From NCBI GenBank assembly GCA_965214605.1, contig OZ243961.1:2432001-2496000 (forward strand): a stretch of 64,000 nucleotides of DNA. Reading direction: 5' to 3'. The position numbers and the translations under genes are program-made. Shown here one piece after another: positions 1 through 64,000 of the stretch. The notes under the pieces were generated by a model. The model searched no databases and was not told where the DNA came from. It was given only the letters and a program-made list of their open reading frames with translations. How positions within the stretch are numbered: the first letter of the stretch is position 1; each line of letters opens with the position of its first letter. This DNA comes from an uncultured Candidatus Binatia bacterium (lineage in GTDB: Bacteria; Desulfobacterota; Binatia; Bin18).

Positions 1-74
1 AACCGTTTGACCCGCGACCGGCACCGTCGAACGAGCCGCTCAATATTTTCTTCCCGGCGTCAATGTGAACGCTG

Positions 75-509
75 ATGACCTCCTCCTCAGGAAGAGAGCA
101 GCGTGACTGGTATACAGCAATGGAGACTCCGCCGCTGACCGATCCGTTTGCCCTCTTGCTCGGATTCCAGATACAGGAAGTCCGCCCCGACTTCTGTCGT
201 ATCTGCCTGCCGTTCCGGCCTGCGCTACGTACGGCTGGAGAGACAGTACACGGCGGCGCCATTGCCACCCTGATCGATAGTGCCGGAGTAGTCGCCGTCT
301 GGTCGAACGTCACCACCTCGCCGAGCCGGGGGGCGACGGCAAATCTGACCGTCAACTTTCTAGCCGCCGCTCAGGCTGTCGATCTCTTTGCCGAAGCCAA
401 GGTGATCCGTCGAGGCCGCAGCATGGTTTTTGTAGATATTGATGTGACCACCGTCTCTGGCCAACCCGTTGCCAAGGGACTGCTCACGTATAAGCTCAGC
501 TATGGATAA
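75..509 (+). CDS. PaaI family thioesterase (hotdog fold); start may be ATG 120
   Basis: VHGGAIATLID motif, T-x-NLTVNFL, hotdog-fold length. Confidence 0.85.
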   Translation: MTSSSGREQRDWYTAMETPPLTDPFALLLGFQIQEVRPDFCRICLPFRPALRTAGETVHGGAIATLIDSAGVVAVWSNVTTSPSRGATANLTVNFLAAAQAVDLFAEAKVIRRGRSMVFVDIDVTTVSGQPVAKGLLTYKLSYG

Positions 510-562
510 GCTGTCCTGGTGCGCCCCTTTCCAAGCCTCGGGCTTTGGGTTAGGTATACGCA

Positions 563-1582
563 ATGGCCTCACTGCTTCCAGGAACCTGGCACCGTCAGTC
601 GCCCCTCGTGTGGTCTCCCTCGGCCCCGACCCCTCAGCGGCGGCTACCGATCCTGCCGCTCATCCTTTTTGTGACGACCTTGGCCACCACCACCTTTGCC
701 GGAGCCTTTCAGCGTGGCGAGGACCCGCTCGTCGATCCCGCAGCAATCGTGCTGGGTCTCCCTTTTGCACTCACCCTGATGTCCATCCTGCTGTCTCATG
801 AAATGGGCCACTACTGCTTTGCCCGCTTCCACGGCGTGTTGGCGAGTTTGCCGTATTTTTTGCCCGCTCCCCCCTACCTCTTTTTTCCGATCGGGACCTT
901 TGGCGCCTTTATCCGCATGAAATCCCCCCCGTTTGACCGACGAGCGCTGTTTGATGTGGGGGCGGCCGGTCCGTGGGCCGGTGTGTGTGTTGCGATTCCG
1001 GCGGTCATGTACGGCTTGTCGCTGTCCGAGGTTCGTCCCCTTTCTCCCTTTGATGGCGGTCTGATTCTGGGCGACTCACTGCTGTTCTCAGCCCTCACCT
1101 ATCTCGTCCTTGGCGTCGACGCCGATCAGGTGAGCGTGATTCTGCATCCGGTGGCACTGGCCGGCTGGTTTGGTCTGTTTGTCACCTGCCTCAACCTGTT
1201 ACCGGTCGGTCAGTTAGACGGCGGCCATGTGACATACTCCTTGTTTGGCCATGGCCATCGTTGGATTGCCCGGGCGTTCCTCGGCGTCATCTTCGTGCTA
1301 GGCTATCAGTACTGGTTGGGCTGGTATGTGTGGCTGGTGTTGCTCTTTCTCCTGGGCATTAACCATCCACCGATCCGTGATCTGTCGTCAGCGCTCGATC
1401 CGCGCCGCAAAATCTATGCCTGGTGCACGATTGGTCTGTTTGGGCTGACCTTTATGCCGGTGCCGCTGAGTGTTGCTGAACCATTTCCCAGCGGAGAGCT
1501 GACGCCTGTTGCCTACAATGTTGACGACGATGCCCCCCTCATCAAGAAGAGAGCATCCGTGACGTTTATCTATCGGCCATGA
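563..1582 (+). CDS. Site-2 protease (M50 membrane metalloprotease)
   Basis: HEMGH zinc motif, [16 protein letters not shown], multiple TM segments. Confidence 0.92.
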
Positions 1583-2073
1583 GTGAGCGGCTGTCGTGGG
1601 ATCACTACTTTCTCAATATTACCCGTCAGGTTGCGGAACGCTCGACATGCCCCCGGGCAAAGGTCGGGGCAGTCATTGTGCGCGACCGGAGTATCTTGGC
1701 TTCTGGCTATAACGGCGCACCGTCGGGCTTACCCCACTGTACCGAGGTTGGCTGTTTGGTCTACGAGTCACGCAATCCGGACGGACAGATCGAGGAGAGC
1801 TGTTATCGGACGATTCATGCCGAGATCAACGCGATTGCTCAGGCGGCTAAGAACGGGGTGAGTATTCGGGACGCGGATATCTATGTCACCCATACTCCGT
1901 GTATCCATTGTCTGAAGGTCTTGATCAATACCGGCATCAAACGGATTTTCTACGACCGGACTTACAAGGGAGAAGCGATCCGCCAGCTGCTTGAGGCCTC
2001 AGACGTCGATCTCATCAAAATCGGGACGGCTTCCGGCGCGAAAAAATCGTCCTCGCGCACGCGACGAGACTAG
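1579..2073 (+). CDS. dCMP deaminase / ComEB family deaminase
   Basis: RSTC, GYNG, HAEINA and PCxxC zinc motifs; ATGA overlap with the upstream gene. Confidence 0.9.
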
Positions 2074-2279
2074 TCGGGCCCCTGCTCGGCCACAGCGTGG
2101 TCGGCGGACGATTCGTTTGGAGTGGCCGATTGTTCGTAGTGGCTGAATTGATTGGCGGCGGCCAGCAGCACGACGGTCAGAACCAGAACGGCAAGGATAA
2201 GGTCCAGGACACTGATCCCCCGGACACAGGCGCCGAGGGGCGCAAGACGACGAAAGAATGAGCGACGGGGTACAGACAT
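2070..2279 (-). CDS. Small membrane protein with a prepilin-like N-terminus (69 aa)
   Basis: Basic leader, then RG|[20 protein letters not shown] hydrophobic helix; ATG at 2279 within ORF 2070..2489. Confidence 0.5.
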
Positions 2280-2325
2280 GGTGACAATCCTTATGGGGTC
2301 ATCTTGAGCAGCTCGGCCCGGTCGG

Positions 2326-3294
2326 TCAAGAGTAAATCGGCGGTTCGCCCGGCGGCCGACGCTTCCAGCGTTTATGAATCCACAGCCAGTGGTCGGGATA
2401 TTGCTCAACGATGCGTTGAAATACGTCTGTAAACTTTGCCGTGGTCGCCTTGAGGTCGGCCTCCTGATTGCCGGTGCGAATGGGTTCAACCGGCGGCAGA
2501 ATAACGATGCGATGACGCCAGGAACCCTGCTCTCGAATGAGAAAGGCCGGAATGACCGGAACCTGCGTGGCTAAGGCCAGGCCGGCGAGACCGGTTGAGG
2601 TCGAAGCCTGGCGCCCAAAAAAGGGCACAAAGGCGCCCATCCGTCCGGAGGCGTTCTGATCGACGGCCGCTACCACCACCCCTTTGTTGCGAATGGCTCG
2701 AAAGACTTCTAGCCCGGCGGTTGTTTTTCGGATGACGGTATTGCCGCCGCGGCGGCGCTGGTTGACGATGAGGTCATCCAGAAACGGATTGCGTAGCCGC
2801 CGATGAATAATATGCACCGGAAAGCCGTAACAGGCATGCGCGTGGGCTAAGAGTTCCCAGTTGCCGAAATGTCCGGTGAGGACGAGGGCGCCGGTGTGTT
2901 GGTATTTTTTGACGAGGCTATCCCACTGGTCTTGATCGGTAAAACGGACGCGCTCGGCAATATTGTCCGGAGTAAGACTGTGGAGGTGACAGAATTCCGC
3001 GATCAGACGCCCGAGGTTCAGCCAACTCTCGCGCAAAATCTGGGCGCGCTCGGCCGGCTTCTTGTGGGGAAAGGCCAGAGAGAGGTTGGTTAGTCCGACC
3101 CGGCGGTGGGGCCGGTCCAACCAGTACAGCAGCCGCCCAATACTCTCGCCAAGGCGGAAGGCGAGGGGAAACGGCAGCGCTTGAAAAAAGAAGAAGACAC
3201 CCCGCAGCAGGCCGTGCTCGCAGCGCGCCAGCAGCCGGTTCTTTTGACGGGCGGGGCGAATAATCTTTTTTTTGCGGTCAGGGGCTTGGGGCAT
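2326..3294 (-). CDS. Lipid A lauroyl/myristoyl acyltransferase (LpxL/HtrB family)
   Basis: GHFGNWE, DQNA, VPFFG, YPDHWLWIHKRWK motifs; likely start MPQAP at 3294. Confidence 0.9.
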   Translation of the reverse strand: MPQAPDRKKKIIRPARQKNRLLARCEHGLLRGVFFFFQALPFPLAFRLGESIGRLLYWLDRPHRRVGLTNLSLAFPHKKPAERAQILRESWLNLGRLIAEFCHLHSLTPDNIAERVRFTDQDQWDSLVKKYQHTGALVLTGHFGNWELLAHAHACYGFPVHIIHRRLRNPFLDDLIVNQRRRGGNTVIRKTTAGLEVFRAIRNKGVVVAAVDQNASGRMGAFVPFFGRQASTSTGLAGLALATQVPVIPAFLIREQGSWRHRIVILPPVEPIRTGNQEADLKATTAKFTDVFQRIVEQYPDHWLWIHKRWKRRPPGEPPIYS

Positions 3295-3916
3295 CGGAGA
3301 AGGAAAAGCCGAACGCTTCACGCTCTTTGGCCTCAAGGTCGGAAAACACCCCACGGTCAATAGCCCGGTAGCGCTCAAGGGTGGCCAGCATCTTTTCCTG
3401 TCCGCCGTTGGCCGCCGCCAGTTCGTTGAGCTTGCCCTTGATCCAGCCAATATGCCACTTCTCGTCTTTGGTCACTTCGTGCAGGATGTGCAAGGTTTTG
3501 GGGTTCACACTCGGTCGCCGGGCGTGTGTGATATAGCGCTGGTAGGCCCGCTCTTCGACGACCACCGTGAGGGCAAACAGGTCGACCAAGCTCTTGGGGA
3601 TGCCGATCGACTTGCCGATACGCGTTTGATAGCCGTCCTCTATTGGCACCGGGGTGCAACCAAAGTCGGCGATATGCTTGGTCCACAGCCACACGTGGCG
3701 GGTTTCGTCAGCCAGGTGCAGGGAGAGTTTGGTTTGCGTCTCAGGGTCGTCAATGCGCATGATGAGCTTGAGCAGCAGGCTTGCGCCGCGCAGCTCAGCG
3801 TCACGGTAGTAGCTGAACAGATGAATCATCCGTGCATCCGCTGGCGTCACTCTTGTATCCTCCACTACATGCAGCCTTTCATCTGAAGTAGACGTCTGTC
3901 TTCCGGTATAAAGCAA
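3278..3916 (-). CDS. Ferritin-like (diiron carboxylate) protein; true start probably slightly downstream
   Basis: Paired DETRH and DEKWH ExxH motifs with upstream Glu ligands (AELRG, VVEER). Confidence 0.8.
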   Translation of the reverse strand: MLYTGRQTSTSDERLHVVEDTRVTPADARMIHLFSYYRDAELRGASLLLKLIMRIDDPETQTKLSLHLADETRHVWLWTKHIADFGCTPVPIEDGYQTRIGKSIGIPKSLVDLFALTVVVEERAYQRYITHARRPSVNPKTLHILHEVTKDEKWHIGWIKGKLNELAAANGGQEKMLATLERYRAIDRGVFSDLEAKEREAFGFSFSDAPSP

Positions 3917-4020
3917 GCGTGCGGCAAAAGCAATGACCCCGGTCTTGACTCATCGGTCTAAACATTGACAATTATTGATGTTTTCGTCTGTGTCGTACGA
4001 GTGCCATAAAACACTCAGCT

Positions 4021-5073
4021 TTGGCGTGGGCCGACAAGGTGAGCCGCTACATGAAAAATTGGGTCGTGCACGACGGGATTCCGAGAGGCGGTGGTTGGTG
4101 GCTGGTGATCGGGCTGTGGGTCAGCCTGCTCGGCTGTGAGCGGCAGACCGCCCAGGTCCTGGTTGGCCACCCCGCCCGCCCCTACCATTTGGAGTTGAGG
4201 CTTGAGCCGGCCGCGCCGCGCGCCGGGCAAGAAACGCATCTGCGCTTTCGCCTGTTGGACACGGCTGGAGGACAGGCGCTCAGCCCGCTCCAAATTCTGC
4301 ACGAGCGGGCTCTGCATACGTTTATCGTCAGCCGTGATCTGCGCGTTTTTTCCCATACCCATCATGAAGATTTTCTCCCGCTGACCGTCCAAGAGCTGAA
4401 CGCGGCCAGCTTTCATTTCCCGCATGTGTTTCCCCAAGCCGGGGAGTATATGATCGTGAGCGAATTTACCTACAAGGATAGGAGCTGGGTGAAACAGTTT
4501 CGGGTCTCGGTGGGTGGAGCGAATGACGCTGAGGGGGAAACCGCCGCCGGACCAAATCTGAGTCGAGACAAAGCGTTTGGCCCGTATCGGGTCAGCCTGC
4601 GTACCTCGCCCGATCCACCGGTTGCCGGCCACGAGGTCGAGTTGGTATGTGTCTTGAGCCGCAACGGGATGCCGGTGACCGACCTACAGCTGTATTTGGG
4701 GACCGAGGTCCATATGGCCAGCTGGCGGTTGGACGGAGAGCATTTTGGTCATCAACACACCTATACGCCACAGATGGCGGCTCTGATGAACCGGATGAGA
4801 ACGATGGGCTCGGACCAGGCCGTTCAGACGGCCGCCCAGATGAATCGGATGATGGTCCAGCTGATGAGCGGGCCGGCCAAACAGATCTATTCCGGGCCCG
4901 AGCTCCCGATCCACCACGTCTTTCCGACTGCGGGTTTGTACAAGCTCTTTTTTGAGACCGCTCCTGGCGGGAAACGCTTGGTGGCAGATTTCACCGTCCG
5001 GGTGGTGGACTACGAGGAGGGACGCGATACCCGTATCGAGTCCATTGTCGTTGGCGACGGAGCTGATTTGTGA
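4021..5073 (+). CDS. Secreted/lipoprotein putative heavy-metal (Cu) binding protein
   Basis: LLGC lipobox-like site, two similar His-containing beta modules (HER-LH...HTHHED; H..HFGHQH), Met-rich insert. Confidence 0.6.
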   Translation: MAWADKVSRYMKNWVVHDGIPRGGGWWLVIGLWVSLLGCERQTAQVLVGHPARPYHLELRLEPAAPRAGQETHLRFRLLDTAGGQALSPLQILHERALHTFIVSRDLRVFSHTHHEDFLPLTVQELNAASFHFPHVFPQAGEYMIVSEFTYKDRSWVKQFRVSVGGANDAEGETAAGPNLSRDKAFGPYRVSLRTSPDPPVAGHEVELVCVLSRNGMPVTDLQLYLGTEVHMASWRLDGEHFGHQHTYTPQMAALMNRMRTMGSDQAVQTAAQMNRMMVQLMSGPAKQIYSGPELPIHHVFPTAGLYKLFFETAPGGKRLVADFTVRVVDYEEGRDTRIESIVVGDGADL

Positions 5074-5738
5074 GGCGCGAGTTGGATGCCGGACGGGCGC
5101 TATCGTCCCTGGGGCTGGTCGTGGGTTGGACGGTGTGGCTGATGGCAGGAGCAGCCTGGGCCGGTCACGGCTTTATGAGTAGCTTTGGCAATATTGAATG
5201 GCTGCCTGAGCCCGGCCGGACCCCCGACAGCGCGTGGTATGCGTTTGATAGCTGGGAAGAGGAGGGCCAGCTGTGGCGTGCCGAAGATGCTGTTCAACAA
5301 ACTCCACTGTACCTGCGCTTTGCCCGAGAAAAGTTGGCCGAGGTCGAGGCCATGATCAACACGGAAAATGAGGCAGCGGCGAAAATAGCGGCTGACCGCT
5401 ACCAGGACTATATGGCCCGCGCTAGGCAGCTGATTACCAAGCTCGCCCCCGGCACCTCAGACAAGGAAGGGCTGGCCGCGGCCGCGGCAACCGCTCTGCT
5501 GGAACACCAGTATATCATGGCCGTTATCTATGAGGAGTTGCCGGTCGGCTCTCGGGGAATTGTTCCGTTTTTGCTCAAAGCAGCGCAAACCTACTATGGA
5601 GACCTCAGCCCCCTGTTATCGCCTCAGAAAAAAGGGGCGCTGTTCTTTAAAGAAGAGGAGGTCCGCTGGAATGTCCAAATGGTACTTCGGGCAGAGGAAG
5701 AGGAGGGACCGAGCGGACCTCTCGAGGCAGAGCGGTGA
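5070..5738 (+). CDS. Exported helical protein, DUF5667-like
   Basis: Signal peptide (AAWA), PGxTPDSxWY...E and A.EKLAEV pattern; overlaps both neighbours by 4 nt. Confidence 0.55.
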   Translation: MRRELDAGRALSSLGLVVGWTVWLMAGAAWAGHGFMSSFGNIEWLPEPGRTPDSAWYAFDSWEEEGQLWRAEDAVQQTPLYLRFAREKLAEVEAMINTENEAAAKIAADRYQDYMARARQLITKLAPGTSDKEGLAAAAATALLEHQYIMAVIYEELPVGSRGIVPFLLKAAQTYYGDLSPLLSPQKKGALFFKEEEVRWNVQMVLRAEEEEGPSGPLEAER

Positions 5739-6145
5739 TCAAGAAAGTCCTCCAGGGCTGGTGGGCACGCTTTGGTTCCGCCCCAGACACCGAGCGGGCC
5801 GTCCCATCCGCCTTAGAGCTGTCCGCCGAGGACGATCCGCCCTGGTCTGAGCCGACCGCGCCCCTTGTACTGCCGCTCGAAGACGTGATTGACCTGCACC
5901 CGTTTGCGCCCCGAGAGATACGCAGCGTTGTTGAGGAGTACCTGTCGGCCTGTTGTCAGGCCGGCCTGAGCACGGTACGTCTCATCCATGGCAAGGGCAG
6001 GGGCGTACAGCGCAACAGTATCCGGGCGCTGTTAGCGCGCCTGTCCTACGTTGAGAGTTATCAAGATGCCCCGCCTGAGGCGGGGGGCTGGGGCGCTACG
6101 GTGGTTACGCTCAAACCTCCCTTCGCCAAGAAGCCCGGGCCCTGA
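5735..6145 (+). CDS. Smr domain protein
   Basis: IDLH, LIHGKGRG, GGWGATVV motifs. Confidence 0.9.
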   Translation: MIKKVLQGWWARFGSAPDTERAVPSALELSAEDDPPWSEPTAPLVLPLEDVIDLHPFAPREIRSVVEEYLSACCQAGLSTVRLIHGKGRGVQRNSIRALLARLSYVESYQDAPPEAGGWGATVVTLKPPFAKKPGP

Positions 6146-6215
6146 CCGGTTTCCTCTTGTCTTTGTGGCGCGCACCACGCTACATATGGGGGACGACAGC
6201 TGAGGAGGGAGTACC

Positions 6216-6959
6216 ATGGAGACGACCGAAACCTTTATCAACAATCTGCGCTCGTATATTCAACACGAAGACCAAAAGCCGCTGCTAGGTCCCAGTTTTT
6301 ACCAAGGTCTGGTCGACGGGAAATTGTCCCGACAGCAGCTCAAGAGTTGGGCTCTGAATCTATTCTACGTCACCGGCCAGCACATCCGGGCCTTTGGCGG
6401 TATTTTCATGAATACCGGACTTGGTCCGATGGATCAGCGTATCCGGCGTCATATTGTTGAAAACCTGATCGACGAAGAGACAACTATGGGTCGTGGCGAC
6501 GACGCGCACTGGATGCTGTCTATGCGACTGGCCAAAGCCTTGGGCGCTAGCGACGAAGAGATTCTGCATCCGGTTGTGGCCAAAGAAGCGGTCGAGTATG
6601 TGGACTGGGTGATTGAACTGGGTCGCCGAGAGTACGGCTTGGTGACCCTGGCTGCGATGTCGATTGGCGGAGAGACCCGCAGCGATAGCTCAATGAAGGG
6701 ACTACTCAAGGCGCTGCGTGAACAGTACGGCCTGACCAAGCAAGACCTGGGGTTCTTCTACGCCCATGTCGGTGAGGCCGAAGCCCACGGCGAGCCGGTC
6801 TTCAAGATGGTCAGCGAGTATGCCGACAGCGAAGAGAAGCAGCGCAAGATCCGGGACAGTATCCAAACATGGTGTGAGAAGTTCAGCGCCGCCCACGAGG
6901 GAGGCTATCGGGTTGCCATGGGCCTTGACTCAGGCATACAAGTTGATGTCAGCCACTGA
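6216..6959 (+). CDS. PqqC/CADD-like heme-oxygenase-like diiron oxidase
   Basis: ENLIDEE...H and FFYAHVGEAEAH metal-ligand pattern; strong RBS (gaggagggag). Confidence 0.75.
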   Translation: METTETFINNLRSYIQHEDQKPLLGPSFYQGLVDGKLSRQQLKSWALNLFYVTGQHIRAFGGIFMNTGLGPMDQRIRRHIVENLIDEETTMGRGDDAHWMLSMRLAKALGASDEEILHPVVAKEAVEYVDWVIELGRREYGLVTLAAMSIGGETRSDSSMKGLLKALREQYGLTKQDLGFFYAHVGEAEAHGEPVFKMVSEYADSEEKQRKIRDSIQTWCEKFSAAHEGGYRVAMGLDSGIQVDVSH

Positions 6960-7021
6960 GGTGAAGACGGCCACGAAAATTTTGGTGGGTGTTGAGAGCC
7001 CGCAAACGAACAGGAGGCCAT

Positions 7022-8713
7022 ATGTACGATCTCATTATTGAAAATGCCCGGATTGTTGATGGGACGGGTAGACCGAGTTTCCACGGCAGTGTGGCAGTCA
7101 AAGATGGCCTGATCGCCGCGGTTGGCAAGAGCAGAGGGGAAGCCGCCCAGAAGACAATTAACGCCGATGGCCTCGTGCTCTCCCCCGGCTTTATCGACCC
7201 CCATACCCATTACGACGCCCAAGTCGCCTGGGACCCACTGCTGACGTGTACGTCCTGGCACGGCATTACCAGCGTGGTGATGGGCAACTGTGGGGTGGGT
7301 GTCGCCCCGGTTCGTCCCAAGGCTCGCGATATCGTTATGTGGGACTTGGTCAATGTGGAAGCCATTCCGTATGAGGTCATGGAAAAAGGTATCGACTGGC
7401 AGTGGGAATCCCACGCCGAATATTTGGACGCGCTCCAAAAACGCGGCCTGGGCATCAACGTGGCCTCGCTAGCGGCGCTGACACCGATCCGTCACTACGC
7501 GATCGGTGAAGAGTCGTTTGAGCGGGCGGCAACGGCCGACGAAATCGTCACCATGCAGCGGCTGTTCCGGGACGCCGTGCAGGCCGGTGCGTTTGGTTTG
7601 ACGACCACGATTCTGAACAACCATATCGGTTTTGAGGGCCGGCCTCTGGCCTGCCGGAACGCCAGTCGGGATGAGTTGAGCGCGCTGTGTCAGGTGATGA
7701 AGGAAGCGGGCCGGGGGACAATTGAAATTGCGCTGACCGGCACCAACGTCGGCCAGGTGTCCGATGATGAGTATGACCTGCTGAAGTTCTTGGTTGATGA
7801 GAGCCAACGACCGGTGACCTTCCTCGCCTTGTTTAACAAGCCGGGCAAACCCGATTCCTATCTCAACGCTGTAGAAAAGGTCAAACCCATTCTGGCCTGG
7901 GACAGGGCCGTCCCCCAGGTGACCTGTCGGCCGCTACGGGTCCAGTTCAACATGAAGAATCCCTTTCTGTTTGCCATCTTCTCGTCCTGGCACCAGGTGT
8001 TTAACAAGAGTGTCGAGGAGCAGATGAAGATGTATGCCGATCCCGGCTTTCGGGATGCCTTTCGGGATGAGATGAACCGCCGGCGTATTTTTGCTGGGCA
8101 GTGGGGGCGGATGACGGTCATTGACGCGAAGAGCGAGGCCGTGCAGGCGCATGTCGCCAGCAAAAAAACCGTTGCCGAGATCGCTCGCGATCAGGGCAAA
8201 GATCCAGTTGACGCCTTCTTGGATCTCGCGATCGCCGACACCTTAGAACTCTTGTTTGACCTCCAGGCGTTTAATTTTGAACCCGAAGGGGTCAAGAATC
8301 TGATTAGCGACGATCGTTTCATGATCGGTCTGTCCGACGGTGGGGCGCACGTCGATATGTTGTGCGACGCTGGCTATGCGACCTACCTACTCGGGACCTG
8401 GGTGCGTGAGCACCAGGTGCTGAGCCTCGAAGAGGGGGTACGCAAGCTGACCTCGGTTCCGGCTGACCTGTTCGGGATTCCTAAGCGTGGTCGGATTGCT
8501 CCGGGGATGGCGGCCGACCTGACCGTTTTTGATCTGGATACGGTCGGTGCCGTCGATCCCGAATATGTGTGGGATTTGCCGGGTGGCGGTAAGCGTTTTA
8601 TTGCCAAGTCCAAAGGCATCAAGCATACGATTGTAGGCGGTCACATCCTCTACCAGGACAACGAGTACCAGGGTGGCATGCCGGGCCAGGTGTTGCGGAG
8701 TTACGATCGTTAA
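7022..8713 (+). CDS. N-acyl-D-amino-acid deacylase family amidohydrolase
   Basis: PGFIDPHTHYD, VMGNCG, SDGGAH motifs; RBS aggagg before ATG 7022. Confidence 0.9.
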   Translation: MYDLIIENARIVDGTGRPSFHGSVAVKDGLIAAVGKSRGEAAQKTINADGLVLSPGFIDPHTHYDAQVAWDPLLTCTSWHGITSVVMGNCGVGVAPVRPKARDIVMWDLVNVEAIPYEVMEKGIDWQWESHAEYLDALQKRGLGINVASLAALTPIRHYAIGEESFERAATADEIVTMQRLFRDAVQAGAFGLTTTILNNHIGFEGRPLACRNASRDELSALCQVMKEAGRGTIEIALTGTNVGQVSDDEYDLLKFLVDESQRPVTFLALFNKPGKPDSYLNAVEKVKPILAWDRAVPQVTCRPLRVQFNMKNPFLFAIFSSWHQVFNKSVEEQMKMYADPGFRDAFRDEMNRRRIFAGQWGRMTVIDAKSEAVQAHVASKKTVAEIARDQGKDPVDAFLDLAIADTLELLFDLQAFNFEPEGVKNLISDDRFMIGLSDGGAHVDMLCDAGYATYLLGTWVREHQVLSLEEGVRKLTSVPADLFGIPKRGRIAPGMAADLTVFDLDTVGAVDPEYVWDLPGGGKRFIAKSKGIKHTIVGGHILYQDNEYQGGMPGQVLRSYDR

Positions 8714-8847
8714 TCGTCCACCACAGTGGAAGTCCTGCGAGACGATGCTGGTGTCGTGATCGGATACGGTCATCAGCGTCTCCCGCGTTCAATACGGGGC
8801 TCCATAAACTGTCCGTCCATCCCATTATCCCTCGAAGGAGAAAACCG

Positions 8848-9621
8848 ATGGCGATCCGTCTGCGTCAAGTCTGCTTGGTGGCCGAGAAGCTGGAGCCTGT
8901 TGTCGATGACCTGAAGGCTATCTTTGGTCTTGAAGTCTGTTTTGTTGATCCGGCCGTACAGGTCTTTGGGCTGGAGAACTCGCTGTTTCCGGTTGGCAAC
9001 AACTTTTTGGAGGTAGTCGCTCCGACTCAGGAGAATACCGCGGCCGGTCGCTATCTCAAACGCCGCAACGGCGATGGTGGCTATATGGTCATTTGTCAAT
9101 GCGACAGCCACGAGACGCAGCTGGCCCGCAAGGCCCGGGCGGCTAAACTAGGGGTCCGCATTGCTTTTGAAGAAGAAGAGCAGGGCTTCCACGTCATGCA
9201 ACTCCATCCGGCTGACACGGGCGGAGCGTTTTTTGAAATCGACTGGGATGCCAAGATGGAGCCCGAGGGCTACTGGACACCGGCCGGCGGTGGCGACTGG
9301 CCGACCCACAGGCGGACCGAGATTATCCGCGATTATGCCGGGGTCGAACTCCAGTCGCCCGATCCGCAGTCTTTGGCCGAACGCTGGAGCAGTATTGCCG
9401 AGCTCCCCCTGGGCCAGGACGCCAAGGGACGACCCGAGATGCGGCTTGGCAATGTCGGCGTCCGCTTTGTTGACATGAGGGACGACCGTGGCGAGGGCTT
9501 GTCTGGGCTTGATGTCAGGGTTGCCGATCGCGCCCGGCTGTTGCGAGCTGCCCAGGAGCGGGGCTGCCGCGTATCTGATGAGCAGGTCGTAGTGTGTGGA
9601 GTACGATTCAATCTGGTCTGA
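8848..9621 (+). CDS. Glyoxalase-like (VOC) domain protein
   Basis: LRQVCLVA, FLEVVAP, GDGGYMVI, QLHP motifs. Confidence 0.8.
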   Translation: MAIRLRQVCLVAEKLEPVVDDLKAIFGLEVCFVDPAVQVFGLENSLFPVGNNFLEVVAPTQENTAAGRYLKRRNGDGGYMVICQCDSHETQLARKARAAKLGVRIAFEEEEQGFHVMQLHPADTGGAFFEIDWDAKMEPEGYWTPAGGGDWPTHRRTEIIRDYAGVELQSPDPQSLAERWSSIAELPLGQDAKGRPEMRLGNVGVRFVDMRDDRGEGLSGLDVRVADRARLLRAAQERGCRVSDEQVVVCGVRFNLV

Positions 9622-10853
9622 GTGTATCTGCGTAGGAGGGGCTGCAAGGGGAGGTAGCGCTTGGCTGACGGTTGCCGTGCGTGTCCATTCGGGAGCCCGA
9701 AGACGCCCGCTATTGGCCAGCTTTGATTGAGGCAGTGTTATCCTGGCGCTCAGGCCTTTACCAGCGCTCGGGACAGAAAGATCGGACGGCAGGGCTCCAC
9801 TTGATCTGGAACCCCATGATTGGGGCCGAGAGCCCGAGGGGGATCTCGTGGACATGATCCGAGCCCACCCCAGGTCGCAATTTTCCCTACGCCACTCGCG
9901 TTTGCGCAAAACCTAAATCTTGACCCCTCTGGGGGCCGCATCAAACGCCAGGATGAGCTTGGCGGACGCATTGACGCGGGGTCCTCTGCTTGCCCTGGGG
10001 GGCGTCAATCCTGATCAACGCATTTGAAAAGCCGCTCCAACTAGCGCTCACGTCGATCAAGGCCTCCGGCTCACGGGGAAAGCCAAGAGGTCGCGGCAGC
10101 TGAGCTACGAGGAATGATCCGCGTCCCAGAAGCGTTCGTCAATGCCGGTGTGCAGGGTCGTTTGCCAACGGGGTAGTCACGGTTGGGGGCGGTTGAGGCA
10201 GACTGATGCCAATTAAGGTGTGGGTCGGCCGACGACACGACCGACCCACCTCTCTCATGCTGATGTCTGACCAGAGCGGCCGGTCGATTGGCTCTGATGT
10301 CAACACTCGGATATCCCGCTTGCTGGTCTGTCGTCCTATTCGCCATTGCGGAACGATTATCCGGCCGCCTCTTTCTGGGTCATTTGGGCTCTTCCTTTGC
10401 GGCTCCGTGAGCCCTCCGCCGTCAGCTTGGCTGCTCGGCCTTCGGTTGCCGCCTGTTCTATTGGAGAGACAGGCCGCCTGCCTAGGCTGGCCCCCCGGTC
10501 TCGGGAAGAGTTCGGCCGTGAGCGGTGTTGATTTCCAGCTTGATTGAAGCCGATGCCCTGTTAGGGGGGCATGCGGTGTACAGGTAGAGGAGAGAGGGCC
10601 ATCTGCAGAATCCTGTGCTGTAGCGGACGATCTCGGTCCCTCGTGGACTCCTGGCTCGAATGCCCTTCATCAGTCTGCTCAACCGCCCTACCGGACGAAA
10701 GCCTGAGGAATTGCCAGAGGAAAAAATCGAGCGGTTGCAGAGCCCTCTCCACTCTCCTCACTATGAGTTCCATATTCCGAGAATCGCTGCCTCGAAATCC
10801 ATGCCGGATAAATCTCGCATTTCGCTTCTCCCTCTACGCTCCCTTCCACCGGT

Positions 10854-12182
10854 CTATAAGGTGAACCGAAACCCCTCGACCAAGGCGCCCGGTCCTCGAA
10901 AACTGCTGGTCGAACGAGCGTAGTAGGTGCTGGGATCAAGCAGAAAATCACGCTCTGCAGAGAGTCCGAGTAGGTTGTCACCCAACAACCGATACAGCGT
11001 CTCGTCAAAGCGCATGACGTTGAGCGGGGCCTGGATCTCGCCGCGTTCTACCCAAAGGGTCGCAAAGCGGGTCATGCCGGTGATACGACACGCGGTTCGA
11101 TCGGAATAGTTGAGGTACCACAGGTTGTTGATATACACGCCGGTATCTAACTGACGCAGGACCTCGCTCTCCGGAATCGTCCCGGCGGCCAGGTCCAAAG
11201 AGGCGGGCATTTCCCAACTCGACGCACCGTTGGTTGGGACGCCGTACTCTTTGGCCGAACGGGGCGAGACTAAACACTCACCAAAAGCTCCTGCCTTAAT
11301 CAGGCTCACCTGAGCGGGTTTGAGAAAGCCGGCGCCTTGAAAATTGGCCGCAACACCAGCGGCGGTATTTTCTTGGAGCGTGACCTGCGGACTCAGCGTC
11401 AGGCCCTCCTCTACCATCTTGAGCAGGGTTGTTTGCTTGGTGCGGTGATCTTTCAGCCCAAACCCGCCCCAAGACAGCAGCTCTAAAATTTCAACCAGAG
11501 CGGTCGGAGCCAGATAGACCCGGTACTCGCCTGGCTCAATCGTCCGTGCCGGCTTTGACAAGCCGGCCAGCTGTGCCTTGGCGGTATCCATCCTGTGGCT
11601 GAACTCGGTGGGGTCCCACACAAAACCGGCGTAGCGGCTCTTGATCGCTTTGTCCGCCTGTAAATACAAGCTCCAATCTAGATTATAGGTATAGGTCGAA
11701 AACCAGTTACGTTGACCAAAGGAGTTAGCAAACCCGCTGTAGATGCCGCCTGCGGCATAGATGCCGACCAAGTCATGACCGTGCCCGGCATCGAGTACGG
11801 CCGAAATAATGGCCCCGCTCTCTTCGGGCAGGTGGTTTTCGCCCAGGTGCTGACTCGACTGCACCTCGGTAGCGTACAGCAAATGCGGGTCCTCGGGCAG
11901 GTAGGACAGCTGTTCACGCAACTGTTCAATAAAGCTGGCCAGCCGGAGGCGGTCGAGGGCCAGATCGCCGGATAGCGCAAGCTCGCCCGAGGCGTGGCGG
12001 AGACCCTCAATCAGGTCACATGACAGCGTCCGTTGGCTGACGCTGCCGGCCTGGCGTATGGCGTTGCGGTTGAGGCGCACAAAGTCCGAGTCCTCAGCCG
12101 CAAAGCTGCACGTCGAGATTTCATTGCCGCTGAGCAGCGAGGTCAGAAAGTCGGCCAGGTCGGCAAAATATTCCTGCATCAT
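10854..12182 (-). CDS. TldE/PmbA family subunit
   Basis: C-terminal NNLWYLNYSD...TGMTRFA; overlaps the end of the TldD gene. Confidence 0.85.
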   Translation of the reverse strand: MMQEYFADLADFLTSLLSGNEISTCSFAAEDSDFVRLNRNAIRQAGSVSQRTLSCDLIEGLRHASGELALSGDLALDRLRLASFIEQLREQLSYLPEDPHLLYATEVQSSQHLGENHLPEESGAIISAVLDAGHGHDLVGIYAAGGIYSGFANSFGQRNWFSTYTYNLDWSLYLQADKAIKSRYAGFVWDPTEFSHRMDTAKAQLAGLSKPARTIEPGEYRVYLAPTALVEILELLSWGGFGLKDHRTKQTTLLKMVEEGLTLSPQVTLQENTAAGVAANFQGAGFLKPAQVSLIKAGAFGECLVSPRSAKEYGVPTNGASSWEMPASLDLAAGTIPESEVLRQLDTGVYINNLWYLNYSDRTACRITGMTRFATLWVERGEIQAPLNVMRFDETLYRLLGDNLLGLSAERDFLLDPSTYYARSTSSFRGPGALVEGFRFTL

Positions 12183-13621
12183 GTTGAGGCGCCTCCAAAG
12201 ACTTCAACATCGCCGAACAGACACGTCGGTGCGGCGTGGCCAACCCGTATAATTTGATTGGGTTCGCCCTTGCCGCAGTAGGGCGTCCCAAGGACTTGGA
12301 GTTGGCTGCCGACCATTTTAAGATTACGCCAGAAGGTCGCTGACACTCCCCGGTAGTTTGGGTTTTTGACCACCCTGGTCAGCCGGCCGTTTTCGATCAG
12401 CCGGCCCCACTCACAGCCAAACTGAAACTTATTGCGCGAATCATCAATCGACCACGATGTGTTGGTCTGCATATAAACGCCGCGTTCCACCGCTGCAACC
12501 ATCTCCTCAAAGCTGGACTCACCCGGTTCTAGGTTCAGGTTGGCCATCCGGTCTATGGGGGGCCGGTTCCAGCTCTGGGCACGGGAGTTGGCCACGCCGG
12601 GCAGTCCGGCACGCGTCTGCGAGGTGAGCCCACCCAAACCACGTTGCAGAATACCATGTCGAATCAGGTACGCACGCCGGGCGGGCTGGCCGTCGTCGTC
12701 AAAGCCATAGCTGGCAAACTCTTCGGCTCGGCTGGGATCGAAGGTGATATTGAGCAAGTCCGAACCGTACTGATAGCTGCCAAACATGTCCGGGGTGACA
12801 AAACTGGTTCCTGCGTAGTTGCGTTCATCACCCAGAATACGATCTAGCTCCAACGGATGGCCGATGGACTCATGGATCTGTAACATCATCTGATCCGGAG
12901 CAAGTAAGACATCCATCGTGTCCTGCGGACAGTTCGGGGCGTCGAGCAGCTCGAGGGCCTCGGCCGCAATCCGGGGAGCGGCAGCCTGGAATCCGGTCTG
13001 GTCCAGCACTTCTAGGCCACCCTGACGGCAGAAGCCGCGGCCCCCAAATGTCCGAACTTGAGTGTCTGAACCGGCGTTGGCCGTGGCGCTCAGCATCGGG
13101 ACGAGTGAACGCAGGCACTGTTGAGTGTGTCCTCCGCCCTCAGCGGTCAGATAGAGCGTTTCGTGCTCTGAGTAGAGCAGGCTGGCCTCCCAATCGACGA
13201 TGCGCGTATCCGTCTTGAGTTGCTCACAGACGCCGCGCAAGAGGTCAATCTTCTCACCTAGTGAAACCGAGACCCATGGTCGAGCAACCGGCGTGGTATA
13301 GGTCCCCTTCGGACTGATCAGCTGAAGTTGAGAAAAATCAAGGACACTGTGGTCGGCGCTGCGTCGGGCCCAGGCCCGCGCCTGTTCGGCCGCCCGACGC
13401 AGTCCCACCTGACTAAGGTCGCCGGTCGCGGCATAGCCAAGTCCGCGTCCGGCAATGACCGTAATCATTGCTCCTCGGTCTTCCGCACTTATCACAGGTT
13501 GGACAATATTCTGGCGAACGCAGACGTGCTGCGAACGCTCCTCGACCAGGCGCAAGGAGCAAAAATCAGCCTGCGGAGCAATGCGCTGAAAGCGTTCTTG
13601 AAGAGAAATGGTGTCGTCCAT
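12179..13621 (-). CDS. tldD: TldD family metalloprotease
   Basis: HESIGHPLE (HExxGH), DRMANL, YCGKGEPNQ motifs. Confidence 0.9.
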   Translation of the reverse strand: MDDTISLQERFQRIAPQADFCSLRLVEERSQHVCVRQNIVQPVISAEDRGAMITVIAGRGLGYAATGDLSQVGLRRAAEQARAWARRSADHSVLDFSQLQLISPKGTYTTPVARPWVSVSLGEKIDLLRGVCEQLKTDTRIVDWEASLLYSEHETLYLTAEGGGHTQQCLRSLVPMLSATANAGSDTQVRTFGGRGFCRQGGLEVLDQTGFQAAAPRIAAEALELLDAPNCPQDTMDVLLAPDQMMLQIHESIGHPLELDRILGDERNYAGTSFVTPDMFGSYQYGSDLLNITFDPSRAEEFASYGFDDDGQPARRAYLIRHGILQRGLGGLTSQTRAGLPGVANSRAQSWNRPPIDRMANLNLEPGESSFEEMVAAVERGVYMQTNTSWSIDDSRNKFQFGCEWGRLIENGRLTRVVKNPNYRGVSATFWRNLKMVGSQLQVLGTPYCGKGEPNQIIRVGHAAPTCLFGDVEVFGGAST

Positions 13622-13725
13622 GCTCTAGCTCTCGAAGATTGGGCTGGGGGCCAGGCTGGCGATGAGGGCCGTTTTGCGCGTGGCCCAGACTGAAATAGTG
13701 GGAGGGATTGCCGAGGCCGCCCGTC

Positions 13726-14373
13726 TTAGATCGGCCAGTCTGCACCGTTCAGGGCCATGTCCCAAAATACATATTCATACCGAACGGTGAGGCGAAAGAG
13801 GTCTTCCATACGGGTGCGTTCGGCAGCCCCACACTCGGCGGCGACCTGGTCGAGGCCGTGTTCGACCTCACGCAGCCCGGTCTCGAATGCCTCGCCACTC
13901 CAGTGATCGATAAAGCGTTGGTAGGGACTGGTCCGGCGTTGTCGGTGTTTGACCCGGCTCCAAGAATCGTAATACGCCCGCTCCACCCCGTACAGCACGG
14001 CAAAGGACTCGGCAAAATTCCGGGTGTGGACAGTGGCCTGCAAAAACATCATGTAAGCGTGACAGACAGGATTCGGTTCGATCTTGTCCAGACTGACGTC
14101 GAGGTCTGCGGCCATAGTCTCGAACATGTCGAGCTCGCCGGACAGGCCAGGAATAAAAGTGCCGATCAGACGCTGGAGCTGGGGTGGGGCCTTGGCAATC
14201 AGCCCGCCAATGACCCGTATCTCTTCGCGGACAAACACATAATCCTGTTGCAGCCAGGTCTCAAAACGCCCCGGCGGGAGACTCCCGTCGGCTGTCTGGC
14301 GTAAAAAGGGGTGGTCCAACAGTGCCGCCCATTGCGGCTCGACGGTGCTTAACAGATGAGCGCAGAAATCCAT
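13726..14373 (-). CDS. TenA (thiaminase II) family protein
   Basis: HPFL...GSL...WLQQDY, YEYVFWDMA; start MDFCA at 14373. Confidence 0.85.
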   Translation of the reverse strand: MDFCAHLLSTVEPQWAALLDHPFLRQTADGSLPPGRFETWLQQDYVFVREEIRVIGGLIAKAPPQLQRLIGTFIPGLSGELDMFETMAADLDVSLDKIEPNPVCHAYMMFLQATVHTRNFAESFAVLYGVERAYYDSWSRVKHRQRRTSPYQRFIDHWSGEAFETGLREVEHGLDQVAAECGAAERTRMEDLFRLTVRYEYVFWDMALNGADWPI

Positions 14374-14413
14374 AATCGCAGTCTTTCTCCGGGCACGGGC
14401 GAGCGGCGTTGCG

Positions 14414-15562
14414 CTAGTGGCCAAGCGGAAACCCGTAGAGCTTGCCGACGTTTTCGTAGACGAGCTTGCGCCGGATATCTTCCGGCAGATGTCCGAGCTG
14501 TTTGTGTAAAAAGTCTTGGGAGTCCGGCCACACGCCGTCCGGATGGGGGAAGTCCGAGCCCCACATGACGTTGTTGACGCCAACCTTCTCAATCTGGTCA
14601 ATGCCGGTCTGATCCTGCTGGAAGGTCGCGTACATCTGACGGTACCAGTACTCACTAGGTTTCATTGTCAGCTCAAGATCCCTAAACTGGTCCTCCCACT
14701 CATAATCCATGCGTTCGAGCACATAGGGGATCCAGCCAATGCCGGCTTCGCCGATCACGACCTTCAGATTTGGATGGCGCTCGAGGGCTCCGCTATAGAT
14801 GATCCCACCCATAAAGCCGGCCATTGAGATCTGAAACTCGGTCAAAATCGTTGCCAGCCACATCCGTCGTGAGCGGTGGTCTTGCAGCCACTTCATATCA
14901 GCTTTGGGGCCGATAGTGTGCAGGTGGATGGGAGTGCCGGTTTCGTGGGCCGCCAGCCACACCGGCTCCCAGTCCAGATGCCACAGTGGCTTCATATCGT
15001 GCCGGACCGCTAGCTCCGCACCCCTTAGGCCCATTTTGGCACAGCGCCGGATCTCTTGGGCCGCCTGCTCTTCGGTCGATGTGGGTAGACTCGCCACACA
15101 CGCAAAACGGCTGGGGTTGGTTTTGGTGAAGTCGGCGGCGAAATCGTTATAAATGGTCACCACCACGTCGCTGACCTCGGGGTCATTGATGCGACTAGCC
15201 GCGCCTAAAACCCCATACAGGACTTCGCCGGCCACGCCGTCGCGCTCCTGATCTTTGAGCCGGAGCTCAGGCATAACGGTCCGCATGATACCCCGGCTTT
15301 GGTCTTCGTACAGACCCGTTTCGGCCATCCGGTCGGCCCGATAAATTTGGCCCGGGACATACTGGCGCCCGGCTGAACCCATACCGCCAACGAGTCCCAT
15401 GGCCGTCCCCTGGTGCGACACCCAGGTTTTGCCCTCCGGTTTGTCTACGACCTTGGGCATTTTGTCTTTCAGACTGCCCGGAGCGTTGTCGGTAAACAGG
15501 GTGGCCGGCAAACACGGCAGATCAATGTGGCCGTCCGCGGAAATAACGGGATGATTAAACAT
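14414..15562 (-). CDS. Amidohydrolase_2 family protein
   Basis: ISADGH, HLH, EAGIGW, WGSDFPH motifs. Confidence 0.9.
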   Translation of the reverse strand: MFNHPVISADGHIDLPCLPATLFTDNAPGSLKDKMPKVVDKPEGKTWVSHQGTAMGLVGGMGSAGRQYVPGQIYRADRMAETGLYEDQSRGIMRTVMPELRLKDQERDGVAGEVLYGVLGAASRINDPEVSDVVVTIYNDFAADFTKTNPSRFACVASLPTSTEEQAAQEIRRCAKMGLRGAELAVRHDMKPLWHLDWEPVWLAAHETGTPIHLHTIGPKADMKWLQDHRSRRMWLATILTEFQISMAGFMGGIIYSGALERHPNLKVVIGEAGIGWIPYVLERMDYEWEDQFRDLELTMKPSEYWYRQMYATFQQDQTGIDQIEKVGVNNVMWGSDFPHPDGVWPDSQDFLHKQLGHLPEDIRRKLVYENVGKLYGFPLGH

Positions 15563-15692
15563 GGTCTTTGCCTCCCTTTGCTTTGTCCCCTTTTACTGTA
15601 GCAGAAACCACCATTGCCAGAAAAGCGACCGCTAGACCAGGCTGAGCAATACCCTTGTGCTCCCTCGGTCGCTGTGAAACAACGAACACACC

Positions 15693-16892
15693 ATGAACCG
15701 TCGCGTTTTTTATACGCTCAATATTGCCGTTTTTACCTCCATGCTGGGTATGGGCATTGTGCTGCCCTTTATGCCGATTTACGCCAGGACCTTGGGGGCG
15801 ACCGGTATTACCATCGGCGTCTTTTTTGCCAGCTTTCCCCTAGCCCAGATGGTGTTTATGCCAATGATCGGCCGGCTGTCAGACCGGCACGGTCGCAAGA
15901 TGTTTATTGCGGCCGGCCTGCTTGGCAGCAGCCTGCTGTCGCTGTGGTACGTGTATGCTCCAAACATGCTGTATCTGACCCTGGGCCGCTTTTTGCAGGG
16001 CGCGGCGGTGGCCTTAACCCTGCCGATCGCTACCGCCTATGTGGGCGATATCGCTCCGCCCGAAAAGCGCGGGACGCTGATGGGCATCTTTAATCTCTCT
16101 ATAACTAGCAGCATCGGTTTCGGACCGTTGGTCGGTGGATGGCTAAGCGATCAGTACGGCATGGAGTCCAGCTTTTACTGGATGTGCTTTTTGAATGCGT
16201 TGGCCTGCGTCCTGGTGCTCGTCCTGCTGCCCACATCCCACTCAGCCGAGAGGGCGACCACCCGGCAGGTCTCATATCGACAGCTGTTGGCCCGCCCCCG
16301 GATCAAGGGGCTGGCCCTGTACCGCGTGGTTAACACCATTCAGATGGGATTGTGGTTTTCGTTTCTGCCGCTGCTGGGGACCGAGATCCTTCAGCTGAAC
16401 CATACGATGATCGGCTGGGCGCTGGCTTGTTACATGTTGGTTAGTTCCTTGGTCCAGGTGCCCTTCGGCCGTATGGCCGACCGTTTTAGTAAACGCCTCC
16501 TCATTATCGCCAGCGGTCTGATTGGCTCGTTTGTGTTTTCCTTTATCTTTTTTGTCTGGGCCTTTTGGCATCTGATGCTTATCGCCGCCGTTACCGGAGC
16601 GATGGGTGCCATGGCTATGCCGGCGCTCAACGCTCTGGCCGCAGAAGAGGGCCAGGATGGAAATATGGGGGCGGTCATGGGTATGCTCAACATGGCTATG
16701 AGCGTCGGTATGATGCTGGGGCCGGTCCTGGGCGGACTAGTGCTTGACGTTTCTGGCTTGCGACCCTTGTTCCTGTTCGGAGCCGCAGCCGGTCTGCTCG
16801 GGACCTGTGGCTTTGCCCGGCTGGCCGCCGCCACCCCGAGCCCGGCGGTAGCCGCGCCGCGTTTAGCCGAAGGACCGACCGAGGCCGGTTAG
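15693..16892 (+). CDS. MFS transporter (DHA1-like)
   Basis: GRLSDRHGRK motif A, about 12 TM helices. Confidence 0.9.
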   Translation: MNRRVFYTLNIAVFTSMLGMGIVLPFMPIYARTLGATGITIGVFFASFPLAQMVFMPMIGRLSDRHGRKMFIAAGLLGSSLLSLWYVYAPNMLYLTLGRFLQGAAVALTLPIATAYVGDIAPPEKRGTLMGIFNLSITSSIGFGPLVGGWLSDQYGMESSFYWMCFLNALACVLVLVLLPTSHSAERATTRQVSYRQLLARPRIKGLALYRVVNTIQMGLWFSFLPLLGTEILQLNHTMIGWALACYMLVSSLVQVPFGRMADRFSKRLLIIASGLIGSFVFSFIFFVWAFWHLMLIAAVTGAMGAMAMPALNALAAEEGQDGNMGAVMGMLNMAMSVGMMLGPVLGGLVLDVSGLRPLFLFGAAAGLLGTCGFARLAAATPSPAVAAPRLAEGPTEAG

Positions 16893-16918
16893 TCGCTCCG
16901 CTCCGGCCAGAGAAAATT

Positions 16919-18340
16919 ATGGACATCCACACGACCCGTCACTTTGTCGAACACGCCTGGACGGACAGGATTATCCCTGCCCTGACCGACTATTTACGGA
17001 TTCCAAACCAGTCGCCTGCCTATGACCCGGACTGGAAGACCAACGGCTATATGGATCAAGCGGTTGAGCTGCTCGCCGCTTGGGTACGGGCGCAGGACGT
17101 GCCCGGCCTCACTCTCGACGTAATCCACTTGGACGGACGGACGCCGCTGCTGTTTATCGAGGTACCCGGACAGACCCAAGAGACCGTACTGTTGTACGGA
17201 CACCTCGACAAGCAGCCACCCATGCACGGCTGGAACGAGGGCCTCGGCCCGTGGACTCCGGTCCTCACCGACGGCAGGCTGTACGGCCGGGGCGGGGCTG
17301 ACGATGGCTATGCTGGGTTTGCCTCCCTGACCGCCATCCAAGCCTTGCAACGCCAGGGCTTGCCCCACGCCCGATGCATCATTGTCATCGAAGCCGATGA
17401 AGAGAGCGGCAGCGGGGATCTGCCTTACTATATCAACGCGCTCAAAGAGCGGATTGGTTCACCAAGTCTGGTCATCTGTCTTGATTCCGGGTGCGGCAAC
17501 TACGACCAGCTATGGATCACCACTTCTCTGCGCGGTCTGCTGATGGGAACGCTGTCGGTCTCGACTATTACCGAGGGAGTCCATTCCGGGGCGGCGAGCG
17601 GAATCGTCCCCTCCTCGTTCCGCGTCCTGCGCCAGGTGCTCAGCCGCTTGGAAGACCAGCAAACGGGCAGCATCCTTCCCGCTGAGCTGTACGCTGAAAT
17701 CCCCGCTGAGCGCCTGCGTCAGGCTACGGCCGCGGCCGGAGTGTTGGGCACGTCTGTCTCGGCAATGTTCCCGTTTCAGGTCGGCAGTGTGCCCGTGACG
17801 AGCGATAACAAAGAATTGCTGCTCAACCGAACATGGCGTCCCCAGCTCGAAATCACCGGCGCGGCCGGATTGCCGGCGCTCGACCAGGCGGGCAATGTCT
17901 TACGACCGCTCACCGCGGTCCAGGTCTCGCTGCGTCTGCCGCCTCTCGTCGATCCAGACCAGGCTATGGCGTTTGTGAAGCAGCTGCTAGAAAAAGATCC
18001 GCCGTACGGTGCCAAGCTTAGCTTTGAACCCGGTATGAGTGCCTCAGGATGGAACGCGCCCGCACTTGCCCCATGGTTGGAGGAGTCGCTGAAGCAGGCT
18101 TCGGACGAGTTCTTCGGCCGTCCGGCGTGTTATATGGGCGAGGGCGGAACGATTCCCTTCATGGGCATGTTGGGCGAGACATTTCCCCAGGCCCAGTTCA
18201 TGATTACCGGGGTCTTGGGACCGCGCTCAAACGCCCACGGTCCGAACGAATTTCTTGAACTCTCAACCGGGGTGAAACTGACTTGCTGTGTGGCCCGGAT
18301 CCTAGCCGATCATTACCTGGTCACGCAGAGTGGTACGTGA
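16919..18340 (+). CDS. M20 family peptidase/deacylase (ArgE/DapE-like)
   Basis: YGHLDKQP, GRGGADDG, EESGS, NAHGPNE motifs. Confidence 0.92.
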   Translation: MDIHTTRHFVEHAWTDRIIPALTDYLRIPNQSPAYDPDWKTNGYMDQAVELLAAWVRAQDVPGLTLDVIHLDGRTPLLFIEVPGQTQETVLLYGHLDKQPPMHGWNEGLGPWTPVLTDGRLYGRGGADDGYAGFASLTAIQALQRQGLPHARCIIVIEADEESGSGDLPYYINALKERIGSPSLVICLDSGCGNYDQLWITTSLRGLLMGTLSVSTITEGVHSGAASGIVPSSFRVLRQVLSRLEDQQTGSILPAELYAEIPAERLRQATAAAGVLGTSVSAMFPFQVGSVPVTSDNKELLLNRTWRPQLEITGAAGLPALDQAGNVLRPLTAVQVSLRLPPLVDPDQAMAFVKQLLEKDPPYGAKLSFEPGMSASGWNAPALAPWLEESLKQASDEFFGRPACYMGEGGTIPFMGMLGETFPQAQFMITGVLGPRSNAHGPNEFLELSTGVKLTCCVARILADHYLVTQSGT

Positions 18341-18357
18341 AACTCAGGGTAATCCGA

Positions 18358-19420
18358 CTAGCTCAATGTCATCGGTCTTGAGGCGGCACGACACCGGCTG
18401 GTTGCCGTCACGTCGGAAGATTCGGTCTCTGTCGGAGTTGACCTATCGGCCTTACAGGGGATGTGCTGGATTACATCGGCATCGGACCACCCTTGCCCGG
18501 TCGTGATGACCTTGGAGTCTAATGTTGCGGCCCCATAGGTTGGAGTAGACCATTCCGGTGAAGTAGATGCCTGAGCCGATACACGTGGGGAAGCGGCTGG
18601 CGTTGATACAGTCATCATACAGGTTACCGAACAGGTATGCGAGGGAATGCTCTCGGTCCGGCCTTCCGCTCCGACGATCTCTCTGCCGAGTTTGGCTAAG
18701 GCCACTCCGCCTGGGCCCAAGAGCGCTGAGGTCTCGGTTGTCTGGCGGTATCGTGGTAGAAGTAGCCAGCTTCAGCCGAAAGCCGCCTAGCGGCAAATGA
18801 TCCAAGAGATGTAGCGCAGGCGGTCCCATGAGCCGCCGCGGTCCTGGAAGGTGCCAAAATTAACCCAGCGGCCTTTCACGCCCAGAGAAAGCGATTCGGT
18901 CAGCGCGTAGTCCAGCCCAAACAGCACTTGGTAGCCGAAGAGCGTATCTATGAGAGTACTCTGCTCGCTGGTAACCGCTCCGGCAATGCTACGGCGGATC
19001 TGCGCTGCATTACTCAAGCCCTGGCCGGCCGTGCTGCTATCCGGGTCCATGTTCCGTACCCATAGGGCGGCGTAATCTATGTCGGTGAAGCCGACACCGA
19101 CGCCAACGGAGGGCGGTTGCTGCTGAAAATTGGTTATATTCCGAGTTGCGGTAGAAGTACTCCAACTCCAGCCGTAAGCGGCCCAGAGGAAAATCCGGCA
19201 GCCTGTTCCGCAGGCTGTAGCCGACCGCGGCGCCAGCCAGGATACCTTCGGCGGCGTCGAACTCGCTCATCCATCTCTCGCCTCGGCCAGCTGGGGTCTC
19301 TACAACCGGGAACATCCACAAAGAGGGGGGTGTAGAATTCGTCGCACACGGTGGCCCGGTCATTGTCGTTTTCATCAAAATCTGGCCCCGATATCGCTGC
19401 TCAGGCAAAAGCCCGAGCCG
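18358..19420 (-). pseudogene. Frameshifted outer-membrane beta-barrel (P44/Msp2/Opa-like), apparently two tandem barrel units
   Basis: Fragments in different frames: GAAVGYS..RLELEYFYR; FGYQVLFGLDYALTESLSLGVKGRWV; then again EAGYFY..LAKLGREIV..LFGNLY..SRF. Confidence 0.7.
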
Positions 19421-19678
19421 GCCTGGACCAAGCTGAGAGGAAATGGACATGTTGCGATGAAGCAAGTTAAAAAGAAAACTGTCCACCCCACGCATTTCCC
19501 CTCGACGCTGCTGAGCTGGCTGGGCGCCCTTCCCTCTCCATCCAGAGCGGATTTTTCAAGTCAAAAGACGCCGTCACGGCTTGGTGTTGCTGATAGCCGC
19601 GTGGTTTCCCGTAAACTACGCGTTGCCTTGCCCATGGATTTCAGTTAGGGGTAGGCAATCACGCAGAGAGGAGTTGTC

Positions 19679-20929
19679 ATGGAAAGTCGTGCGCCGTCGC
19701 TTTTACCGGAACAGTTTGGGCCTCTGCAAGGCGTCCGGATTCTGTCAACTGGCAGTCTGATTGCCCAGCCGTATGCTGCAGCACTGGCGGCCGAGATGGG
19801 CGCGGAGGTCATCCAGGTCGAACGTCCGGGCGAGGGGGACGCCGCCTGGCGCCACCTGGGCATGCAGCTGCCAGCCATGGACGGCACCGACCAGGTCGCC
19901 ACTACCTGGATCCAGGAACGACGCAACGAACTGTATACAACCCTGGATTTCAGTATCCCTGAGGGCAAGCAGATCTTCCTCAAGCTCATTGAGGCGTGTG
20001 ACATCTGGATGGAGAGTTCCAAGCCAGGCTCGTACACCAAGTGGGGACTCACAGATGACGTGGTGTTGCAGACCAACCCCAAGATTGTGATCGCCCATGT
20101 ATCGGGCTACGGCCAGACCGGTCATGAAGATTATCTGGGCCGGGCGTCGTACGACATGATTGGTCAAGCCTTTGGGGGCCTGATGTTCCAGACTGGATTT
20201 CCCGACCCCGAACCGCCAGTCCGAGCTAACCCGTGGACCGCCGACTATATTACCGCCCTGTTTTGCCTGTGGTCGTCGCTGTCGGGCTATATCTACGCCC
20301 AGCGGACGGGCAAAGGACAAGTCATTGACATCTCGCAGTTTGAGTCTATTCACCGTCTCCTGTCGGGCACCATGGTCGAGTATTTTGCCAACGGCTTTGT
20401 ACGGGGCCGGTCTGGCAATAAGGCTACCGCGTTTCAACCCTACGACGCCTTTCAGGCCAGCGACGGATGGGTAGTGATCGGCGCGGTTGGGCTGGCCGTC
20501 TTCTCGCGCGTGTGCCAAGCCATTGGCCTTGATCCAGAGGACAAGAAATGGCAGAAAGCCAGCTCCGACGTGAATTCGATTGAGGGTATCGAGTTTGACG
20601 CTCTGTTGCGCGGCTGGGTTGCCGAGCGGACTGTGGCCGAGGTGGTTGAGTCCTTAAACGCCGTCCAGGTCGCTTGTTGCCCGATCATGAACAGCAAGGA
20701 TATGGCAGAAGATCCACACTACCAGGCCCGTAAGCTCCACATTGAATGGGAAGACGGACAGGTCGGGAAGGTGAAGGGGACCGGGGTGACTCCGCTCTTT
20801 TCGGAGACCCCGGGCAAGATCTGGCGCGGTTCGGTCCCCGTTGGGTATGACAATGAAACCGTCTATACCAACCTGGCCGGGTTGAGTGCCGAAGAGGTCG
20901 CTCAGCTCAAAGAGAAAGGGGTGATCTAA
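19679..20929 (+). CDS. CoA transferase family III (CaiB/BaiF)
   Basis: GPLQGVRIL, MGAEVIQVE, SGYGQTG, YDMIGQA motifs. Confidence 0.92.
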   Translation: MESRAPSLLPEQFGPLQGVRILSTGSLIAQPYAAALAAEMGAEVIQVERPGEGDAAWRHLGMQLPAMDGTDQVATTWIQERRNELYTTLDFSIPEGKQIFLKLIEACDIWMESSKPGSYTKWGLTDDVVLQTNPKIVIAHVSGYGQTGHEDYLGRASYDMIGQAFGGLMFQTGFPDPEPPVRANPWTADYITALFCLWSSLSGYIYAQRTGKGQVIDISQFESIHRLLSGTMVEYFANGFVRGRSGNKATAFQPYDAFQASDGWVVIGAVGLAVFSRVCQAIGLDPEDKKWQKASSDVNSIEGIEFDALLRGWVAERTVAEVVESLNAVQVACCPIMNSKDMAEDPHYQARKLHIEWEDGQVGKVKGTGVTPLFSETPGKIWRGSVPVGYDNETVYTNLAGLSAEEVAQLKEKGVI

Positions 20930-20961
20930 AGAGTGTAAAAGGCTCGGCATACCCCTGCTCG

Positions 20962-21115
20962 GTCGAGGTGCTGAGAGGCATGACATTTACGGTTGAACGC
21001 GGCAAGTTCTTCGAACTCCTCGGATCCAATGGGCGGGCAAATCGCCATGATCAATATTTTGCTTGACCTCATTCTGGCCGATGGCGGCTCAATTCGGGTG
21101 TTTGACACCGATTTT
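20962..21115 (+). pseudogene. N-terminal remnant of an ABC transporter ATPase
   Basis: VEVLRGMTFTVERGKFFELLGSNG/GKS then MINILLDLILADGGSIRVF; Walker A region frameshifted, rest missing. Confidence 0.65.
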
Positions 21116-21554
21116 GCCGTGCAGCCGGTCTCCACGCCCTATGTAAGGCTGGCTGCAGCCTTGACAACATGAACGAGGCGAGGGTGGTTCGTGAGAATTT
21201 TGGTGGGGGTATAGCCATATCTATCTCGACGACTTCGAGCAACAGCTCAATCCCTTCCTGCGACAGCTAGTCCCATCCGAAGGCGCGCATTGTTGAGCCT
21301 CCCGCTCAAGCACCCAAGTCTAGAACACGCGTTCATCGGAGGTCGTGCGGGGGGAACTCTAAGCACCTACGATACGGCACCATTTCCGTCACGCTCCGTC
21401 TTTCTCCTCAGCCTTAGTTTGGAGGGTGATGTGTAAGTTCTACTGTATCTGTTATCGGAGCCCAGACCGGATTTTCGATATCGTCTGCCGGCCGGTGATC
21501 TTGTTACTGTTGGAGGGGTTCATACCTACTTATGCCTTCTCAAAAGCAGTTCTC

Positions 21555-22302
21555 ATGAAGATAGAGGAGACAGGCCGTATATCCTCCGCACGCTCATAGG
21601 GTTGGGAAGACGGCCACCGTTTTTCATCTTTCGGTGGCACTGGCCCGCCTAGGCTATTCGGTGTTCCTCACCATCGCCATAGACCCCTAGGCGAATCTGT
21701 CTTTGTGCCTCGGACTCCAACATCCCAGCGAGGTGCGTAGGACAACCTCTGAGCCGGGCGTGTCCCTGATCTACGGGGACATCCGGCCGACCGCCCTGGA
21801 GCGAGAGATAGACAGAGTAAGGCATTCGCGAAGCTGACCTTGCGGCGATGTCTCAAACCACTGTCCTTGGAAGACACTCACAGCGTCCCGATCGACTGCC
21901 CCCTTCCCTGTTCTATTTGACCGTCTGAATGCGCTGGTCGCCTCACAGTACTGTCTGATCCCGTTTGTGTCGGGCTTGCGCTTCAGCTTTGAGGGTTTGA
22001 CTAGTGGAAAGCCTGATCGGCGAGCTCCAGGCCCACAACGAAGCCCTCATCCTTCTCGGCGTCCTGCTCAACGTGCACGACGGGCTGCAAGAAGATTCAC
22101 CAGGCCATGCTTGGCAGTATTCGCCAGAAATTCGGCCCGAAAGCCTTTGCTACGACCACTAGCCTCTCGGTCAAGATCGCAGAGACGAGCGCTGAGAGGG
22201 AAGTGGACATTCCAGCACGACAGAAAAAGCACGGGCGCGCGATATTTCATGGCACCGGGGGGAGAGGTCTTGAGCCGCCTGGGGCTGGCCCCGCTCATCT
22301 AG
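21555..22302 (+). pseudogene. ParA/Soj family ATPase remnant
   Basis: GVGKTATVFHLSVALARLG...IDP*ANL; IDCP; NALVASQYCLIP; LLGVLLN; KFGPKAF...SVKIAE...STGARYF, with stops and frameshifts. Confidence 0.8.
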
Positions 22303-22859
22303 GAGGTGGCGACTGAGGTTGAGAGAGGGCAAGCCCACTTCGACCGCCCTGTGCCCTGCCGGTAGGAGCCGCTTTTGTCTCTTTTCGGAGTACGTCCGCC
22401 CGAGAAAGAGTCCTCCGGTACTCCCCTAGATCAGAGTACCACTGGAGGGTCCTTCATATTATCCTACTTGGGCCCAACGGGTCGGTCCTCAGCCTTTGGC
22501 ACTGACGACCAACCCAAAGGCTCTTCGCCACAAGCAGCCATCCTGCTTGCACCGCGGCAATGGGAGGTTCGCCAGCTCCCGCAGGGCATCGCCGCGGATA
22601 GACCGGTTCGACAAATCGCCAATCGGCTCAGAGTCTCTATATAAAGGGGATAAAAAGGCAATTCGTGTCCCCAAGCAGGTCTGGGATGTTCAGGGCTTTC
22701 AGGTTGCCTTTGAGACAACGATAGAGGTCCGAAAGTGGGCATTCAACGAGGCGCGTGGAATTGCCAGACGTACCCCTACTAGTCCCAAACATTCAGGACC
22801 ATCCCGCCTCAGTATGTATGCAAGAAGAGTATATACACCAAGGCGACAGACCTAGCAGC

Positions 22860-23103
22860 AGAACTCCTCCAGGTCTGCCTTACCTTCCGAACTAACTGGA
22901 AGATTCGGGAAGTCACGCTCATTGTTGTTACCGGCTCCTCTCCGGGGAAATGGGCAAGACAGCTTTTCAGCTGCCGTTGTGGCGAGCGAGGAAGCTCGGG
23001 TAAGGAAGGATTGGCATCCGCAGTACGGATACCCACGTTTAAGCAAAACGGCACTCTACTGATTACCGTGCACGATATTAATACGCAAGTGCTAAGAGGG
23101 TAG
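22860..23103 (+). pseudogene. Possible DnaB-like helicase fragment
   Basis: GLPT..ELTGRFGKS/LIVV...MGKTAF across frameshifts resembles DnaB GvPTGF..LT.G....LII.AARPSMGKTAF. Confidence 0.4.
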
Positions 23104-23395
23104 GAGCCAAGATCAGGGCAGCAGGGCACCGCCTAGACCTCCCCGCCTTCCCCGACAGCCCACCCGAGAGAGGGCAGAAGTCTTCCGACGGCACTTGGCT
23201 GCCCCCGAGAAGTAAAACTGGGCAATTGACCGCGAGACTGAGGAGAAAATAGAGACCATGCGGGTAATGCTTACCTAGGTCGGAACGGACAAGCACCAAG
23301 CGATTCTGGTCCAAACCCGAATCGCAGCGGCGCAGGCTATGTTGGCGGTCGCTGCAAGCGTCTGAGGAGCTGAGGGTGTTATGGCACTAGCGGCC

Positions 23396-23766
23396 TCAAG
23401 CAGTCCTTCGAATGGTTAAGAAGACACGGCTGCCGAGCTGACGCAAGACAACGTCTACGGTAACGCCCTTCGTGGCATGGTCAGGGATTAACAACCGCTG
23501 CGCCTCGTTAGACTAGGGAGAAGGACGCATTCAGGGCGCTTCGCAACGGCGGGCGACCAGCGGCCACCCGCGCGTGGGTTGGAGCGGGACGGCGTGGCCT
23601 TTGCGGATCGTCGTCGCGAGCAGTTCCCGCAGGCAGTTCTTCGCCTCGGCCGACGCTTTCTCACGGATCACTCCATCAGCGACTCCCCACCCGGAGTCCG
23701 GAAATGTGACGACGAACCGGCCCAGCTGTGTTCTGTACGATTTCTGCAGGATAGTTGAAAGTGCAT
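23396..23766 (-). pseudogene. HicB family antitoxin remnant
   Basis: FNYPAEI..GRFVVTFPDSGWGVADG..EKASAEAKNCLRELL and C-terminal QRLLIPDHATKGVTVDVVLRQLG; frameshifted; no hicA seen. Confidence 0.75.
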
Positions 23767-24859
23767 GGTATGGGGCGCTACTCGTTCATGCAAACATGCA
23801 AATAATTTCACATAGAATGATTTGAGAACTAAGCAAAAATGTGTTTGACAAATTCACGATCAGTCTTCCAGAGAGACGAGGCGAAGCTCTCCTAGCCCCC
23901 ACCTAAATGGGGAGAGAACTCGGCTGCTTGCAGGCGGCTCTGTACTCCCATTTCAGCTTGCTGCAGACTCCTTGCTCCTTGCTGGCCTGCTGGATAGTTC
24001 TAGTTTCCCACTCCGTCAGAAGCACGCTCTAGGGCTGCGGCTACAGGGAACATTTTGGAAGCAGCTGTTCCTCCTGACGCTGCCAGCGCATTCCCTTCCA
24101 ACGTCAGGGGGTGCGTTCTTCGCAATTCCGAGGGCTGCGAGCATTGTGTTGAGGAGGGTCTTTCCTACTTGCTTTTTTCCAATCCTTAAACTGTGCTGTT
24201 CCGAGCGCTCCCATAGAGCGTCCCATGCGAGCCGAGTCTATGAATCATACCGACAGGCCCCTGGCTTGGCCCATTTCCGCGCGGGTTGGATGAATGGTCG
24301 ACCGGTTCCCGTCTGGCCCCCTGTTTCCTGCGGGCGAGGGTAGCCTTAATAGCCCTTGCTCGGGGGCCACTCTGCGTACAAAAGTGCGTTACCCTCTGTG
24401 GAGATAGGAAGTTGAGGAGTTGGGAGCAGATGATGCTCTCAGCCGTATTGATCCTAGGCTGACTGTAAGAATGGGGAGGTATTTACGTGATTTTTTCTGA
24501 CGGTTTCGTTCCCTCCCTGGGAAAAAAGTCCGTAAAAGCAGGGGAGTAGCAGGGGAGTAGCAGGATATACAACGTGTGATACAATACTGCTGAATTTGTG
24601 AGGAGCGGGTAAGGTGATTCGGTCAATACCTCCATCCTCCCGCCCACCTTCCCGAGTGCGCTACATCTGCGCTCCTCCCTGAGAAAGACGAAGCGTTCAA
24701 ACGACTCACTTGATGTTTTCAGCATGCCTTGCGCCAAGCCAAGAAGCGCAGCTTGCTCACGGGGTTTGAGAGAGCCTGACAGGTCGTCTCCCTAGCATTT
24801 TGCTGTTGGCATAGAGGGGGACGGTGAGGGCGGTGTCAAGGTGGGTGACCGGCTGCCCG

Positions 24860-25752
24860 GGCCGGCCAGCCCCAAGTTCCTCACGGACCCACCTCCCCTG
24901 GCTCCCCCCTGCTTCCCGGGGCGTCCGAGGGCTCTCCCCCACTATCCGGGAGCAGAGGCCGCCCCAGGCCGGCCTTCCGCATGAACAGGGGGCCGCTGAG
25001 GGGCTGGGTCCCCCCCCCCCCCACGCCCTTGGCAGGCTGTGGGGGCCTTCGGCAACGCTCCTGAGCCGGCCAGCCCCACTCCTCCCGCAACCGGGCCGGG
25101 CCGCTGTCCGGGCCGGCCCCCTGCCGGCCCTACCACGCCCGCCACGCCTGTGGCACCGTCCTCCGGGGGGGCTTCTCATGAGGCCCAATCGCCTGTCGTA
25201 CGGTTGCCCCGCCGCGGGTGGCGGGCAAAGGGGAGAAACAGGCGCGGGGCATCCAAGCCCCTAACTACCTACTTCCGTAAAGAGATATGGAGTCAGCCCG
25301 AGCCGCAGTTTAGAGGCGAGTACTATCAGTTTTCCAGCATTACCTCTTACCCGCCTCCTGTCCAACAGCCCCATCCACCACTTTGGGTTGGCGGAAATAG
25401 TAAACGGGCCATGCGACGCGTGCTGGAACTCGGCAATGGCTGGCAGCCCGGCTGGTCACGTCCAGAGCAGTTACGGCAGGAATTGGAAGATTTTGAGCGG
25501 GTGGCCAAACAGGTGGAACGAGACCCCAAAAGCATCGAGCTGTCCCTCATCCGTCCCCTTCAAATTCTCGATGAGGCCAAGGAGCCACACCGCCCGTTAA
25601 TCGGCATGCCTGAGCAGATTGCCGAGGATATTCGTGAATATCAGCGGCTTGGGGTGAGTCATTTGGTATTCAACTTTCGGACCAGCTACATATCTGAAGC
25701 GGTTGAGACGGTTGAGCGCTTTGCCACCGAGGTACGGCCGTTGGTGGCATAG
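24860..25752 (+). pseudogene. LLM class (F420-type) oxidoreductase with intact C-terminal half and garbled N-terminal half
   Basis: From about 25270: FRGEYYQF...PVQQPHPPLWVGGNSKRAMRRVLELGNGW...FATEVRP; the upstream GC-run region retains only traces. Confidence 0.7.
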
Positions 25753-25860
25753 TAGTGCCCTTTGACTCATCAAACACATATGGAAGAAGAGTCATGACGT
25801 TCTTTCGGAAGAGCGCCTAAGAGGTGATGTTGATCTATATGGTAGACCAAAGGCTTGGCT

Positions 25861-26190
25861 TATTAATCCTTCCGAAATAGTTGCCATCAGAGTGCAGCAT
25901 ACCGTCTCAGAGGATCCTTCAATCAGCTCTTCCCGAATGCTGGAAGTTTGTGCCCTCGCCGCAGATAGGAGACAAGCCTCGCTCGCCGCTCTTCTCGCGA
26001 AGTGAGGCCCTTCTGACCAAGGGCAGTGTGTTTCAGGTGGTCCCCCCCCACTCGTCAGGGGTGAGCTCGGGCGAATACGCCCCTAGATACTGCCGCGCAA
26101 GTCGACCACCCTCCTCCTAGGCAAATCGCTTCACCGTCTACGCCTGATGGATCGCAGGTTAGTCCCTGACAAGCAAAAGCGGTGCGCTCG
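25861..26190 (-). mobile_element. IS630-family transposase C-terminal remnant with probable right end
   Basis: LLLVRD*PAIHQA..YLGAYSPELTPDE..HLKH..LVSYLRR..KLP..RYAA matches the IS630 LPxYSPELNPDE region; ends in ...GGATTAATA. Confidence 0.75.
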
Positions 26191-26639
26191 ATACAAGCGG
26201 CGTGCGGCCCCCCTCCCGGGACCCGCGGGAAGCATCAGCCCCCCCCTCCCCCGCTGCCTCACCGAAGCAGAGCTGTGTTCCAAGACACGTTGTTGCCTCG
26301 GAGAATCCGCTGCCTTCCCCCGCCGTCCCGCTTCCGGCCGCTGCTGAGACGCCCGCCAGAGCGGCCGCTAGGCGCTCACTCCCCTCTGCCTCAGCAGCCG
26401 ACCTACCGAGCTCTGGCTCCGCCGCCCCCGCTAGGCCATCAGATCATGCCAGCGCCGCCGTCCCCAATGCACCAGGAAAATGCAACTGCCACCGACTCTT
26501 CCCAAGCCTCGGGGCTTCACCGCCACTTCATAGCCCGCGCCGCCACGTCGGCGGGCGCCCGCCGACGTGGGCGCACCTCGCGCTTGCCCCACCCGCCGAC
26601 ACGAGACCGCAACCCCGTGCGCCAATTCCCACCCCGAGC

Positions 26640-26915
26640 CACGCCAGCCGGCCTGTCGCCGGCTGGCTGTCAGGATGGCCACAGGCACGCCGCCCTGATG
26701 GCAGGCACCCTCAAAAAGCTGCTTGTCGGCTCCGTCCAAAAGCCCGGCCCGCTTGACCTCGACAAACACCGCTGGCTTATTCGCCGGATGACGCAATGCA
26801 TAATCGACCCGCCGTCTCTCAAGTGGGAACTCGCGAATAACAATCTGAATATCGCTACAGGCTATCCGAGCTTACGCAACGCTAGCGAAAGAATAACTAC
26901 GGAAACATCCACCTT
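26640..26915 (-). pseudogene. Restriction endonuclease (HsdR N-terminal-like, PD-(D/E)xK) remnant
   Basis: LRKLG*P..IVIREFPLERRRVDYALRHPANKPAVFVEVKR..QLFE...GVPVAILT. Confidence 0.7.
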
Positions 26916-27097
26916 GGAACGGAAAGTATCACTCTGTAGTTTTTCCTTACTTTTCCGATGTGATCCGAAATGGCTATCAGTTGCTTCCCTTGATCAAAGG
27001 GAAATCACTGTATATCAACACAAAGCAGTGGGAAAATTATTAGCTGTCAACAGCGGATGGAAATAGGCGCCTCTTCCTCATCGTTCCAGAATTTAGT

Positions 27098-28219
27098 ATG
27101 TCTCCTCGGATTGTCGTCGTCGGTGCGGGCATCATTGGGGCTTCCATCGCCTTCCACCTCTCTCAGCGGCCGGTCCGCCTCACCGTGCTTGATCGGGCTG
27201 AGCCGGGGGCGGGAGCGTCGGGTCATTCGTTTGCGTGGATCAACGCCTCAGCGAGCAAAGAGCCGGCTTCCTATCACGACCTGAATCGCCAGTCGGTTGA
27301 TATGTGGGATCGGTTTACCCGGAATCTGGCCGCCGATGTCGGACTGCGCTGGGGAGGCGAGCTGGGCTGGGCTACGACCCCGGCCGAGGCCGAGGAACTG
27401 CGCACCGCAGTCGCAGTCTTACAGCAGCGTGGACACGACAGTCGGCTGCTAAGCAAGGCCGAGTGTCAGACACTAGAGCCAGGGCTGCGGCTCGATCGCT
27501 TTGTGATCGGAGCTCTGAGCCCCAACGACGGCCAGGTCGATCCAGCCCTGGTGATTCGAGCTTGCCTTGAGCAGGTACAGGCGCGGGGTGGGGTGGTACA
27601 GGCTCAAACGCGTGTCACTGGCTTTCAGCTTGAGCCTGCGACTGGGCAGGTGAGTATGGTGCAGACTGACCAAGGCACGTTACCCTGTGATCGGGTAGTC
27701 CTAGCCGCAGGTTTGGGTGCGACCGAGCTGGCCGGGCAGCTCGGTATTCCCTTGCCGCAACAGCGCAGTCCCGGAGTGGTGGTATGGACCGACCCACAGC
27801 CCCGGCTGTTCAAAACTCTGGCTGTACTCAATATACCTGGGTTAGGGAGTGATCAGCTAGGATTGCATATCTGCCAGCGGGCCGGCGGAATGGTCGTCAT
27901 TGGGGAAGGCAGCCAGGAACGCCTGGCCAGCGATGATTCTCAAGCCCATGCTAATGCGCTGTTATTACGTGCCAAGCGGTATCTGCCAGCGTTGACTATG
28001 GCCCGTGCCCTACGTGTTCCGGTCGGTTATCGTCCGATGCCGGCGGACGGCTATCCGGTGATCGGCTGGAGTCGGGCTGTGCCCAATGTCTATGTGGCGG
28101 TGATGCACAGCGGGGTGACTCTGGCCCCACTGGTCGGGGAGTGGGGCGCAATGGAGATTATCGATGAGGTGAAGGTTGATCTCTTCGCACCCTATCGGGC
28201 GGAAAGATTCAGCTATTAG
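27098..28219 (+). CDS. FAD-dependent oxidoreductase (DAO/glycine oxidase family)
   Basis: GAGIIG, GASGHSFAWIN, RPMPADGYPVIG, HSGVTLAP motifs. Confidence 0.9.
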   Translation: MSPRIVVVGAGIIGASIAFHLSQRPVRLTVLDRAEPGAGASGHSFAWINASASKEPASYHDLNRQSVDMWDRFTRNLAADVGLRWGGELGWATTPAEAEELRTAVAVLQQRGHDSRLLSKAECQTLEPGLRLDRFVIGALSPNDGQVDPALVIRACLEQVQARGGVVQAQTRVTGFQLEPATGQVSMVQTDQGTLPCDRVVLAAGLGATELAGQLGIPLPQQRSPGVVVWTDPQPRLFKTLAVLNIPGLGSDQLGLHICQRAGGMVVIGEGSQERLASDDSQAHANALLLRAKRYLPALTMARALRVPVGYRPMPADGYPVIGWSRAVPNVYVAVMHSGVTLAPLVGEWGAMEIIDEVKVDLFAPYRAERFSY

Positions 28220-28226
28220 GGGCGGA

Positions 28227-30482
28227 TCAGAACCGGAACCGTACGCCGCCGAATATCCCAAACGGTGCGCCAGGACTCAGAAAACGTTCAACTCCTGTCT
28301 CGTCAAGAGTATTCTCAAACAGTGCGCCGTAGCTCTCATACTCTTTGTCAAACAGATTCTCGCAGCGAACAAAGATATCAAAACGTTCGGTCTTATGGGC
28401 CAGCTGGATGTTAGTGACAAAATACGGATCAAGCCTGGTGTGGGTGTTGGCCTCATCGCCACGAAGATACTGACCGTCTACATAGGCGCCATCAAAACTA
28501 AACCACAGACGGGCAGGGAGGGCGATTTCTAGACCGCCATTTACCCGGTGGGCTGGCACCAGCGGTAACCGGTCGCCGGCTTTGACCTGGGCCAGGCGTT
28601 TTTCGTTGGCAAAGGTGAACAAGTGCGCTTCATCTTCGAAGGTTGCTTCAGTCAGGGTGTAGTTGGCAAACCAGCTGCCCCAGCTCCAGCGGCCGCGCAG
28701 TAGGAACTCAAGACCCTGACGGCGGGTGGCCTCGACATTCTGAAAGAAGCCTAACACCCGGCTCTTAGGCTCGTTGCGGAACAGAATGTCATCTTTGAGA
28801 TCGGTCCGATAGAAGACAAGCGAAGCCTGGAGGTTCGGTGGGGAAGACCAGCGCAGGCCGGTTTCCCACGTCTTGCCCTTGACCGCTTTGAGCGGTGGAT
28901 CGTCGACGATGGCGGTTGGCACCGGACAGGGCGCTTCAGGGTTGGCGCAGGTCAGCTCAATCGCTGTTGGTGCACGGTAGCTCTGGCTGTAGCTGGCGTA
29001 TAGGTCGAGGTTCTCGGTCAGTTGGTAGCTAGCGCCGATGGCCGGGTTGAAGCGGTCAAAGGTGTGGCTACCGCCGGCGTCTGTACCGTTGTCTTCTTCA
29101 TCGCCGGCAAGGCGGTCTGTAATCTTCAGATAGGTGACATCGTAGCGGCCAGACACAGTGACGGCCAGTCTCTCAATCGGTTCGAATGTGGTGGTGAGAA
29201 ACGGGCCGCCAGCATGGGTTTGGGTTTTGACGTTGGTTTCGATCTCAAAACCTTCTTCCTCCTGTTTCTGTTCCTCGGCATCTTCATCAAGGTCCTCGAA
29301 CAGATGTCCTTCAAATTCGTCGTCTTCCTCCCCTTCTAGTTCGGCAATCATATGATCGAGCCGCGCGCCGCCGTAATCTACGCCTGCAGCGATGGTCAAC
29401 GGGATACCAAACACCTGTCCCTGGTAGGCTAGCTGCGCGGTTGTCCCCCAGCTCTTCTGATTGGTCCGAGCATCGACATCCTCTTCAACATCGCGATTGA
29501 ACTGGTCCACGTCGAGCAGCCGACCGAACAGCTGGGTAGACAGGGTGAGCTCAGGGGCGATCTTGCGCTGATAGACGCCATTCAGAAACCACAGCACGGG
29601 CTGGAAGCGGTCGGGATGGGTAAAGACGGCGGAGCGGTCGCGTTTGAGTCGACTCTCGGGTAGGGGGCCGTTGCCGGTTAAGCGGTTATGGACCGAGGTC
29701 AGCGACAGGCTGGCATTCTGGACTTTGTCCATATAGCCGAGTTTGCTAAACACGTTGCCGACATGACCGTCGGAGAAATCTCGAAAGCCGTCTTCGAGAA
29801 AAAAACTGCCCGACAGGAAGTAGTCGAATTTGCCACGGCTGCCACCGGTTTGCAACAGAGTCCGCAGCCGACCAAAACTGCCGCCCCAGACTTCAGCGTT
29901 GGTCCCCGGATGGCTGAAACCTCGCTTGGTGCGCATGACAAGCGCGCCGCCGAGGGTATTCCGGCTATAGACCGGGTTTGAGCCGGGGATTAGTTCAATC
30001 CGGTCAATCGCATCGCTCGGAATCAGGTCCCAATTGACCTGGTCGGCCAGGGGTTCGTTAACCCGAGCCCCGTCCACAAATACGCTCAGACCCGGGGGGG
30101 TGCCAATCAGAAACGAACTGGTAAAGCCGCGGTAGCTGAAGTCGGGCTGAAACGGGTTGTTCTGGACGTGGGTAAGATTGATGCCGGCGAATTCTCGAGA
30201 CAGAAAGTCGGTCATATTGAGGGCTCCGCGGTTGGTCAGGCGTTCGCCGGTGGTGATCTGGACGTTGGCTGGTACCTGCTTGCGAGACAGGCCAAGACCC
30301 ATTAACGGTGTCGTTCCCCGAACCTCTATATCGGGCAGACTCACCGGCGCTTGCTGGGGGGAGACTGTCTGGGCTGGGGCGTAGGGGACATCGGCGAGGC
30401 TCAACAAGCCTGCCAGAACAAGGATATAATACAATATTCTTGTCTTTATTAAGGTCTGGAGATGAGCGGCAATACCGTTCAC
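28227..30482 (-). CDS. TonB-dependent receptor, LutH/LanA (lanthanide uptake)-like
   Basis: Signal peptide, plug NPFQPDFSYRGF..GTPPGLSVFVDGARVNEP..VNWDLIP, C-terminal NLFDKEY...RF. Confidence 0.85.
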   Translation of the reverse strand: MNGIAAHLQTLIKTRILYYILVLAGLLSLADVPYAPAQTVSPQQAPVSLPDIEVRGTTPLMGLGLSRKQVPANVQITTGERLTNRGALNMTDFLSREFAGINLTHVQNNPFQPDFSYRGFTSSFLIGTPPGLSVFVDGARVNEPLADQVNWDLIPSDAIDRIELIPGSNPVYSRNTLGGALVMRTKRGFSHPGTNAEVWGGSFGRLRTLLQTGGSRGKFDYFLSGSFFLEDGFRDFSDGHVGNVFSKLGYMDKVQNASLSLTSVHNRLTGNGPLPESRLKRDRSAVFTHPDRFQPVLWFLNGVYQRKIAPELTLSTQLFGRLLDVDQFNRDVEEDVDARTNQKSWGTTAQLAYQGQVFGIPLTIAAGVDYGGARLDHMIAELEGEEDDEFEGHLFEDLDEDAEEQKQEEEGFEIETNVKTQTHAGGPFLTTTFEPIERLAVTVSGRYDVTYLKITDRLAGDEEDNGTDAGGSHTFDRFNPAIGASYQLTENLDLYASYSQSYRAPTAIELTCANPEAPCPVPTAIVDDPPLKAVKGKTWETGLRWSSPPNLQASLVFYRTDLKDDILFRNEPKSRVLGFFQNVEATRRQGLEFLLRGRWSWGSWFANYTLTEATFEDEAHLFTFANEKRLAQVKAGDRLPLVPAHRVNGGLEIALPARLWFSFDGAYVDGQYLRGDEANTHTRLDPYFVTNIQLAHKTERFDIFVRCENLFDKEYESYGALFENTLDETGVERFLSPGAPFGIFGGVRFRF

Positions 30483-30664
30483 GGGCCAACGTGAGTTAAT
30501 ACACCCCTCAATGGAATAGACGTGCAGCTAGCGCTGCCTGAGGCCCTCCCGCTGAACATCAGTTCCGTCCAACACTCAGAGCGTTTCGCGTTGTCGCTTT
30601 TATGGTCTAGGCTGAACCTTATCAGGGACTTGAAGAACACTATCAGAGCAGTGACACCCTGAGG

Positions 30665-30670
30665 TATAAT
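30665..30670 (+). promoter_or_regulatory. Possible sigma70 -10 box for nadV
   Basis: Perfect TATAAT about 160 bp upstream of the start; no clear -35. Confidence 0.3.
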
Positions 30671-30831
30671 ACTTTTCACGTGCCTCCCTGTATGATCACC
30701 ACGGTATGAGAACATACCGGCTGGGCTTCGTCAAGGACAAGTTATATAGGAGGCGCGGGGTCAGTGGTTAGTGATGTTAAAGAGGCAGGAAAGGGGGACG
30801 GGCCACTAACCACCACATAAAGTAGGGAAAG

Positions 30832-32223
30832 ATGCTGGACAATATTCTGCTGCTGACGGATTCGTATAAGATGACGCACTGGAAGATGTACCCGCCGAAG
30901 ACCGAGCATATCTATTCCTATCTGGAGGCTCGGCAGGGAGGCGAGTACGGAGAGGTAGTGCTCTTTGGGTTGCAATACTTACTGATGAAGTATTTGGGCG
31001 GTGTGGTGGTGACACAGGAGAAGATTGAGCGGACGGCGCGGTTTATGGCCGCTCACTTTGGCGCGCCGGAGGTGTTTAACCGGGAAGGTTGGGAGCGTGT
31101 CCTCCGTCACCACGGAGGCAGACTACCGGTCGAGATCCGGGCCGCTCCCGAAGGCCTCGTCGTGTCCGAAGGTAATGTCCTGCTCACCATCGAAAACACC
31201 TGCCGGCACTGTGCTTGGCTGGTGAATCATCTGGAAACGCTGCTGGTGGAGATGTGGTACCCATGTACGGTAGCGACCATATCGCGCGAGATGAAAAAAA
31301 TCATCAAGGCCGGCTTGGAGCGGTCGGGAACGCCGAGCGAAGATGCTCTGGCCTTTAAGCTGCACGATTTTGGTTTTCGGGGTTCGACCTCACCTGAATC
31401 CGCAGCCCTCGGAGGAGCGGCCCATTTGGTGAACTTTCAGGGCACGGATACCCTAGCGGCCTGCGAGCTGCTAATCGAGTATTACGAGGCTGAGATGCCG
31501 GGGACGAGTATTCCGGCGGCCGAACATTCGACGATTACCGTGTGGGGGGAAGACGGTGAGGGAGACGCATTTGCGTATATCCTCGACCAATATCCGACCG
31601 GCTTGGTTTCAGTCGTGTCCGACTCATGGGATGTGTATCGAGCGTGTCAGGAGTTATGGGGACGACGTCTTAAAGATCAGGTTCAACAGCGCCAGGGCTG
31701 CCTTGTCGTCCGGCCTGACTCTGGTCCGCCTGAAGTGGTCGTGCCAGACTGTCTAGACGTGCTAGGCAAGCAGTTTGGCTATAGCGTCAACTCCAAAGGC
31801 TACAGGGTCTTACCCGACACAGTGCGGTTGATTCAGGGCGATGGTATCAAGCGCCAGACCTTGGCTGGTCTCGTGCGTGCTATTCTGGAACGTGGCTGGT
31901 CGCTTGATTGTGTAACGTTTGGTTCGGGTGGTGGGCTACTCCAGGACTGTGATCGGGACACCCAAAATTTTGCTCTCAAGTGTGCCCACAGTACTGTGGC
32001 CGGCGAGGGGCGTGAGGTGTATAAACGTCCGGCCACAGACCCCAAGAAAGACAGTAAGCGTGGGCGGCTAATGTTAGTGTGGCGGGAAGAAGATCAGAGC
32101 TATAGGACGATTCCCCAGGGGACGCCTGGGGTGAGGGATGAGTTGATCCCCGTGTTCCGGGATGGGGAGGTGTTGCAGGTATGGACGCTGGAAGAGGTGC
32201 GGAGGCGGGCGGCTTTAGGATAA
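30832..32223 (+). CDS. nadV: Nicotinamide phosphoribosyltransferase (NAMPT)
   Basis: TDSYKMTH, LHDFGFRG, HLVNFQGTDT, SIPAAEHS, SVVSDSWD, RPDSG, QGDG, FGSGGGLLQ motifs. Confidence 0.93.
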   Translation: MLDNILLLTDSYKMTHWKMYPPKTEHIYSYLEARQGGEYGEVVLFGLQYLLMKYLGGVVVTQEKIERTARFMAAHFGAPEVFNREGWERVLRHHGGRLPVEIRAAPEGLVVSEGNVLLTIENTCRHCAWLVNHLETLLVEMWYPCTVATISREMKKIIKAGLERSGTPSEDALAFKLHDFGFRGSTSPESAALGGAAHLVNFQGTDTLAACELLIEYYEAEMPGTSIPAAEHSTITVWGEDGEGDAFAYILDQYPTGLVSVVSDSWDVYRACQELWGRRLKDQVQQRQGCLVVRPDSGPPEVVVPDCLDVLGKQFGYSVNSKGYRVLPDTVRLIQGDGIKRQTLAGLVRAILERGWSLDCVTFGSGGGLLQDCDRDTQNFALKCAHSTVAGEGREVYKRPATDPKKDSKRGRLMLVWREEDQSYRTIPQGTPGVRDELIPVFRDGEVLQVWTLEEVRRRAALG

Positions 32224-32239
32224 GACGCTCACTCTACGC

Positions 32240-33463
32240 CTACTGCTCATTCCACGATCGCCGTTCTTTTTTGAAAAAATCCTGATAGCGCAGCATGATC
32301 TCCGATTCGGCATCAAGCAGATGGGCAATCAGTGCTGCCCTGACCCACATGCCGTTTTCGGCTTGGGCGAAATACATGGCTCGGGTATCGCTGTCCACAT
32401 CGGGAGAGATTTCGTCATTGCGGGGGAAGGGGTGCAGAATCGCCGCGTACTCGCGCATCTGTTGCAGCCGCTCGCGGTTGAGGATGAAACGCTGTCGGTT
32501 GAGGCGGCTCAGAAATACTGAGATCTCCTCGTCGTCGTGTTCGTGTTGGACGCGAGTCATATAGACTAGGTCGGCCTCTCCGATACAGTCGGCCAGATTT
32601 GACCGCTCGTGCACGGTGACCCCAGATTCAACAAGATCGGACTGTAGGTCGGTCGTGACCCTCAGCCGGGGGTGCTCGGGACCGACGAAGTACATGGCCA
32701 CGTCTTCGTGTTGGGCGAGCAGCTCGGCCAATGAGCGAATAGTTCGACTTCGGCCAACGTCCCCGCAGAACAGATAGGTTTTGGCATCCAGACCGGACCG
32801 CAGGTTTGGCCAGCGAGTGCGGAGGTCGGATAGACGTCGGCCAAGGTTGCGATCGTCACTTTCCTGATCGCCCTCTCGATCTCTAAATTTGAAGACTTCC
32901 TGGATCGTATAATAATCGAGCAAAGCTTGGGTCGGATGCTCATCCGCGCCGGACCCGCCGTTCACAATCGGCACCGACTTTTCCATGTCGTTCATCTTAT
33001 AGGCAAAACACTCAGCCAACTTGGGCATGGTATCGCGCAGGATAACGATGTCGAAATATGTGCTGAACATCATGATCGAATCGAGATCGGATTCGCCTTT
33101 ATACGCCGAAGAAACGGCTGAGTTACGGATCTCGGCGTAGTCCATACCCAGGTGTTGACAGGCCCGTACAAACGACAAAAAGGTCCGGGTTGAGGCTTGG
33201 GTAAAGTGCAGCATGGCCGACTTGTCACACAGAGTGTCCCGCAACAGTCGGCTGCCCCGTCGGTTGCGCGCGAGTTGCCGAATCATGGTTGCCAGACCGG
33301 TCAGGCGCTCCAGCAGCTCGCGGTCGAACTGTGCCGAAAAGATCACGTGTTTGAGCCGATTGTTGCGCTGAAATTCCTGAACCTTCATCATCACTGGACG
33401 GTTTAGCCGTGGCTCAAACTCGCGCAGGTGCTGCAAACGGGTAGATATATCTGTATAGTCCAC
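32240..33463 (-). CDS. pyrB: Aspartate carbamoyltransferase catalytic chain, atypical (N-terminal extension, internal insert)
   Basis: STRT, KGES, HPTQALLD, SRT, TRVQ, HPFPR, AQAENG catalytic residues all present. Confidence 0.85.
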   Translation of the reverse strand: MDYTDISTRLQHLREFEPRLNRPVMMKVQEFQRNNRLKHVIFSAQFDRELLERLTGLATMIRQLARNRRGSRLLRDTLCDKSAMLHFTQASTRTFLSFVRACQHLGMDYAEIRNSAVSSAYKGESDLDSIMMFSTYFDIVILRDTMPKLAECFAYKMNDMEKSVPIVNGGSGADEHPTQALLDYYTIQEVFKFRDREGDQESDDRNLGRRLSDLRTRWPNLRSGLDAKTYLFCGDVGRSRTIRSLAELLAQHEDVAMYFVGPEHPRLRVTTDLQSDLVESGVTVHERSNLADCIGEADLVYMTRVQHEHDDEEISVFLSRLNRQRFILNRERLQQMREYAAILHPFPRNDEISPDVDSDTRAMYFAQAENGMWVRAALIAHLLDAESEIMLRYQDFFKKERRSWNEQ

Positions 33464-33619
33464 CGATCCCTCCTAGCGGGCGTAGCACCAATACATGGTA
33501 ACGCTACGCCCGGCAGGCAGCAAGGGTCTGTCTTCGTTCGGGACCGCTGAAACGGTGACGGGTCTTGCGGCGTGAATCCTGAGGGACAGTGGTGAACCAC
33601 TCCTGTACGGACGCCTGAC

Positions 33620-34561
33620 CTAGGCGGTGAAACTCAGCTTCAAGCCGGGCCGCGGCCAGTCAAAGGCGACAAGTTTACCGACTCCCGACAGCGTGACATA
33701 TGCGGTCTTGAGATCAGAGCCGCCAAAGCACACGTTGGTCGTGAAGGGATCGGATAGCGGTACATGGTCCACACCTGAGCCGTCCGGTGCAAAGGCGGAA
33801 ATGCCGGCACCGCTCATCAGGGTTGCGACACATACGTAGCCGGCACTGTCAACGGCCAAAGAATCGAGCAGCTGATAACCCGGTAGACTATTCAGCAGCG
33901 TAGCCCCGCCCGGACCGTCTAGGATGGGACCGCCTTTACCCTGTGTCCGAGCGACTTCGCCCGGAGCCGTGATATCCCACTGCCACACCCGACTTTCAAA
34001 AGTCTGGGCAATATACAGTTTTTTGTCACCCGGGGCTAAGCCGATGCCGTTTGGACCATCGACCGGTTGGGCGATTTCTGTGATCATCGAGCCGTCGGGC
34101 TTGGCATAATACACCCCGCCCCGGTCTCGGTCGTGATCCCTGACTTTACCAAAGTCGCTAAACCAAAACCCTCCGGTGGCGTCGAACACGATGTCATTCG
34201 GACCTTTAAGTTTGTAACCGTTGCACTCAGTATACAAGATCTCGACTTTGCCAGTGTTGATATCCACCCGCTGAATACAGCCACCGTTGTAGTCGGCGGG
34301 TATACCGTGCGGAACGGTCAGGCCGTTCACCTCAACCCACTCAAAGCCGCCGTTGTTACATACATAGATTGCGCCATCTGGACCGACCGCCGCGCCGTTT
34401 GGGCCACCGCCGGTTTCGGCCACGACTTCTTTGCTACCGTTGGGTTGGATCCGGGTGAGGGTGCCACGCTTTATCTCAACCACGATTACGCTGCCGTCGT
34501 CCATGGCGATTGGGCCTTCGGGAAACTGTAAGCCTGAGGTAATTTCTCGAACGTCTGCCAT
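33620..34561 (-). CDS. SMP-30/gluconolactonase family protein
   Basis: FPEGP, GPNG, PNDIVFD, PNGIGL, DSLAVD, TNVCFGG motifs. Confidence 0.9.
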   Translation of the reverse strand: MADVREITSGLQFPEGPIAMDDGSVIVVEIKRGTLTRIQPNGSKEVVAETGGGPNGAAVGPDGAIYVCNNGGFEWVEVNGLTVPHGIPADYNGGCIQRVDINTGKVEILYTECNGYKLKGPNDIVFDATGGFWFSDFGKVRDHDRDRGGVYYAKPDGSMITEIAQPVDGPNGIGLAPGDKKLYIAQTFESRVWQWDITAPGEVARTQGKGGPILDGPGGATLLNSLPGYQLLDSLAVDSAGYVCVATLMSGAGISAFAPDGSGVDHVPLSDPFTTNVCFGGSDLKTAYVTLSGVGKLVAFDWPRPGLKLSFTA

Positions 34562-34632
34562 AGTGCGTCCTCCTTGATTTCTTGTAGCACACCGCTACCG
34601 CTGAAGTCAGCAGGTGCCGCTCCTCTGTTGTC

Positions 34633-36012
34633 TTGTGTTTGTATACGATAGGCTTGGCCGCTACGGATGCCTCACCTATGTTGAGTTATGGCTTGTCTTT
34701 TCTTGGCAAACGAACCGAGGGGATTTTTTACGGCTGGTGGCTGGTCGGTCTGAGCGGCTTCATCATGCTGCTGGCCAACGTGCCGCTGTTTCACGCCATG
34801 GGTGTGTGGGCGGTGGCTCTGGAGCGTGAGTTTGGCTGGACGCGTACTCAGCTCGGGCTGGCGCTGACCTTTACCCGGATTGAGGGTGGGCTGATGGGGC
34901 CGGTGGAAGGCTACTTAGCCGACCGACTGGGTACGAGGCGGATGATTCTGATTGGGCTGCTGATCTTATCCGGCGGCTTTCTGCTGTTTAGCCAGGTCCA
35001 GCATTTGTGGATGTTTTATCTTGCGTATGTAGTCATGGCGGTTGGCCAGGGTTTTGGCGGCTGGCTACCGCTGATGACGATGCTGAACCATTGGTTCGCG
35101 CGGCAACGGGCGACCGCAGTGGGTTGGTCCAATGTCGTCAGTCGGCTAGGTGCCCTAGTCTTAGTGCCCGTCATTGCTTGGGCGATTAATCCGGACGATC
35201 CTCAGCTGGGCTGGCGAACAACCGCCATGATGCTGGGACTGTTTACCCTGATTGTTGCTCTTCCGCTCTCACGGCTGCTGCGCGACCGTCCCCAGGAGTA
35301 TGGTTTACTACCGGACGGTGAGCCACCGCCGACACAGCCGCTCCTCACAACACCTCAGACCGGGGAGCCGTCTGTCCAGGCCATGGCTAGACAGACGGAC
35401 CATACCATTGCGCAAGCCGTGCGGACCCCAGCCTTTTGGTTCATCGCCTTTGGTCATGGTTTTACCTCGATGGTGATTATTGCCATCATGGCTCACCTGG
35501 GGCTGCTGATTGTTGATGCGGGTTTTGATGTGCCAACCGCGGCCTGGGTCATGGCTATCTACACCTCTGTGGCTATGGTGGCCCAGATTGTGGGAGGCTA
35601 CGTCGGCGACCGGATTCCCAAGCGGATTGCCTTAGGCATTTTTTCTACCGTGCAGGCGGTCGGGGTTCTAGTGCTCACCTATGCCACCACGTTTCCACTG
35701 CTTGTTCTGTTCGCCTTCCTGTTTGGCATGGGATTTGGCGGGCGGAATCCGCTGACAATAGCAATTCGTGGCGATTATTTTGGCCAGGCCGCATTTGGGA
35801 AAATTCTTGGCCTATCCACCGTCCCAATGAATCTTCTGATGTTGATTGCTGCGCCTTTTGCCGGCTGGATACGCGACACCCAAGGGAGCTATGAAGTGGC
35901 ATTTTTGAGTTTGGCAGGGTGCAGTTTTCTGGGTGGGGTGTGTTTTTTGTTGGCTAGGAAGCCGGAGTTACGACCTCTTGAGACGGACGAGGGAGCCACA
36001 CCGCGCTCTTAA
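34633..36012 (+). CDS. MFS transporter (OFA-like); start may be 34678
   Basis: FYGWWLV, GYLADRLGTR, about 12 TM helices. Confidence 0.88.
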   Translation: MCLYTIGLAATDASPMLSYGLSFLGKRTEGIFYGWWLVGLSGFIMLLANVPLFHAMGVWAVALEREFGWTRTQLGLALTFTRIEGGLMGPVEGYLADRLGTRRMILIGLLILSGGFLLFSQVQHLWMFYLAYVVMAVGQGFGGWLPLMTMLNHWFARQRATAVGWSNVVSRLGALVLVPVIAWAINPDDPQLGWRTTAMMLGLFTLIVALPLSRLLRDRPQEYGLLPDGEPPPTQPLLTTPQTGEPSVQAMARQTDHTIAQAVRTPAFWFIAFGHGFTSMVIIAIMAHLGLLIVDAGFDVPTAAWVMAIYTSVAMVAQIVGGYVGDRIPKRIALGIFSTVQAVGVLVLTYATTFPLLVLFAFLFGMGFGGRNPLTIAIRGDYFGQAAFGKILGLSTVPMNLLMLIAAPFAGWIRDTQGSYEVAFLSLAGCSFLGGVCFLLARKPELRPLETDEGATPRS

Positions 36013-36070
36013 ACGTGCCCGTTCTTGCTCCCAGCTAGATTTCTCGGTCGTTTTTGCCCACAATCGCTCT

Positions 36071-36494
36071 ATGCGCTCTTTAAGCCTCCATATGAGCAGC
36101 TTCCGCTGCACAATCACGACCAAGGGTTGCTCAGAGGCTTACGAACAGCACGTCGCTCCCGTCACCCAAGTTGAAGGGGCTCTTCTGATTCTAGCCAGTG
36201 TTGAGTTCGGAGATGAACGTAATCCACAGCTGGTGGCCGAGTGAGTCAGCGCCGAGATTACTAGTCTGTCCGCCCAAACTGAAAGCGACGACCGTTGTCC
36301 TTCACCCCTTTGCCCTCCTTAACTTGCTGAGCTAGCTGCTCCACAGCTGGTCATTGATATCATGAGCTCGGACCTAGCAGACCCTGAATCGAGCCATTCT
36401 TACTGCTATCCGTGCCCCGTTCAGCTGGTTTCACGTTGATGCTAAAGGCCACCCCCCGTCGCGGGTTGCATGGATGGTGGCGGTGGGCGCATAA
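36071..36494 (+). pseudogene. Free-standing archaeal-type threonyl-tRNA synthetase editing domain (tRNA-Thr_ED) pseudogene
   Basis: MRSLSLH..ALLILASVE.GDE..*..LKATTVVLHPFA.L..IRAPFSWF..AKGHPPSRV; in-frame TGA and frameshifts. Confidence 0.75.
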
Positions 36495-36627
36495 GCGCCT
36501 GCGACTCCTCTTCGGCCTGTCCTCTATCTTTTCGCGGGTCCATCTGCTATGTAGGCGAAGGAAGTGCCTAATACAGGACCACGAAATACTGCTGTTACCC
36601 GAACACGAGGAGCCTCTTAATTCCGCT

Positions 36628-36990
36628 ACGTCAAGATATCGCTCCAACCAAAGAACATCCGCCGACGCTTCGGCTATTCTCCGGGTGTCAGAGTCGATCA
36701 GATGCTGTATCTTGCTGGGCAGGTAGGTCAAGATACTGAACTTGATGTTATTGAAGACAGGAAGACACAGTTTATCCAAGTTCTTGAAAATGTCAAAACA
36801 GTCCTGACCGTCGCCGTCCAGCTTTGACCAGGTCGTTGAAATGGTCACCTACCACACGCTCTTCATGGAGGTGAAGAATCGCTATTTTCGCAACCTGGAT
36901 AGACTACCGACCTGGACTGCGATTAGCACCCCGGCTTTGGCTATGCCCGGGCTGCTTGTTGAGATCAAATGTACAGCCCGTCTTGAATAG
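36628..36990 (+). pseudogene. RidA/YjgH family pseudogene
   Basis: FGYSPGVRV..LYLAGQVG..ENVKTVL / SFDQVVEMVTYHT..PTWTAI..LAMPGLLVEIKCTA; frameshifts, start apparently ACG. Confidence 0.8.
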
Positions 36991-37045
36991 GAAGGCACGT
37001 TCCGCGTGTTAGCCCACAGTATCGCCAAAGGGGGAAACCGCACCT

Positions 37046-38317
37046 ATGCAGCAAATGGAACAAGACCGGGCGGGAAGATTCTTCTACGGTTGGGTGATTG
37101 TTTTTGCCGGCCTAGTGTTGAGCCTGATTATGTACGGGGTGATTGAAGCCTTCGGCGTCGTGTTTAAGCCGATTGCCGCCGAGTTTCAGTGGGACCGGGG
37201 GACGGTCTCAGTCGCCTCAATGATCAATTGGCTGAGCTTTGGCCTGTCTGGTCTGCTATGTGGCGTGCTGAGTGACCGCTTTGGCTCACGCTTGGTGATG
37301 ATTTGCGGTGGGCTTGTTTTCATTGTCGGGACCTTTCTGATGAGTCAGATTGAGTCCTTGTGGCAGTTGTATTTCTTTTTTGGCGTGCTCATCGCGGCCG
37401 GTCGCTCGGCCGCCGGCGTTCCGCTCACGGCGCTGGTTACAAAGTGGTTCGTGCGTAATCAGGGCCTGGCCTTGTCGATTGCCCAGTCTAACAACGTGGG
37501 ATCCGCGGTGTTTGCCCCGCTGTCAGTTTTCCTGTTGACCGTCTATGGCTGGCGGGGAGCCTATGTCGGTCTGGGCCTGATCGCTCTACTTATCATTCCG
37601 CTGGTCCTACTTATGCGTGATCATCAGGTTAGTCAGGGGCCTGAGCCAGGTCAACTGGACAGGGCTCGCCAGGTGTCGTCGGCCCCTACCCGGCTGCCGG
37701 GCCTGAGCCTAGGCGAAGCGATGCGAACGCGCGCCTTTTGGACGCTGAATTTCATGGTCATCGGTTGCTGCATATGTCACTCGTGCATTCTGCTGCACGG
37801 CGTGAGTCATATGACGGATACCGGACTAGCCGCCTCAGCTGCCGCTCGTGTGGTTGCGACTATGGCCATCTTTGGCATGATTGGCAAGATTGCCAATGGT
37901 CTGCTGGCCGACCGGATTGGTGCCAAGTGGGCGATGGCCGGATTTTTAGGGCTCCAGGCGATCATGATTCCGCTGTTTATTGAGGCCCAGAGCCCCCCGA
38001 CTTTTTATACCTGGGCTGTGCTGTTCGGTCTGGGCTATGGCGGACCGATGCCGGTCTATGCAATGTTGTTTCGCGAGTATTTTGGCCTCCGCGCAATCGG
38101 CACAATCTTGGGAGTCTTTTTCATGATGGCCTCGGTTGGTATGGGTTCTGGAGGTCTGATAGGCGGGATGATGTACACCTCGTTTGGCAGTTATGTGGCT
38201 CCGTTCCTGACCAGTACGACGACCGGCATAATTGCCGCGATTTTAGCTCTCACCCTACCGTCGTCCAAACGCGAAGCGCCCGTTGCGGCATCTGGGTTGG
38301 CCCTGCAGACTGGTTAG
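37046..38317 (+). CDS. MFS transporter
   Basis: FFYGWVIV, GVLSDRFGSR, GLLADRIG, 12 TM helices. Confidence 0.9.
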   Translation: MQQMEQDRAGRFFYGWVIVFAGLVLSLIMYGVIEAFGVVFKPIAAEFQWDRGTVSVASMINWLSFGLSGLLCGVLSDRFGSRLVMICGGLVFIVGTFLMSQIESLWQLYFFFGVLIAAGRSAAGVPLTALVTKWFVRNQGLALSIAQSNNVGSAVFAPLSVFLLTVYGWRGAYVGLGLIALLIIPLVLLMRDHQVSQGPEPGQLDRARQVSSAPTRLPGLSLGEAMRTRAFWTLNFMVIGCCICHSCILLHGVSHMTDTGLAASAAARVVATMAIFGMIGKIANGLLADRIGAKWAMAGFLGLQAIMIPLFIEAQSPPTFYTWAVLFGLGYGGPMPVYAMLFREYFGLRAIGTILGVFFMMASVGMGSGGLIGGMMYTSFGSYVAPFLTSTTTGIIAAILALTLPSSKREAPVAASGLALQTG

Positions 38318-38337
38318 CAAACGAGGAGATTATAGGC

Positions 38338-39453
38338 ATGCCAACCATTGATGGAGATAGCCATTTCGTCGAACCTTTGAATCTGTTCGAGGAGTATATT
38401 GATCCGGCCTTCCGTGGTCGCGAGATGCGTGTTGAGAAAGATGCCAAAGGCCAGCTGCATATACTGACCGATGGCAGGCCCCTGCAGCTGGTCGACGTTG
38501 ATACACTGCTGGCTGCTGTTGTCGGCTATGGACAAAAGGAAGCCGGTCGGGATCTCGACACCTTTGATCGGTATTTGGTAACTAACAGTCAATGGCAGGA
38601 TATGGACGCCCGTGTCCGATTTCTGGATACTGAAGGCATTGATTACCAGGTCGTCTATCCCACCCTAGGCCTGTTGTGGGAGGGAGGAGTTGAAGACTCT
38701 GCTTTGGCCGACGCTCTGTGTCGAGCCTACAACACCTGGGCGTTCGAGCTGTGTGCTCCGTACAAAGCTCGCCTCTTTCCGGCTGCCCATATCTCTTTGC
38801 GAGCCCCCCAGCTAGCCGTTGCTGAGCTTGAACGGGTAGCCAAGCTTGGGGCTAGGACGATCTTTGTGGCTGCTGCGCCGGTGGGTGGACGCAGCTTTGG
38901 ACATCCGGACTTTGATCCAATCTGGGCGGCCGTCCAAGATCTTGATCTGAGTGTTGGCATTCATCTGGTTGGTCATTCGCACTATACCGGCAGCGAGTGG
39001 TATCAGAACCAGGACCCCGGCTTTATGTTTGTGACGATGAATGTCATCCAGGACCCACGTATGGCGCTGACGACTATGGTCTATGATGGGGTGCTTGAGC
39101 GATTTCCAAAGCTGCGTGTGGCAACCATTGAGGCCATGGTTGGCTGGGTTGGAGAATGGTTGGAGCGACTTAACTATCGCTTCACGTATATGGGCCACAC
39201 GTCCAAGATGAAGCGCCCGGCAACCGAATATTTTGCGCGCAACATCTGGATTAACGGGGATCCAGAAGAAAAGATGTTTCCTTTGATGGTTCGCTTTGCA
39301 GGCGATAGCCGTTTCTTTGTGGGGTCGGACTATCCCCATGCGGAAGGGTTTACCCGGCCAATGGACAAGGCCCGCGCTCTCCTCTCGAGCCTGCCTGAAT
39401 CGACGGTTGATAATATCCTGGGCCATAACGCTCAGCAGTTTTTCGGCCTGTAA
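38338..39453 (+). CDS. Amidohydrolase_2 family protein
   Basis: IDGDSH, YPTLG, GSDYPH motifs. Confidence 0.9.
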   Translation: MPTIDGDSHFVEPLNLFEEYIDPAFRGREMRVEKDAKGQLHILTDGRPLQLVDVDTLLAAVVGYGQKEAGRDLDTFDRYLVTNSQWQDMDARVRFLDTEGIDYQVVYPTLGLLWEGGVEDSALADALCRAYNTWAFELCAPYKARLFPAAHISLRAPQLAVAELERVAKLGARTIFVAAAPVGGRSFGHPDFDPIWAAVQDLDLSVGIHLVGHSHYTGSEWYQNQDPGFMFVTMNVIQDPRMALTTMVYDGVLERFPKLRVATIEAMVGWVGEWLERLNYRFTYMGHTSKMKRPATEYFARNIWINGDPEEKMFPLMVRFAGDSRFFVGSDYPHAEGFTRPMDKARALLSSLPESTVDNILGHNAQQFFGL

Positions 39454-39469
39454 AGATTAGGAAAACCTC

Positions 39470-39950
39470 AGCTCCTGGCCTGAGCCTTCTCCCTCGCAGT
39501 TTGAAGCGCCAGCCGGTCAGCAGGACGTTGGCTTCGGTTAAGAACCAGCTCAGGTTGCGCTTGTATCCGATTTGATCACGTTCAGCCTGTAAGCGTTCAA
39601 GCTTACTCTTGATCTGGACGTTAGCCTGGGCGTTGGCAGCTGCGCTCAACTCGGTGTTATCTTGGCGTAGCCGGACCATTTCCTCCGCCTATCGTCCGAT
39701 ATCGGCTTCCAATTGGTTTACACGGAACACTGATAGAGCCTTTTCGGTTACGTCTCCTTCAGGAATTACGACCAGATAATGGTCGCCTTCGCGACGGACG
39801 AACTGTGCAACATCACTGCACTGGTTTTGAGCATGGTCAAACAGTGTGGTCAGGAGGACCGGGACTAATCCGAACCTCCGGCCTCTCGATAGTTACTGCC
39901 GTAGAGATCTTGGCCAGATAACACACGGCAGGGGAGCGAAAAGCAGCGGC
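39470..39950 (-). pseudogene. SH3 domain coiled-coil membrane protein (YgiM/TIGR04211-like) remnant
   Basis: VRISPGP..REGDHYLVV, coiled coil, then LSWFLTEANVLLTGW C-terminal anchor; internal stop. Confidence 0.5.
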
Positions 39951-40060
39951 TGAGACACAGGGGAGTGCCGTGTTCCAGGATGTTGACGGACCGGAAGAGA
40001 GGGAGGCCGCATATTATTTAGAGAGAACAACTCAGATGGATGGTGAAGGCAATTCCGAAT

Positions 40061-40894
40061 CTATGCTTCGGACCACTCAGATGAGGTGGAAAGGACGTGC
40101 TGGAGTACCTCAATGAGTGCCTGATGAATTTTTCCGTTGGAAGCTAAGAGTTGCTCTCCAGAGAGCTCGAATGTTCTACCACCAAAGTCGCTCATCTGTC
40201 CACCGGCTTCTTCAACAATCAGAGCGCCGGCCGCGCTATCCCAGGGGTATAAACGCCACTCCCAAAAACCGTCGGCACGACCGCAGGCCGTATAACACAG
40301 ATCAAGAGCGGCCGAGCCGCTGCGTCGTATGCCTTGAGTACGCAGCATAAAGGCCCGGTAGAAGCTGAGATAAAAGTGACTACGCTGACGGCGATCATAC
40401 GGGAAGCCGGTCAGCAGCATGCTGAGGTCGAGGGATGGGGTGGAGGAGACCTGTATGGGACGATCGTTGAGGCTTGCCCCTTTGCCCCGGCGGGCGCAGA
40501 AGATCTCGTCCCGAATCGGGTCATAGACTACCCCGACGATGGGTTGTGACTCGTAGGTCAGTCCGACAGAAACGGCAAAGTGTGGAAAAGTATGAGTAAA
40601 GTTTGTGGTGCCATCTAACGGATCGATATACCACCGATACGGGCTGTCTGGGCCTGACAGGGCCGATTCTTCGGCCAGGACTTGGTGGTCTGGAAGACGG
40701 GTGTGGAGCGCCTCAGTAATCAGCGCATCAGCCGCTCTGTCAACATTGGTGACCAGGTCGACCATATCCGTTTTGATTTCAACCGTCTTTGCCGTAAGCC
40801 AATTGTTTTTGAGCAGGGAGCCCGCCTGGCGCGCGACTTCTTGAGCAATGTCGAGGTAGTGGTCAAGATCTTTATGCCAGGAATTGGTATGCAT
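40061..40894 (-). CDS. suhB: Inositol monophosphatase
   Basis: DLVT, WYIDPLDGTTNF, GSAALDLC, PWDSAAG motifs. Confidence 0.92.
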   Translation of the reverse strand: MHTNSWHKDLDHYLDIAQEVARQAGSLLKNNWLTAKTVEIKTDMVDLVTNVDRAADALITEALHTRLPDHQVLAEESALSGPDSPYRWYIDPLDGTTNFTHTFPHFAVSVGLTYESQPIVGVVYDPIRDEIFCARRGKGASLNDRPIQVSSTPSLDLSMLLTGFPYDRRQRSHFYLSFYRAFMLRTQGIRRSGSAALDLCYTACGRADGFWEWRLYPWDSAAGALIVEEAGGQMSDFGGRTFELSGEQLLASNGKIHQALIEVLQHVLSTSSEWSEA

Positions 40895-40941
40895 ACCGTC
40901 CCTTGTTGCACACGTGGCCAGAGCCTGCAACAACAGGGTTT

Positions 40942-41859
40942 ATGCGAGTTCTTGCTCCAGCTAAAGTCAACCTGTTGTTGCGCATCCTTGGTCGCCGGGA
41001 AGACGGCTATCATCTGCTCAATTCTCTCATGCTTCCGGTCAGCCTGTATGATGAGATTTGGATACGGTTGGACAATGTGGTATCAGCCGACTCGCCCACA
41101 CCGACGGCACAGATTTGCCTGAGCTGTGACGACACACGTATTCCTAGCGATGAGACCAATCTAGCCTATCGTGCCGCCTCGCTGCTGTGTCAAGAAGCCG
41201 GACTCGTCGCCCGTCTCTCGCTCCGTCTTATAAAACGCATTCCGGCCGGTGCCGGTCTGGGCGGTGGAAGCAGCGATGCGGCGGCGGTCTTAAAAGGGCT
41301 CAACAGCCTGCTTCGGCTTGGCTGGACTGAGCAGCGATTGTGCAATCTAGGGCTACGTCTAGGTGCGGATGTACCGTTTTTTATTCCGTGTCGACCTGCT
41401 CGGGTGACAGGGATTGGCGAGGAATTGAGCCCGGCTAGGATGGCCGGGAGGCGGTGGCTGGTACTGATAGTTCCAGCCTTTGGTGTCTCTACATCATGGG
41501 CCTACCGGCGTTTTGACCAGCTGATCGGGGCAACCGCTAGTGACCTGTCTCCAACGACCGCCGTCTTGGCTGATGGATGGCCGTCGCCAGTCGCTTGTGT
41601 CAACGATCTTGAGCGGGCCGTACTGCCCGCCCATCCGCTTCTTCAAGACCTAAAAAATATGCTTCTGAGCGCTCGGGCCGAGGCTGCTCTAATGTCTGGA
41701 AGCGGGTCGGCTATATTCGGGCTGTTCGACCGCAGGGCGGCCGCCCAACGGGCGGCGGACAGCATTGCCCAAACCGTGGCTCAACAGGGCCGGGTGTTCG
41801 TGGTCAAATCCTTGACTGGAGATCTGCGCTGTGTTCCCCAGAATGGTCTCTCGGTTTAA
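40942..41859 (+). CDS. ispE: 4-diphosphocytidyl-2C-methyl-D-erythritol kinase
   Basis: APAKVNL, KRIPAGAGLGGGSSDAA, LGADVPFF, MSGSGS motifs. Confidence 0.95.
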   Translation: MRVLAPAKVNLLLRILGRREDGYHLLNSLMLPVSLYDEIWIRLDNVVSADSPTPTAQICLSCDDTRIPSDETNLAYRAASLLCQEAGLVARLSLRLIKRIPAGAGLGGGSSDAAAVLKGLNSLLRLGWTEQRLCNLGLRLGADVPFFIPCRPARVTGIGEELSPARMAGRRWLVLIVPAFGVSTSWAYRRFDQLIGATASDLSPTTAVLADGWPSPVACVNDLERAVLPAHPLLQDLKNMLLSARAEAALMSGSGSAIFGLFDRRAAAQRAADSIAQTVAQQGRVFVVKSLTGDLRCVPQNGLSV

Positions 41860-41953
41860 ACCTAGTGTGGGCTGGGACAACCTTCCCCCCTTGACTTTTT
41901 GCCTATCTGGCCTTTAGTTGGACGGCCTGAATGACAGTGTAAGGCCATTCTGG

Positions 41954-42027
41954 TGGGGAGTAGCCAAGCCAGGCAAGGCACCGGGTTTTGGCCCCGGTAT
42001 TCGCAGGTTCGAATCCTGCCTCCCCAG
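41954..42027 (+). tRNA. tRNA-Gln(TTG)
   Basis: TGGGGAG/CTCCCCA acceptor stem, CCGGG-TT-TTG-GC-CCCGG anticodon arm, GGTTCGAATCC; canonical ispE-tRNA-prs position; CCA not encoded. Confidence 0.95.
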
Positions 42028-42103
42028 TGAAGGTGAACGATGATCTCTTTCCGTGTGGGGGGTCACCTTTTTCTGTCCAGTCTTTCTCACGAGGGATCTC
42101 CGA

Positions 42104-43075
42104 ATGAGGGATGTATTAAAGATCTTCGCCGGAAGATCGAATCGGCCGTTGGCTGAAGAGATTTGTGCCAGCCTACCAGAGCGGCTGGGAACGGCTGATA
42201 TTCGGACCTTCAGCGATGGCGAAAGCTCGGTTGAAATTACTGAGAATGTTCGGGGTGGTGACGTCTTTGTAGTGCAGTCTTTGTGTACCCCCGTCAACGA
42301 TCACCTCATGGAGTTGCTACTGATGCTTGACGCGTTCAAGCGCGCCTCGGCAAACCGGATTACCGCCGTGATTCCCTACTACGGCTATGCCCGTCAAGAT
42401 CGAAAGGTTGCCCCCCGCGTGCCGATTAGCGCAAAATTGGTGGCCGACCTGCTCACCACTGCGGGAGCCTCGCGGGTGCTAACGGCAGAATTACACGCCG
42501 GCCAGATTCAGGGCTTCTTTAATATCCCGGTCGACAACCTGTTTTCGGCACCCGTGCTCGTGCCGTATCTGAGCTCCCGGGTCGGGCGCGAGAAGATCTG
42601 TGTTGTGTCTCCAGACGCGGGCGGAGTAGAACGCGCCCGGGCGTTTGCCAAGCGCCTTGGAGCCTCCTTGGCGATTATAGACAAGCGTCGTGGTCAGGAG
42701 GTCGAAGATAGTCTGTCGGCTAACGCCAACCGTAGCGTTGCCGAGATGCACATCATTGGTGATGTTGGCGGTCGGGTTGCTGTCTTAGTCGATGATATGG
42801 TGGATACAGCCGGGACTCTCACCACCGCGGCTTCGGCACTGCACGAGGCCGGAGCCCAGGCGGTCTTTGCCTGTTGTACACACGCCGTGCTGTCTGGCCC
42901 GGCAATTCGACGGATAGAGGAGTCTGCTCTGGAGGAACTTGTGGTCACCAATTCGATTCCGCTCCGGCCCGAGACCCACGATCTGGACAAAATTCACGTC
43001 CTGTCAATCGCTCCGCTGATGGGAGAGGCCATTCGACGTATCCACAATGAGGAATCGATTAGCTCTCTGTTTTAA
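42104..43075 (+). CDS. prs: Ribose-phosphate pyrophosphokinase
   Basis: [31 protein letters not shown] motifs. Confidence 0.97.
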
Positions 43076-43113
43076 GCTAGCGCTACGAGAGAGGCGAAGA
43101 AAATGAGGACACG

Positions 43114-43770
43114 ATGGAAAACGTACAGCTGAGAGTTGAAACGCGTCAGGCAAAAGGAAAAGAACGCGCTGCCCAAATGCGGCGGGCGGGGAAAGTGCCG
43201 GGCGTCTTTTATGGAACCGGAAGAGCGGCGACCTCTCTCAGCGTTGATGCTAAGGAGTTTCGCATACAACTGTCGAAAATCCAAGGTGCGCCTCTACTGA
43301 AACTGTCTTCCTCAGCCCCTGAATTGAACGATAAGCTCGTTTTGCTCAAAGAAGTGCAGTGCCATCCGGTGACCAGCGCGTTCTTACATGCCGACTTCTT
43401 TGAGGTTGATGAGAGCAAGCGGCTCCAGACCATCATCCCTGTCCATATCTCTGGCAGAGCCAAAGGCGTCACGGCTGGTGGGACGCTCCAGGTCCTGCTC
43501 CGTGATATTACCATTGAGTGTTTGCCTCGCGACCTACCTTCCTCGGTTGAGATTGATGTAACCGAACTCGATATCAACGATGTAATTCGTATTGAAGACC
43601 TGAATCTATCCGAGCAGGTCACAGTCCTCACCGGTCTGCATACAGCCGTAGTTAACGTCCAAATGCGTCGCCAGCTACAGGTCGTGGAAGAAGAAACCAC
43701 TGAAAAGGAGATCGCCGAAACCACCGAAGAACGGCCAGCAGACAACGCTTCAGCCGGAGCAAGCGAATAG
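43114..43770 (+). CDS. rplY: 50S ribosomal protein L25 (Ctc/TL5 long form)
   Basis: RRAGKVPGVFYG, HADF, position after prs. Confidence 0.93.
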   Translation: MENVQLRVETRQAKGKERAAQMRRAGKVPGVFYGTGRAATSLSVDAKEFRIQLSKIQGAPLLKLSSSAPELNDKLVLLKEVQCHPVTSAFLHADFFEVDESKRLQTIIPVHISGRAKGVTAGGTLQVLLRDITIECLPRDLPSSVEIDVTELDINDVIRIEDLNLSEQVTVLTGLHTAVVNVQMRRQLQVVEEETTEKEIAETTEERPADNASAGASE

Positions 43771-43795
43771 CTGTCCACCGCTTAGAAGGAACGTC

Positions 43796-44330
43796 GTGCG
43801 TGCGTTGGTCGGTTTGGGGAATCTAGGCCCGGCTTATACAACACCCATCACAATCTGGGTTATCGACATACTGGTAGGACGATGGTGCATTCTGCTTGTC
43901 AGCAGCCCACTGCTATCTCTGATCGGTCAGGGATGCCGCTATACCCAGACCGTCCTGTTTGTCCAGCCCCGGACCTAGTATGAACAATAGCGGGGAAGCG
44001 GCGGGCTAGGTTTGGGATTTTTATGATTTGTCTGCGCCCGATTTCCTGGTCGTACACAATGACCTCGATCTGCCCGCGTGCCGTATTCCCGCCAAGCGGG
44101 ATGGGGGGGGGTGGCGCTGGTAGCAATCGGGGAATAGCTTCGATCATTGACGGACTTGGCAGTAAGGATTTTCCCTGAGTGAAGATCGCTGTTGGACGAC
44201 CTCAGGATACCACGCGCATCTCGCGCACCTGAAGGAGTATTTAGGTTCTGCATGGCGATGCACGCAGGGGATGCGGTCGAGGGGATGCTCGCACAAGGGC
44301 TGGAGCGGGCAATGGACAGGCTTAATCGGG
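43796..44330 (+). pseudogene. pth: Peptidyl-tRNA hydrolase pseudogene
   Basis: LVGLGN..HNLG; QPRT/MNNSGEA; VVHNDLDLP..GSNRGIASII..DFP*VKIAVGRP; GLERAMDRLN; multiple frameshifts and stops. Confidence 0.9.
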
Positions 44331-44431
44331 TCGGGGGCGAAGTCCCGCCGATTTGGACCTCAATCCGCTCTATTGTCGCCCCTTTTTCCCTATGCTATGC
44401 AAAACATATATCGTGCAGACCGGAGGAATGC

Positions 44432-44920
44432 ATGCCGATTTATGAAACACTCACTATTCTTCGTCCCGACTTGGCCGAGGCTCGAGTGAAGGAAATCTTG
44501 ACCTGGATGGAAAAGCTTGTCGAGAACGGCCGAGGAAAGGTGCTCCAGGTTGAAGAGTGGGGAATGCGTGATCTCGCCTATCGGATTCAGAAACAACGTA
44601 AGGGCTATTACGTCCGCCTCGAATACGAGGCCATACCTGCGGCGCTCCAAGAGCTGGAACGCAACTTTCGGTTGAGCGAAGATGTGATACGGTTTCTGTC
44701 CGTCGTGCGCAAAACCCCTTCAGTCAAGCTCCCAAGCATGCAGCCTCACTCCGAAGCGGTTACCGAGATAGCTGCCGATACGCCGTCCGAAGCTTCTATT
44801 GAACCTGCCGCTGAGACGGGCCCACCAGCCCTACAACAAGGGGCCACACAGGATCCTGCGGTCACGCCTGCGGGTGGGCAGGATAAGCATGACGAGTCAC
44901 CCTCGCCCGCTACAAATTGA
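44432..44920 (+). CDS. rpsF: 30S ribosomal protein S6 with a long C-terminal tail
   Basis: YETLTILRPDL, WGMRDLAYRI, GYY, VIRF motifs. Confidence 0.95.
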   Translation: MPIYETLTILRPDLAEARVKEILTWMEKLVENGRGKVLQVEEWGMRDLAYRIQKQRKGYYVRLEYEAIPAALQELERNFRLSEDVIRFLSVVRKTPSVKLPSMQPHSEAVTEIAADTPSEASIEPAAETGPPALQQGATQDPAVTPAGGQDKHDESPSPATN

Positions 44921-44943
44921 CAAGACACTGAGGAGAACAACGC

Positions 44944-45234
44944 ATGGCAAGATCACCGGCAAGAGGAGGGAGGTTCCGACGCGCCCAGCCTGGGGACGAT
45001 AAATTTCCGGCACGCCGCCGCTTGCGACGAAAAGTGTGTCGGTTCTGTGCTGATAAAAGTCTGTCGATTGACTATAAGGAAGCACGCATCCTCGAGGACT
45101 TCATCACTGAACGAGGAAAAATTATTCCCCGCCGCATCACCGGAACGTGTGCCTGGTGTCAGCGTAAACTGACAACGGCTGTCAAGCGGGCGCGGGCGAT
45201 TGCTCTACTGCCGTATGTGAGAACCCAGGTGTAA
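44944..45234 (+). CDS. rpsR: 30S ribosomal protein S18 (C+ zinc type)
   Basis: [24 protein letters not shown] motifs. Confidence 0.97.
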
Positions 45235-45288
45235 GTCTCAGGCAGATCGCTCCGCCTTGTGTTTTGGTGCGCACTGCCGTAAAGAAGA

Positions 45289-45741
45289 ATGGCCATGGAG
45301 ATTATTCTACAGGAAGAGGTCGCCAATCTGGGGCAGATTGGCGATATTGTTAAGGTCAGAGATGGCTACGCGCGGAACTATTTGCTGCCCCGTGGGCTGG
45401 CAGTTGAGGCAAACCGGCGCAATGTCCGCGTCCTCGAACATCACAAGCGTTTGGTGGCGGGCAAAAAAGAACGAGCCGAGCGCCAAGCCCAGGCACTCGT
45501 TGAACAGCTGTCCGCCTTGAGTCTCACCATACCAGCCAAGGCAGGAGAAGAAGGACGCTTGTTTGGATCGGTCACGAATATTGACCTTGAGACGGCCCTC
45601 AAAGAGAAGGGGATGAGCCTTGACCGACGGAGAATTCTCCTTGACGAGCCGATCAAGCAGGTGGGGTCATATGAGGTGTCGATCAATCTGGGCAACGCAA
45701 TGCGGGCAACTATTAAGGTTGAGGTCACTGCCGAATCCTAA
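45289..45741 (+). CDS. rplI: 50S ribosomal protein L9
   Basis: VKVRDGYARNYLLP, LFGSVT motifs. Confidence 0.97.
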   Translation: MAMEIILQEEVANLGQIGDIVKVRDGYARNYLLPRGLAVEANRRNVRVLEHHKRLVAGKKERAERQAQALVEQLSALSLTIPAKAGEEGRLFGSVTNIDLETALKEKGMSLDRRRILLDEPIKQVGSYEVSINLGNAMRATIKVEVTAES

Positions 45742-45801
45742 GCCAGTTCCCTCTCCTCGCTAAATGGCGCAACTCAAGGAAAGCAGAAGAGACGATTTTG
45801 C

Positions 45802-45873
45802 AGGCGCGTAGCTCAGTGGGAGAGCGCTTCCTTGACGCGGAAGAGGTCGGCGGTTCGATACCGCCCGCGCCTA
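45802..45873 (+). tRNA. tRNA-Val(GAC)
   Basis: AGGCGCG/CGCGCCT acceptor stem, CTTCC-TT-GAC-GC-GGAAG anticodon arm, GGTTCGATACC. Confidence 0.95.
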
Positions 45874-46002
45874 TGGTAATATACACGTGAGCACTGTAAC
45901 AGCGGTCTTCAGAGGACGCACGGGGGAAGGTTTTCCCACCGGTTTGGTCCGTTTTGCCTGCCTCAACCGCATGGCTGCTGCCCACGTGCCGGGAGGTGAG
46001 CC

Positions 46003-46515
46003 ATAGCTCGAGAAGCAGGGGTCCGGATTAATCAACAGATCCGCGCACGCGAAGTCCGTGTCATTGATGAAGGCGGAACCCAGATCGGCATCATACACTT
46101 AGCTGAGGCCCTACGTATGACCGAGGAGCGAGAACTCGATCTGGTCGAAATATCACCGACCGCCTCGCCTCCGGTTTGCCGAATTATGGACTACGGCAAG
46201 TACCGTTACCTGCAGAAGAAGAAAGCCCAGGAGTCACGGAAAAATCAAATCCAGGTGCTGGTTAAAGAGGTGAAACTCGGCTCCCGAACGAACGATCACG
46301 ATATTGATTTCAAGGTCAATAATATCAGGCGTTTCCTGGAGAAAAAGCAACGGGTCAAAGTGTCGGTTTTTTTTCGCGGTCGGGAGATTACCCATCCCGA
46401 GATTGGCAAGGAGCTGTTGGACAAAGTGTTTCAAAAAATTGAGGATATTGGGACGATAGAAAACCAGGCCCGTTTAGAGGGCCGCAATATGTCTATGCTC
46501 ATTGTTCCGAGGTAA
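46003..46515 (+). CDS. infC: Translation initiation factor IF-3 (non-canonical ATA start)
   Basis: GGAGGT RBS then ATA at 46003 in frame; RINQQIRAREVRVI, DLVEI, DYGKY motifs. Confidence 0.95.
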   Translation: MAREAGVRINQQIRAREVRVIDEGGTQIGIIHLAEALRMTEERELDLVEISPTASPPVCRIMDYGKYRYLQKKKAQESRKNQIQVLVKEVKLGSRTNDHDIDFKVNNIRRFLEKKQRVKVSVFFRGREITHPEIGKELLDKVFQKIEDIGTIENQARLEGRNMSMLIVPR

Positions 46516-46518
46516 GCT

Positions 46519-46716
46519 ATGCCAAAGCTGAAAACGTGTCGCGGGGCGGCCAAACGTTTTAAGGTGACGGGCTCAGGAAAGGTGCGGCGCTACCGTGCTT
46601 ATCGGCGCCATATTCTTTCTACCAAGACGACAAAACAGAAACGGCGGCTGAGGCAGTCCAATCTCGTCTCGACGGCTGATGAACGCGCGATTCGATACTT
46701 GATTCCGTTTCTGTAG
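46519..46716 (+). CDS. rpmI: 50S ribosomal protein L35
   Basis: [18 protein letters not shown]. Confidence 0.97.
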
Positions 46717-46730
46717 ACGAAGGAGAACAC

Positions 46731-47090
46731 ATGCCCCGAGCAAAACGCGGCTTCAAAGCTCGCCGCCGTCGAAAAAAGCTTCTCAAGCTTGCCAAAGGCT
46801 TCGTAGGGGGTCGCCGTCGTCTATACCGTCAGGCACGGGAAACGGTTGAACGCGGCTTGGTCTATGCCTACCGGGATCGCCGGGTAAGAAAACGTACCTT
46901 TCGGCGTTTATGGAACGTCCGTATTAACGCCGCCGCCCGTCTGAACGGTTTATCATACAGCCGTTTGATTCACGGCTTAACGCAGGCTGATGTTGCCATA
47001 GATAGAAAGATTCTGGCCGCATTGGCTGTTCATGATCCGGATGCTTTTGCTGCGGTTGCCAAGGTTGCCAAGGAACGTTTGGCTGCCTAG
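46731..47090 (+). CDS. rplT: 50S ribosomal protein L20
   Basis: [24 protein letters not shown] motifs. Confidence 0.97.
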
Positions 47091-47141
47091 GACGTGCTCT
47101 GCTACCCCGGCGGCGTTGCTGAGCCCGAGCGGGAGGCTGGC

Positions 47142-47429
47142 ATGACAAAAGCCGACATTGTTGAACGGATATACGAAGAAGTGGGATTTTCGAAAAAAGA
47201 GGCGACCGAGGTCGTTGAGTCGATTTTCGAAATTATAAAGACCCGTCTTGAAGAAGGCGAAAAAGTCAAAATTTCGGGCTTTGGGAATTTTGCTATCAAT
47301 GAGAAACGACCTCGCAAAGGGCGCAATCCTCAAACCGGAGAAACGATTGTAATCTCCGGTCGTCGGGTGCTCTCGTTCAAATCGAGCCCGGTACTGAAAA
47401 AGGCGCTGAACCCTTCCTATAATAATTAG
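47142..47429 (+). CDS. ihfA: Integration host factor alpha
   Basis: MTKADIV, KISGFGNF, GRNPQTG motifs. Confidence 0.93.
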   Translation: MTKADIVERIYEEVGFSKKEATEVVESIFEIIKTRLEEGEKVKISGFGNFAINEKRPRKGRNPQTGETIVISGRRVLSFKSSPVLKKALNPSYNN

Positions 47430-47436
47430 GTTTGTT

Positions 47437-47853
47437 GTGGAACAATCTGATTTACCCAACAAGCTCTATTTCCGAATTGGGGAAGTGGCAAAGATTGTTG
47501 GGGTCAAGCCATACGTCTTGCGTTATTGGGAGACGGAGTTTCCGAGTATCAAACCCGGCAAAACTCCATCTCGCCACCGTCTGTACCGCCGTCGTGATGT
47601 TGAGCTGCTGCTGGAAATCAAGCACCTCCTGTACGACGAGCGGTTTACGATTGCCGGAGCCAAAAAACAGCTCAAAGACCTTGAAAATTCCCCCCCTCAA
47701 ACTGCTGATACAAGCGTCCTCCAACCGGCCGAACGAACGGTCCAGCCAGCCGAACCGCCCAGTGCGCCTTCGTCTGAACAGCGCCAACTCTTACGCACCA
47801 TCCGTCAGGAGCTTCAGGCCTTGTACTCCGCGCTTGAACGCAAACTGGGCTGA
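47437..47853 (+). CDS. MerR-family HTH protein (ihfA-associated)
   Basis: YFRIGEVA..YVLRYWETEF..RLY..FTIAGA. Confidence 0.9.
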   Translation: MEQSDLPNKLYFRIGEVAKIVGVKPYVLRYWETEFPSIKPGKTPSRHRLYRRRDVELLLEIKHLLYDERFTIAGAKKQLKDLENSPPQTADTSVLQPAERTVQPAEPPSAPSSEQRQLLRTIRQELQALYSALERKLG

Positions 47854-47979
47854 AGCGTGCTACGCTTGTGCGTTTCTATCTTGACCTTTCTTTCCCGTGT
47901 GTGGTACTGTCTTTGGTCCTTAGATTAGACATAAATCTGCTTGGTCGATAGGGCTAGAGCGGTGGATCGTTGAAAAACT

Positions 47980-49212
47980 GTGGAAGGGGTGGTGCGGAGG
48001 ATGTGGACCACATGTGTATCCAGGATTCCCAGTAAGACTCTGTTGTGGGGATTGACTGGCGGGCTGCTTCTGTGGGGACTCACGTTCAACGTCGGCCCTT
48101 CCTCCGTCCGGGCCAATCTCCTGTCCGCGGTGTCACTCCAGTCGGTTGACGCGCCGCCTTTACCGCCGACTCGGGACTTTGCAGCCGTCTTGCTTCAAGA
48201 GGCGGACAGTGGCCAAGTGTTGTTCGCTCGGTACGAGAAACGTGTCTGGCCGCTCGCCTCACTGACCAAGATGATGGTTGGTCTGATTGCCTTGGAAGCC
48301 CTGCGGGACGGCCAGGTATCACTCGACACTTCCGTTCCCATTAGTCGCCGAGCCAGTCGGGCCGGTGGACGTAGTGTGAATCTCCGAGTTGGAGAGCGTC
48401 TGCCCTTTGGCGAACTACTACAGGCTATGTTAGTGACCTCGGCCAACGGTGCCGCCGTAGCTATAGCTGAACACTTGAGCGGATCGGTCGAGGCGTGTAT
48501 CCAAGCGATGAATGCGCGAGCCGCGGCTTTGGGTATGAACCAAACGCGTTTTCAGACAGTCAATGGTTTACCGCCGTCTAGGCGGGTTGCTCCTGATCAA
48601 GCCTCAGCCTTGGATCTGACGATCTTAGCGCGCGCCTTGCTGACCTACCCCGAGCTCTTGGACTGGACCTCACGCCGACGAATTCCTTTCCGAGCCGGCA
48701 AACAACGCTTCAAGAACACCAATCTTTTAGTTGGTCGCCTTACCGGTGTGGACGGGCTCAAAACCGGCTATACTGCAAAGGCACGCTTTAACCTGGTCAC
48801 CACGGCCAAACGCGACAGTTTGCGGCTCATCGCCGTGGTATTGGGCGGACGCAACAGTCGGATTCGATTTCGGACCGCGGCCAATCTCTTAGAATGGGGC
48901 TTTGCCCATTTTACCCGGCTACGTTTGATCAGAGCCGGACAACCTTTGTGGACAGAGGTTCAGGTAGAAGATGGCAGCGTTTCGAGTCTCCAGCCGATTG
49001 CCGGAGCAGACTCAACGTTGTTTGTCCGCAAGGGAGATATCAAAGATCTTCAGATTACGCTTGAGTTACCGTCGGTCGTGACAGCGCCGGTCGCTGACCA
49101 TCAAGTCCTAGGCCGCGTCGTTGTTGGGAATACTCATCAGATGCTTACTGTAATCCCTGCTCTCAGTCCGAGCTACGTACCTGAGGCCCGCTGGAGGCGA
49201 GTCCGACGCTAA
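47980..49212 (+). CDS. D-alanyl-D-alanine carboxypeptidase (S11, DacA-like)
   Basis: ASLTK (SxxK), SAN (SxN), KTG motifs. Confidence 0.92.
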   Translation: MEGVVRRMWTTCVSRIPSKTLLWGLTGGLLLWGLTFNVGPSSVRANLLSAVSLQSVDAPPLPPTRDFAAVLLQEADSGQVLFARYEKRVWPLASLTKMMVGLIALEALRDGQVSLDTSVPISRRASRAGGRSVNLRVGERLPFGELLQAMLVTSANGAAVAIAEHLSGSVEACIQAMNARAAALGMNQTRFQTVNGLPPSRRVAPDQASALDLTILARALLTYPELLDWTSRRRIPFRAGKQRFKNTNLLVGRLTGVDGLKTGYTAKARFNLVTTAKRDSLRLIAVVLGGRNSRIRFRTAANLLEWGFAHFTRLRLIRAGQPLWTEVQVEDGSVSSLQPIAGADSTLFVRKGDIKDLQITLELPSVVTAPVADHQVLGRVVVGNTHQMLTVIPALSPSYVPEARWRRVRR

Positions 49213-49241
49213 GCACGACTCAGAGAAAATTGCCTTCCAAG

Positions 49242-49336
49242 GGCTCAGGCGTGTATTGCTCTTCGGCGCAGCCCCGGTCTCGTCGGACCGATGCAGCGCC
49301 GCTCGGCTCAGGCGTGTATTGCTCCTCGGAGCAACC
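49242..49336. repeat. Two-copy 32-bp direct repeat (period 63) upstream of groEL
   Basis: ggctcaggcgtgtattgctcTtcggCgcaGcc at 49242 and ggctcaggcgtgtattgctcCtcggAgcaAcc at 49305; 29/32 identical. Confidence 0.9.
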
Positions 49337-49338
49337 TC

Positions 49339-49366
49339 TTGCAATCTGGCGAAGAGTGTTTATTTT
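49339..49366 (+). promoter_or_regulatory. Candidate sigma70 promoter for groEL
   Basis: TTGCAA-N16-TATTTT about 45 bp upstream of the start. Confidence 0.35.
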
Positions 49367-49412
49367 ACTGGCTCTCTGTATGCACCGGAGATCTGAAAGG
49401 AGAGAATAAGCG

Positions 49413-51053
49413 ATGGCGAAAAAACAGGTGAACTTGCATGAACAAGCCCGGACTGGGATCTTAGCAGGCGTCAATTTGATTGCCGATGCGGCTCAGGTCA
49501 CTCTTGGCCCAAAAGGGCGCAACGTACTGCTTGAGAAAAGTTTTGGTGCTCCAGTTGTCACCAAGGACGGTGTGACGGTTGTGAGAGAGATCGAACTTGA
49601 CGATAAATTCGAGAATATGGGTGCCAGAATGCTGCGTGAAGTTGCCCAGAAAACCTCGGACTTGGCCGGTGATGGAACGACCACCGCAACGGTTTTATCC
49701 CGAGCTATTTTGCGCGAAGGGCTGCGGCTCCAAGCAGCAGGGTTTGATCCAATGGAACTAAAACGTGGGATTGATGCAGCGGTGGAAAAAGTTGTCGAAG
49801 GCATCACAGAGCAGAGCCGTTCGGTCAAAGGTCAAGACCAAGTCACCCAAGTCGGGACGATTGCCGCTAATGGTGAAGCCGAGGTTGGCCGTATCCTGGC
49901 CGAAGCTATGGACCGGGTCGGCCAAGAAGGGGTCATCACCATTGAAGAGGGCAAAGGGTTGGAGACAGTCTTGGATGTTGTGGAGGGCATGCAGTTTGAT
50001 CGGGGCTTTCTGTCACCCTACTTTGTGACCAATAGCGAACGGATGACGGTTGAGCTTGAGGATCCCTATATTCTGTTCCATGAAAAGAAAGTATCCAACA
50101 TGCGTGAGCTGGTGCCCTTGCTCGAAAAGAGCGCCCAGAGTGGCCACCCGCTCGTCATTGTGGCCGAGGATCTTGAGGGCGAAGCGCTGAGCACCTTGGT
50201 GGTCAACCGTTTGCGTGGGACGCTCAACTGTGCGGCAGTCAAAGCGCCGGGCTTTGGTGACCGGCGCAAAGCTATGCTCGAAGATATGGCTATCCTGACG
50301 GGTGGGAAAGTTATTTCCGAAGAACTCGGCATGAATCTGGAGACGGTTGATCTGTCAGATTTGGGACGCTGTCAACATTTTATCATGGACAAAGATAATT
50401 CGACGATTGTTGATGGCGCAGGAGAAAAAGCCGCCATCAACGCCCGCATGGATCAGATTCGATCCCAAATCGACGACACCACCTCTGACTACGACCGAGA
50501 AAAACTTCAGGAACGCCTAGCAAAACTGTCCGGTGGAGTTGCCGTCATTAAAGTCGGAGCGGCCACCGAGATTGAAATGAAAGAACGTAAAGCACGGGTG
50601 GACGATGCCATGCACGCCACTCGGGCGGCGGCTGAAGAGGGAATTGTGCCAGGCGGCGGCGTCGCTCTGTTACGAGCCCAGAGCAAATTGGCTGAGTTGC
50701 ACTTCAACGACGATCAAGCCCAGGGTGTGGACATTATCCGTCGGGCACTTGAAGAACCGCTGCGCCAGATTGCGGCCAATGCCGGGCTGGACGCGGCAAT
50801 TGTGGTCAACAAAGTCCAGGAGAGCAAGGGCGACATGGGCCTTAACGCCGCTAACGAACAGTACGAAAACTTGTTTCAAGCGGGTGTGGTTGATTCGAGC
50901 AAGGTCGTGCGAGTCGCCCTACAGAATGCGGCCAGCGTGGCTGGCCTAATGATTACGACTGAGGCCTCAATTGCCGATTTGCCCGAAAAACCGATGCCGG
51001 CTAATGGGCACGACCACGAGCACGACTACGGAGACCTTGACGACGATTATTGA
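49413..51053 (+). CDS. groL: Chaperonin GroEL (no adjacent groES; His/Asp-rich tail)
   Basis: [38 protein letters not shown] motifs. Confidence 0.97.
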
Positions 51054-51113
51054 TCTGACAACGACGGCGTGTCATAGTGCAGTATCTACTGTCGGAAGAG
51101 AAAAGGGGGAATC

Positions 51114-51434
51114 ATGCAAACGATTAGACGGCTTCTGCTCGGGCTTCCTGTTCTTGCCCTGTTTGTAATGGTTAATTCAGGATGCTCACTCATACAACCG
51201 GAGGATACCTGGACGGCAGCTGCCAATACCGCCAATCAGGCTGCTAGCCAAGCTGGAACTTCTGCAGGGCGGGCCGAAGCCGCCGCAGGTCAAGCCGAAG
51301 CTGCTGTGGGCCGGAGCGAAGCGGCGGCTGGCCGGAGCGAAGCGGCGGCTTCACGTGCAGAGGAGGCTGCGCAGCGGGCGGAAGATGCCGCCACCCGAGT
51401 GGAAGCGATGTTTGACCGGATGATGCGCAAATAA
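51114..51434 (+). CDS. Alanine-zipper lipoprotein (Lpp/OprI-like)
   Basis: Signal peptide ending NSGC; heptad (R/Q)xEAAAG repeats with an exact 21-bp tandem at 51309-51350; ends in K. Confidence 0.75.
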   Translation: MQTIRRLLLGLPVLALFVMVNSGCSLIQPEDTWTAAANTANQAASQAGTSAGRAEAAAGQAEAAVGRSEAAAGRSEAAASRAEEAAQRAEDAATRVEAMFDRMMRK

Positions 51435-51448
51435 ACAACAAAAAACGA

Positions 51449-51482
51449 GGCAGCTCTACGCTGCCCCATCGCTTCTTTTTTT
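51449..51482 (+). terminator. Probable intrinsic terminator
   Basis: GGCAGC-tctac-GCTGCC hairpin with a nearby T-tract, between convergent genes. Confidence 0.5.
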
Positions 51483-51586
51483 CCTCTTACTTTTATCTTA
51501 ACAAAACCGCCATCTTTAAACGGTCTTTCTTACTCGTCCACTCGGATAATAGTAAGGCACAGGAATAAAAGGCTGTTAAGAAGACA

Positions 51587-52258
51587 TCATGGGTCTGTTC
51601 GCTGGCGAACCTGCACTGTGTCTCCGGTTTGAACTAGAACTGTATGGGCCATGTCGATGAATAGGCCGGTGCCCACAATCCCAGGAACAGCTAACAACCT
51701 CTGTTCCCAGGCCGCCGGGGAGGGAAGCGGTGGGATGCGACAGTCCACGATGTAATTGTCGTTGTCGGTGGTAAAGGGCATGCCGTTTTCTTCGCGCAGC
51801 CGTGGCTGCCACCCGAATTCGTCCAGCAGACGCAAACACAGGGCAGTACCAAAGGGCAGCACTTCGATCGGTAGTCTGCCGCGCGAGCCAAGGACCGGCA
51901 CGAGCTTCTCTTGTCCAACTAGAATGACGAAACGTTTGGCTGAGGCAGCAACAATTTTTTCTCGGACCAGCGCTCCGCCATAGCCCTTGATCAGCTGGAG
52001 CGATGGATCGACTTCGTCCGCTCCATCAACCGCAATATCAATCTGGTCAACCTCATCTGGTTGACATAATGGAATCCCAAGGCTGTAGGCCAAGGCGGCC
52101 GTTGTCTGTGAGGTTGGAATCCCCTGTATCTGGAAGCCTGCCTGGACACGGGCACCTAGGGCACCAACAAAATTTCTCGCCGCGCGACCTGAGCCTAGCC
52201 CGACGATATCCCCGTCATGAATAAAGCTGAGCACGTGTTCGGCAATGCTTGTTGCCAT
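51587..52258 (-). CDS. rpiA: Ribose-5-phosphate isomerase A
   Basis: GLGSG, DGADEVD, IKGYGGALVREKIV motifs. Confidence 0.95.
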   Translation of the reverse strand: MATSIAEHVLSFIHDGDIVGLGSGRAARNFVGALGARVQAGFQIQGIPTSQTTAALAYSLGIPLCQPDEVDQIDIAVDGADEVDPSLQLIKGYGGALVREKIVAASAKRFVILVGQEKLVPVLGSRGRLPIEVLPFGTALCLRLLDEFGWQPRLREENGMPFTTDNDNYIVDCRIPPLPSPAAWEQRLLAVPGIVGTGLFIDMAHTVLVQTGDTVQVRQRTDP

Positions 52259-52269
52259 ATCGCGTCATC

Positions 52270-55155
52270 CTACGCCATCGCACGCTGGGCTATGGCTTGG
52301 AGATGAGCCAAGCCCGCTTGGACATCTGGACCAAGATGAATATGGACGAGCCGTCTGCCGCGTTCAGTCAGTACCTTAGCGTCGCCCTGGGCTTGAGCAT
52401 TCTTTAGCACGCCAAAACTGTAGGCCTGGCCGGGGATTGCGATATCCGGATTATCGTCGGCCGTGAGTTGGAGAAAGACCCCGGTGTCAGGCCCGCCTTT
52501 GTGCAACTGGCCCGTTGAGTGTAAGAAGCGCGGTCCATAGCCGAGTGTAGTGGCAACCCGTTTTTTGTCACGAATGGTCTGGCGGAGCTTCTGCAGTATT
52601 CGGTCGTTGGCCGGACTCATGTCTAGATAAGCGTTAATGGCCAGATAGTCTCCGGCCCGAAGTCGATTTAGATGGACGGCCAAGGCTGCTTCCAGGGTCC
52701 GGCCTGTGGCTACGGATAGGAGGGCGCCGGCATTTCGCGCGTCGGCAAACAGCTTGAGCTTCGCGTCCTCAAGCAAAGCCGACCCGCCGGGCAGAGCGCC
52801 GCGTTCCTGGTAGGTGGCCATCAGGATATGAGTCGTCTGCTTACTGGCCTCGACATCGGGCTGGTTGAAGGGATGAATGGCTAAGATCGAGCTAGCCACC
52901 GCAGTGGCAATTTCCCAGCGAAAGAACTCTTGGCCGAGGTCAATAGTCTCTTCAAGTGTAATCCGGACTAGCGCATGGCCAGCGCTCTCTAAGGCATCTA
53001 CCGCCGCATCCTGTTCGGCAGAGGGGGCCGTGTTTAAGCGGATATAGACAAACAGTCGGTCATGGCCATACACCTCAGGCGGGCCGATCTGTTCTCCATC
53101 AATCGGAATCAAGCCCCGACCGTTTTTACCAGTGGACTCTGCAACGAGTTGTTCCAACCAAGTCCCCAGGCTACCTATTGTCGGTGAGGTGATGAACGTT
53201 ACCTTGTCTCGGCCCTGCTGGCCGAGCGTGCCCAAGATGATCCCTAGGCTGACGCCGGGGTTGGCATCGGGCGGAACGCTGGCGGCGCAGGATTGGACCA
53301 TTCGCGTTGCGCTATTGAGAAAGTCCTCAACATCGAGTCCCATCAGAGCAGCCGGTAGCAAACCAAACGGCGACAGGGCAGAGAAACGTCCACCTATACT
53401 GGGAAGACCATGGACAATGTGACGAAAGCCTTCTTCCTTGGCCAGGTGGTGGAGTGCGGTCTCAGGGTCGGTAATGGCAATGAAACGACTCCCGATCAGT
53501 TCTGGACCTATGGCGCCTTGTATCGTGTCGGCAAAGTAGTGTTTGAGGACCTGCGGCTCGATAGTCCCGCCCGATTTTGAGGACACAATACACACGGTTC
53601 GAGCCAGGTCTACACGTTCGACAGTCGCCTGAACTTGGGCAGGGACGATCGAATCAAGCACGTGCAGCTCAGGAAAGCCATCCTGCTTGCCAAAAGTCGC
53701 CTGTAGGACGTTGGGGCACAGACTTGAGCCACCTATCCCGAGCAGCACAAGGTGGCGGATGTCACTGGTGCACAGGTCATCGGCAATCCGCTGTAGACCT
53801 GCAAGCTGTTCACGCTGCTGCTCAACGATCGACAACCAACCTAACCACCGGTCCTCGTCTGTCCCCGACCATAGTGAGGTATCGCCCTGCCATAAGCGGC
53901 GGACTTTACCCGAGGTTCGCCACTTCTTGAGTTCTGCTTTAACCTCCGCACTCGCTTCTCCGAGCGTGTAGTCTTGCTTGGCCAGCCTCGTTCCCAGCAG
54001 GACTTGGCGTTTATGTTCTATGGTACTCAGTAAGGCATCGAACGGATCTCCAAACTTCTTGACCCCGTCAGCTAACAGCTGATCGGTTGCTTCTTGCAGC
54101 GAAATGCCGAGCTGATGCAAAGTCTTGAGCCTGGCCCGTGCCTGCTCAAGCCCGTCAGACCAGTTTTCGGTCAGACGGGTCTGTGGCTGACCGCCCTGAC
54201 GAAACGCCCTCAGTGTCTCATCCGGCAGAGTGTTGACCGTATCCGGGCCGATCAGCTCATCAACATACATAGTCTTCGGATAGGCTGGATTCTTGGTACT
54301 CGTGCTGGCCCACAGCAGGCGTTGGGGACTGGCCCCTAGGTTAGCCAGGCTTTGCCAGCGCGGACTGGCTATGATCTCTTGGTAGGTGGCATAGGCGGTC
54401 TTGGCATTGGCAATCGCCACGGTGCCGAGCAAGCCCTCGATTTGGGCTTGCTGGTCCGGATCCTTGGTAGCGGCGAGGGCCGTATTCAGCTGCTCATCAA
54501 TCAGGGAATCGAGTCGACTGACAAAAAAGCTGGCCACGCTGCTGACCTTGTCCAGGTCTCCACCGCTGGCATGCAACCGCTCCAAACCGGTCATATAGGC
54601 GGTGGTAACCGCCTCATACACGTCTACAGCAAACAGCAGGGTGACATTGATGTTGGTGCCTTCGCTGATAAGCTGAGTGATGGCCGGAATACCGGCCTGG
54701 GTGGCCGGGACTTTGATCATAACGTTCTCACGGTCGATCACCGATCGTAGCCGCCGGGCCTCTTCGATCGTCCCGCGTGTATCATGAGCTAAATGGGGCG
54801 AGACCTCAAAACTCACATAGCCATCTCGACGGTTTGTGGCGTGGTAAATTGGGGCTAAGACATCGGCGGCCATCTGAATATCTTGGATAGCCAACCGTTC
54901 ATAAATGTCTTTGCTTATTCCAATCCCCTGTTCAACCAAGGCCCGCATGTCCTGGTCGTAATCTGCGCTATTAGACAACGCTTTCTCGAAAATCGCCGGG
55001 TTGGAGGTCACTCCGCGCACACCGTCGTGTTCGACTAAAGCTCGTAGTTCGCCCGATGTAATTAGGCTCCGCCGGATATTATCGTACCAAATGCTCTGGC
55101 CGAGTTGATGGGCCGCCAGCAGCGGATTTTCCATGCTCTTCCTATCTTCAGCCAC
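52270..55155 (-). CDS. Bifunctional transaldolase/phosphoglucose isomerase
   Basis: GVTSNPAIF, VSFEVSP, IKVP, WASTSTKNP (Tal); GIGGSSL, SKSGGT, GGRFS, EQLVAESTGK, HSTGQ (Pgi). Confidence 0.93.
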   Translation of the reverse strand: MAEDRKSMENPLLAAHQLGQSIWYDNIRRSLITSGELRALVEHDGVRGVTSNPAIFEKALSNSADYDQDMRALVEQGIGISKDIYERLAIQDIQMAADVLAPIYHATNRRDGYVSFEVSPHLAHDTRGTIEEARRLRSVIDRENVMIKVPATQAGIPAITQLISEGTNINVTLLFAVDVYEAVTTAYMTGLERLHASGGDLDKVSSVASFFVSRLDSLIDEQLNTALAATKDPDQQAQIEGLLGTVAIANAKTAYATYQEIIASPRWQSLANLGASPQRLLWASTSTKNPAYPKTMYVDELIGPDTVNTLPDETLRAFRQGGQPQTRLTENWSDGLEQARARLKTLHQLGISLQEATDQLLADGVKKFGDPFDALLSTIEHKRQVLLGTRLAKQDYTLGEASAEVKAELKKWRTSGKVRRLWQGDTSLWSGTDEDRWLGWLSIVEQQREQLAGLQRIADDLCTSDIRHLVLLGIGGSSLCPNVLQATFGKQDGFPELHVLDSIVPAQVQATVERVDLARTVCIVSSKSGGTIEPQVLKHYFADTIQGAIGPELIGSRFIAITDPETALHHLAKEEGFRHIVHGLPSIGGRFSALSPFGLLPAALMGLDVEDFLNSATRMVQSCAASVPPDANPGVSLGIILGTLGQQGRDKVTFITSPTIGSLGTWLEQLVAESTGKNGRGLIPIDGEQIGPPEVYGHDRLFVYIRLNTAPSAEQDAAVDALESAGHALVRITLEETIDLGQEFFRWEIATAVASSILAIHPFNQPDVEASKQTTHILMATYQERGALPGGSALLEDAKLKLFADARNAGALLSVATGRTLEAALAVHLNRLRAGDYLAINAYLDMSPANDRILQKLRQTIRDKKRVATTLGYGPRFLHSTGQLHKGGPDTGVFLQLTADDNPDIAIPGQAYSFGVLKNAQAQGDAKVLTERGRRLVHIHLGPDVQAGLAHLQAIAQRAMA

Positions 55156-55178
55156 GTGTCTGGATCTGAACGGTTCGT

Positions 55179-55661
55179 TCAGTTATCCCTTACCGCACCT
55201 GCTCTCACCGCACAATCCTGCTCGGTGGGTGAGACCGACTGTGGACGGTCTCGTTCGGTGTCAACAATGCAGAAAAATCCAAACGGGTCATCTCCCAGGG
55301 CGAGAAATTGGTGCGGTGTCCATGGTGCGACATACACCGTGTCGAACGGCTGCATCTCGTGGCTGGTCGCACCGAGAATCGCTTTGCCTCGACCGCGTAT
55401 GGCAATCACCACATGCGCGTGGTGGTGTTTTTCCAAACTAGAGTACCCGCCTGGGGAGATCTCAAAATAACGCAGCTGAAAATGGGTGATTTCTGAGCCG
55501 TTGCCAACAAGGACCTGACGGATGATGCTCCGCCACTCACGTCCGGCCTCTTGGCCGGATTTATACGCTTCCAACTGAACGCCGTCCCATCCATAGCCCT
55601 CGCCTGATAGGTCACTCGCTCGGCGGGTATGAAAACGGGACAAACGGGTCGGTGATGCCAT
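55179..55661 (-). CDS. Cupin, resembling R. rubrum Rru_A2000 methylsulfurylase-type cupin
   Basis: W.GV.L.AYK, RQVL, LRYFE..PGG.S.LE.H.HAH, HQF, GF.C.V..ERD.PQ motifs. Confidence 0.8.
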   Translation of the reverse strand: MASPTRLSRFHTRRASDLSGEGYGWDGVQLEAYKSGQEAGREWRSIIRQVLVGNGSEITHFQLRYFEISPGGYSSLEKHHHAHVVIAIRGRGKAILGATSHEMQPFDTVYVAPWTPHQFLALGDDPFGFFCIVDTERDRPQSVSPTEQDCAVRAGAVRDN

Positions 55662-55670
55662 ACCGCACCT

Positions 55671-56696
55671 TTATGGAAACTCGATAATCGTTTTCAGCGA
55701 ATCCTGTGCCGCTGCGGCGTTTTGATATGCCTCATGGAGCGCGGCAAAGGGGAATCGGTGGGTGATGAACCGCTCGGACTGAATAACGCCGTCAGCGATA
55801 AGCTGTAAAGCTTTACGGGTATCATTTGGTCCGCACGAATAGCTGGGAATGAGACTAATTTCGTTAAAATACAGCTCGTACGGCGCTATCTCCATCCTGG
55901 CCTCGGGCTGGCTGGTGGTGAAGAGCAACACTGTTCCACCCTTGGCCGCGCAGCGGATACCCAGCTGCATCGCCTCGACCGTGCCTGGACCAACAATAAC
56001 GAGCTCAGCCATCTCGCCTTTGGTATAGCCTCGAACTGCGTCTTCGACCGGACCGTTGGCTGGGTCAAACACCACGTCCGCCCCGAGTTCAAGGGCTTTA
56101 TCCCGACGGTAGGCAACAAAATCGGTTCCCATAATTGTGCCCGCACCACCATGCCGGGCCAGGGCGACATTGAGTTGACCCATAATGCCGAGGCCAATCA
56201 CACATACACTCTCTCCGGCCTGGAGCCGAGCGCGACGCAGAGCTTTTACTGCACAAGCCGTCGGTTCAATCAGGGAGCCATCGGCAAACGATATGTCGGT
56301 AGGAAGACGCAGGCAGTCACCCGATAAGTTTTCTTTAGGAACCAGGAAATACTCAGCCATACCACCGGGAATAATACGCGATGCACGCCAGGTCAGGCAC
56401 TGTACAAAGTCGCCCCGCAGACAGGTGCGACAGCCAAAGCACGGCGTGTGGTGATGGATAAAGACCCGATCGCCAGGCTGAAAATCTGAAACGTCCGGCC
56501 CAACCTCAACAATTTCTCCGGTCGGCTCGTGGCCAAACACGACGGGAGCTTTCTTTTCGATATACCAGGCCATCACGTCACCCGAGCAGATGCCACAGGC
56601 TCGGGTTCTGACCAGGGCTTGGCCTGATCCGATTCTAGGAATAGGCTCTTCCTCAAAGCGGATATCGTGGGCCGTGTACAGCCGGGCGACTTTCAT
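55671..56696 (-). CDS. Zinc-dependent alcohol/polyol dehydrogenase (MDR family)
   Basis: CGSGD-like CSGD, GHE, CxxCxxC..C structural zinc site, GLGIMG; ATGA overlap with hpnH. Confidence 0.9.
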   Translation of the reverse strand: MKVARLYTAHDIRFEEEPIPRIGSGQALVRTRACGICSGDVMAWYIEKKAPVVFGHEPTGEIVEVGPDVSDFQPGDRVFIHHHTPCFGCRTCLRGDFVQCLTWRASRIIPGGMAEYFLVPKENLSGDCLRLPTDISFADGSLIEPTACAVKALRRARLQAGESVCVIGLGIMGQLNVALARHGGAGTIMGTDFVAYRRDKALELGADVVFDPANGPVEDAVRGYTKGEMAELVIVGPGTVEAMQLGIRCAAKGGTVLLFTTSQPEARMEIAPYELYFNEISLIPSYSCGPNDTRKALQLIADGVIQSERFITHRFPFAALHEAYQNAAAAQDSLKTIIEFP

Positions 56697-57691
56697 GCCG
56701 ACAGCATCCACTTGGCCATAGTCAACACGTCTCTAGGGCTTTCGGTCAGCTTGCGGACCACCGAGGCTTCGAAGCCCGAGTGCATAAAGCAGTTCTGACA
56801 CAGATTGTCCTCGCGCTTCTCCCAATAATCCCAATCTACCCCGTTCCAGAACTCATCCCAGGTCTGGAAGTAGTGTTTGCCGATCAGATAGCATGGGTCT
56901 TTCCAGCCAAACGGCGTGCGGGTGACATTGCCCCACGGCGTACACGGATAGTCACGCTTGCCAGCCGCAAACTCCAGGAACAGCGGGGTGAGGGAAATGG
57001 GATAGCGCTTGGACAGGTCCAGGACTGTCTCGAACTTGCGATGGATCTCATCGCGGTACAGAAAGTGATCTTGGGCGACCTTCTCATAGTGATAGCCGGG
57101 TGAAATCATCAGGCCGTCAACGCCTAACCCGGTCAGCAGCTCGCACATCTGTTCGATCTCGTCCATACTGGTCTCGCGGAAGATGGTTGTGTTGGTACAT
57201 ACCGAGTAGCCGAGCTGCTTGCCACGTTTAATCATAGCAATGGCCTGGTCAAAAACGCCCTCCCGAGCACACACAAAGTCGTGCGTTTCTCGTAACCCGT
57301 CGAGATGCACGTTGATGGACAGGCGTTTGTGGGGAGCGCTCTTGGTGTAGAAGCGGTCCAGCAACAGGCCGTTGGTACACAGGTAGACATGCCGTTTGCG
57401 GCTGATGATGCCGGCTACCAGCTCTGGCAACTCAGGATAGATCGTCGGCTCACCGCCACAGATTGAGACGACTGGAGCGCCGGCCTCATCGACCGCTTGC
57501 AGACTTTGTTCTAAGCTCAAACGATCTTTGATATCGCCCATGTGGCGTTCCGGGGTACAACCAACGCAGGCCAGATTGCATGTGTAGAGTGGTTCTAGCA
57601 TAAGGACGACCGGATAGCGCTGTCTGCCTCGCAACTTGTTCTTGAGCTGCCATTTGAGCATATCTGTGGTGATGTGTAGCGGAAACCGCAT
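56693..57691 (-). CDS. hpnH: Adenosyl-hopene transferase HpnH-like radical SAM enzyme
   Basis: RYPVVLMLEPL.CNLACVGC, GGEP, YLCTN, CTPWG, PCYL, C.NC.MHSGFE motifs. Confidence 0.85.
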   Translation of the reverse strand: MRFPLHITTDMLKWQLKNKLRGRQRYPVVLMLEPLYTCNLACVGCTPERHMGDIKDRLSLEQSLQAVDEAGAPVVSICGGEPTIYPELPELVAGIISRKRHVYLCTNGLLLDRFYTKSAPHKRLSINVHLDGLRETHDFVCAREGVFDQAIAMIKRGKQLGYSVCTNTTIFRETSMDEIEQMCELLTGLGVDGLMISPGYHYEKVAQDHFLYRDEIHRKFETVLDLSKRYPISLTPLFLEFAAGKRDYPCTPWGNVTRTPFGWKDPCYLIGKHYFQTWDEFWNGVDWDYWEKREDNLCQNCFMHSGFEASVVRKLTESPRDVLTMAKWMLSA

Positions 57692-57812
57692 CCTCTTCTC
57701 TCCCTGAGCTTGTACTTAATCCATACTATCGGTGCTGGCTCAATCTGGCAAGAGAACCGCCCTCCAGGAGATCATGCTTTACAAGACCGAATAGCTTGGT
57801 CACAATAACTAC

Positions 57813-58100
57813 ATGGCACGCAAACGGCCAAAGGCCGCCGCCCTGCTCCAAGAACTCAAGACGCTGGCTAAGCGGCGGGGGATTCAGATCCGCGAAGAAA
57901 AGCTGCTCGGCGGGGTTGGCTATCGGGTCCGGGGCGGGAGCTGTCGGGTGTACGGCAAAGACACTGTGTTTCTGGACCGGAACAGGCCGCTGGCCGAAAG
58001 AGTAGAGGTGCTGTTCGATGAACTGCGCGGGCAGAACATCAAGACCGACAGCCTTTCCCCGTCCCTGCCCCACATGCTACACGGAGGAGTCGTGCTGTGA
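57813..58100 (+). CDS. Conserved small hypothetical protein upstream of fur
   Basis: REEKL...GGSCRV.G...FLD pattern; 4-nt overlap with fur. Confidence 0.6.
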   Translation: MARKRPKAAALLQELKTLAKRRGIQIREEKLLGGVGYRVRGGSCRVYGKDTVFLDRNRPLAERVEVLFDELRGQNIKTDSLSPSLPHMLHGGVVL

Positions 58101-58561
58101 CAGATCGACTTGAAACCTTTCACCAGTGGATCAAAGAACGGGGCTTGAAGGCAACCGCTCAGCGTGACGATATTGCACAGGTCTTCTTTGCCTCCGACCG
58201 GCATATCAGTGTGGAAGAGCTGTGTAGCGAAGTCCGCCATATCAATCCACGCGTGGGCTACGCCACTGTCTATCGGACCCTCAAACTGCTTAAGGAGTGT
58301 GGTCTGGCCGCGGAGCGTCATTTTGCCGACGGCCAGGCGCGCTTTGAGAAAGTCGAAGAAGAGCGCCACCACGATCATCTGATCTGCGAGCGCTGTGGTC
58401 GTATTATCGAGTTTATGGATCCGGACATTGAGACTCTCCAAGAGGAGATGGCCCATCGCTTCGGTTTTGTGGCCACTAGCCACAAGATGGAGATCTACGG
58501 TATCTGTCAGGAGTGTCGTGAGGGTCGCCTGACCACGAATGAGCGACGACCGCCGGTCTAG
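58097..58561 (+). CDS. fur: Fur family transcriptional regulator
   Basis: ATVYRTL, HHDHLICxxCG, CxxC motifs. Confidence 0.92.
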   Translation: MTDRLETFHQWIKERGLKATAQRDDIAQVFFASDRHISVEELCSEVRHINPRVGYATVYRTLKLLKECGLAAERHFADGQARFEKVEEERHHDHLICERCGRIIEFMDPDIETLQEEMAHRFGFVATSHKMEIYGICQECREGRLTTNERRPPV

Positions 58562-59334
58562 ACCGGGAGCCGGAACAGCTTCTGGGTATTCTTGGTCGTT
58601 GCCTCGGCGATAGTGGTAAGTGAACTATCTTTCACCTGGGCTAGCGTTCGTGCCACCTGGACGACATAGGCCGGTTCATTCCGCTGGCCACGGTGCGGAA
58701 CAGGGGCCAGATAGGGGCTGTCTGTTTCTAGTAGCAGCCGCTCAAGCGGTACCTGACGGGCTACCTCACGCAGGGCCCGGGCGCTTTTAAACGTGACAAT
58801 ACCGCTAAACGAAATATACAGGCCGAGCTCAAGCAGGGGCTGGACTTCTTGGGTGGTACCGGTAAAGCAGTGTATCACTCCGCGCAGCTGCCCGCCGCCC
58901 TCTTCCTGCAGCAGCTGGGCGGCTTCGCTGTAAGCGTCGCGGACGTGTATAGATAGGGGGAGGTCAAGCTCTCGAGCTAAATGAATAAACGCCCGAAAGT
59001 GCTTGCGTTGGTCCTCGCGCGGGGAGTGAGCGTAGTAAAAATCCAGCCCAGTCTCACCAAGTCCGACGACTTTCGGCTGTCGGGCTTGGGCGCGTAATTG
59101 CGTATAAGTCTCCGGCGTAATCGTTTTGGCGCCGTGGGGATGGACGCCGATCACGGCAAAGGTATCGGGCTGTTGACGGGCTAAGGCCAATGCCTTTTCA
59201 TTATGAACGAAGGTTCTGGTTGCACCGATCACAAGAAAACCCGAGACGCCAGCCGCTCGGGCCCGGTCAAGCAGCGCCGGCCGGTCGGGATCAAACTGTT
59301 CGTCTGTCAGATGGCAGTGTGAGTCGATAAGCAT
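58558..59334 (-). CDS. tatD: TatD family DNase
   Basis: DSHCHL, GVHPH, GETGLD, HCF, ETDSPYLAP motifs. Confidence 0.95.
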   Translation of the reverse strand: MLIDSHCHLTDEQFDPDRPALLDRARAAGVSGFLVIGATRTFVHNEKALALARQQPDTFAVIGVHPHGAKTITPETYTQLRAQARQPKVVGLGETGLDFYYAHSPREDQRKHFRAFIHLARELDLPLSIHVRDAYSEAAQLLQEEGGGQLRGVIHCFTGTTQEVQPLLELGLYISFSGIVTFKSARALREVARQVPLERLLLETDSPYLAPVPHRGQRNEPAYVVQVARTLAQVKDSSLTTIAEATTKNTQKLFRLPV

Positions 59335-59349
59335 GGGATGTGGGACAGT

Positions 59350-61119
59350 CTACTCGGCGTCAGCCTGCCCCTGGAGCTCCTTCTCCGGAACATTTTCGTC
59401 GAGCTTGGTAAATAGCGGCGAGGGGTCCCGCAGAGCTTGCTGCGGCGGTAAGATCGTCGGCTGCCATACGCCCGTCGCTCCACTATGATCGTAGCGCAGG
59501 ACCAGGTGTGAACCCCGCCCGTCCTTGACCTTTTCGGTATACTGGCGACCGAACAGCTGTCCCTCATAGCCCAGCAGTGCGTGGAGCTGTTGACTGGTGT
59601 GGGGTAAAATAGGTGCCCACAGCAGCTTCAACCAATCAATGAGCTGGAGGGCGACATAGATCGTTGTCGCCGCTTGCTGGGAGTCGGACTTGATCGTCTT
59701 CCACGGCGCTTTGTCATGAAAATACAGGTTGGCCCGTTGACTGAGTCGGCGGACTGCATTCAGCGCCAGCTTGAGCTTGACCGCTCCGTACAAATCGCCA
59801 ATGCTCTGAAACCCGGCCTTGATTTCAGCCAAAACGGCCCGGTCGGTGTCGTCCAGCGGGCCCGGCTCAGGGACGAGTCCTTGGAAGCGGGAATTGGCAA
59901 ATCCCAGCACCCGGTTGACCAGATTGCCCCAGTTGGCGACCAGCTCATTGTTAACCCGTTCCACAAAGTCATCCCAGGTAAAGTCAACGTCGTTGCCCTC
60001 CGGTGCTATGGCGGTCAAGGCGTAGCGCCAGGCATCGGCTTGGTAGCGTTCCAGGGCACTGTGGATAGTGATGACATGGCCGCGACTCTTGCTGAACTTA
60101 CGGCCATACATATTGAGGTATTCGTTGGCCGGGACATCGTATGGCAGGTGCAGACCACCGTAGCCAATTAACATCGCCGGCCACATCATGGCGTGGAAGG
60201 GGATATTGTCTTTGCCGATAAAATAGTATGCCCGAGCGTCGGCGTTCACATTCGGGTCCCACCACTCACGCCATTTATCCGGTGTGTTATTCAGCTTGGC
60301 CCACTCGATAGCAGCGCTGAAATAGCCAATCACCGCATCGTACCAGACATAGATACGCTTATCCCCATAGCCGTCGAGTGGAATCGTAATCCCCCACTCT
60401 AAATCACGAGTGATCGGACGACCGCGCAATACCTCTTGTTCGACCTGGGTGCGGGAAAATCGGATGACGTTTGGCCGCCAATGCTTCTTGCTCTGTTGCA
60501 ACCAGTCTCGAAGCGCGGGCTGGAGCTTGCCAAGATCCAGGAAAAAGTGTTTGGTTTGGCGCACCTCGAGGTGAGTATTGCCAGTGATCCGTGAGCGTGG
60601 CTGTTTCAGTTCAATGGCCTCGTAGGTCCGGCCACAGCTGTCACACTGGTCTCCCCGAGCTTCAGGACTGTCGCAAAACGGACACCTGCCCTCGACATAC
60701 CGGTCAGGTAAAAAACGCCTGGCCTCGGGATCGTATAACTGCCGCTGGGTATCGGTGTAGATATAGCGTCGGTCCAGGTGCCGGCGAAACATCTGCTGAG
60801 TCACGTCCCAGTGGTTCTGGGTATCGGTGTGGGTGAACAAATCAAAGGTCAGTCCCAGTTTCTGGTAGCTTTCCACAAAGCCGGCATGAAAGCGCTCGAC
60901 TACAGCGGCCGGACTGCTGCCCTCCGCCTCGGCCCGAACGCTGACCGGCGTCCCATGCGTATCTGAACCACTCACCATTAAGACCTCATTGCCAATCATG
61001 CGCTGGTAGCGCGAAAAGATATCCGGTGGCAAATACGCGCCAGCAATATGACCGATATGTTGCTCGCCGTTAGCATACGGCCAGGCAACACCAACGAGAA
61101 TTTTCCGTGACTGGCTCAT
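59350..61119 (-). CDS. metG: Methionyl-tRNA synthetase (WPYAN/KFSKS, two-knuckle type, no C-terminal OB dimer domain)
   Basis: [20 protein letters not shown] knuckles, [19 protein letters not shown] motifs. Confidence 0.95.
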
Positions 61120-61169
61120 GTCTTTCTCCTAAAAAGGCGAACGACGCTCTCTTCTTGCTCTATTGGCCC

Positions 61170-62207
61170 TCATGTCTCCCTTGTCTCCTGGGCAGCAAGC
61201 TGTAGTAGCATGTCTTCGACCGCAAGCCGCGCGTTGGCGTTACGCTCCAACGCGGCTATCGTATCATAGACCAAGCTGAATTGTTGCAGGACCTCTTCTA
61301 TGCTCAAGTCTTGAGCTGTGTGGGTGATTGCGGGCAGGCAGTCTGCATAGCGTATCACACCGTCTTGGCCCAACAACACATAGCGCAGGCGTTCTTCGTA
61401 CCAGCTGAGGGCAAGTTCCAACCGATCTCCCCCGGCCGGCTGTTCGACCTGGTGTGTCTTGGCGCGGGGTTTCTTGCTACGGCTGGCCACCAGCCATTCG
61501 GCCAGACCCGACACTCGGCTAAACGGGGCACGCTCGAGCTGGCCCAGCTCTTCAATCAGGTATTGACGCTCTTCGGTGAAGACCTGGGCGTCAAGTGATA
61601 GGGCACGGCCGATGCTGCCCCGACTGTAGAGCGCCAGCAGATGCGCCTCGGCCGGCGGTGTGTCGTGCTCTTGGATTAGGAGTTCCTCGACCGTGGCCAG
61701 TGGCAGGGCGGTGAACCGCACCTGCTGGCAGCGGGACAGCAACGGTCGTGACAGGCTAGCTGCATTGACCGACAGCAGTATCAGCAGCGCAGCACCGAGC
61801 GGCTCTTCGACTATTTTGAGCAGGCTGCTCTGAGCCTGCGGCGTTAGCGCCTGGGCCTCCTCTACTACCCCGATTTTGTGATTGCCATGGGCTGACCGTA
61901 GGCCCAGAAAGTGCTGGAGATCGCGGACTTGATCGATGACTAGCGTCGTTTTGCCCACCCGTGGCCTGACCAGGCTCAGATCGGGATGGGTGCCGTTGGC
62001 AACCGCTCTACACGCCGCGCAACGTTCACAGCCGGTACCGGCCTGCTCGGTACACAACAGCGCTTGAGCCAGCGCCAAGGCGGTCTGCTTTTTGCCCACC
62101 CCAGACGGCCCAACAAAGAGATAGGTATGGGCCAGGCGGCCGGCCGCTAGCGCGTTGTGAAGCGTGCTCAGTGCGGCGGACTGGCCTCTAATCGTGGCGA
62201 ACGACAT
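61170..62207 (-). CDS. holB: DNA polymerase III delta prime
   Basis: GPSGVGK, zinc Cys cluster, HPD, LLKIVEEP, SRC motifs. Confidence 0.93.
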   Translation of the reverse strand: MSFATIRGQSAALSTLHNALAAGRLAHTYLFVGPSGVGKKQTALALAQALLCTEQAGTGCERCAACRAVANGTHPDLSLVRPRVGKTTLVIDQVRDLQHFLGLRSAHGNHKIGVVEEAQALTPQAQSSLLKIVEEPLGAALLILLSVNAASLSRPLLSRCQQVRFTALPLATVEELLIQEHDTPPAEAHLLALYSRGSIGRALSLDAQVFTEERQYLIEELGQLERAPFSRVSGLAEWLVASRSKKPRAKTHQVEQPAGGDRLELALSWYEERLRYVLLGQDGVIRYADCLPAITHTAQDLSIEEVLQQFSLVYDTIAALERNANARLAVEDMLLQLAAQETRET

Positions 62208-62263
62208 ACGGGCAAGGTAAAGACTAAAATATCAAACGTAAAGGGGAGTCTCCGGCCGTCATG

Positions 62264-62932
62264 TCACGTTTGCCGTTTGATGTCTACTGCTTGCCTCATC
62301 CGCTCCAGCGCGATCGACAAAATCTGTTGATGAATACGGTCCACCGGTCGATCGGCATCGATCATATACACCCGTTGGGGATGTTCCCGGGCGATGGCAA
62401 AAAAGCCGTCCCGTACACGCTGGTGGAAATCACGCGTCTGGGCTTCAAAGACGTCCGTCTGCGCTGTTCCTCGGTATTGACTTGCCCGCTGAAGACCGAC
62501 TGTTATAGATATATCGAGAATGAAAGTGAGAGCTGGCATACAGGCGTGACACACAAAACTGTTCAAGCGGTTCAGCAGAGTGGGTGGGAGACCTCGTCCA
62601 TGGCCCTGATAGGCGATCGTGGAATCCACAAAACGATCGGAGATCACGACCGTGCTGGCCTGCAGTTCGGGTAGGATGACTTCATGAACATGCTGAGCCC
62701 GATCCGCTAGCAGGAGCAACAGTTCTGCCTCCGCGATCAGCGGTGCTCCGTCGGGCTCTAATACCAGCCGGCGCACGACTTTTCCAACTTCGGTGCCGCC
62801 CGGCTCACGGGTGACAAGGACCTTGTGTCCTCGCTCCCGTAGTGCCTCGGCCAAGAGAGCGGCTTGGGTTGTCTTGCCACCGCCCTCAATCCCCTCGAAG
62901 GTGAGAAAGAATCCAGCCATAACTCTCCTCAC
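62264..62932 (-). CDS. tmk: Thymidylate kinase
   Basis: FEGIEGGGKTTQ, TREPGG, DRF..ST.AYQG motifs. Confidence 0.95.
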   Translation of the reverse strand: MRRVMAGFFLTFEGIEGGGKTTQAALLAEALRERGHKVLVTREPGGTEVGKVVRRLVLEPDGAPLIAEAELLLLLADRAQHVHEVILPELQASTVVISDRFVDSTIAYQGHGRGLPPTLLNRLNSFVCHACMPALTFILDISITVGLQRASQYRGTAQTDVFEAQTRDFHQRVRDGFFAIAREHPQRVYMIDADRPVDRIHQQILSIALERMRQAVDIKRQT

Positions 62933-62986
62933 TCCGCATCTGTATCGCAGAGCATAGCGAAAATCGGCCCCGGACTCCAGCGGCGC

Positions 62987-63997
62987 TTAGACCTCCAAAC
63001 CGACCGAACGCATCAGCGCCAGCGCGTTGCTCTTAGTAGTAACGCCCGGGCGGATACGGTAGTCAAAACGTAGCTGGCCGTCCTCAAAACAATCTTCAAA
63101 ACACACGTTTGCGGCCTGGGGCGTTAGGGTGTTGGCTATATCGGCTAGCGCTAGATCATGGGTGGTCACTAGGCCGATCGCGTTGCGTTCGAGTAGGCTG
63201 CGGACCAGAGCTTCTGCACCGCTGCGCCGGTCATGTGAATTTGTGCCGTGTAAAAGCTCGTCCAGCAGAAACAGGACCGGAACGTCTGTCCGGGTGAGAT
63301 CCATAATCTGACTCAGCCGCATAATTTCTGCGTAGAAGCGCGAACTGCCGGCCTGCAGTGAGTCTTGAATGCGCAGGGTTGCACCTGGCATCAGCGGCGA
63401 CAGGCGCAGAGACTGAGCGCGGACTGGCGCGCCAGCCAGAGCTAAAATCGCATTAGTCCCGACCGTTCTAAGCAAGGTGCTCTTGCCCGACATGTTCGAG
63501 CCGCTCACGACGAGCACCCGGAGTGGATCCCCTAGCCGCACATCATTCCTGACACAGCTGTCCTCGGGTAGGAGCGGATGACCTAACCGCGTACCTTCGA
63601 AGTACGGTCCTGTTGGAATAATGTCTGGAAACGGGTCGGCAGGATGCTCGTAAGCATAGCTGGCCAAGGCGGATAAGGCTTCAAACTCTCCAACCACCGT
63701 CAACCACGCCGCAATAGCCTGGCCGGAAGTTCTGCGCCAGGCTTCAATCGCCAGCCCCATCTGGGTAGTCCACAGCAAGAGCGATGCGAGTGGAGCAAAA
63801 AACTGATTTTTGCGCGATTCGAGTAGAGCAACAAGCCGTTGGAACTGAGCAATCTGGCGGGATGGAGGTCGCACGCCGCTCGCCAGTCGGTTTTGCAGCG
63901 TTCTTAGGCGTGGACTGCTAAATTGCTGGTTTTCAAGGCAGGCTAGGATATCGGATAGCACCGATAAGTCGTGGAGCAAACGTTCAATACCAGCCAC
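62987..63997 (-). CDS. MutS-related ATPase (domain V type); N-terminus lies beyond the window
   Basis: GSNMSGKST, SRFYAEI, LLDELLHGTNS, TTHDL motifs. Confidence 0.85.
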   Translation of the reverse strand: MAGIERLLHDLSVLSDILACLENQQFSSPRLRTLQNRLASGVRPPSRQIAQFQRLVALLESRKNQFFAPLASLLLWTTQMGLAIEAWRRTSGQAIAAWLTVVGEFEALSALASYAYEHPADPFPDIIPTGPYFEGTRLGHPLLPEDSCVRNDVRLGDPLRVLVVSGSNMSGKSTLLRTVGTNAILALAGAPVRAQSLRLSPLMPGATLRIQDSLQAGSSRFYAEIMRLSQIMDLTRTDVPVLFLLDELLHGTNSHDRRSGAEALVRSLLERNAIGLVTTHDLALADIANTLTPQAANVCFEDCFEDGQLRFDYRIRPGVTTKSNALALMRSVGLEV

Positions 63998-64000
63998 AGA

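Follow-up and report, generated by a model that had tools for sequence, protein, structure and literature searches.

Pth1 is treated as a universal essential enzyme, an antibiotic target and a single-copy completeness marker, and the locus described here, in which its gene is broken inside an otherwise clean operon of translation genes, raises the question of how a bacterium with a genome of free-living size does without it. The available portion of one study describes Pth as ubiquitous and essential for bacterial viability (PMC3488237), and full-text literature, as far as its searchable text extends, yielded neither a description of a free-living bacterium without pth nor, in papers on Binatia, any reference to the gene, although supplementary gene-content tables could bear on this. 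The window, that is the whole stretch of 64,000 nucleotides that was analysed, comes from an uncultured Candidatus Binatia bacterium and corresponds to G000:C1:2432001-2496000, where G000 denotes the genome bearing the dead pth; positions without a contig name are counted from the first letter of the window. The G000 assembly comprises 4,374,632 bp, with contig C1 of 4,312,128 bp and 8 small contigs totalling 62 kb. It contains no N, has a completeness of 99.99%, and with its 9 contigs is near-closed, though not formally closed.

Between rplY and rpsF, on the + strand, G000 has a 660-bp stretch without a long ORF. The neighbouring genes, described as clean in the initial annotation, are indeed full-length ORFs with the expected Pfam domains, and the features of the region are as follows.

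42104 to 43075, + strand: prs (ribose-phosphate pyrophosphokinase), intact; Pribosyltran_N 181 bits, Pribosyl_synth 122 bits; 89.8% nucleotide identity to the same-genus genome G007
43114 to 43770, + strand: rplY (ribosomal protein L25/TL5), intact; Pfam Ribosomal_L25p and Ribosomal_TL5_C; 85.5% nucleotide identity to G007
43796 to 44345, + strand: pth pseudogene, aligned over the full 192-codon G007 gene; net -27 bp
44432 to 44920, + strand: rpsF (S6), intact, with its own GGAGG ribosome-binding site and ATG at 44432; Pfam Ribosomal_S6 101.7 bits
44944 to 45234, + strand: rpsR (S18), intact; Pfam Ribosomal_S18
45295 to 45741, + strand: rplI (L9), intact; Pfam Ribosomal_L9_N and Ribosomal_L9_C

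The order prs-rplY-pth-rpsF-rpsR-rplI is collinear between G000 and all seven same-genus loci (G001-G007). The comparison with sister genomes proposed in the initial annotation shows that every one of these seven carries an intact pth of 192-229 codons in the same slot. No promoter-like site on the + strand and no terminator-like site was found in 42900-45400, so that neither accounts for retention of the remnant.

A six-frame search of the whole of G000 with PF01195 (a 183-position domain with a 27-bit cut-off) returned three fragments, all in the rplY-rpsF slot, in different frames and with a stop inside each.

43805 to 43978: model positions 2-62, 12.6 bits
43956 to 44108: model positions 55-105, 31.2 bits
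44107 to 44211: model positions 103-137, 23 bits

The Pth proteins of intact relatives score 177-229 bits across model positions 1-183. With the Pth protein of G007, the closest relative, as query the same slot is matched in four pieces (E 3.4e-15 to 7.3e-8), well beyond chance, and the DNA alignment of the remnant to the G007 gene gives 425 matches and 120 mismatches over 545 aligned bases, or 78% identity. Projection of the G007 codons onto the remnant yields 88 identical, 28 synonymous, 61 non-synonymous and 14 gap-touched codons, with two substitution stops. The motifs by which the slot had been recognised (GLGN, HNLG, MNNSGEA, HNDLDL, GIASII and VGRP) are all present, spread over three frames. 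The several frameshifts and at least two stops of the initial annotation resolve into five frame-shifting indels (-1, -8, +1, +4 and -23 bp) and two substitution stops, and the remnant reaches to about 44345, 15 bp past the end first noted. Searched singly against Pfam, small pieces of the remnant gave no match at E up to 0.01, being too short alone. The lesions, placed by alignment to G007, are listed below.

43836/7, + strand: lesion 1, -1 bp, codon 14
43853/4, + strand: lesion 2, -8 bp, codons 20-23; one copy of a tandem TCTGGGYT repeat gone
43976 to 43978, + strand: lesion 3, +1 bp (G at 43978), giving a TAG that ends the 60-aa ORF from the original GTG
44007 to 44009, + strand: substitution stop, Arg74 (CGG in G007) to TAG
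44103 to 44111, + strand: lesion 4, +4 bp inside a run of 9 G
44176 to 44178, + strand: substitution stop, Arg129 (CGG in G007) to TGA
44223 to 44224, + strand: lesion 5, junction of a 23-bp deletion, codons 145-152

The 8-bp deletion looks, from its sequence context, like replication slippage in the tandem repeat. Catalysis by Pth1 involves the His of the TRHN motif and the Asp of the HDDLDL motif, and both residues are out of frame in the remnant: the 1-bp deletion at codon 14 precedes the His codon (codon 19 in G007), while the HNDLDL segment with its Asp lies in another frame than the start codon, downstream of two stops. The longest ORF left, of 60 aa, begins at the original GTG and leaves the Pth frame at codon 14. 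With its frame gone ahead of the catalytic His, and with a further four indels and two stops behind that point, the remnant cannot make a hydrolase; where a functional Pth1 would be a single ORF of about 190 codons with a full PF01195 domain above 27 bits, no such ORF is left. The claim that pth was destroyed in situ is thus upheld by the lesions relative to G007, and descent from Pth1 is evident from the syntenic slot and from DNA alignable over the whole gene. The last ~45 codons of the remnant (…AMHAGDAVEGMLAQGLERAMDRLNR…) are stop-free and in frame with rpsF, producing a 242-aa ORF with a TTG start (44192-44920); this ORF joining the remnant to rpsF is probably meaningless, rpsF keeping its own GGAGG and ATG.

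The age of the loss was approached through the changes specific to the G000 branch, polarised with G007, G006 and at least 3 of 4 outgroups (G001, G003, G004 and G005). G007 and G006 are sisters (90-94.5% identical over these genes), and G000 is the next branch, its identity being 78.5% in pth and 82-90% in the neighbouring genes. Codon positions 1, 2 and 3 of pth carry 23, 24 and 18 changes specific to G000 (over 179, 176 and 170 sites), a pattern that fits uniformity (chi-square p=0.71). In the five neighbours pooled the corresponding counts are 29, 20 and 100 (Fisher p=1.1e-7 versus pth). The pth of the sister clade has 13, 13 and 19, which is not significantly different from G000 pth (p=0.15). 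The pth rate on the G000 branch, 0.12 per site, is about that of the neighbours' third positions, 0.11. From the uniform codon positions and this rate it follows that selection on pth ceased close to where the terminal branch begins; the gene has drifted neutrally for about the entire time since the split from the sister species.

Within the genus the intact genes tell of selection that persists, but weakly: comparison of intact same-genus pairs puts the dN/dS of pth at 0.23-0.46, apart from one pair that is saturated (0.09), and that of the neighbours at 0.02-0.36, and the sister species keep pth under weak purifying selection. The same-genus Pth proteins (L019-L024) have 192-229 aa and a hypervariable insert after about residue 55 (e.g. 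...HARGNVRTDGDSDKGKRENRW... in G003). Their PF01195 scores are 177-205 bits, compared with about 178-225 in the other families searched and about 201-218 in other genera of family f1; such variable, lower-scoring proteins fit a weakened constraint before the loss in G000. A metagenome scan for RplY, covering 38 loci of which none was closer than 46% identity, gave no closer relative in an intermediate state, and the metagenome loci reaching past rplY all have a Pth match in the slot. At one of these (L092:1790-2730) pth is split into two frames, and prs on the same very GC-rich contig is likewise garbled, so that L092 is probably a poor contig and not a second pseudogene; L083, where the Pth match lies at a palindromic contig end, was likewise treated as unreliable.

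The locus thus has the marks of a unitary pseudogene, namely inactivating lesions, absence of codon-position bias, absence of an intact paralogue, and recurrence in other samples that argues against an assembly error. We hold with high confidence that it is a unitary, fixed and old pseudogene of a vertically inherited pth, which makes no hydrolase, in a genome without another Pth1, Pth2, ArfB or bVLRF1, and that constraint ended close to the start of the terminal branch. Compared with Pth1 (PF01195, e.g. E. coli Pth), the remnant occupies the rplY-pth-rpsF slot, is 78% identical in DNA to the G007 gene and has the family motifs in scattered frames; unlike Pth1, it has five frameshifts, two stops and a longest ORF of 60 aa, and is dead in a 4.4-Mb genome. 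The loss of an ‘essential’ gene is a known kind of event; here it concerns a large genome of free-living size, in which pth has been dead for about one species-level branch with no known substitute, and it recurs within one class.

According to the initial annotation, peptidyl-tRNA recycling would have passed to a Pth2/PTRHD1-like enzyme, to something new or to a xenologous copy elsewhere. Pth2 (PF01981) and the ArfB/ICT1-type GGQ proteins (PF00472) are the known non-orthologous peptidyl-tRNA hydrolases, and G000 has neither. The site of ArfB action is the ribosome; free peptidyl-tRNA is not its target. No second Pth1 was found in G000 beyond this locus with PF01195 or the G007 Pth at E up to 10, and a tblastn search that used 6 Pth proteins from the genus as queries, likewise at E up to 10, gave the locus and noise only among the matches listed (2 of 6 queries); the proposed xenologous copy did not appear in these searches, nor did a vertically inherited duplicate, which the annotation had named as an outcome that would overturn its reading. 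The proposed Pth2-type replacement also fails, with 0 PF01981 matches in G000 in six frames at E up to 10. Across G000 and 20 pth-less Binatia, Pth2 was found in 0 of 21 at E up to 0.01, in a search to which control genomes responded. The suggested ArfB search with PF00472, which also covers PrfH, returned two matches only in G000, in open frames of 356 and 404 aa, which are RF1 and RF2; a third GGQ protein (the ArfB type, of ~140 aa) is likewise absent from G014, G050, G052 and G164. For bVLRF1 (PF18826) there were 0 matches in G000 at E up to 1, in a search whose sensitivity is unproven, no control genome having scored above the cut-off.

Several other ways of compensating for the loss were considered and rejected. 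Missing N-formylation, which would leave short peptidyl-tRNAs to cleave themselves, is excluded by the presence of fmt (311 bits against a cut-off of 201.5) and two def genes. Amplification of tRNA genes (e.g. tRNA-Lys) is excluded by the complement of 47 tRNA genes, one per anticodon except for CAT with three. Two ordinary editing enzymes, a YbaK-type deacylase (69.6 bits) and DTD (200.7 bits), are encoded by G000, with no evidence tying either to peptidyl-tRNA. ArfB as a general substitute is excluded by its absence from G000, G014, G050, G052 and G164, and by its distribution in family f10, described below, where it is found regardless of pth. G000 has tmRNA, and a single primer-site pair for 16S suggests one rRNA operon and slow growth.

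RF3 (TIGR00503) is absent from G000, in which the best match scores 163 bits against a cut-off of 467. It was found in 6 of the 41 genomes searched, in 1 of 24 relatives within family f1 and in none of the 7 same-genus relatives. In E. coli, the accessible part of one study reports that RF3 knockout relieves pth(ts), and that RF3 with RRF drives drop-off (PMC10192219). The parallel is that how much Pth a cell needs depends on how often RF3 and RRF cause drop-off, and that G000 and nearly all of its family are RF3-less; the difference, within that same part of the study, is that RF3 loss in E. coli gives partial relief of a temperature-sensitive allele, and not Pth-free life (PMC10192219). The absence of RF3 was rejected as a sufficient or discriminating cause of pth loss, being a family-wide background: G033 is pth-less yet has RF3, while the 7 same-genus relatives are RF3-less yet have pth. 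It is plausible as a predisposing background in family f1. Among the weaker RF3-model matches in G000, those at C1:4183145-4184536 and C1:3449086-3450495 (163 and 111 bits, in long ORFs) look by match length like EF-G paralogues. An identical-scoring pair, among C1:1588599-1589024 and C1:1602977-1603402 / C1:1127969-1128442 and C1:2702477-2702932 (three duplicated pairs were noted, including two peptide deformylase genes), looks by the same measure like EF-Tu copies.

The loss is not confined to G000. Among 350 Binatia genomes of at least 90% completeness, a PF01195 match is present in 327, the G000 fragments counted in, and a working pth is missing in 24, comprising 23 without a PF01195 match and the broken G000. 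The identical census was applied to a single control class, the class around the Nitrospira sp. genome G360 (L158), chosen as similar slow-growing environmental bacteria, and found Pth in 347/351 genomes, with 4/351 lacking it. The contrast of 24/350 with 4/351 has a Fisher p=7.6e-5, which is overstated because relatives are not independent. Genomes flagged as unpublished, all of which have Pth (G316, G306, G074, G166, G165, G124, G160, G198 and G331 in Binatia, G615 in the control class), enter the tallies only; without them the counts are 318/341 Binatia and 346/350 controls, and no pth-less genome is among those flagged. Genes missed through incompleteness must be rare, since the census of the RF-1 domain is near complete: fewer than two matches were found in only 4/350 Binatia, and all 145 genomes of f1 and f9, families poor in ArfB, have at least two (RF1 and RF2). 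Some of the uninspected pth-less genomes at 92-95% completeness may nevertheless be false absences.

The losses are concentrated in some groups. In family f10, pth is present in 7 of 18 high-quality genomes; the 11 pth-less members are G033, G167, G168, G170, G171, G174-G178 and G183. In genus g8 it is present in 20/23, and those without it include G052, assembled as 1 contig, and G014, in 2 contigs, both 100% complete. The locus was inspected in 6 of the 20 pth-less genomes first listed (G014, G050, G052, G033, G168 and G199); G341, G349 and G351 are three further genomes without the gene. In all six, prs, rplY, rpsF, rpsR and rplI lie on one contig, with a rplY-rpsF gap of ~60-270 bp. The congeners G020 and G169 keep pth in the rplY-rpsF slot, and three congeners of G169 are without it. 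G014 and G052 share a homologous gap sequence with no trace of pth, which marks a single older deletion common to both. In sum, pth has been lost in several separate Binatia lineages, by decay in G000 or by deletion in others. A third GGQ (ArfB-like) match follows family and not pth status, being present in 18/18 genomes of f10 and 2/39 of f1; ArfB-like genes do occur in pth-less Binatia of f10, f12, f13, f4 and f11. The 24 genomes without a working pth, of which three are closed or almost so, provide a contrast set for finding the enabling factor, for which f10 is the best place to look, and they turn the indispensability of Pth and the alternatives for peptidyl-tRNA recycling into a testable comparative question with a defined genome set. 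As a marker of genome completeness, pth is not to be relied on in Binatia. Unusually weak PF01195 matches (E 3e-40 to 2e-16, versus about 1e-55 to 1e-65 in relatives) were seen in G051, G219 and G244 and in the control genomes G609, G635 and G713, all of which may have a truncated or decaying pth.

Our best guess, held tentatively and at a little under an even chance, is that Pth1 is dispensable in Binatia through a class-wide back-up activity of neither Pth1 nor Pth2 type, for which no enzyme candidate was found. Such an activity, not homologous to either family, would free tRNA from dropped-off peptidyl-tRNA throughout the class, and the drop-off load in this family would probably be lowered further by the lack of RF3 together with slow growth (one 16S, single-copy tRNAs). 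With the back-up in place, pth would be helpful but non-essential, most species would retain it under weakened purifying selection, and some lineages would then lose it, by decay in G000 and by deletion elsewhere. The activity itself could be a new type of peptidyl-tRNA hydrolase, or another form of tRNA rescue (e.g. CCA-end cleavage and repair), unrelated to Pth1, Pth2 and the GGQ factors, a proposal that we consider possible and put forward with somewhat greater reserve. If such an enzyme exists, it would be a new core-translation enzyme and would explain the repeated loss of pth in this class. Against a class-wide back-up stands the dN/dS of sister pth, which is below 0.5, so that pth is not neutral within the genus.

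The chief competitor, a serious possibility that we nevertheless rate as the lesser one, is that no enzyme replaces Pth at all: with drop-off rare for lack of RF3, stalled ribosomes cleared by trans-translation and growth slow, spontaneous ester hydrolysis and tRNA turnover would suffice to leave enough usable tRNA. The presence of tmRNA and the failure to find any known hydrolase in G000 agree with this, as does the gene complement of one 16S and 47 tRNA genes, one per anticodon, which probably marks a slow grower. In yeast the Pth homologue is reportedly dispensable, going by the title of a 2002 article by Menez. RF3 is missing in G000 and nearly all of f1, and RF3 knockout relieves E. coli pth(ts), as noted in the accessible part of the E. 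coli study (PMC10192219). Slow growth without RF3 cannot be the whole story, however, because the similar slow-growing control class is almost never pth-less (4/351), and because the 7 RF3-less same-genus relatives still keep pth under selection; moreover f10, which has most of the losses, has RF3 in the single member tested (G033). It is the retention of pth in the control class and in the RF3-less sisters that leads us to favour a class-specific back-up over the absence of any enzyme. Were there truly no back-up enzyme, Binatia would show how far drop-off can be tolerated.

A hydrolase of a known family might instead have been overlooked, lying on an unassembled plasmid or in a gap, or being too divergent for the models. 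HMM searches do have limits and the 9-contig assembly is not formally closed, but C1 of 4.31 Mb and the further 62 kb contain no N at a completeness of 99.99%, the six-frame searches with PF01195 and PF01981 reached up to E 10, and the tblastn matches listed were the locus and noise. Closed pth-less relatives also exist, G052 with 1 contig and G014 with 2 contigs, both 100% complete, and we regard an overlooked enzyme as improbable.

Still less credible is an error of assembly or sequencing, or a minority strain with a defective allele among cells that mostly carry an intact gene. Thirteen public runs from six studies, with no RNA run listed among them, contain part of the stretch, and 4 runs from 4 studies were compared as Logan contigs. 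X1 has one 25-kb contig across 43300-44900, with 2 substitutions and no gap, which reproduces all lesions; X1 may be the source sample. The X5 contig is identical over 43300-44059, which takes in lesions 1 to 3 and the TAG at 44007, and a second X5 contig spans 44298-44900. X7 contributes pieces at 44005-44155, which cover the +4 G-run and the TAG at 44007 without a gap, and at 44232-44437, and X6 covers the flanks of the remnant only. No indel difference from G000 is listed in any of the four runs. Contigs of other studies (X5 and X7) thus reproduce 4 of the 5 indels and 1 of the 2 substitution stops, while X1 alone, possibly the source sample, covers the 44176 TGA and the 23-bp deletion. No alternative contig at 88% likeness or above was found in the compared runs, although contigs drop rare variants and a minority intact allele is possible. 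With the same lesions in short-read contigs of other studies, the defect is not an assembly error, and the intact ORF that reads might have restored, which the initial annotation had named as a refuting outcome, is not restored by these contigs. One lesion does lie in a 9-G homopolymer, and two are covered by X1 alone; against this, homopolymer error does not account for the 8-bp and 23-bp deletions or for either substitution stop, -1, -8, +1, +4 and the TAG at 44007 recur in the contigs of two other studies, the five neighbours are clean, and the uniform codon-position pattern of the 65 substitutions is impossible from sequencing error. The initial annotation had taken the many substitutions to argue against sequencing error, and both this pattern and the contigs of other studies bear it out. 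An artefact or minority allele is therefore already largely refuted, and we give it very little weight.

Expression of the broken gene by recoding (programmed frameshifts, transcriptional slippage or stop read-through), for which a precedent in Blochmannia vafer (PMC3017870, as far as the accessible text goes) and the location of one of the five indels in a G-run might speak, would need five frame corrections, four of them outside homopolymers, and read-through of TAG and TGA, with 31 coding bases simply missing, and is already refuted, its probability being negligible, by a neutral substitution pattern whose lack of codon-position bias leaves no protein under selection.

Blochmannia vafer, an ant endosymbiont, is the nearest precedent found in the literature as available to us: the accessible text describes one homopolymer frameshift in pth, no rate acceleration and a suggested transcriptional slippage (PMC3017870). 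The two cases are alike in having a frameshifted pth amid conserved translation genes. Unlike this obligate intracellular symbiont, as portrayed in that text, G000 has a genome of 4.4 Mb, and its pth combines two stops and a neutral pattern with five indels, of which one falls in a homopolymer. Outside the window, at G000:C1:488100-489200 (L054), lies a decayed YbaK/ProX-type tRNA_edit domain (29.4 bits) with an internal TGA, of which the C-terminal motif (PPFGNLFGLDVWVD...FNAGTH) is readable and the upstream part is frameshifted. This second decayed tRNA-related gene suggests that G000 retains dead genes for a long time.

Follow-up and report, generated by a model that had tools for sequence, protein, structure and literature searches.

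Very probable displacement of native thrS and pheS-pheT by foreign synthetase genes in a genus of Binatia

Horizontal replacement of aminoacyl-tRNA synthetases is textbook knowledge and is usually inferred from deep trees. The thrS-infC-rpmI-rplT-pheST-ihfA cluster is found in E. coli, where the infC start is AUU, and in many other bacteria. Antibiotic clusters are known to carry self-resistance synthetase copies, such as a ThrRS for borrelidin and obafluorin and an IleRS for mupirocin; there the synthetase gene adjoins the biosynthetic genes and is an addition to the housekeeping copy. Xenologous displacement and the 'homeoalleles' of aminoacyl-tRNA synthetases are treated by Andam and Gogarten 2011 (PMC3191353), and the concept of xenologous gene displacement, together with a table of known synthetase transfers, is found in PMC2651853. 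Passages of the former paper describe homeoalleles as divergent genes of the same function that alternate among close relatives, usually one per genome, read the rare genomes with both as a transition state, and give as the first pathway an insertion elsewhere followed by the loss of one copy (PMC3191353). The archaeal-type PheRS of spirochaetes appears as a foreign replacement of PheRS in the abstract of PMC3191353 and in Table 1 of PMC2651853.

Here, we analysed a window of 64,000 nucleotides from the genome (G000) of a Binatia bacterium that is 99.99% complete in 9 contigs, the locus being on the 4.31-Mb contig C1. An earlier note made from the letters of the window had reported that only synthetase genes were removed from a translation operon whose flanking genes persist. 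Comparison with relatives bears this out, as the block around infC-rpmI-rplT is intact apart from the synthetase genes, in the order prs-rplY-pth-rpsF-rpsR-rplI-tRNA-Val-(thrS)-infC-rpmI-rplT-(pheST)-ihfA-merR-dacC-groEL, where the genes in brackets are absent from the window. The features on which the analysis rests are the following.

43796..44214, plus strand: pseudogene of pth (peptidyl-tRNA hydrolase) with several frameshifts, belonging to the same conserved block
45289..45741, plus strand: rplI (L9), the last gene before the tRNA, in the conserved block; same-position counterparts in relatives are 61-92% identical
45802..45873, plus strand: tRNA-Val(GAC), by ARAGORN and Rfam (tRNA, 66.3 bits)
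45874..46006, plus strand: relic of the native thrS, last ~43 codons, by tblastn, BLASTP and DNA alignment
46003..46515, plus strand: infC (IF3) with ATA start, from the sequence; the start context recurs in relatives
46519..46716, plus strand: rpmI (L35), by open reading frame and relatives
46731..47090, plus strand: rplT (L20), TIGR01032, 150 bits
47091..47141, plus strand: rplT-ihfA junction of 51 bp, the site of pheS-pheT in most relatives
47142..47429, plus strand: ihfA (integration host factor alpha), ATG start; counterparts after pheT in relatives are 60-96% identical
47437..47853, plus strand: MerR-family regulator, found after ihfA throughout the class
59350..61119, minus strand: metG of a foreign (Caldilineaceae-like) type, a further replaced synthetase inside the window

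The tRNA and ORF coordinates confirm the two gaps, and neither thrS, pheS nor pheT lies between tRNA-Val and ihfA in the window. Because the infC frame opens at the ATA at 46003, the gap after tRNA-Val measures 129 bp (45874-46002). infC has no ATG start and its ATA stands 6 nt after GGAGGTG, a combination that is aligned at the homologous position in most of 29 related loci, with ATC in one of them. From the end of rplT at 47090 to the ihfA ATG at 47142 there are 51 bp, and no recognisable pheST remnant is found in this junction; the distance is 51-54 bp in 7 genus members, 40 bp in the congener G002, and 3.3-3.8 kb in relatives with pheST between the two genes. Six more genomes of the genus show the split order of the window. 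A contig ~90% identical to this locus is present in a sponge metatranscriptome library.

Which order came first? Of 30 relatives, 22 have thrS immediately before infC-rpmI-rplT, six, all from the window's genus, have it elsewhere and two are left without a call; pheS follows rplT in 20 of the 30. The tRNA-Val gene stands upstream of thrS across the class, ARAGORN finding it in 30 of 31 oriented loci. In Binatia the ancestral order is tRNA-Val-thrS-infC-rpmI-rplT-pheS-pheT-ihfA-merR, from which the split order of the window's genus is derived; the native synthetase genes were present in the ancestor and have since been lost. The earlier note's expectation that the split order is not ancestral is thus upheld, since most relatives keep thrS and pheS in the operon. 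In comparison with the E. coli-type cluster, Binatia share the gene order (20-22 of the 30 relatives) and a non-canonical infC start, whereas this start is ATA instead of AUU, the thrS stop overlaps it, a tRNA-Val gene precedes thrS and the window's genus has lost both synthetase genes.

The 129-bp spacer is the 3′ end of the old native thrS. Residues 597-638 of the native ThrRS of G009 have their tblastn match at precisely this place, at the DNA level the spacer can be aligned to the 3′ ends of thrS in G002, G009 and G011 with a mean column identity of 74%, and the relic protein is 42% identical to residues 608-649 of the G002 ThrRS (BLASTP, E 1e-6). The relic is still an open frame, as it is in 7 of 7 genus members that lack thrS there, its TAG end overlaps the infC ATA and it contains the infC Shine-Dalgarno GGAGGTG. 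It may therefore have been kept as the infC ribosome-binding site together with the thrS stop overlapping the ATA, and these 129 bp may have survived because their loss would have silenced infC. Scans of the relic revealed no promoter by simple consensus and no Rfam leader, and a consensus scan found no plus-strand terminator between rplI and infC, all three being weak negatives. Although the genes had rightly been called missing, the removal of thrS was not as clean as the earlier note had it, because the spacer is the old thrS 3′ end. The same note had also spoken of a dead ThrRS editing gene, but tblastn with native ThrRS at E<=1 matched only the relic in the window.

Where are the missing functions encoded now? 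One intact copy each of thrS, pheS and pheT scores above the NCBIfam equivalog cut-off, at ~1 Mb from the operon and still on the 4.3-Mb contig: thrS at C1:3416636-3418441 (TIGR00418, 651 bits, cut-off 383.65) and pheS-pheT at C1:1087187-1090592 (TIGR00468, 273.5 bits, cut-off 237.45; TIGR00472, 483 bits, cut-off 402.65), with trpS directly downstream. In alignment to E. coli ThrRS (1qf6), the relocated enzyme keeps the editing motifs HxxxH and CxxxH and the zinc-ligand motifs, and begins at E. coli residue 65, the N-terminal TGS domain being absent. By these matches the replacing genes are predicted to share the function of the lost ones. The neighbours of thrS are htpG, ispF, ldcA, a PBP4B-like gene and mpl; it is flanked by a hypothetical gene and ldcA in every genus member without an operon copy, the insertion context being the same in 6 of 6 other holders of the genus, and in G051 by a Mutator transposase fragment and a DNA methylase. 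Next to pheST are trpS, a CADD-like gene and Rieske dioxygenase subunits. Judged from these peptidoglycan-recycling and aromatic-oxygenase neighbours, no biosynthetic cluster lies beside foreign thrS or pheST. The GC and GC3 of the foreign genes fall inside the genome background range, so composition gives no independent sign of transfer, which fits an old event.

Identities separate the relocated genes sharply from the operon copies. The window genome's ThrRS is 88-91% identical to that of the 6 congeners that lack thrS in the operon and 44-47% identical to all operon copies, that of the congener G002 included. Within the genus, where single-contig G002 carries the same foreign pheST, its PheS shows 87-92% and its PheT 78-83% identity; the values are 76-77% and 65-67% for G014 and G019, and 39-45% and 28-31% for operon copies. 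In the ThrRS trees (FastTree, 163 rows; IQ-TREE, 42 rows; all trees midpoint-rooted only), 23 native Binatia sequences form one clade (100) and 8 of foreign type a separate one (100) within a TGS-less group; in the PheT tree of 146 rows, branches of 0.49 and 1.19 part the native from the foreign type. Binatia monophyly is rejected by AU tests both for ThrRS (IQ-TREE, LG+F+G4, 30 rows x 589 columns; delta lnL 169.6, p 6.6e-6) and for PheT (26 rows x 785 columns; delta lnL 307, p 4.5e-40). On these trees and identities the relocated genes are xenologs and not moved natives, in agreement with the earlier note's suggestion of foreign versions. The TGS-less ThrRS is of a type known elsewhere from Planctomycetota and 'Deltaproteobacteria' MAGs; its nearest named relatives are a Planctomycetota MAG (53%) and cluster members labelled Deltaproteobacteria and Rickettsiales, and the best non-Binatia match is 55% identical. 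The foreign PheT is 50-55% identical to KSB1 and Planctomycetota sequences, the nearest named being KSB1, Thermoguttaceae, Pirellulaceae and Thermogutta at 50-53%, and ~59% identical to the best non-Binatia-like one. A ThrRS search of genome contigs returned mostly unrelated ~43% matches (Prevotella and others) and no donor; with no close donor in sight, a few labelled MAGs are the only basis for naming the donor phyla.

How far has the replacement spread? In our survey of the order (56 genomes), foreign PheT was found in 37, namely 8 of 8 in the window's genus (g1), 28 of 28 in its sister genus g8, and G019; native PheT was found in 17, none had both types and two gave no match. Foreign ThrRS occurs in 8 and native ThrRS in 49 of the genomes, G051 having both. 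G019 retains between rplT and ihfA a decayed C-terminus of native pheT with stops and a frameshift (E 5e-19), and in g8 the foreign pheST occupies the old operon site in inverted orientation. Among nine synthetases tested, those for Thr, Phe, Met, Pro, His, Gly and Trp exist as two divergent types among relatives, G017 carrying two TrpRS types, whereas GluRS and SerRS appear to have been inherited vertically. In one genus, at least five synthetases (Thr, Phe, Met, Pro, His) are of non-majority type, and GlyRS and TrpRS probably are as well. The apparent donors differ, being Planctomycetota/KSB1-like for PheRS and Caldilineaceae-like for MetRS. The foreign ThrRS, PheS and MetRS types were found in none of 11 relatives from nine other families (f3-f10). 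The distribution of foreign pheST and metG over g1, g8 and G019, the last of which falls outside the family on the species-tree proxy (only 11 linked proteins, many outgroup rows under half filled), does not fit a single gain, so a second transfer or long coexistence is needed.

The broader claims of the earlier note fared unevenly. That many synthetases were replaced and that metG is odd both hold. The replacement is not lineage-wide in the sense of the whole phylum, since that of thrS concerns one genus and that of pheST two genera and one outlier, nor are the displaced copies clustered in an island, since they are spread over 0.3-3.6 Mb with pheS-pheT-trpS as the sole adjacency. The peptidyl-tRNA hydrolase gene, which the note had also called dead, is broken in the window genome, where its pieces lie in three frames, the GLGNPG..TRHN motif is disrupted and the fragments reach only 34.2 and 20.7 bits where the cut-off is 100; it is not broken in the six other genus members examined. 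No recognised substitute for this decayed gene was seen in G000.

We consider it very probable that foreign genes with the same function took the place of native thrS and pheS-pheT, a case of xenologous gene displacement. The foreign copy would have arrived elsewhere in the genome and both copies would have coexisted, as the two thrS types do today in G051; the native copy would then have decayed, as pheT in G019, and finally have been deleted. The deletion of thrS would have started where tRNA-Val ends and finished ~129 bp short of the thrS stop codon. Other synthetases of the lineage would have been hit by the same process, with different donors. In g8 the foreign pheST is inverted at the old site, and in the window's genus it lies beside trpS. 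What left the 51-bp junction between rplT and ihfA may therefore have been the foreign pair and not the native one.

What drove this turnover is a separate matter. That it was selected we think unlikely. On this reading the genus would have gone through a burst of turnover in tRNA charging, with at least five synthetases exchanged for foreign types, the N-terminal domain of ThrRS lost and, in this genome, pth decayed; the burst would have been favoured, for example, by inhibitors of synthetases met in association with a host, possibly a sponge, and the foreign enzymes would be insensitive to them. A driving role of natural-product exposure itself, as the earlier note had suggested, we rate slightly lower still. 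The unusually large share of synthetases that switched type (7 of 9 tested), with differing apparent donors, and the ~90% identical contig of the locus in the sponge library would suit it, and the reviewer exchange of PMC3191353 takes up antibiotic selection acting on synthetase homeoalleles; yet, according to a passage of that paper, neutral turnover by biased transfer and stochastic loss gives the same pattern. The loci themselves offered nothing in its favour, as no second thrS or pheST copy was found above cut-off in G000 and the foreign genes have ordinary housekeeping or catabolic neighbours, not biosynthetic clusters. A search of the literature on natural-product self-resistance turned up no work dealing specifically with the replacement of ThrRS or PheRS.

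Ancient paralogy with differential loss, in which both types were present in an early Binatia ancestor and each lineage kept one, seems to us very unlikely, even though two types coexist today in G051 (ThrRS) and G017 (TrpRS), the holders of foreign pheST and metG do not form one clade on the species-tree proxy and the foreign genes have fully ameliorated. In the trees, foreign ThrRS and PheT fall among sequences of other phyla and not beside the native Binatia clade, the AU tests reject a single Binatia clade, 0 of 54 genomes carry both PheT types and, as the foreign types are absent in the 11 relatives from nine other families, many parallel losses would be needed. Simple rearrangement, with native genes recombining out of the operon and then diverging fast, would account for each gene occurring once elsewhere on the same chromosome, but it is scarcely credible. 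The trees and AU tests contradict it; the ThrRS of the window genome and that of G002 share 46% identity, against 77-91% for flanking proteins, an N-terminal TGS region is missing from the relocated ThrRS, the relocated types are nearer to other phyla than to native Binatia copies and the native thrS relic is still in place. Finally, the genome is metagenome-assembled, yet an artefact of assembly or binning, with synthetase genes from another organism or chimeric junctions, has practically no probability, given that all genes are on the single contig C1, that the same arrangement recurs in 6 other genomes including the single-contig assembly G007 while single-contig G002 has foreign pheST, and that contigs of another study (run X5) span tRNA-Val/spacer (45827-45972) and rplT/ihfA (46719-47429) with 0 differences, none of run X6 spanning the latter junction.

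Displacement by foreign genes is a known kind of event, of which the Binatia provide a well-resolved and unusually multi-enzyme case. A narrow search of the literature on Binatota and tRNA synthetases found no printed account of this swap. Every stage of replacement is still visible inside one order of 56 genomes, from the intact operon through both thrS types, a decaying native pheT and inverted foreign pheST at the old site to the finished deletion, which makes this lineage a good natural system for studying essential-gene exchange inside a tightly coupled translation operon. It also suits the question of what limits deletion and, with seven of nine synthetases affected, is a place to test neutral against selected turnover.

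The self-resistance synthetases of antibiotic clusters resemble the Binatia enzymes in being divergent and of foreign type, but in the window genome no other copy accompanies the foreign gene and its neighbours are ordinary. As in the archaeal-type PheRS of spirochaetes, both subunits are replaced by a foreign pair; in contrast, the donor type is bacterial (KSB1/Planctomycetota-like) and the event is shallow, at the level of genus to family, with relics and in-situ forms still visible. The closest likeness is to homeoalleles, with which the Binatia share alternating types, rare double holders and insertion elsewhere followed by loss. Beyond the homeoallele accounts go the at least five synthetases of non-majority type in one genus, the position of the native copies inside a conserved translation operon, the retention of a functional-looking remnant of the lost thrS, and a sister genus in which the foreign pheST sits inverted at the old site.

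A single conserved block extends over 42-51 kb of the window. It opens with prs, rplY, a broken pth, rpsF, rpsR and rplI and continues with tRNA-Val(GAC), infC, rpmI, rplT, ihfA, a merR-family gene, a D-Ala-D-Ala carboxypeptidase gene and groEL. The features of its central part are:

45802-45873, tRNA-Val(GAC)
46003, opening of the infC frame, at ATA
46519-46716, rpmI
46731-47090, rplT
47142-47429, ihfA
47437-47853, merR-family gene

No ATG start is present in infC; GGAGGTG lies six bases ahead of ATA 46003, and a Shine-Dalgarno (SD) sequence with ATA occupies the homologous position in most of the 29 related loci that were aligned (L011-L046). Because the frame opens at this ATA, the gaps reported in the earlier note, 129 bp from tRNA-Val to infC and 51 bp from rplT to ihfA, are exact. 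Where thrS is present, its stop codon TAG overlaps the infC ATA (ATAG), an arrangement that suggests translational coupling.

Is the separation of thrS and pheST from this block ancestral? Gene order was compared in 30 relatives; seven belong to the window's genus (g1), 11 more to its family and one more to its order, and the remaining 11 represent nine other families of the class. thrS stood in the operon, upstream of infC-rpmI-rplT, in 22 of them and elsewhere in six, all of g1 (G001, G003-G007); two could not be assigned, G012 having no rplT match and the G026 locus being broken by a contig end. pheS followed rplT on the same strand in 20, lay elsewhere in seven (six g1 genomes and G019, of family f2), occupied the old site on the opposite strand in one (G014, of the sister genus g8) and was not found in G003 and G012. 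Across the class, thrS is preceded by tRNA-Val. In consequence, the ancestral Binatia order is tRNA-Val-thrS-infC-rpmI-rplT-pheS-pheT-ihfA-merR and the window holds a derived state, in support of the earlier note's proposal that thrS and pheST were removed from here and replaced by foreign versions.

In the window's genome (G000; 4.37 Mb, 9 contigs, 99.99% complete), thrS, pheS and pheT each occur once above the NCBIfam cut-off, all on the 4.31-Mb contig C1. thrS (C1:3416636-3418441) has a hypothetical gene before it and ldcA after it; htpG and ispF are found farther upstream, a PBP4B-like gene and mpl farther downstream. pheS-pheT (C1:1087187-1090592) are directly followed by trpS. An island of displaced synthetases, for which the earlier note suggested a check, does not exist: serS (0.32 Mb), glyS (1.90), metG (2.49), proS (2.81), gltX (3.41) and hisS (3.62) are scattered, and pheS-pheT-trpS is the sole adjacency.

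These enzymes are of a foreign type, distinct from the Binatia operon copies (the native type). G000 ThrRS is 88-91% identical to those of the six g1 members lacking the operon copy and 44-47% identical to native copies, including that of its congener G002, whose flanking proteins are 77-91% identical to the window's (prs 90, rplI 77, IF3 83, L20 91, IhfA 91, GroEL 84). PheS identity is 87-92% within the genus, 76-77% to G014 and G019 and 39-45% to operon copies; for PheT the values are 78-83%, 65-67% and 28-31%. Simple relocation of the old genes was rejected on this low identity to operon copies, for ThrRS even in G002. In a wide protein search, the best non-Binatia ThrRS matches were 53-55% identical, about 590-610 aa long and without a Pfam TGS domain; one is a Planctomycetota MAG, and clusters of others have members labelled Deltaproteobacteria and Rickettsiales. 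Foreign PheT matched candidate division KSB1, Thermoguttaceae, Pirellulaceae and Thermogutta terrifontis at 50-53%.

Phylogenies, all midpoint-rooted only, gave the same division. The ThrRS FastTree comprised 163 rows, namely the query, 118 of 120 database matches, 30 Binatia loci (a partial G026 copy was dropped) and 14 of 80 named loci picked to represent taxa, the omitted ones being mostly Prevotella. The 23 native Binatia sequences formed one clade (100) and the eight foreign-type ones another (100), within the TGS-less group, and an IQ-TREE analysis under a C20 mixture (42 rows) agreed on this split. A single Binatia clade was rejected by the AU test (30 rows x 589 columns, LG+F+G4; delta lnL 169.6, p-AU 6.6e-6). 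For PheT (FastTree, 146 rows), 19 native Binatia sequences clustered with two proteobacterial outgroups and nine foreign-type ones fell within a 35-row clade of KSB1 and Planctomycetota-type sequences, branches of 0.49 and 1.19 parting the two sides; Binatia monophyly was again rejected (26 rows x 785 columns, fast search; delta lnL 307, p 4.5e-40).

The foreign ThrRS aligns to E. coli ThrRS (1qf6) only from E. coli residue 65 onward and therefore lacks the N-terminal domain; it gave no TGS match at E<=1. Native N-termini match TGS weakly, at 21.2 bits in G002 and 23.6 in G009 (gathering score 22.2). RHSCAH and CRGPH of the editing domain are retained, as are NCP.H, QDD.HIF and IH.AI, the motifs with the zinc ligands, and from such sequence features the foreign enzymes look functional. 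Their genes have a GC3 of 0.66-0.68 (genome background mean 0.671, sd 0.047, 529 long ORFs) and a GC content also within background, so the transfers are not recent.

What remained of the native genes? Searching the whole of G000 by tblastn with native G009 ThrRS returned window 45875-46003, the 129-bp spacer, aligned to residues 597-638 at the C-terminal end of the 638-residue query; genome-wide the match is weak (E 0.42). The spacer DNA can be aligned from end to end with the final ~130 thrS bases of G002, G009 and G011 (74% mean column identity), and its translation, GNIHVSTVTAVFRGRTGEG...AAAHVPGGEP*, is 42% identical to G002 ThrRS 608-649, GDKEVTTQTVAPRGRKGER...AAVRVPGGAP* (pairwise E 1e-6). 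In native genomes, the infC SD GGAGGT is made of Gly-Gly codons of the thrS tail. Together with the stop/start and SD overlap, these alignments support the spacer as a relic of the thrS 3' end. In each of the seven g1 genomes lacking operon thrS, the relic measures 126-129 bp and its frame is still open; judging by its extent, the deletion began right where tRNA-Val ends and reached to about codon -43 of thrS. The tail may have been spared because infC translation would depend on it; scans of the relic gave neither a promoter-like site nor an Rfam leader. As for pheST, what is left of native pheT in G019 is a decayed C-terminal part (residues ~652-786, E 5e-19) within the 839-bp rplT-ihfA gap, with a frameshift and at least three stops; no recognisable remnant was seen in the window's 51-bp junction.

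Independent reads carry the same arrangement. In run X1, which may be the source sample, one contig matches 45827-47429 with zero differences, and contigs from another study (X5) bridge the tRNA-Val/relic and rplT/ihfA junctions, also with zero differences. A 1935-base contig from a sponge metatranscriptome (X10) is ~90% identical over 45289-46260 (rplI, tRNA-Val, relic and infC start), its relic three bases shorter as is typical for other g1 members. At the sequence level it shows that a relative with this arrangement was present in the library; it hints that relatives are sponge-dwelling and that this stretch may be transcribed, without proving a single transcript.

Across 56 genomes of the order, the window's included, foreign PheT occurred in 37 (g1 8/8, g8 28/28 and G019), native PheT (29-36% identical) in 17, both in none, and two had no match. 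Foreign ThrRS occurred in eight, namely all g1 genomes except G002 plus G051 of g8, and native ThrRS in 49; G051 alone had both, its native copy intact in the operon, and none lacked a match. In G051, a Mutator-family transposase fragment and a gene for an N6/N4 DNA methylase (L055 3309-4184 and 8732-9700) lie on either side of the foreign thrS, giving it what looks like mobile-element surroundings. The six other g1 holders share the htpG-hypothetical-thrS-ldcA-PBP4B-mpl context of the window's genome; in G002, a DAHP synthase gene (L135 6387-7520) sits at that spot, between the hypothetical gene and ldcA. Every one of the 28 g8 genomes has foreign pheT on the strand opposite to native thrS and 1.2-1.3 kb away from it, and the one g8 locus seen in detail, that of G014, has it inverted at the old rplT-ihfA site. 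In G050 (g8) foreign pheT is broken in two, a stop standing at the join (C1:383245-385625), owing to a frameshift or a sequencing error. A species-tree proxy (11 conserved-block proteins, 31 rows, 1978 columns, many outgroup rows less than half filled) gave (G019, ((G014, (G002, other g1)), other family members)). The simplest reading is that foreign pheST was gained by the g1+g8 ancestor and again in the G019 line, and foreign thrS in g1 once G002 had branched, the G051 copy being acquired separately.

Seven further G000 synthetases were compared with relatives:

MetRS (59350-61119, minus strand): G000 type in 10/31 at 72-100% (g1, G014, G019); 20 relatives at 30-35%
ProRS (archaeal-like family I): G000 type in g1 8/8, 71% in G013, 51% in G026; no match in 19/31
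HisRS: G000 type in g1 and G014 at 70-100%; 20 relatives at 31-39%
GlyRS (long form): 82-100% in g1 except G002, and in G014; 61-62% in G020 and G027; 19 at 51-56%, G002 included
TrpRS: G000 type in 14/31 at 78-100%; 16 at 40-49%; G017 retains a second copy at 37%
GluRS: 64-79% in 5/5 genomes tested, looks vertical
SerRS: 71-80% in 5/5 genomes tested, looks vertical

Counting Thr and Phe, seven of the nine synthetases tested come in two divergent types across the order or class, and for five of them (Thr, Phe, Met, Pro and His) the window's genome has the minority type. The nearest outside MetRS matches are Caldilineaceae and other Chloroflexota, Poribacteria and Sumerlaeaceae (64-69%); the phyletic pattern of this metG is that of foreign pheST. 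That apparent donors differ among synthetases speaks for several events rather than one. Besides its intact foreign-type hisS (1460468-1461814), G014 has a second, fragmented one (C1:1006417-1007504; three pieces 57-79% identical, one with an internal stop).

The pth pseudogene (43796-44214, plus strand) lies in pieces in three frames with its GLGNPG..TRHN motif disrupted. No intact pth or PTH2-type hydrolase was found in the whole of G000, only pth fragments (34.2 and 20.7 bits, cut-off 100). pth is an open frame in the six other g1 members examined, and the rplY-rpsF gap of G014 (317 bp) is too short for it. More decayed genes may lie at ~20900-26200, where there are only short ORFs without Pfam matches and a truncated luciferase-like monooxygenase (25039-25752).

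That a foreign gene can take over from a native synthetase gene of equal function has long been established, under the name of xenologous gene displacement (PMC2651853), and such alternating forms have been called "homeoalleles" in PMC3191353, which sets out insertion elsewhere, coexistence and loss, with rare genomes holding both forms. What drove it here? The reviewer exchange of PMC3191353 raises antibiotics as one possible driver, and the earlier note proposed natural products; thrS and pheST are single-copy in G000 with ordinary neighbours, neutral turnover accounts for the pattern equally well, and we regard selection by natural products as improbable. A literature search on Binatota tRNA synthetases found no paper. 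The Binatia case follows the pathway laid out in PMC3191353 and is a further instance of a known displacement; special to it are how finely the replacement stages are resolved, the relic kept in place with the start signals of infC, the foreign pheST lying inverted at its old site in g8 and the number of synthetases affected.
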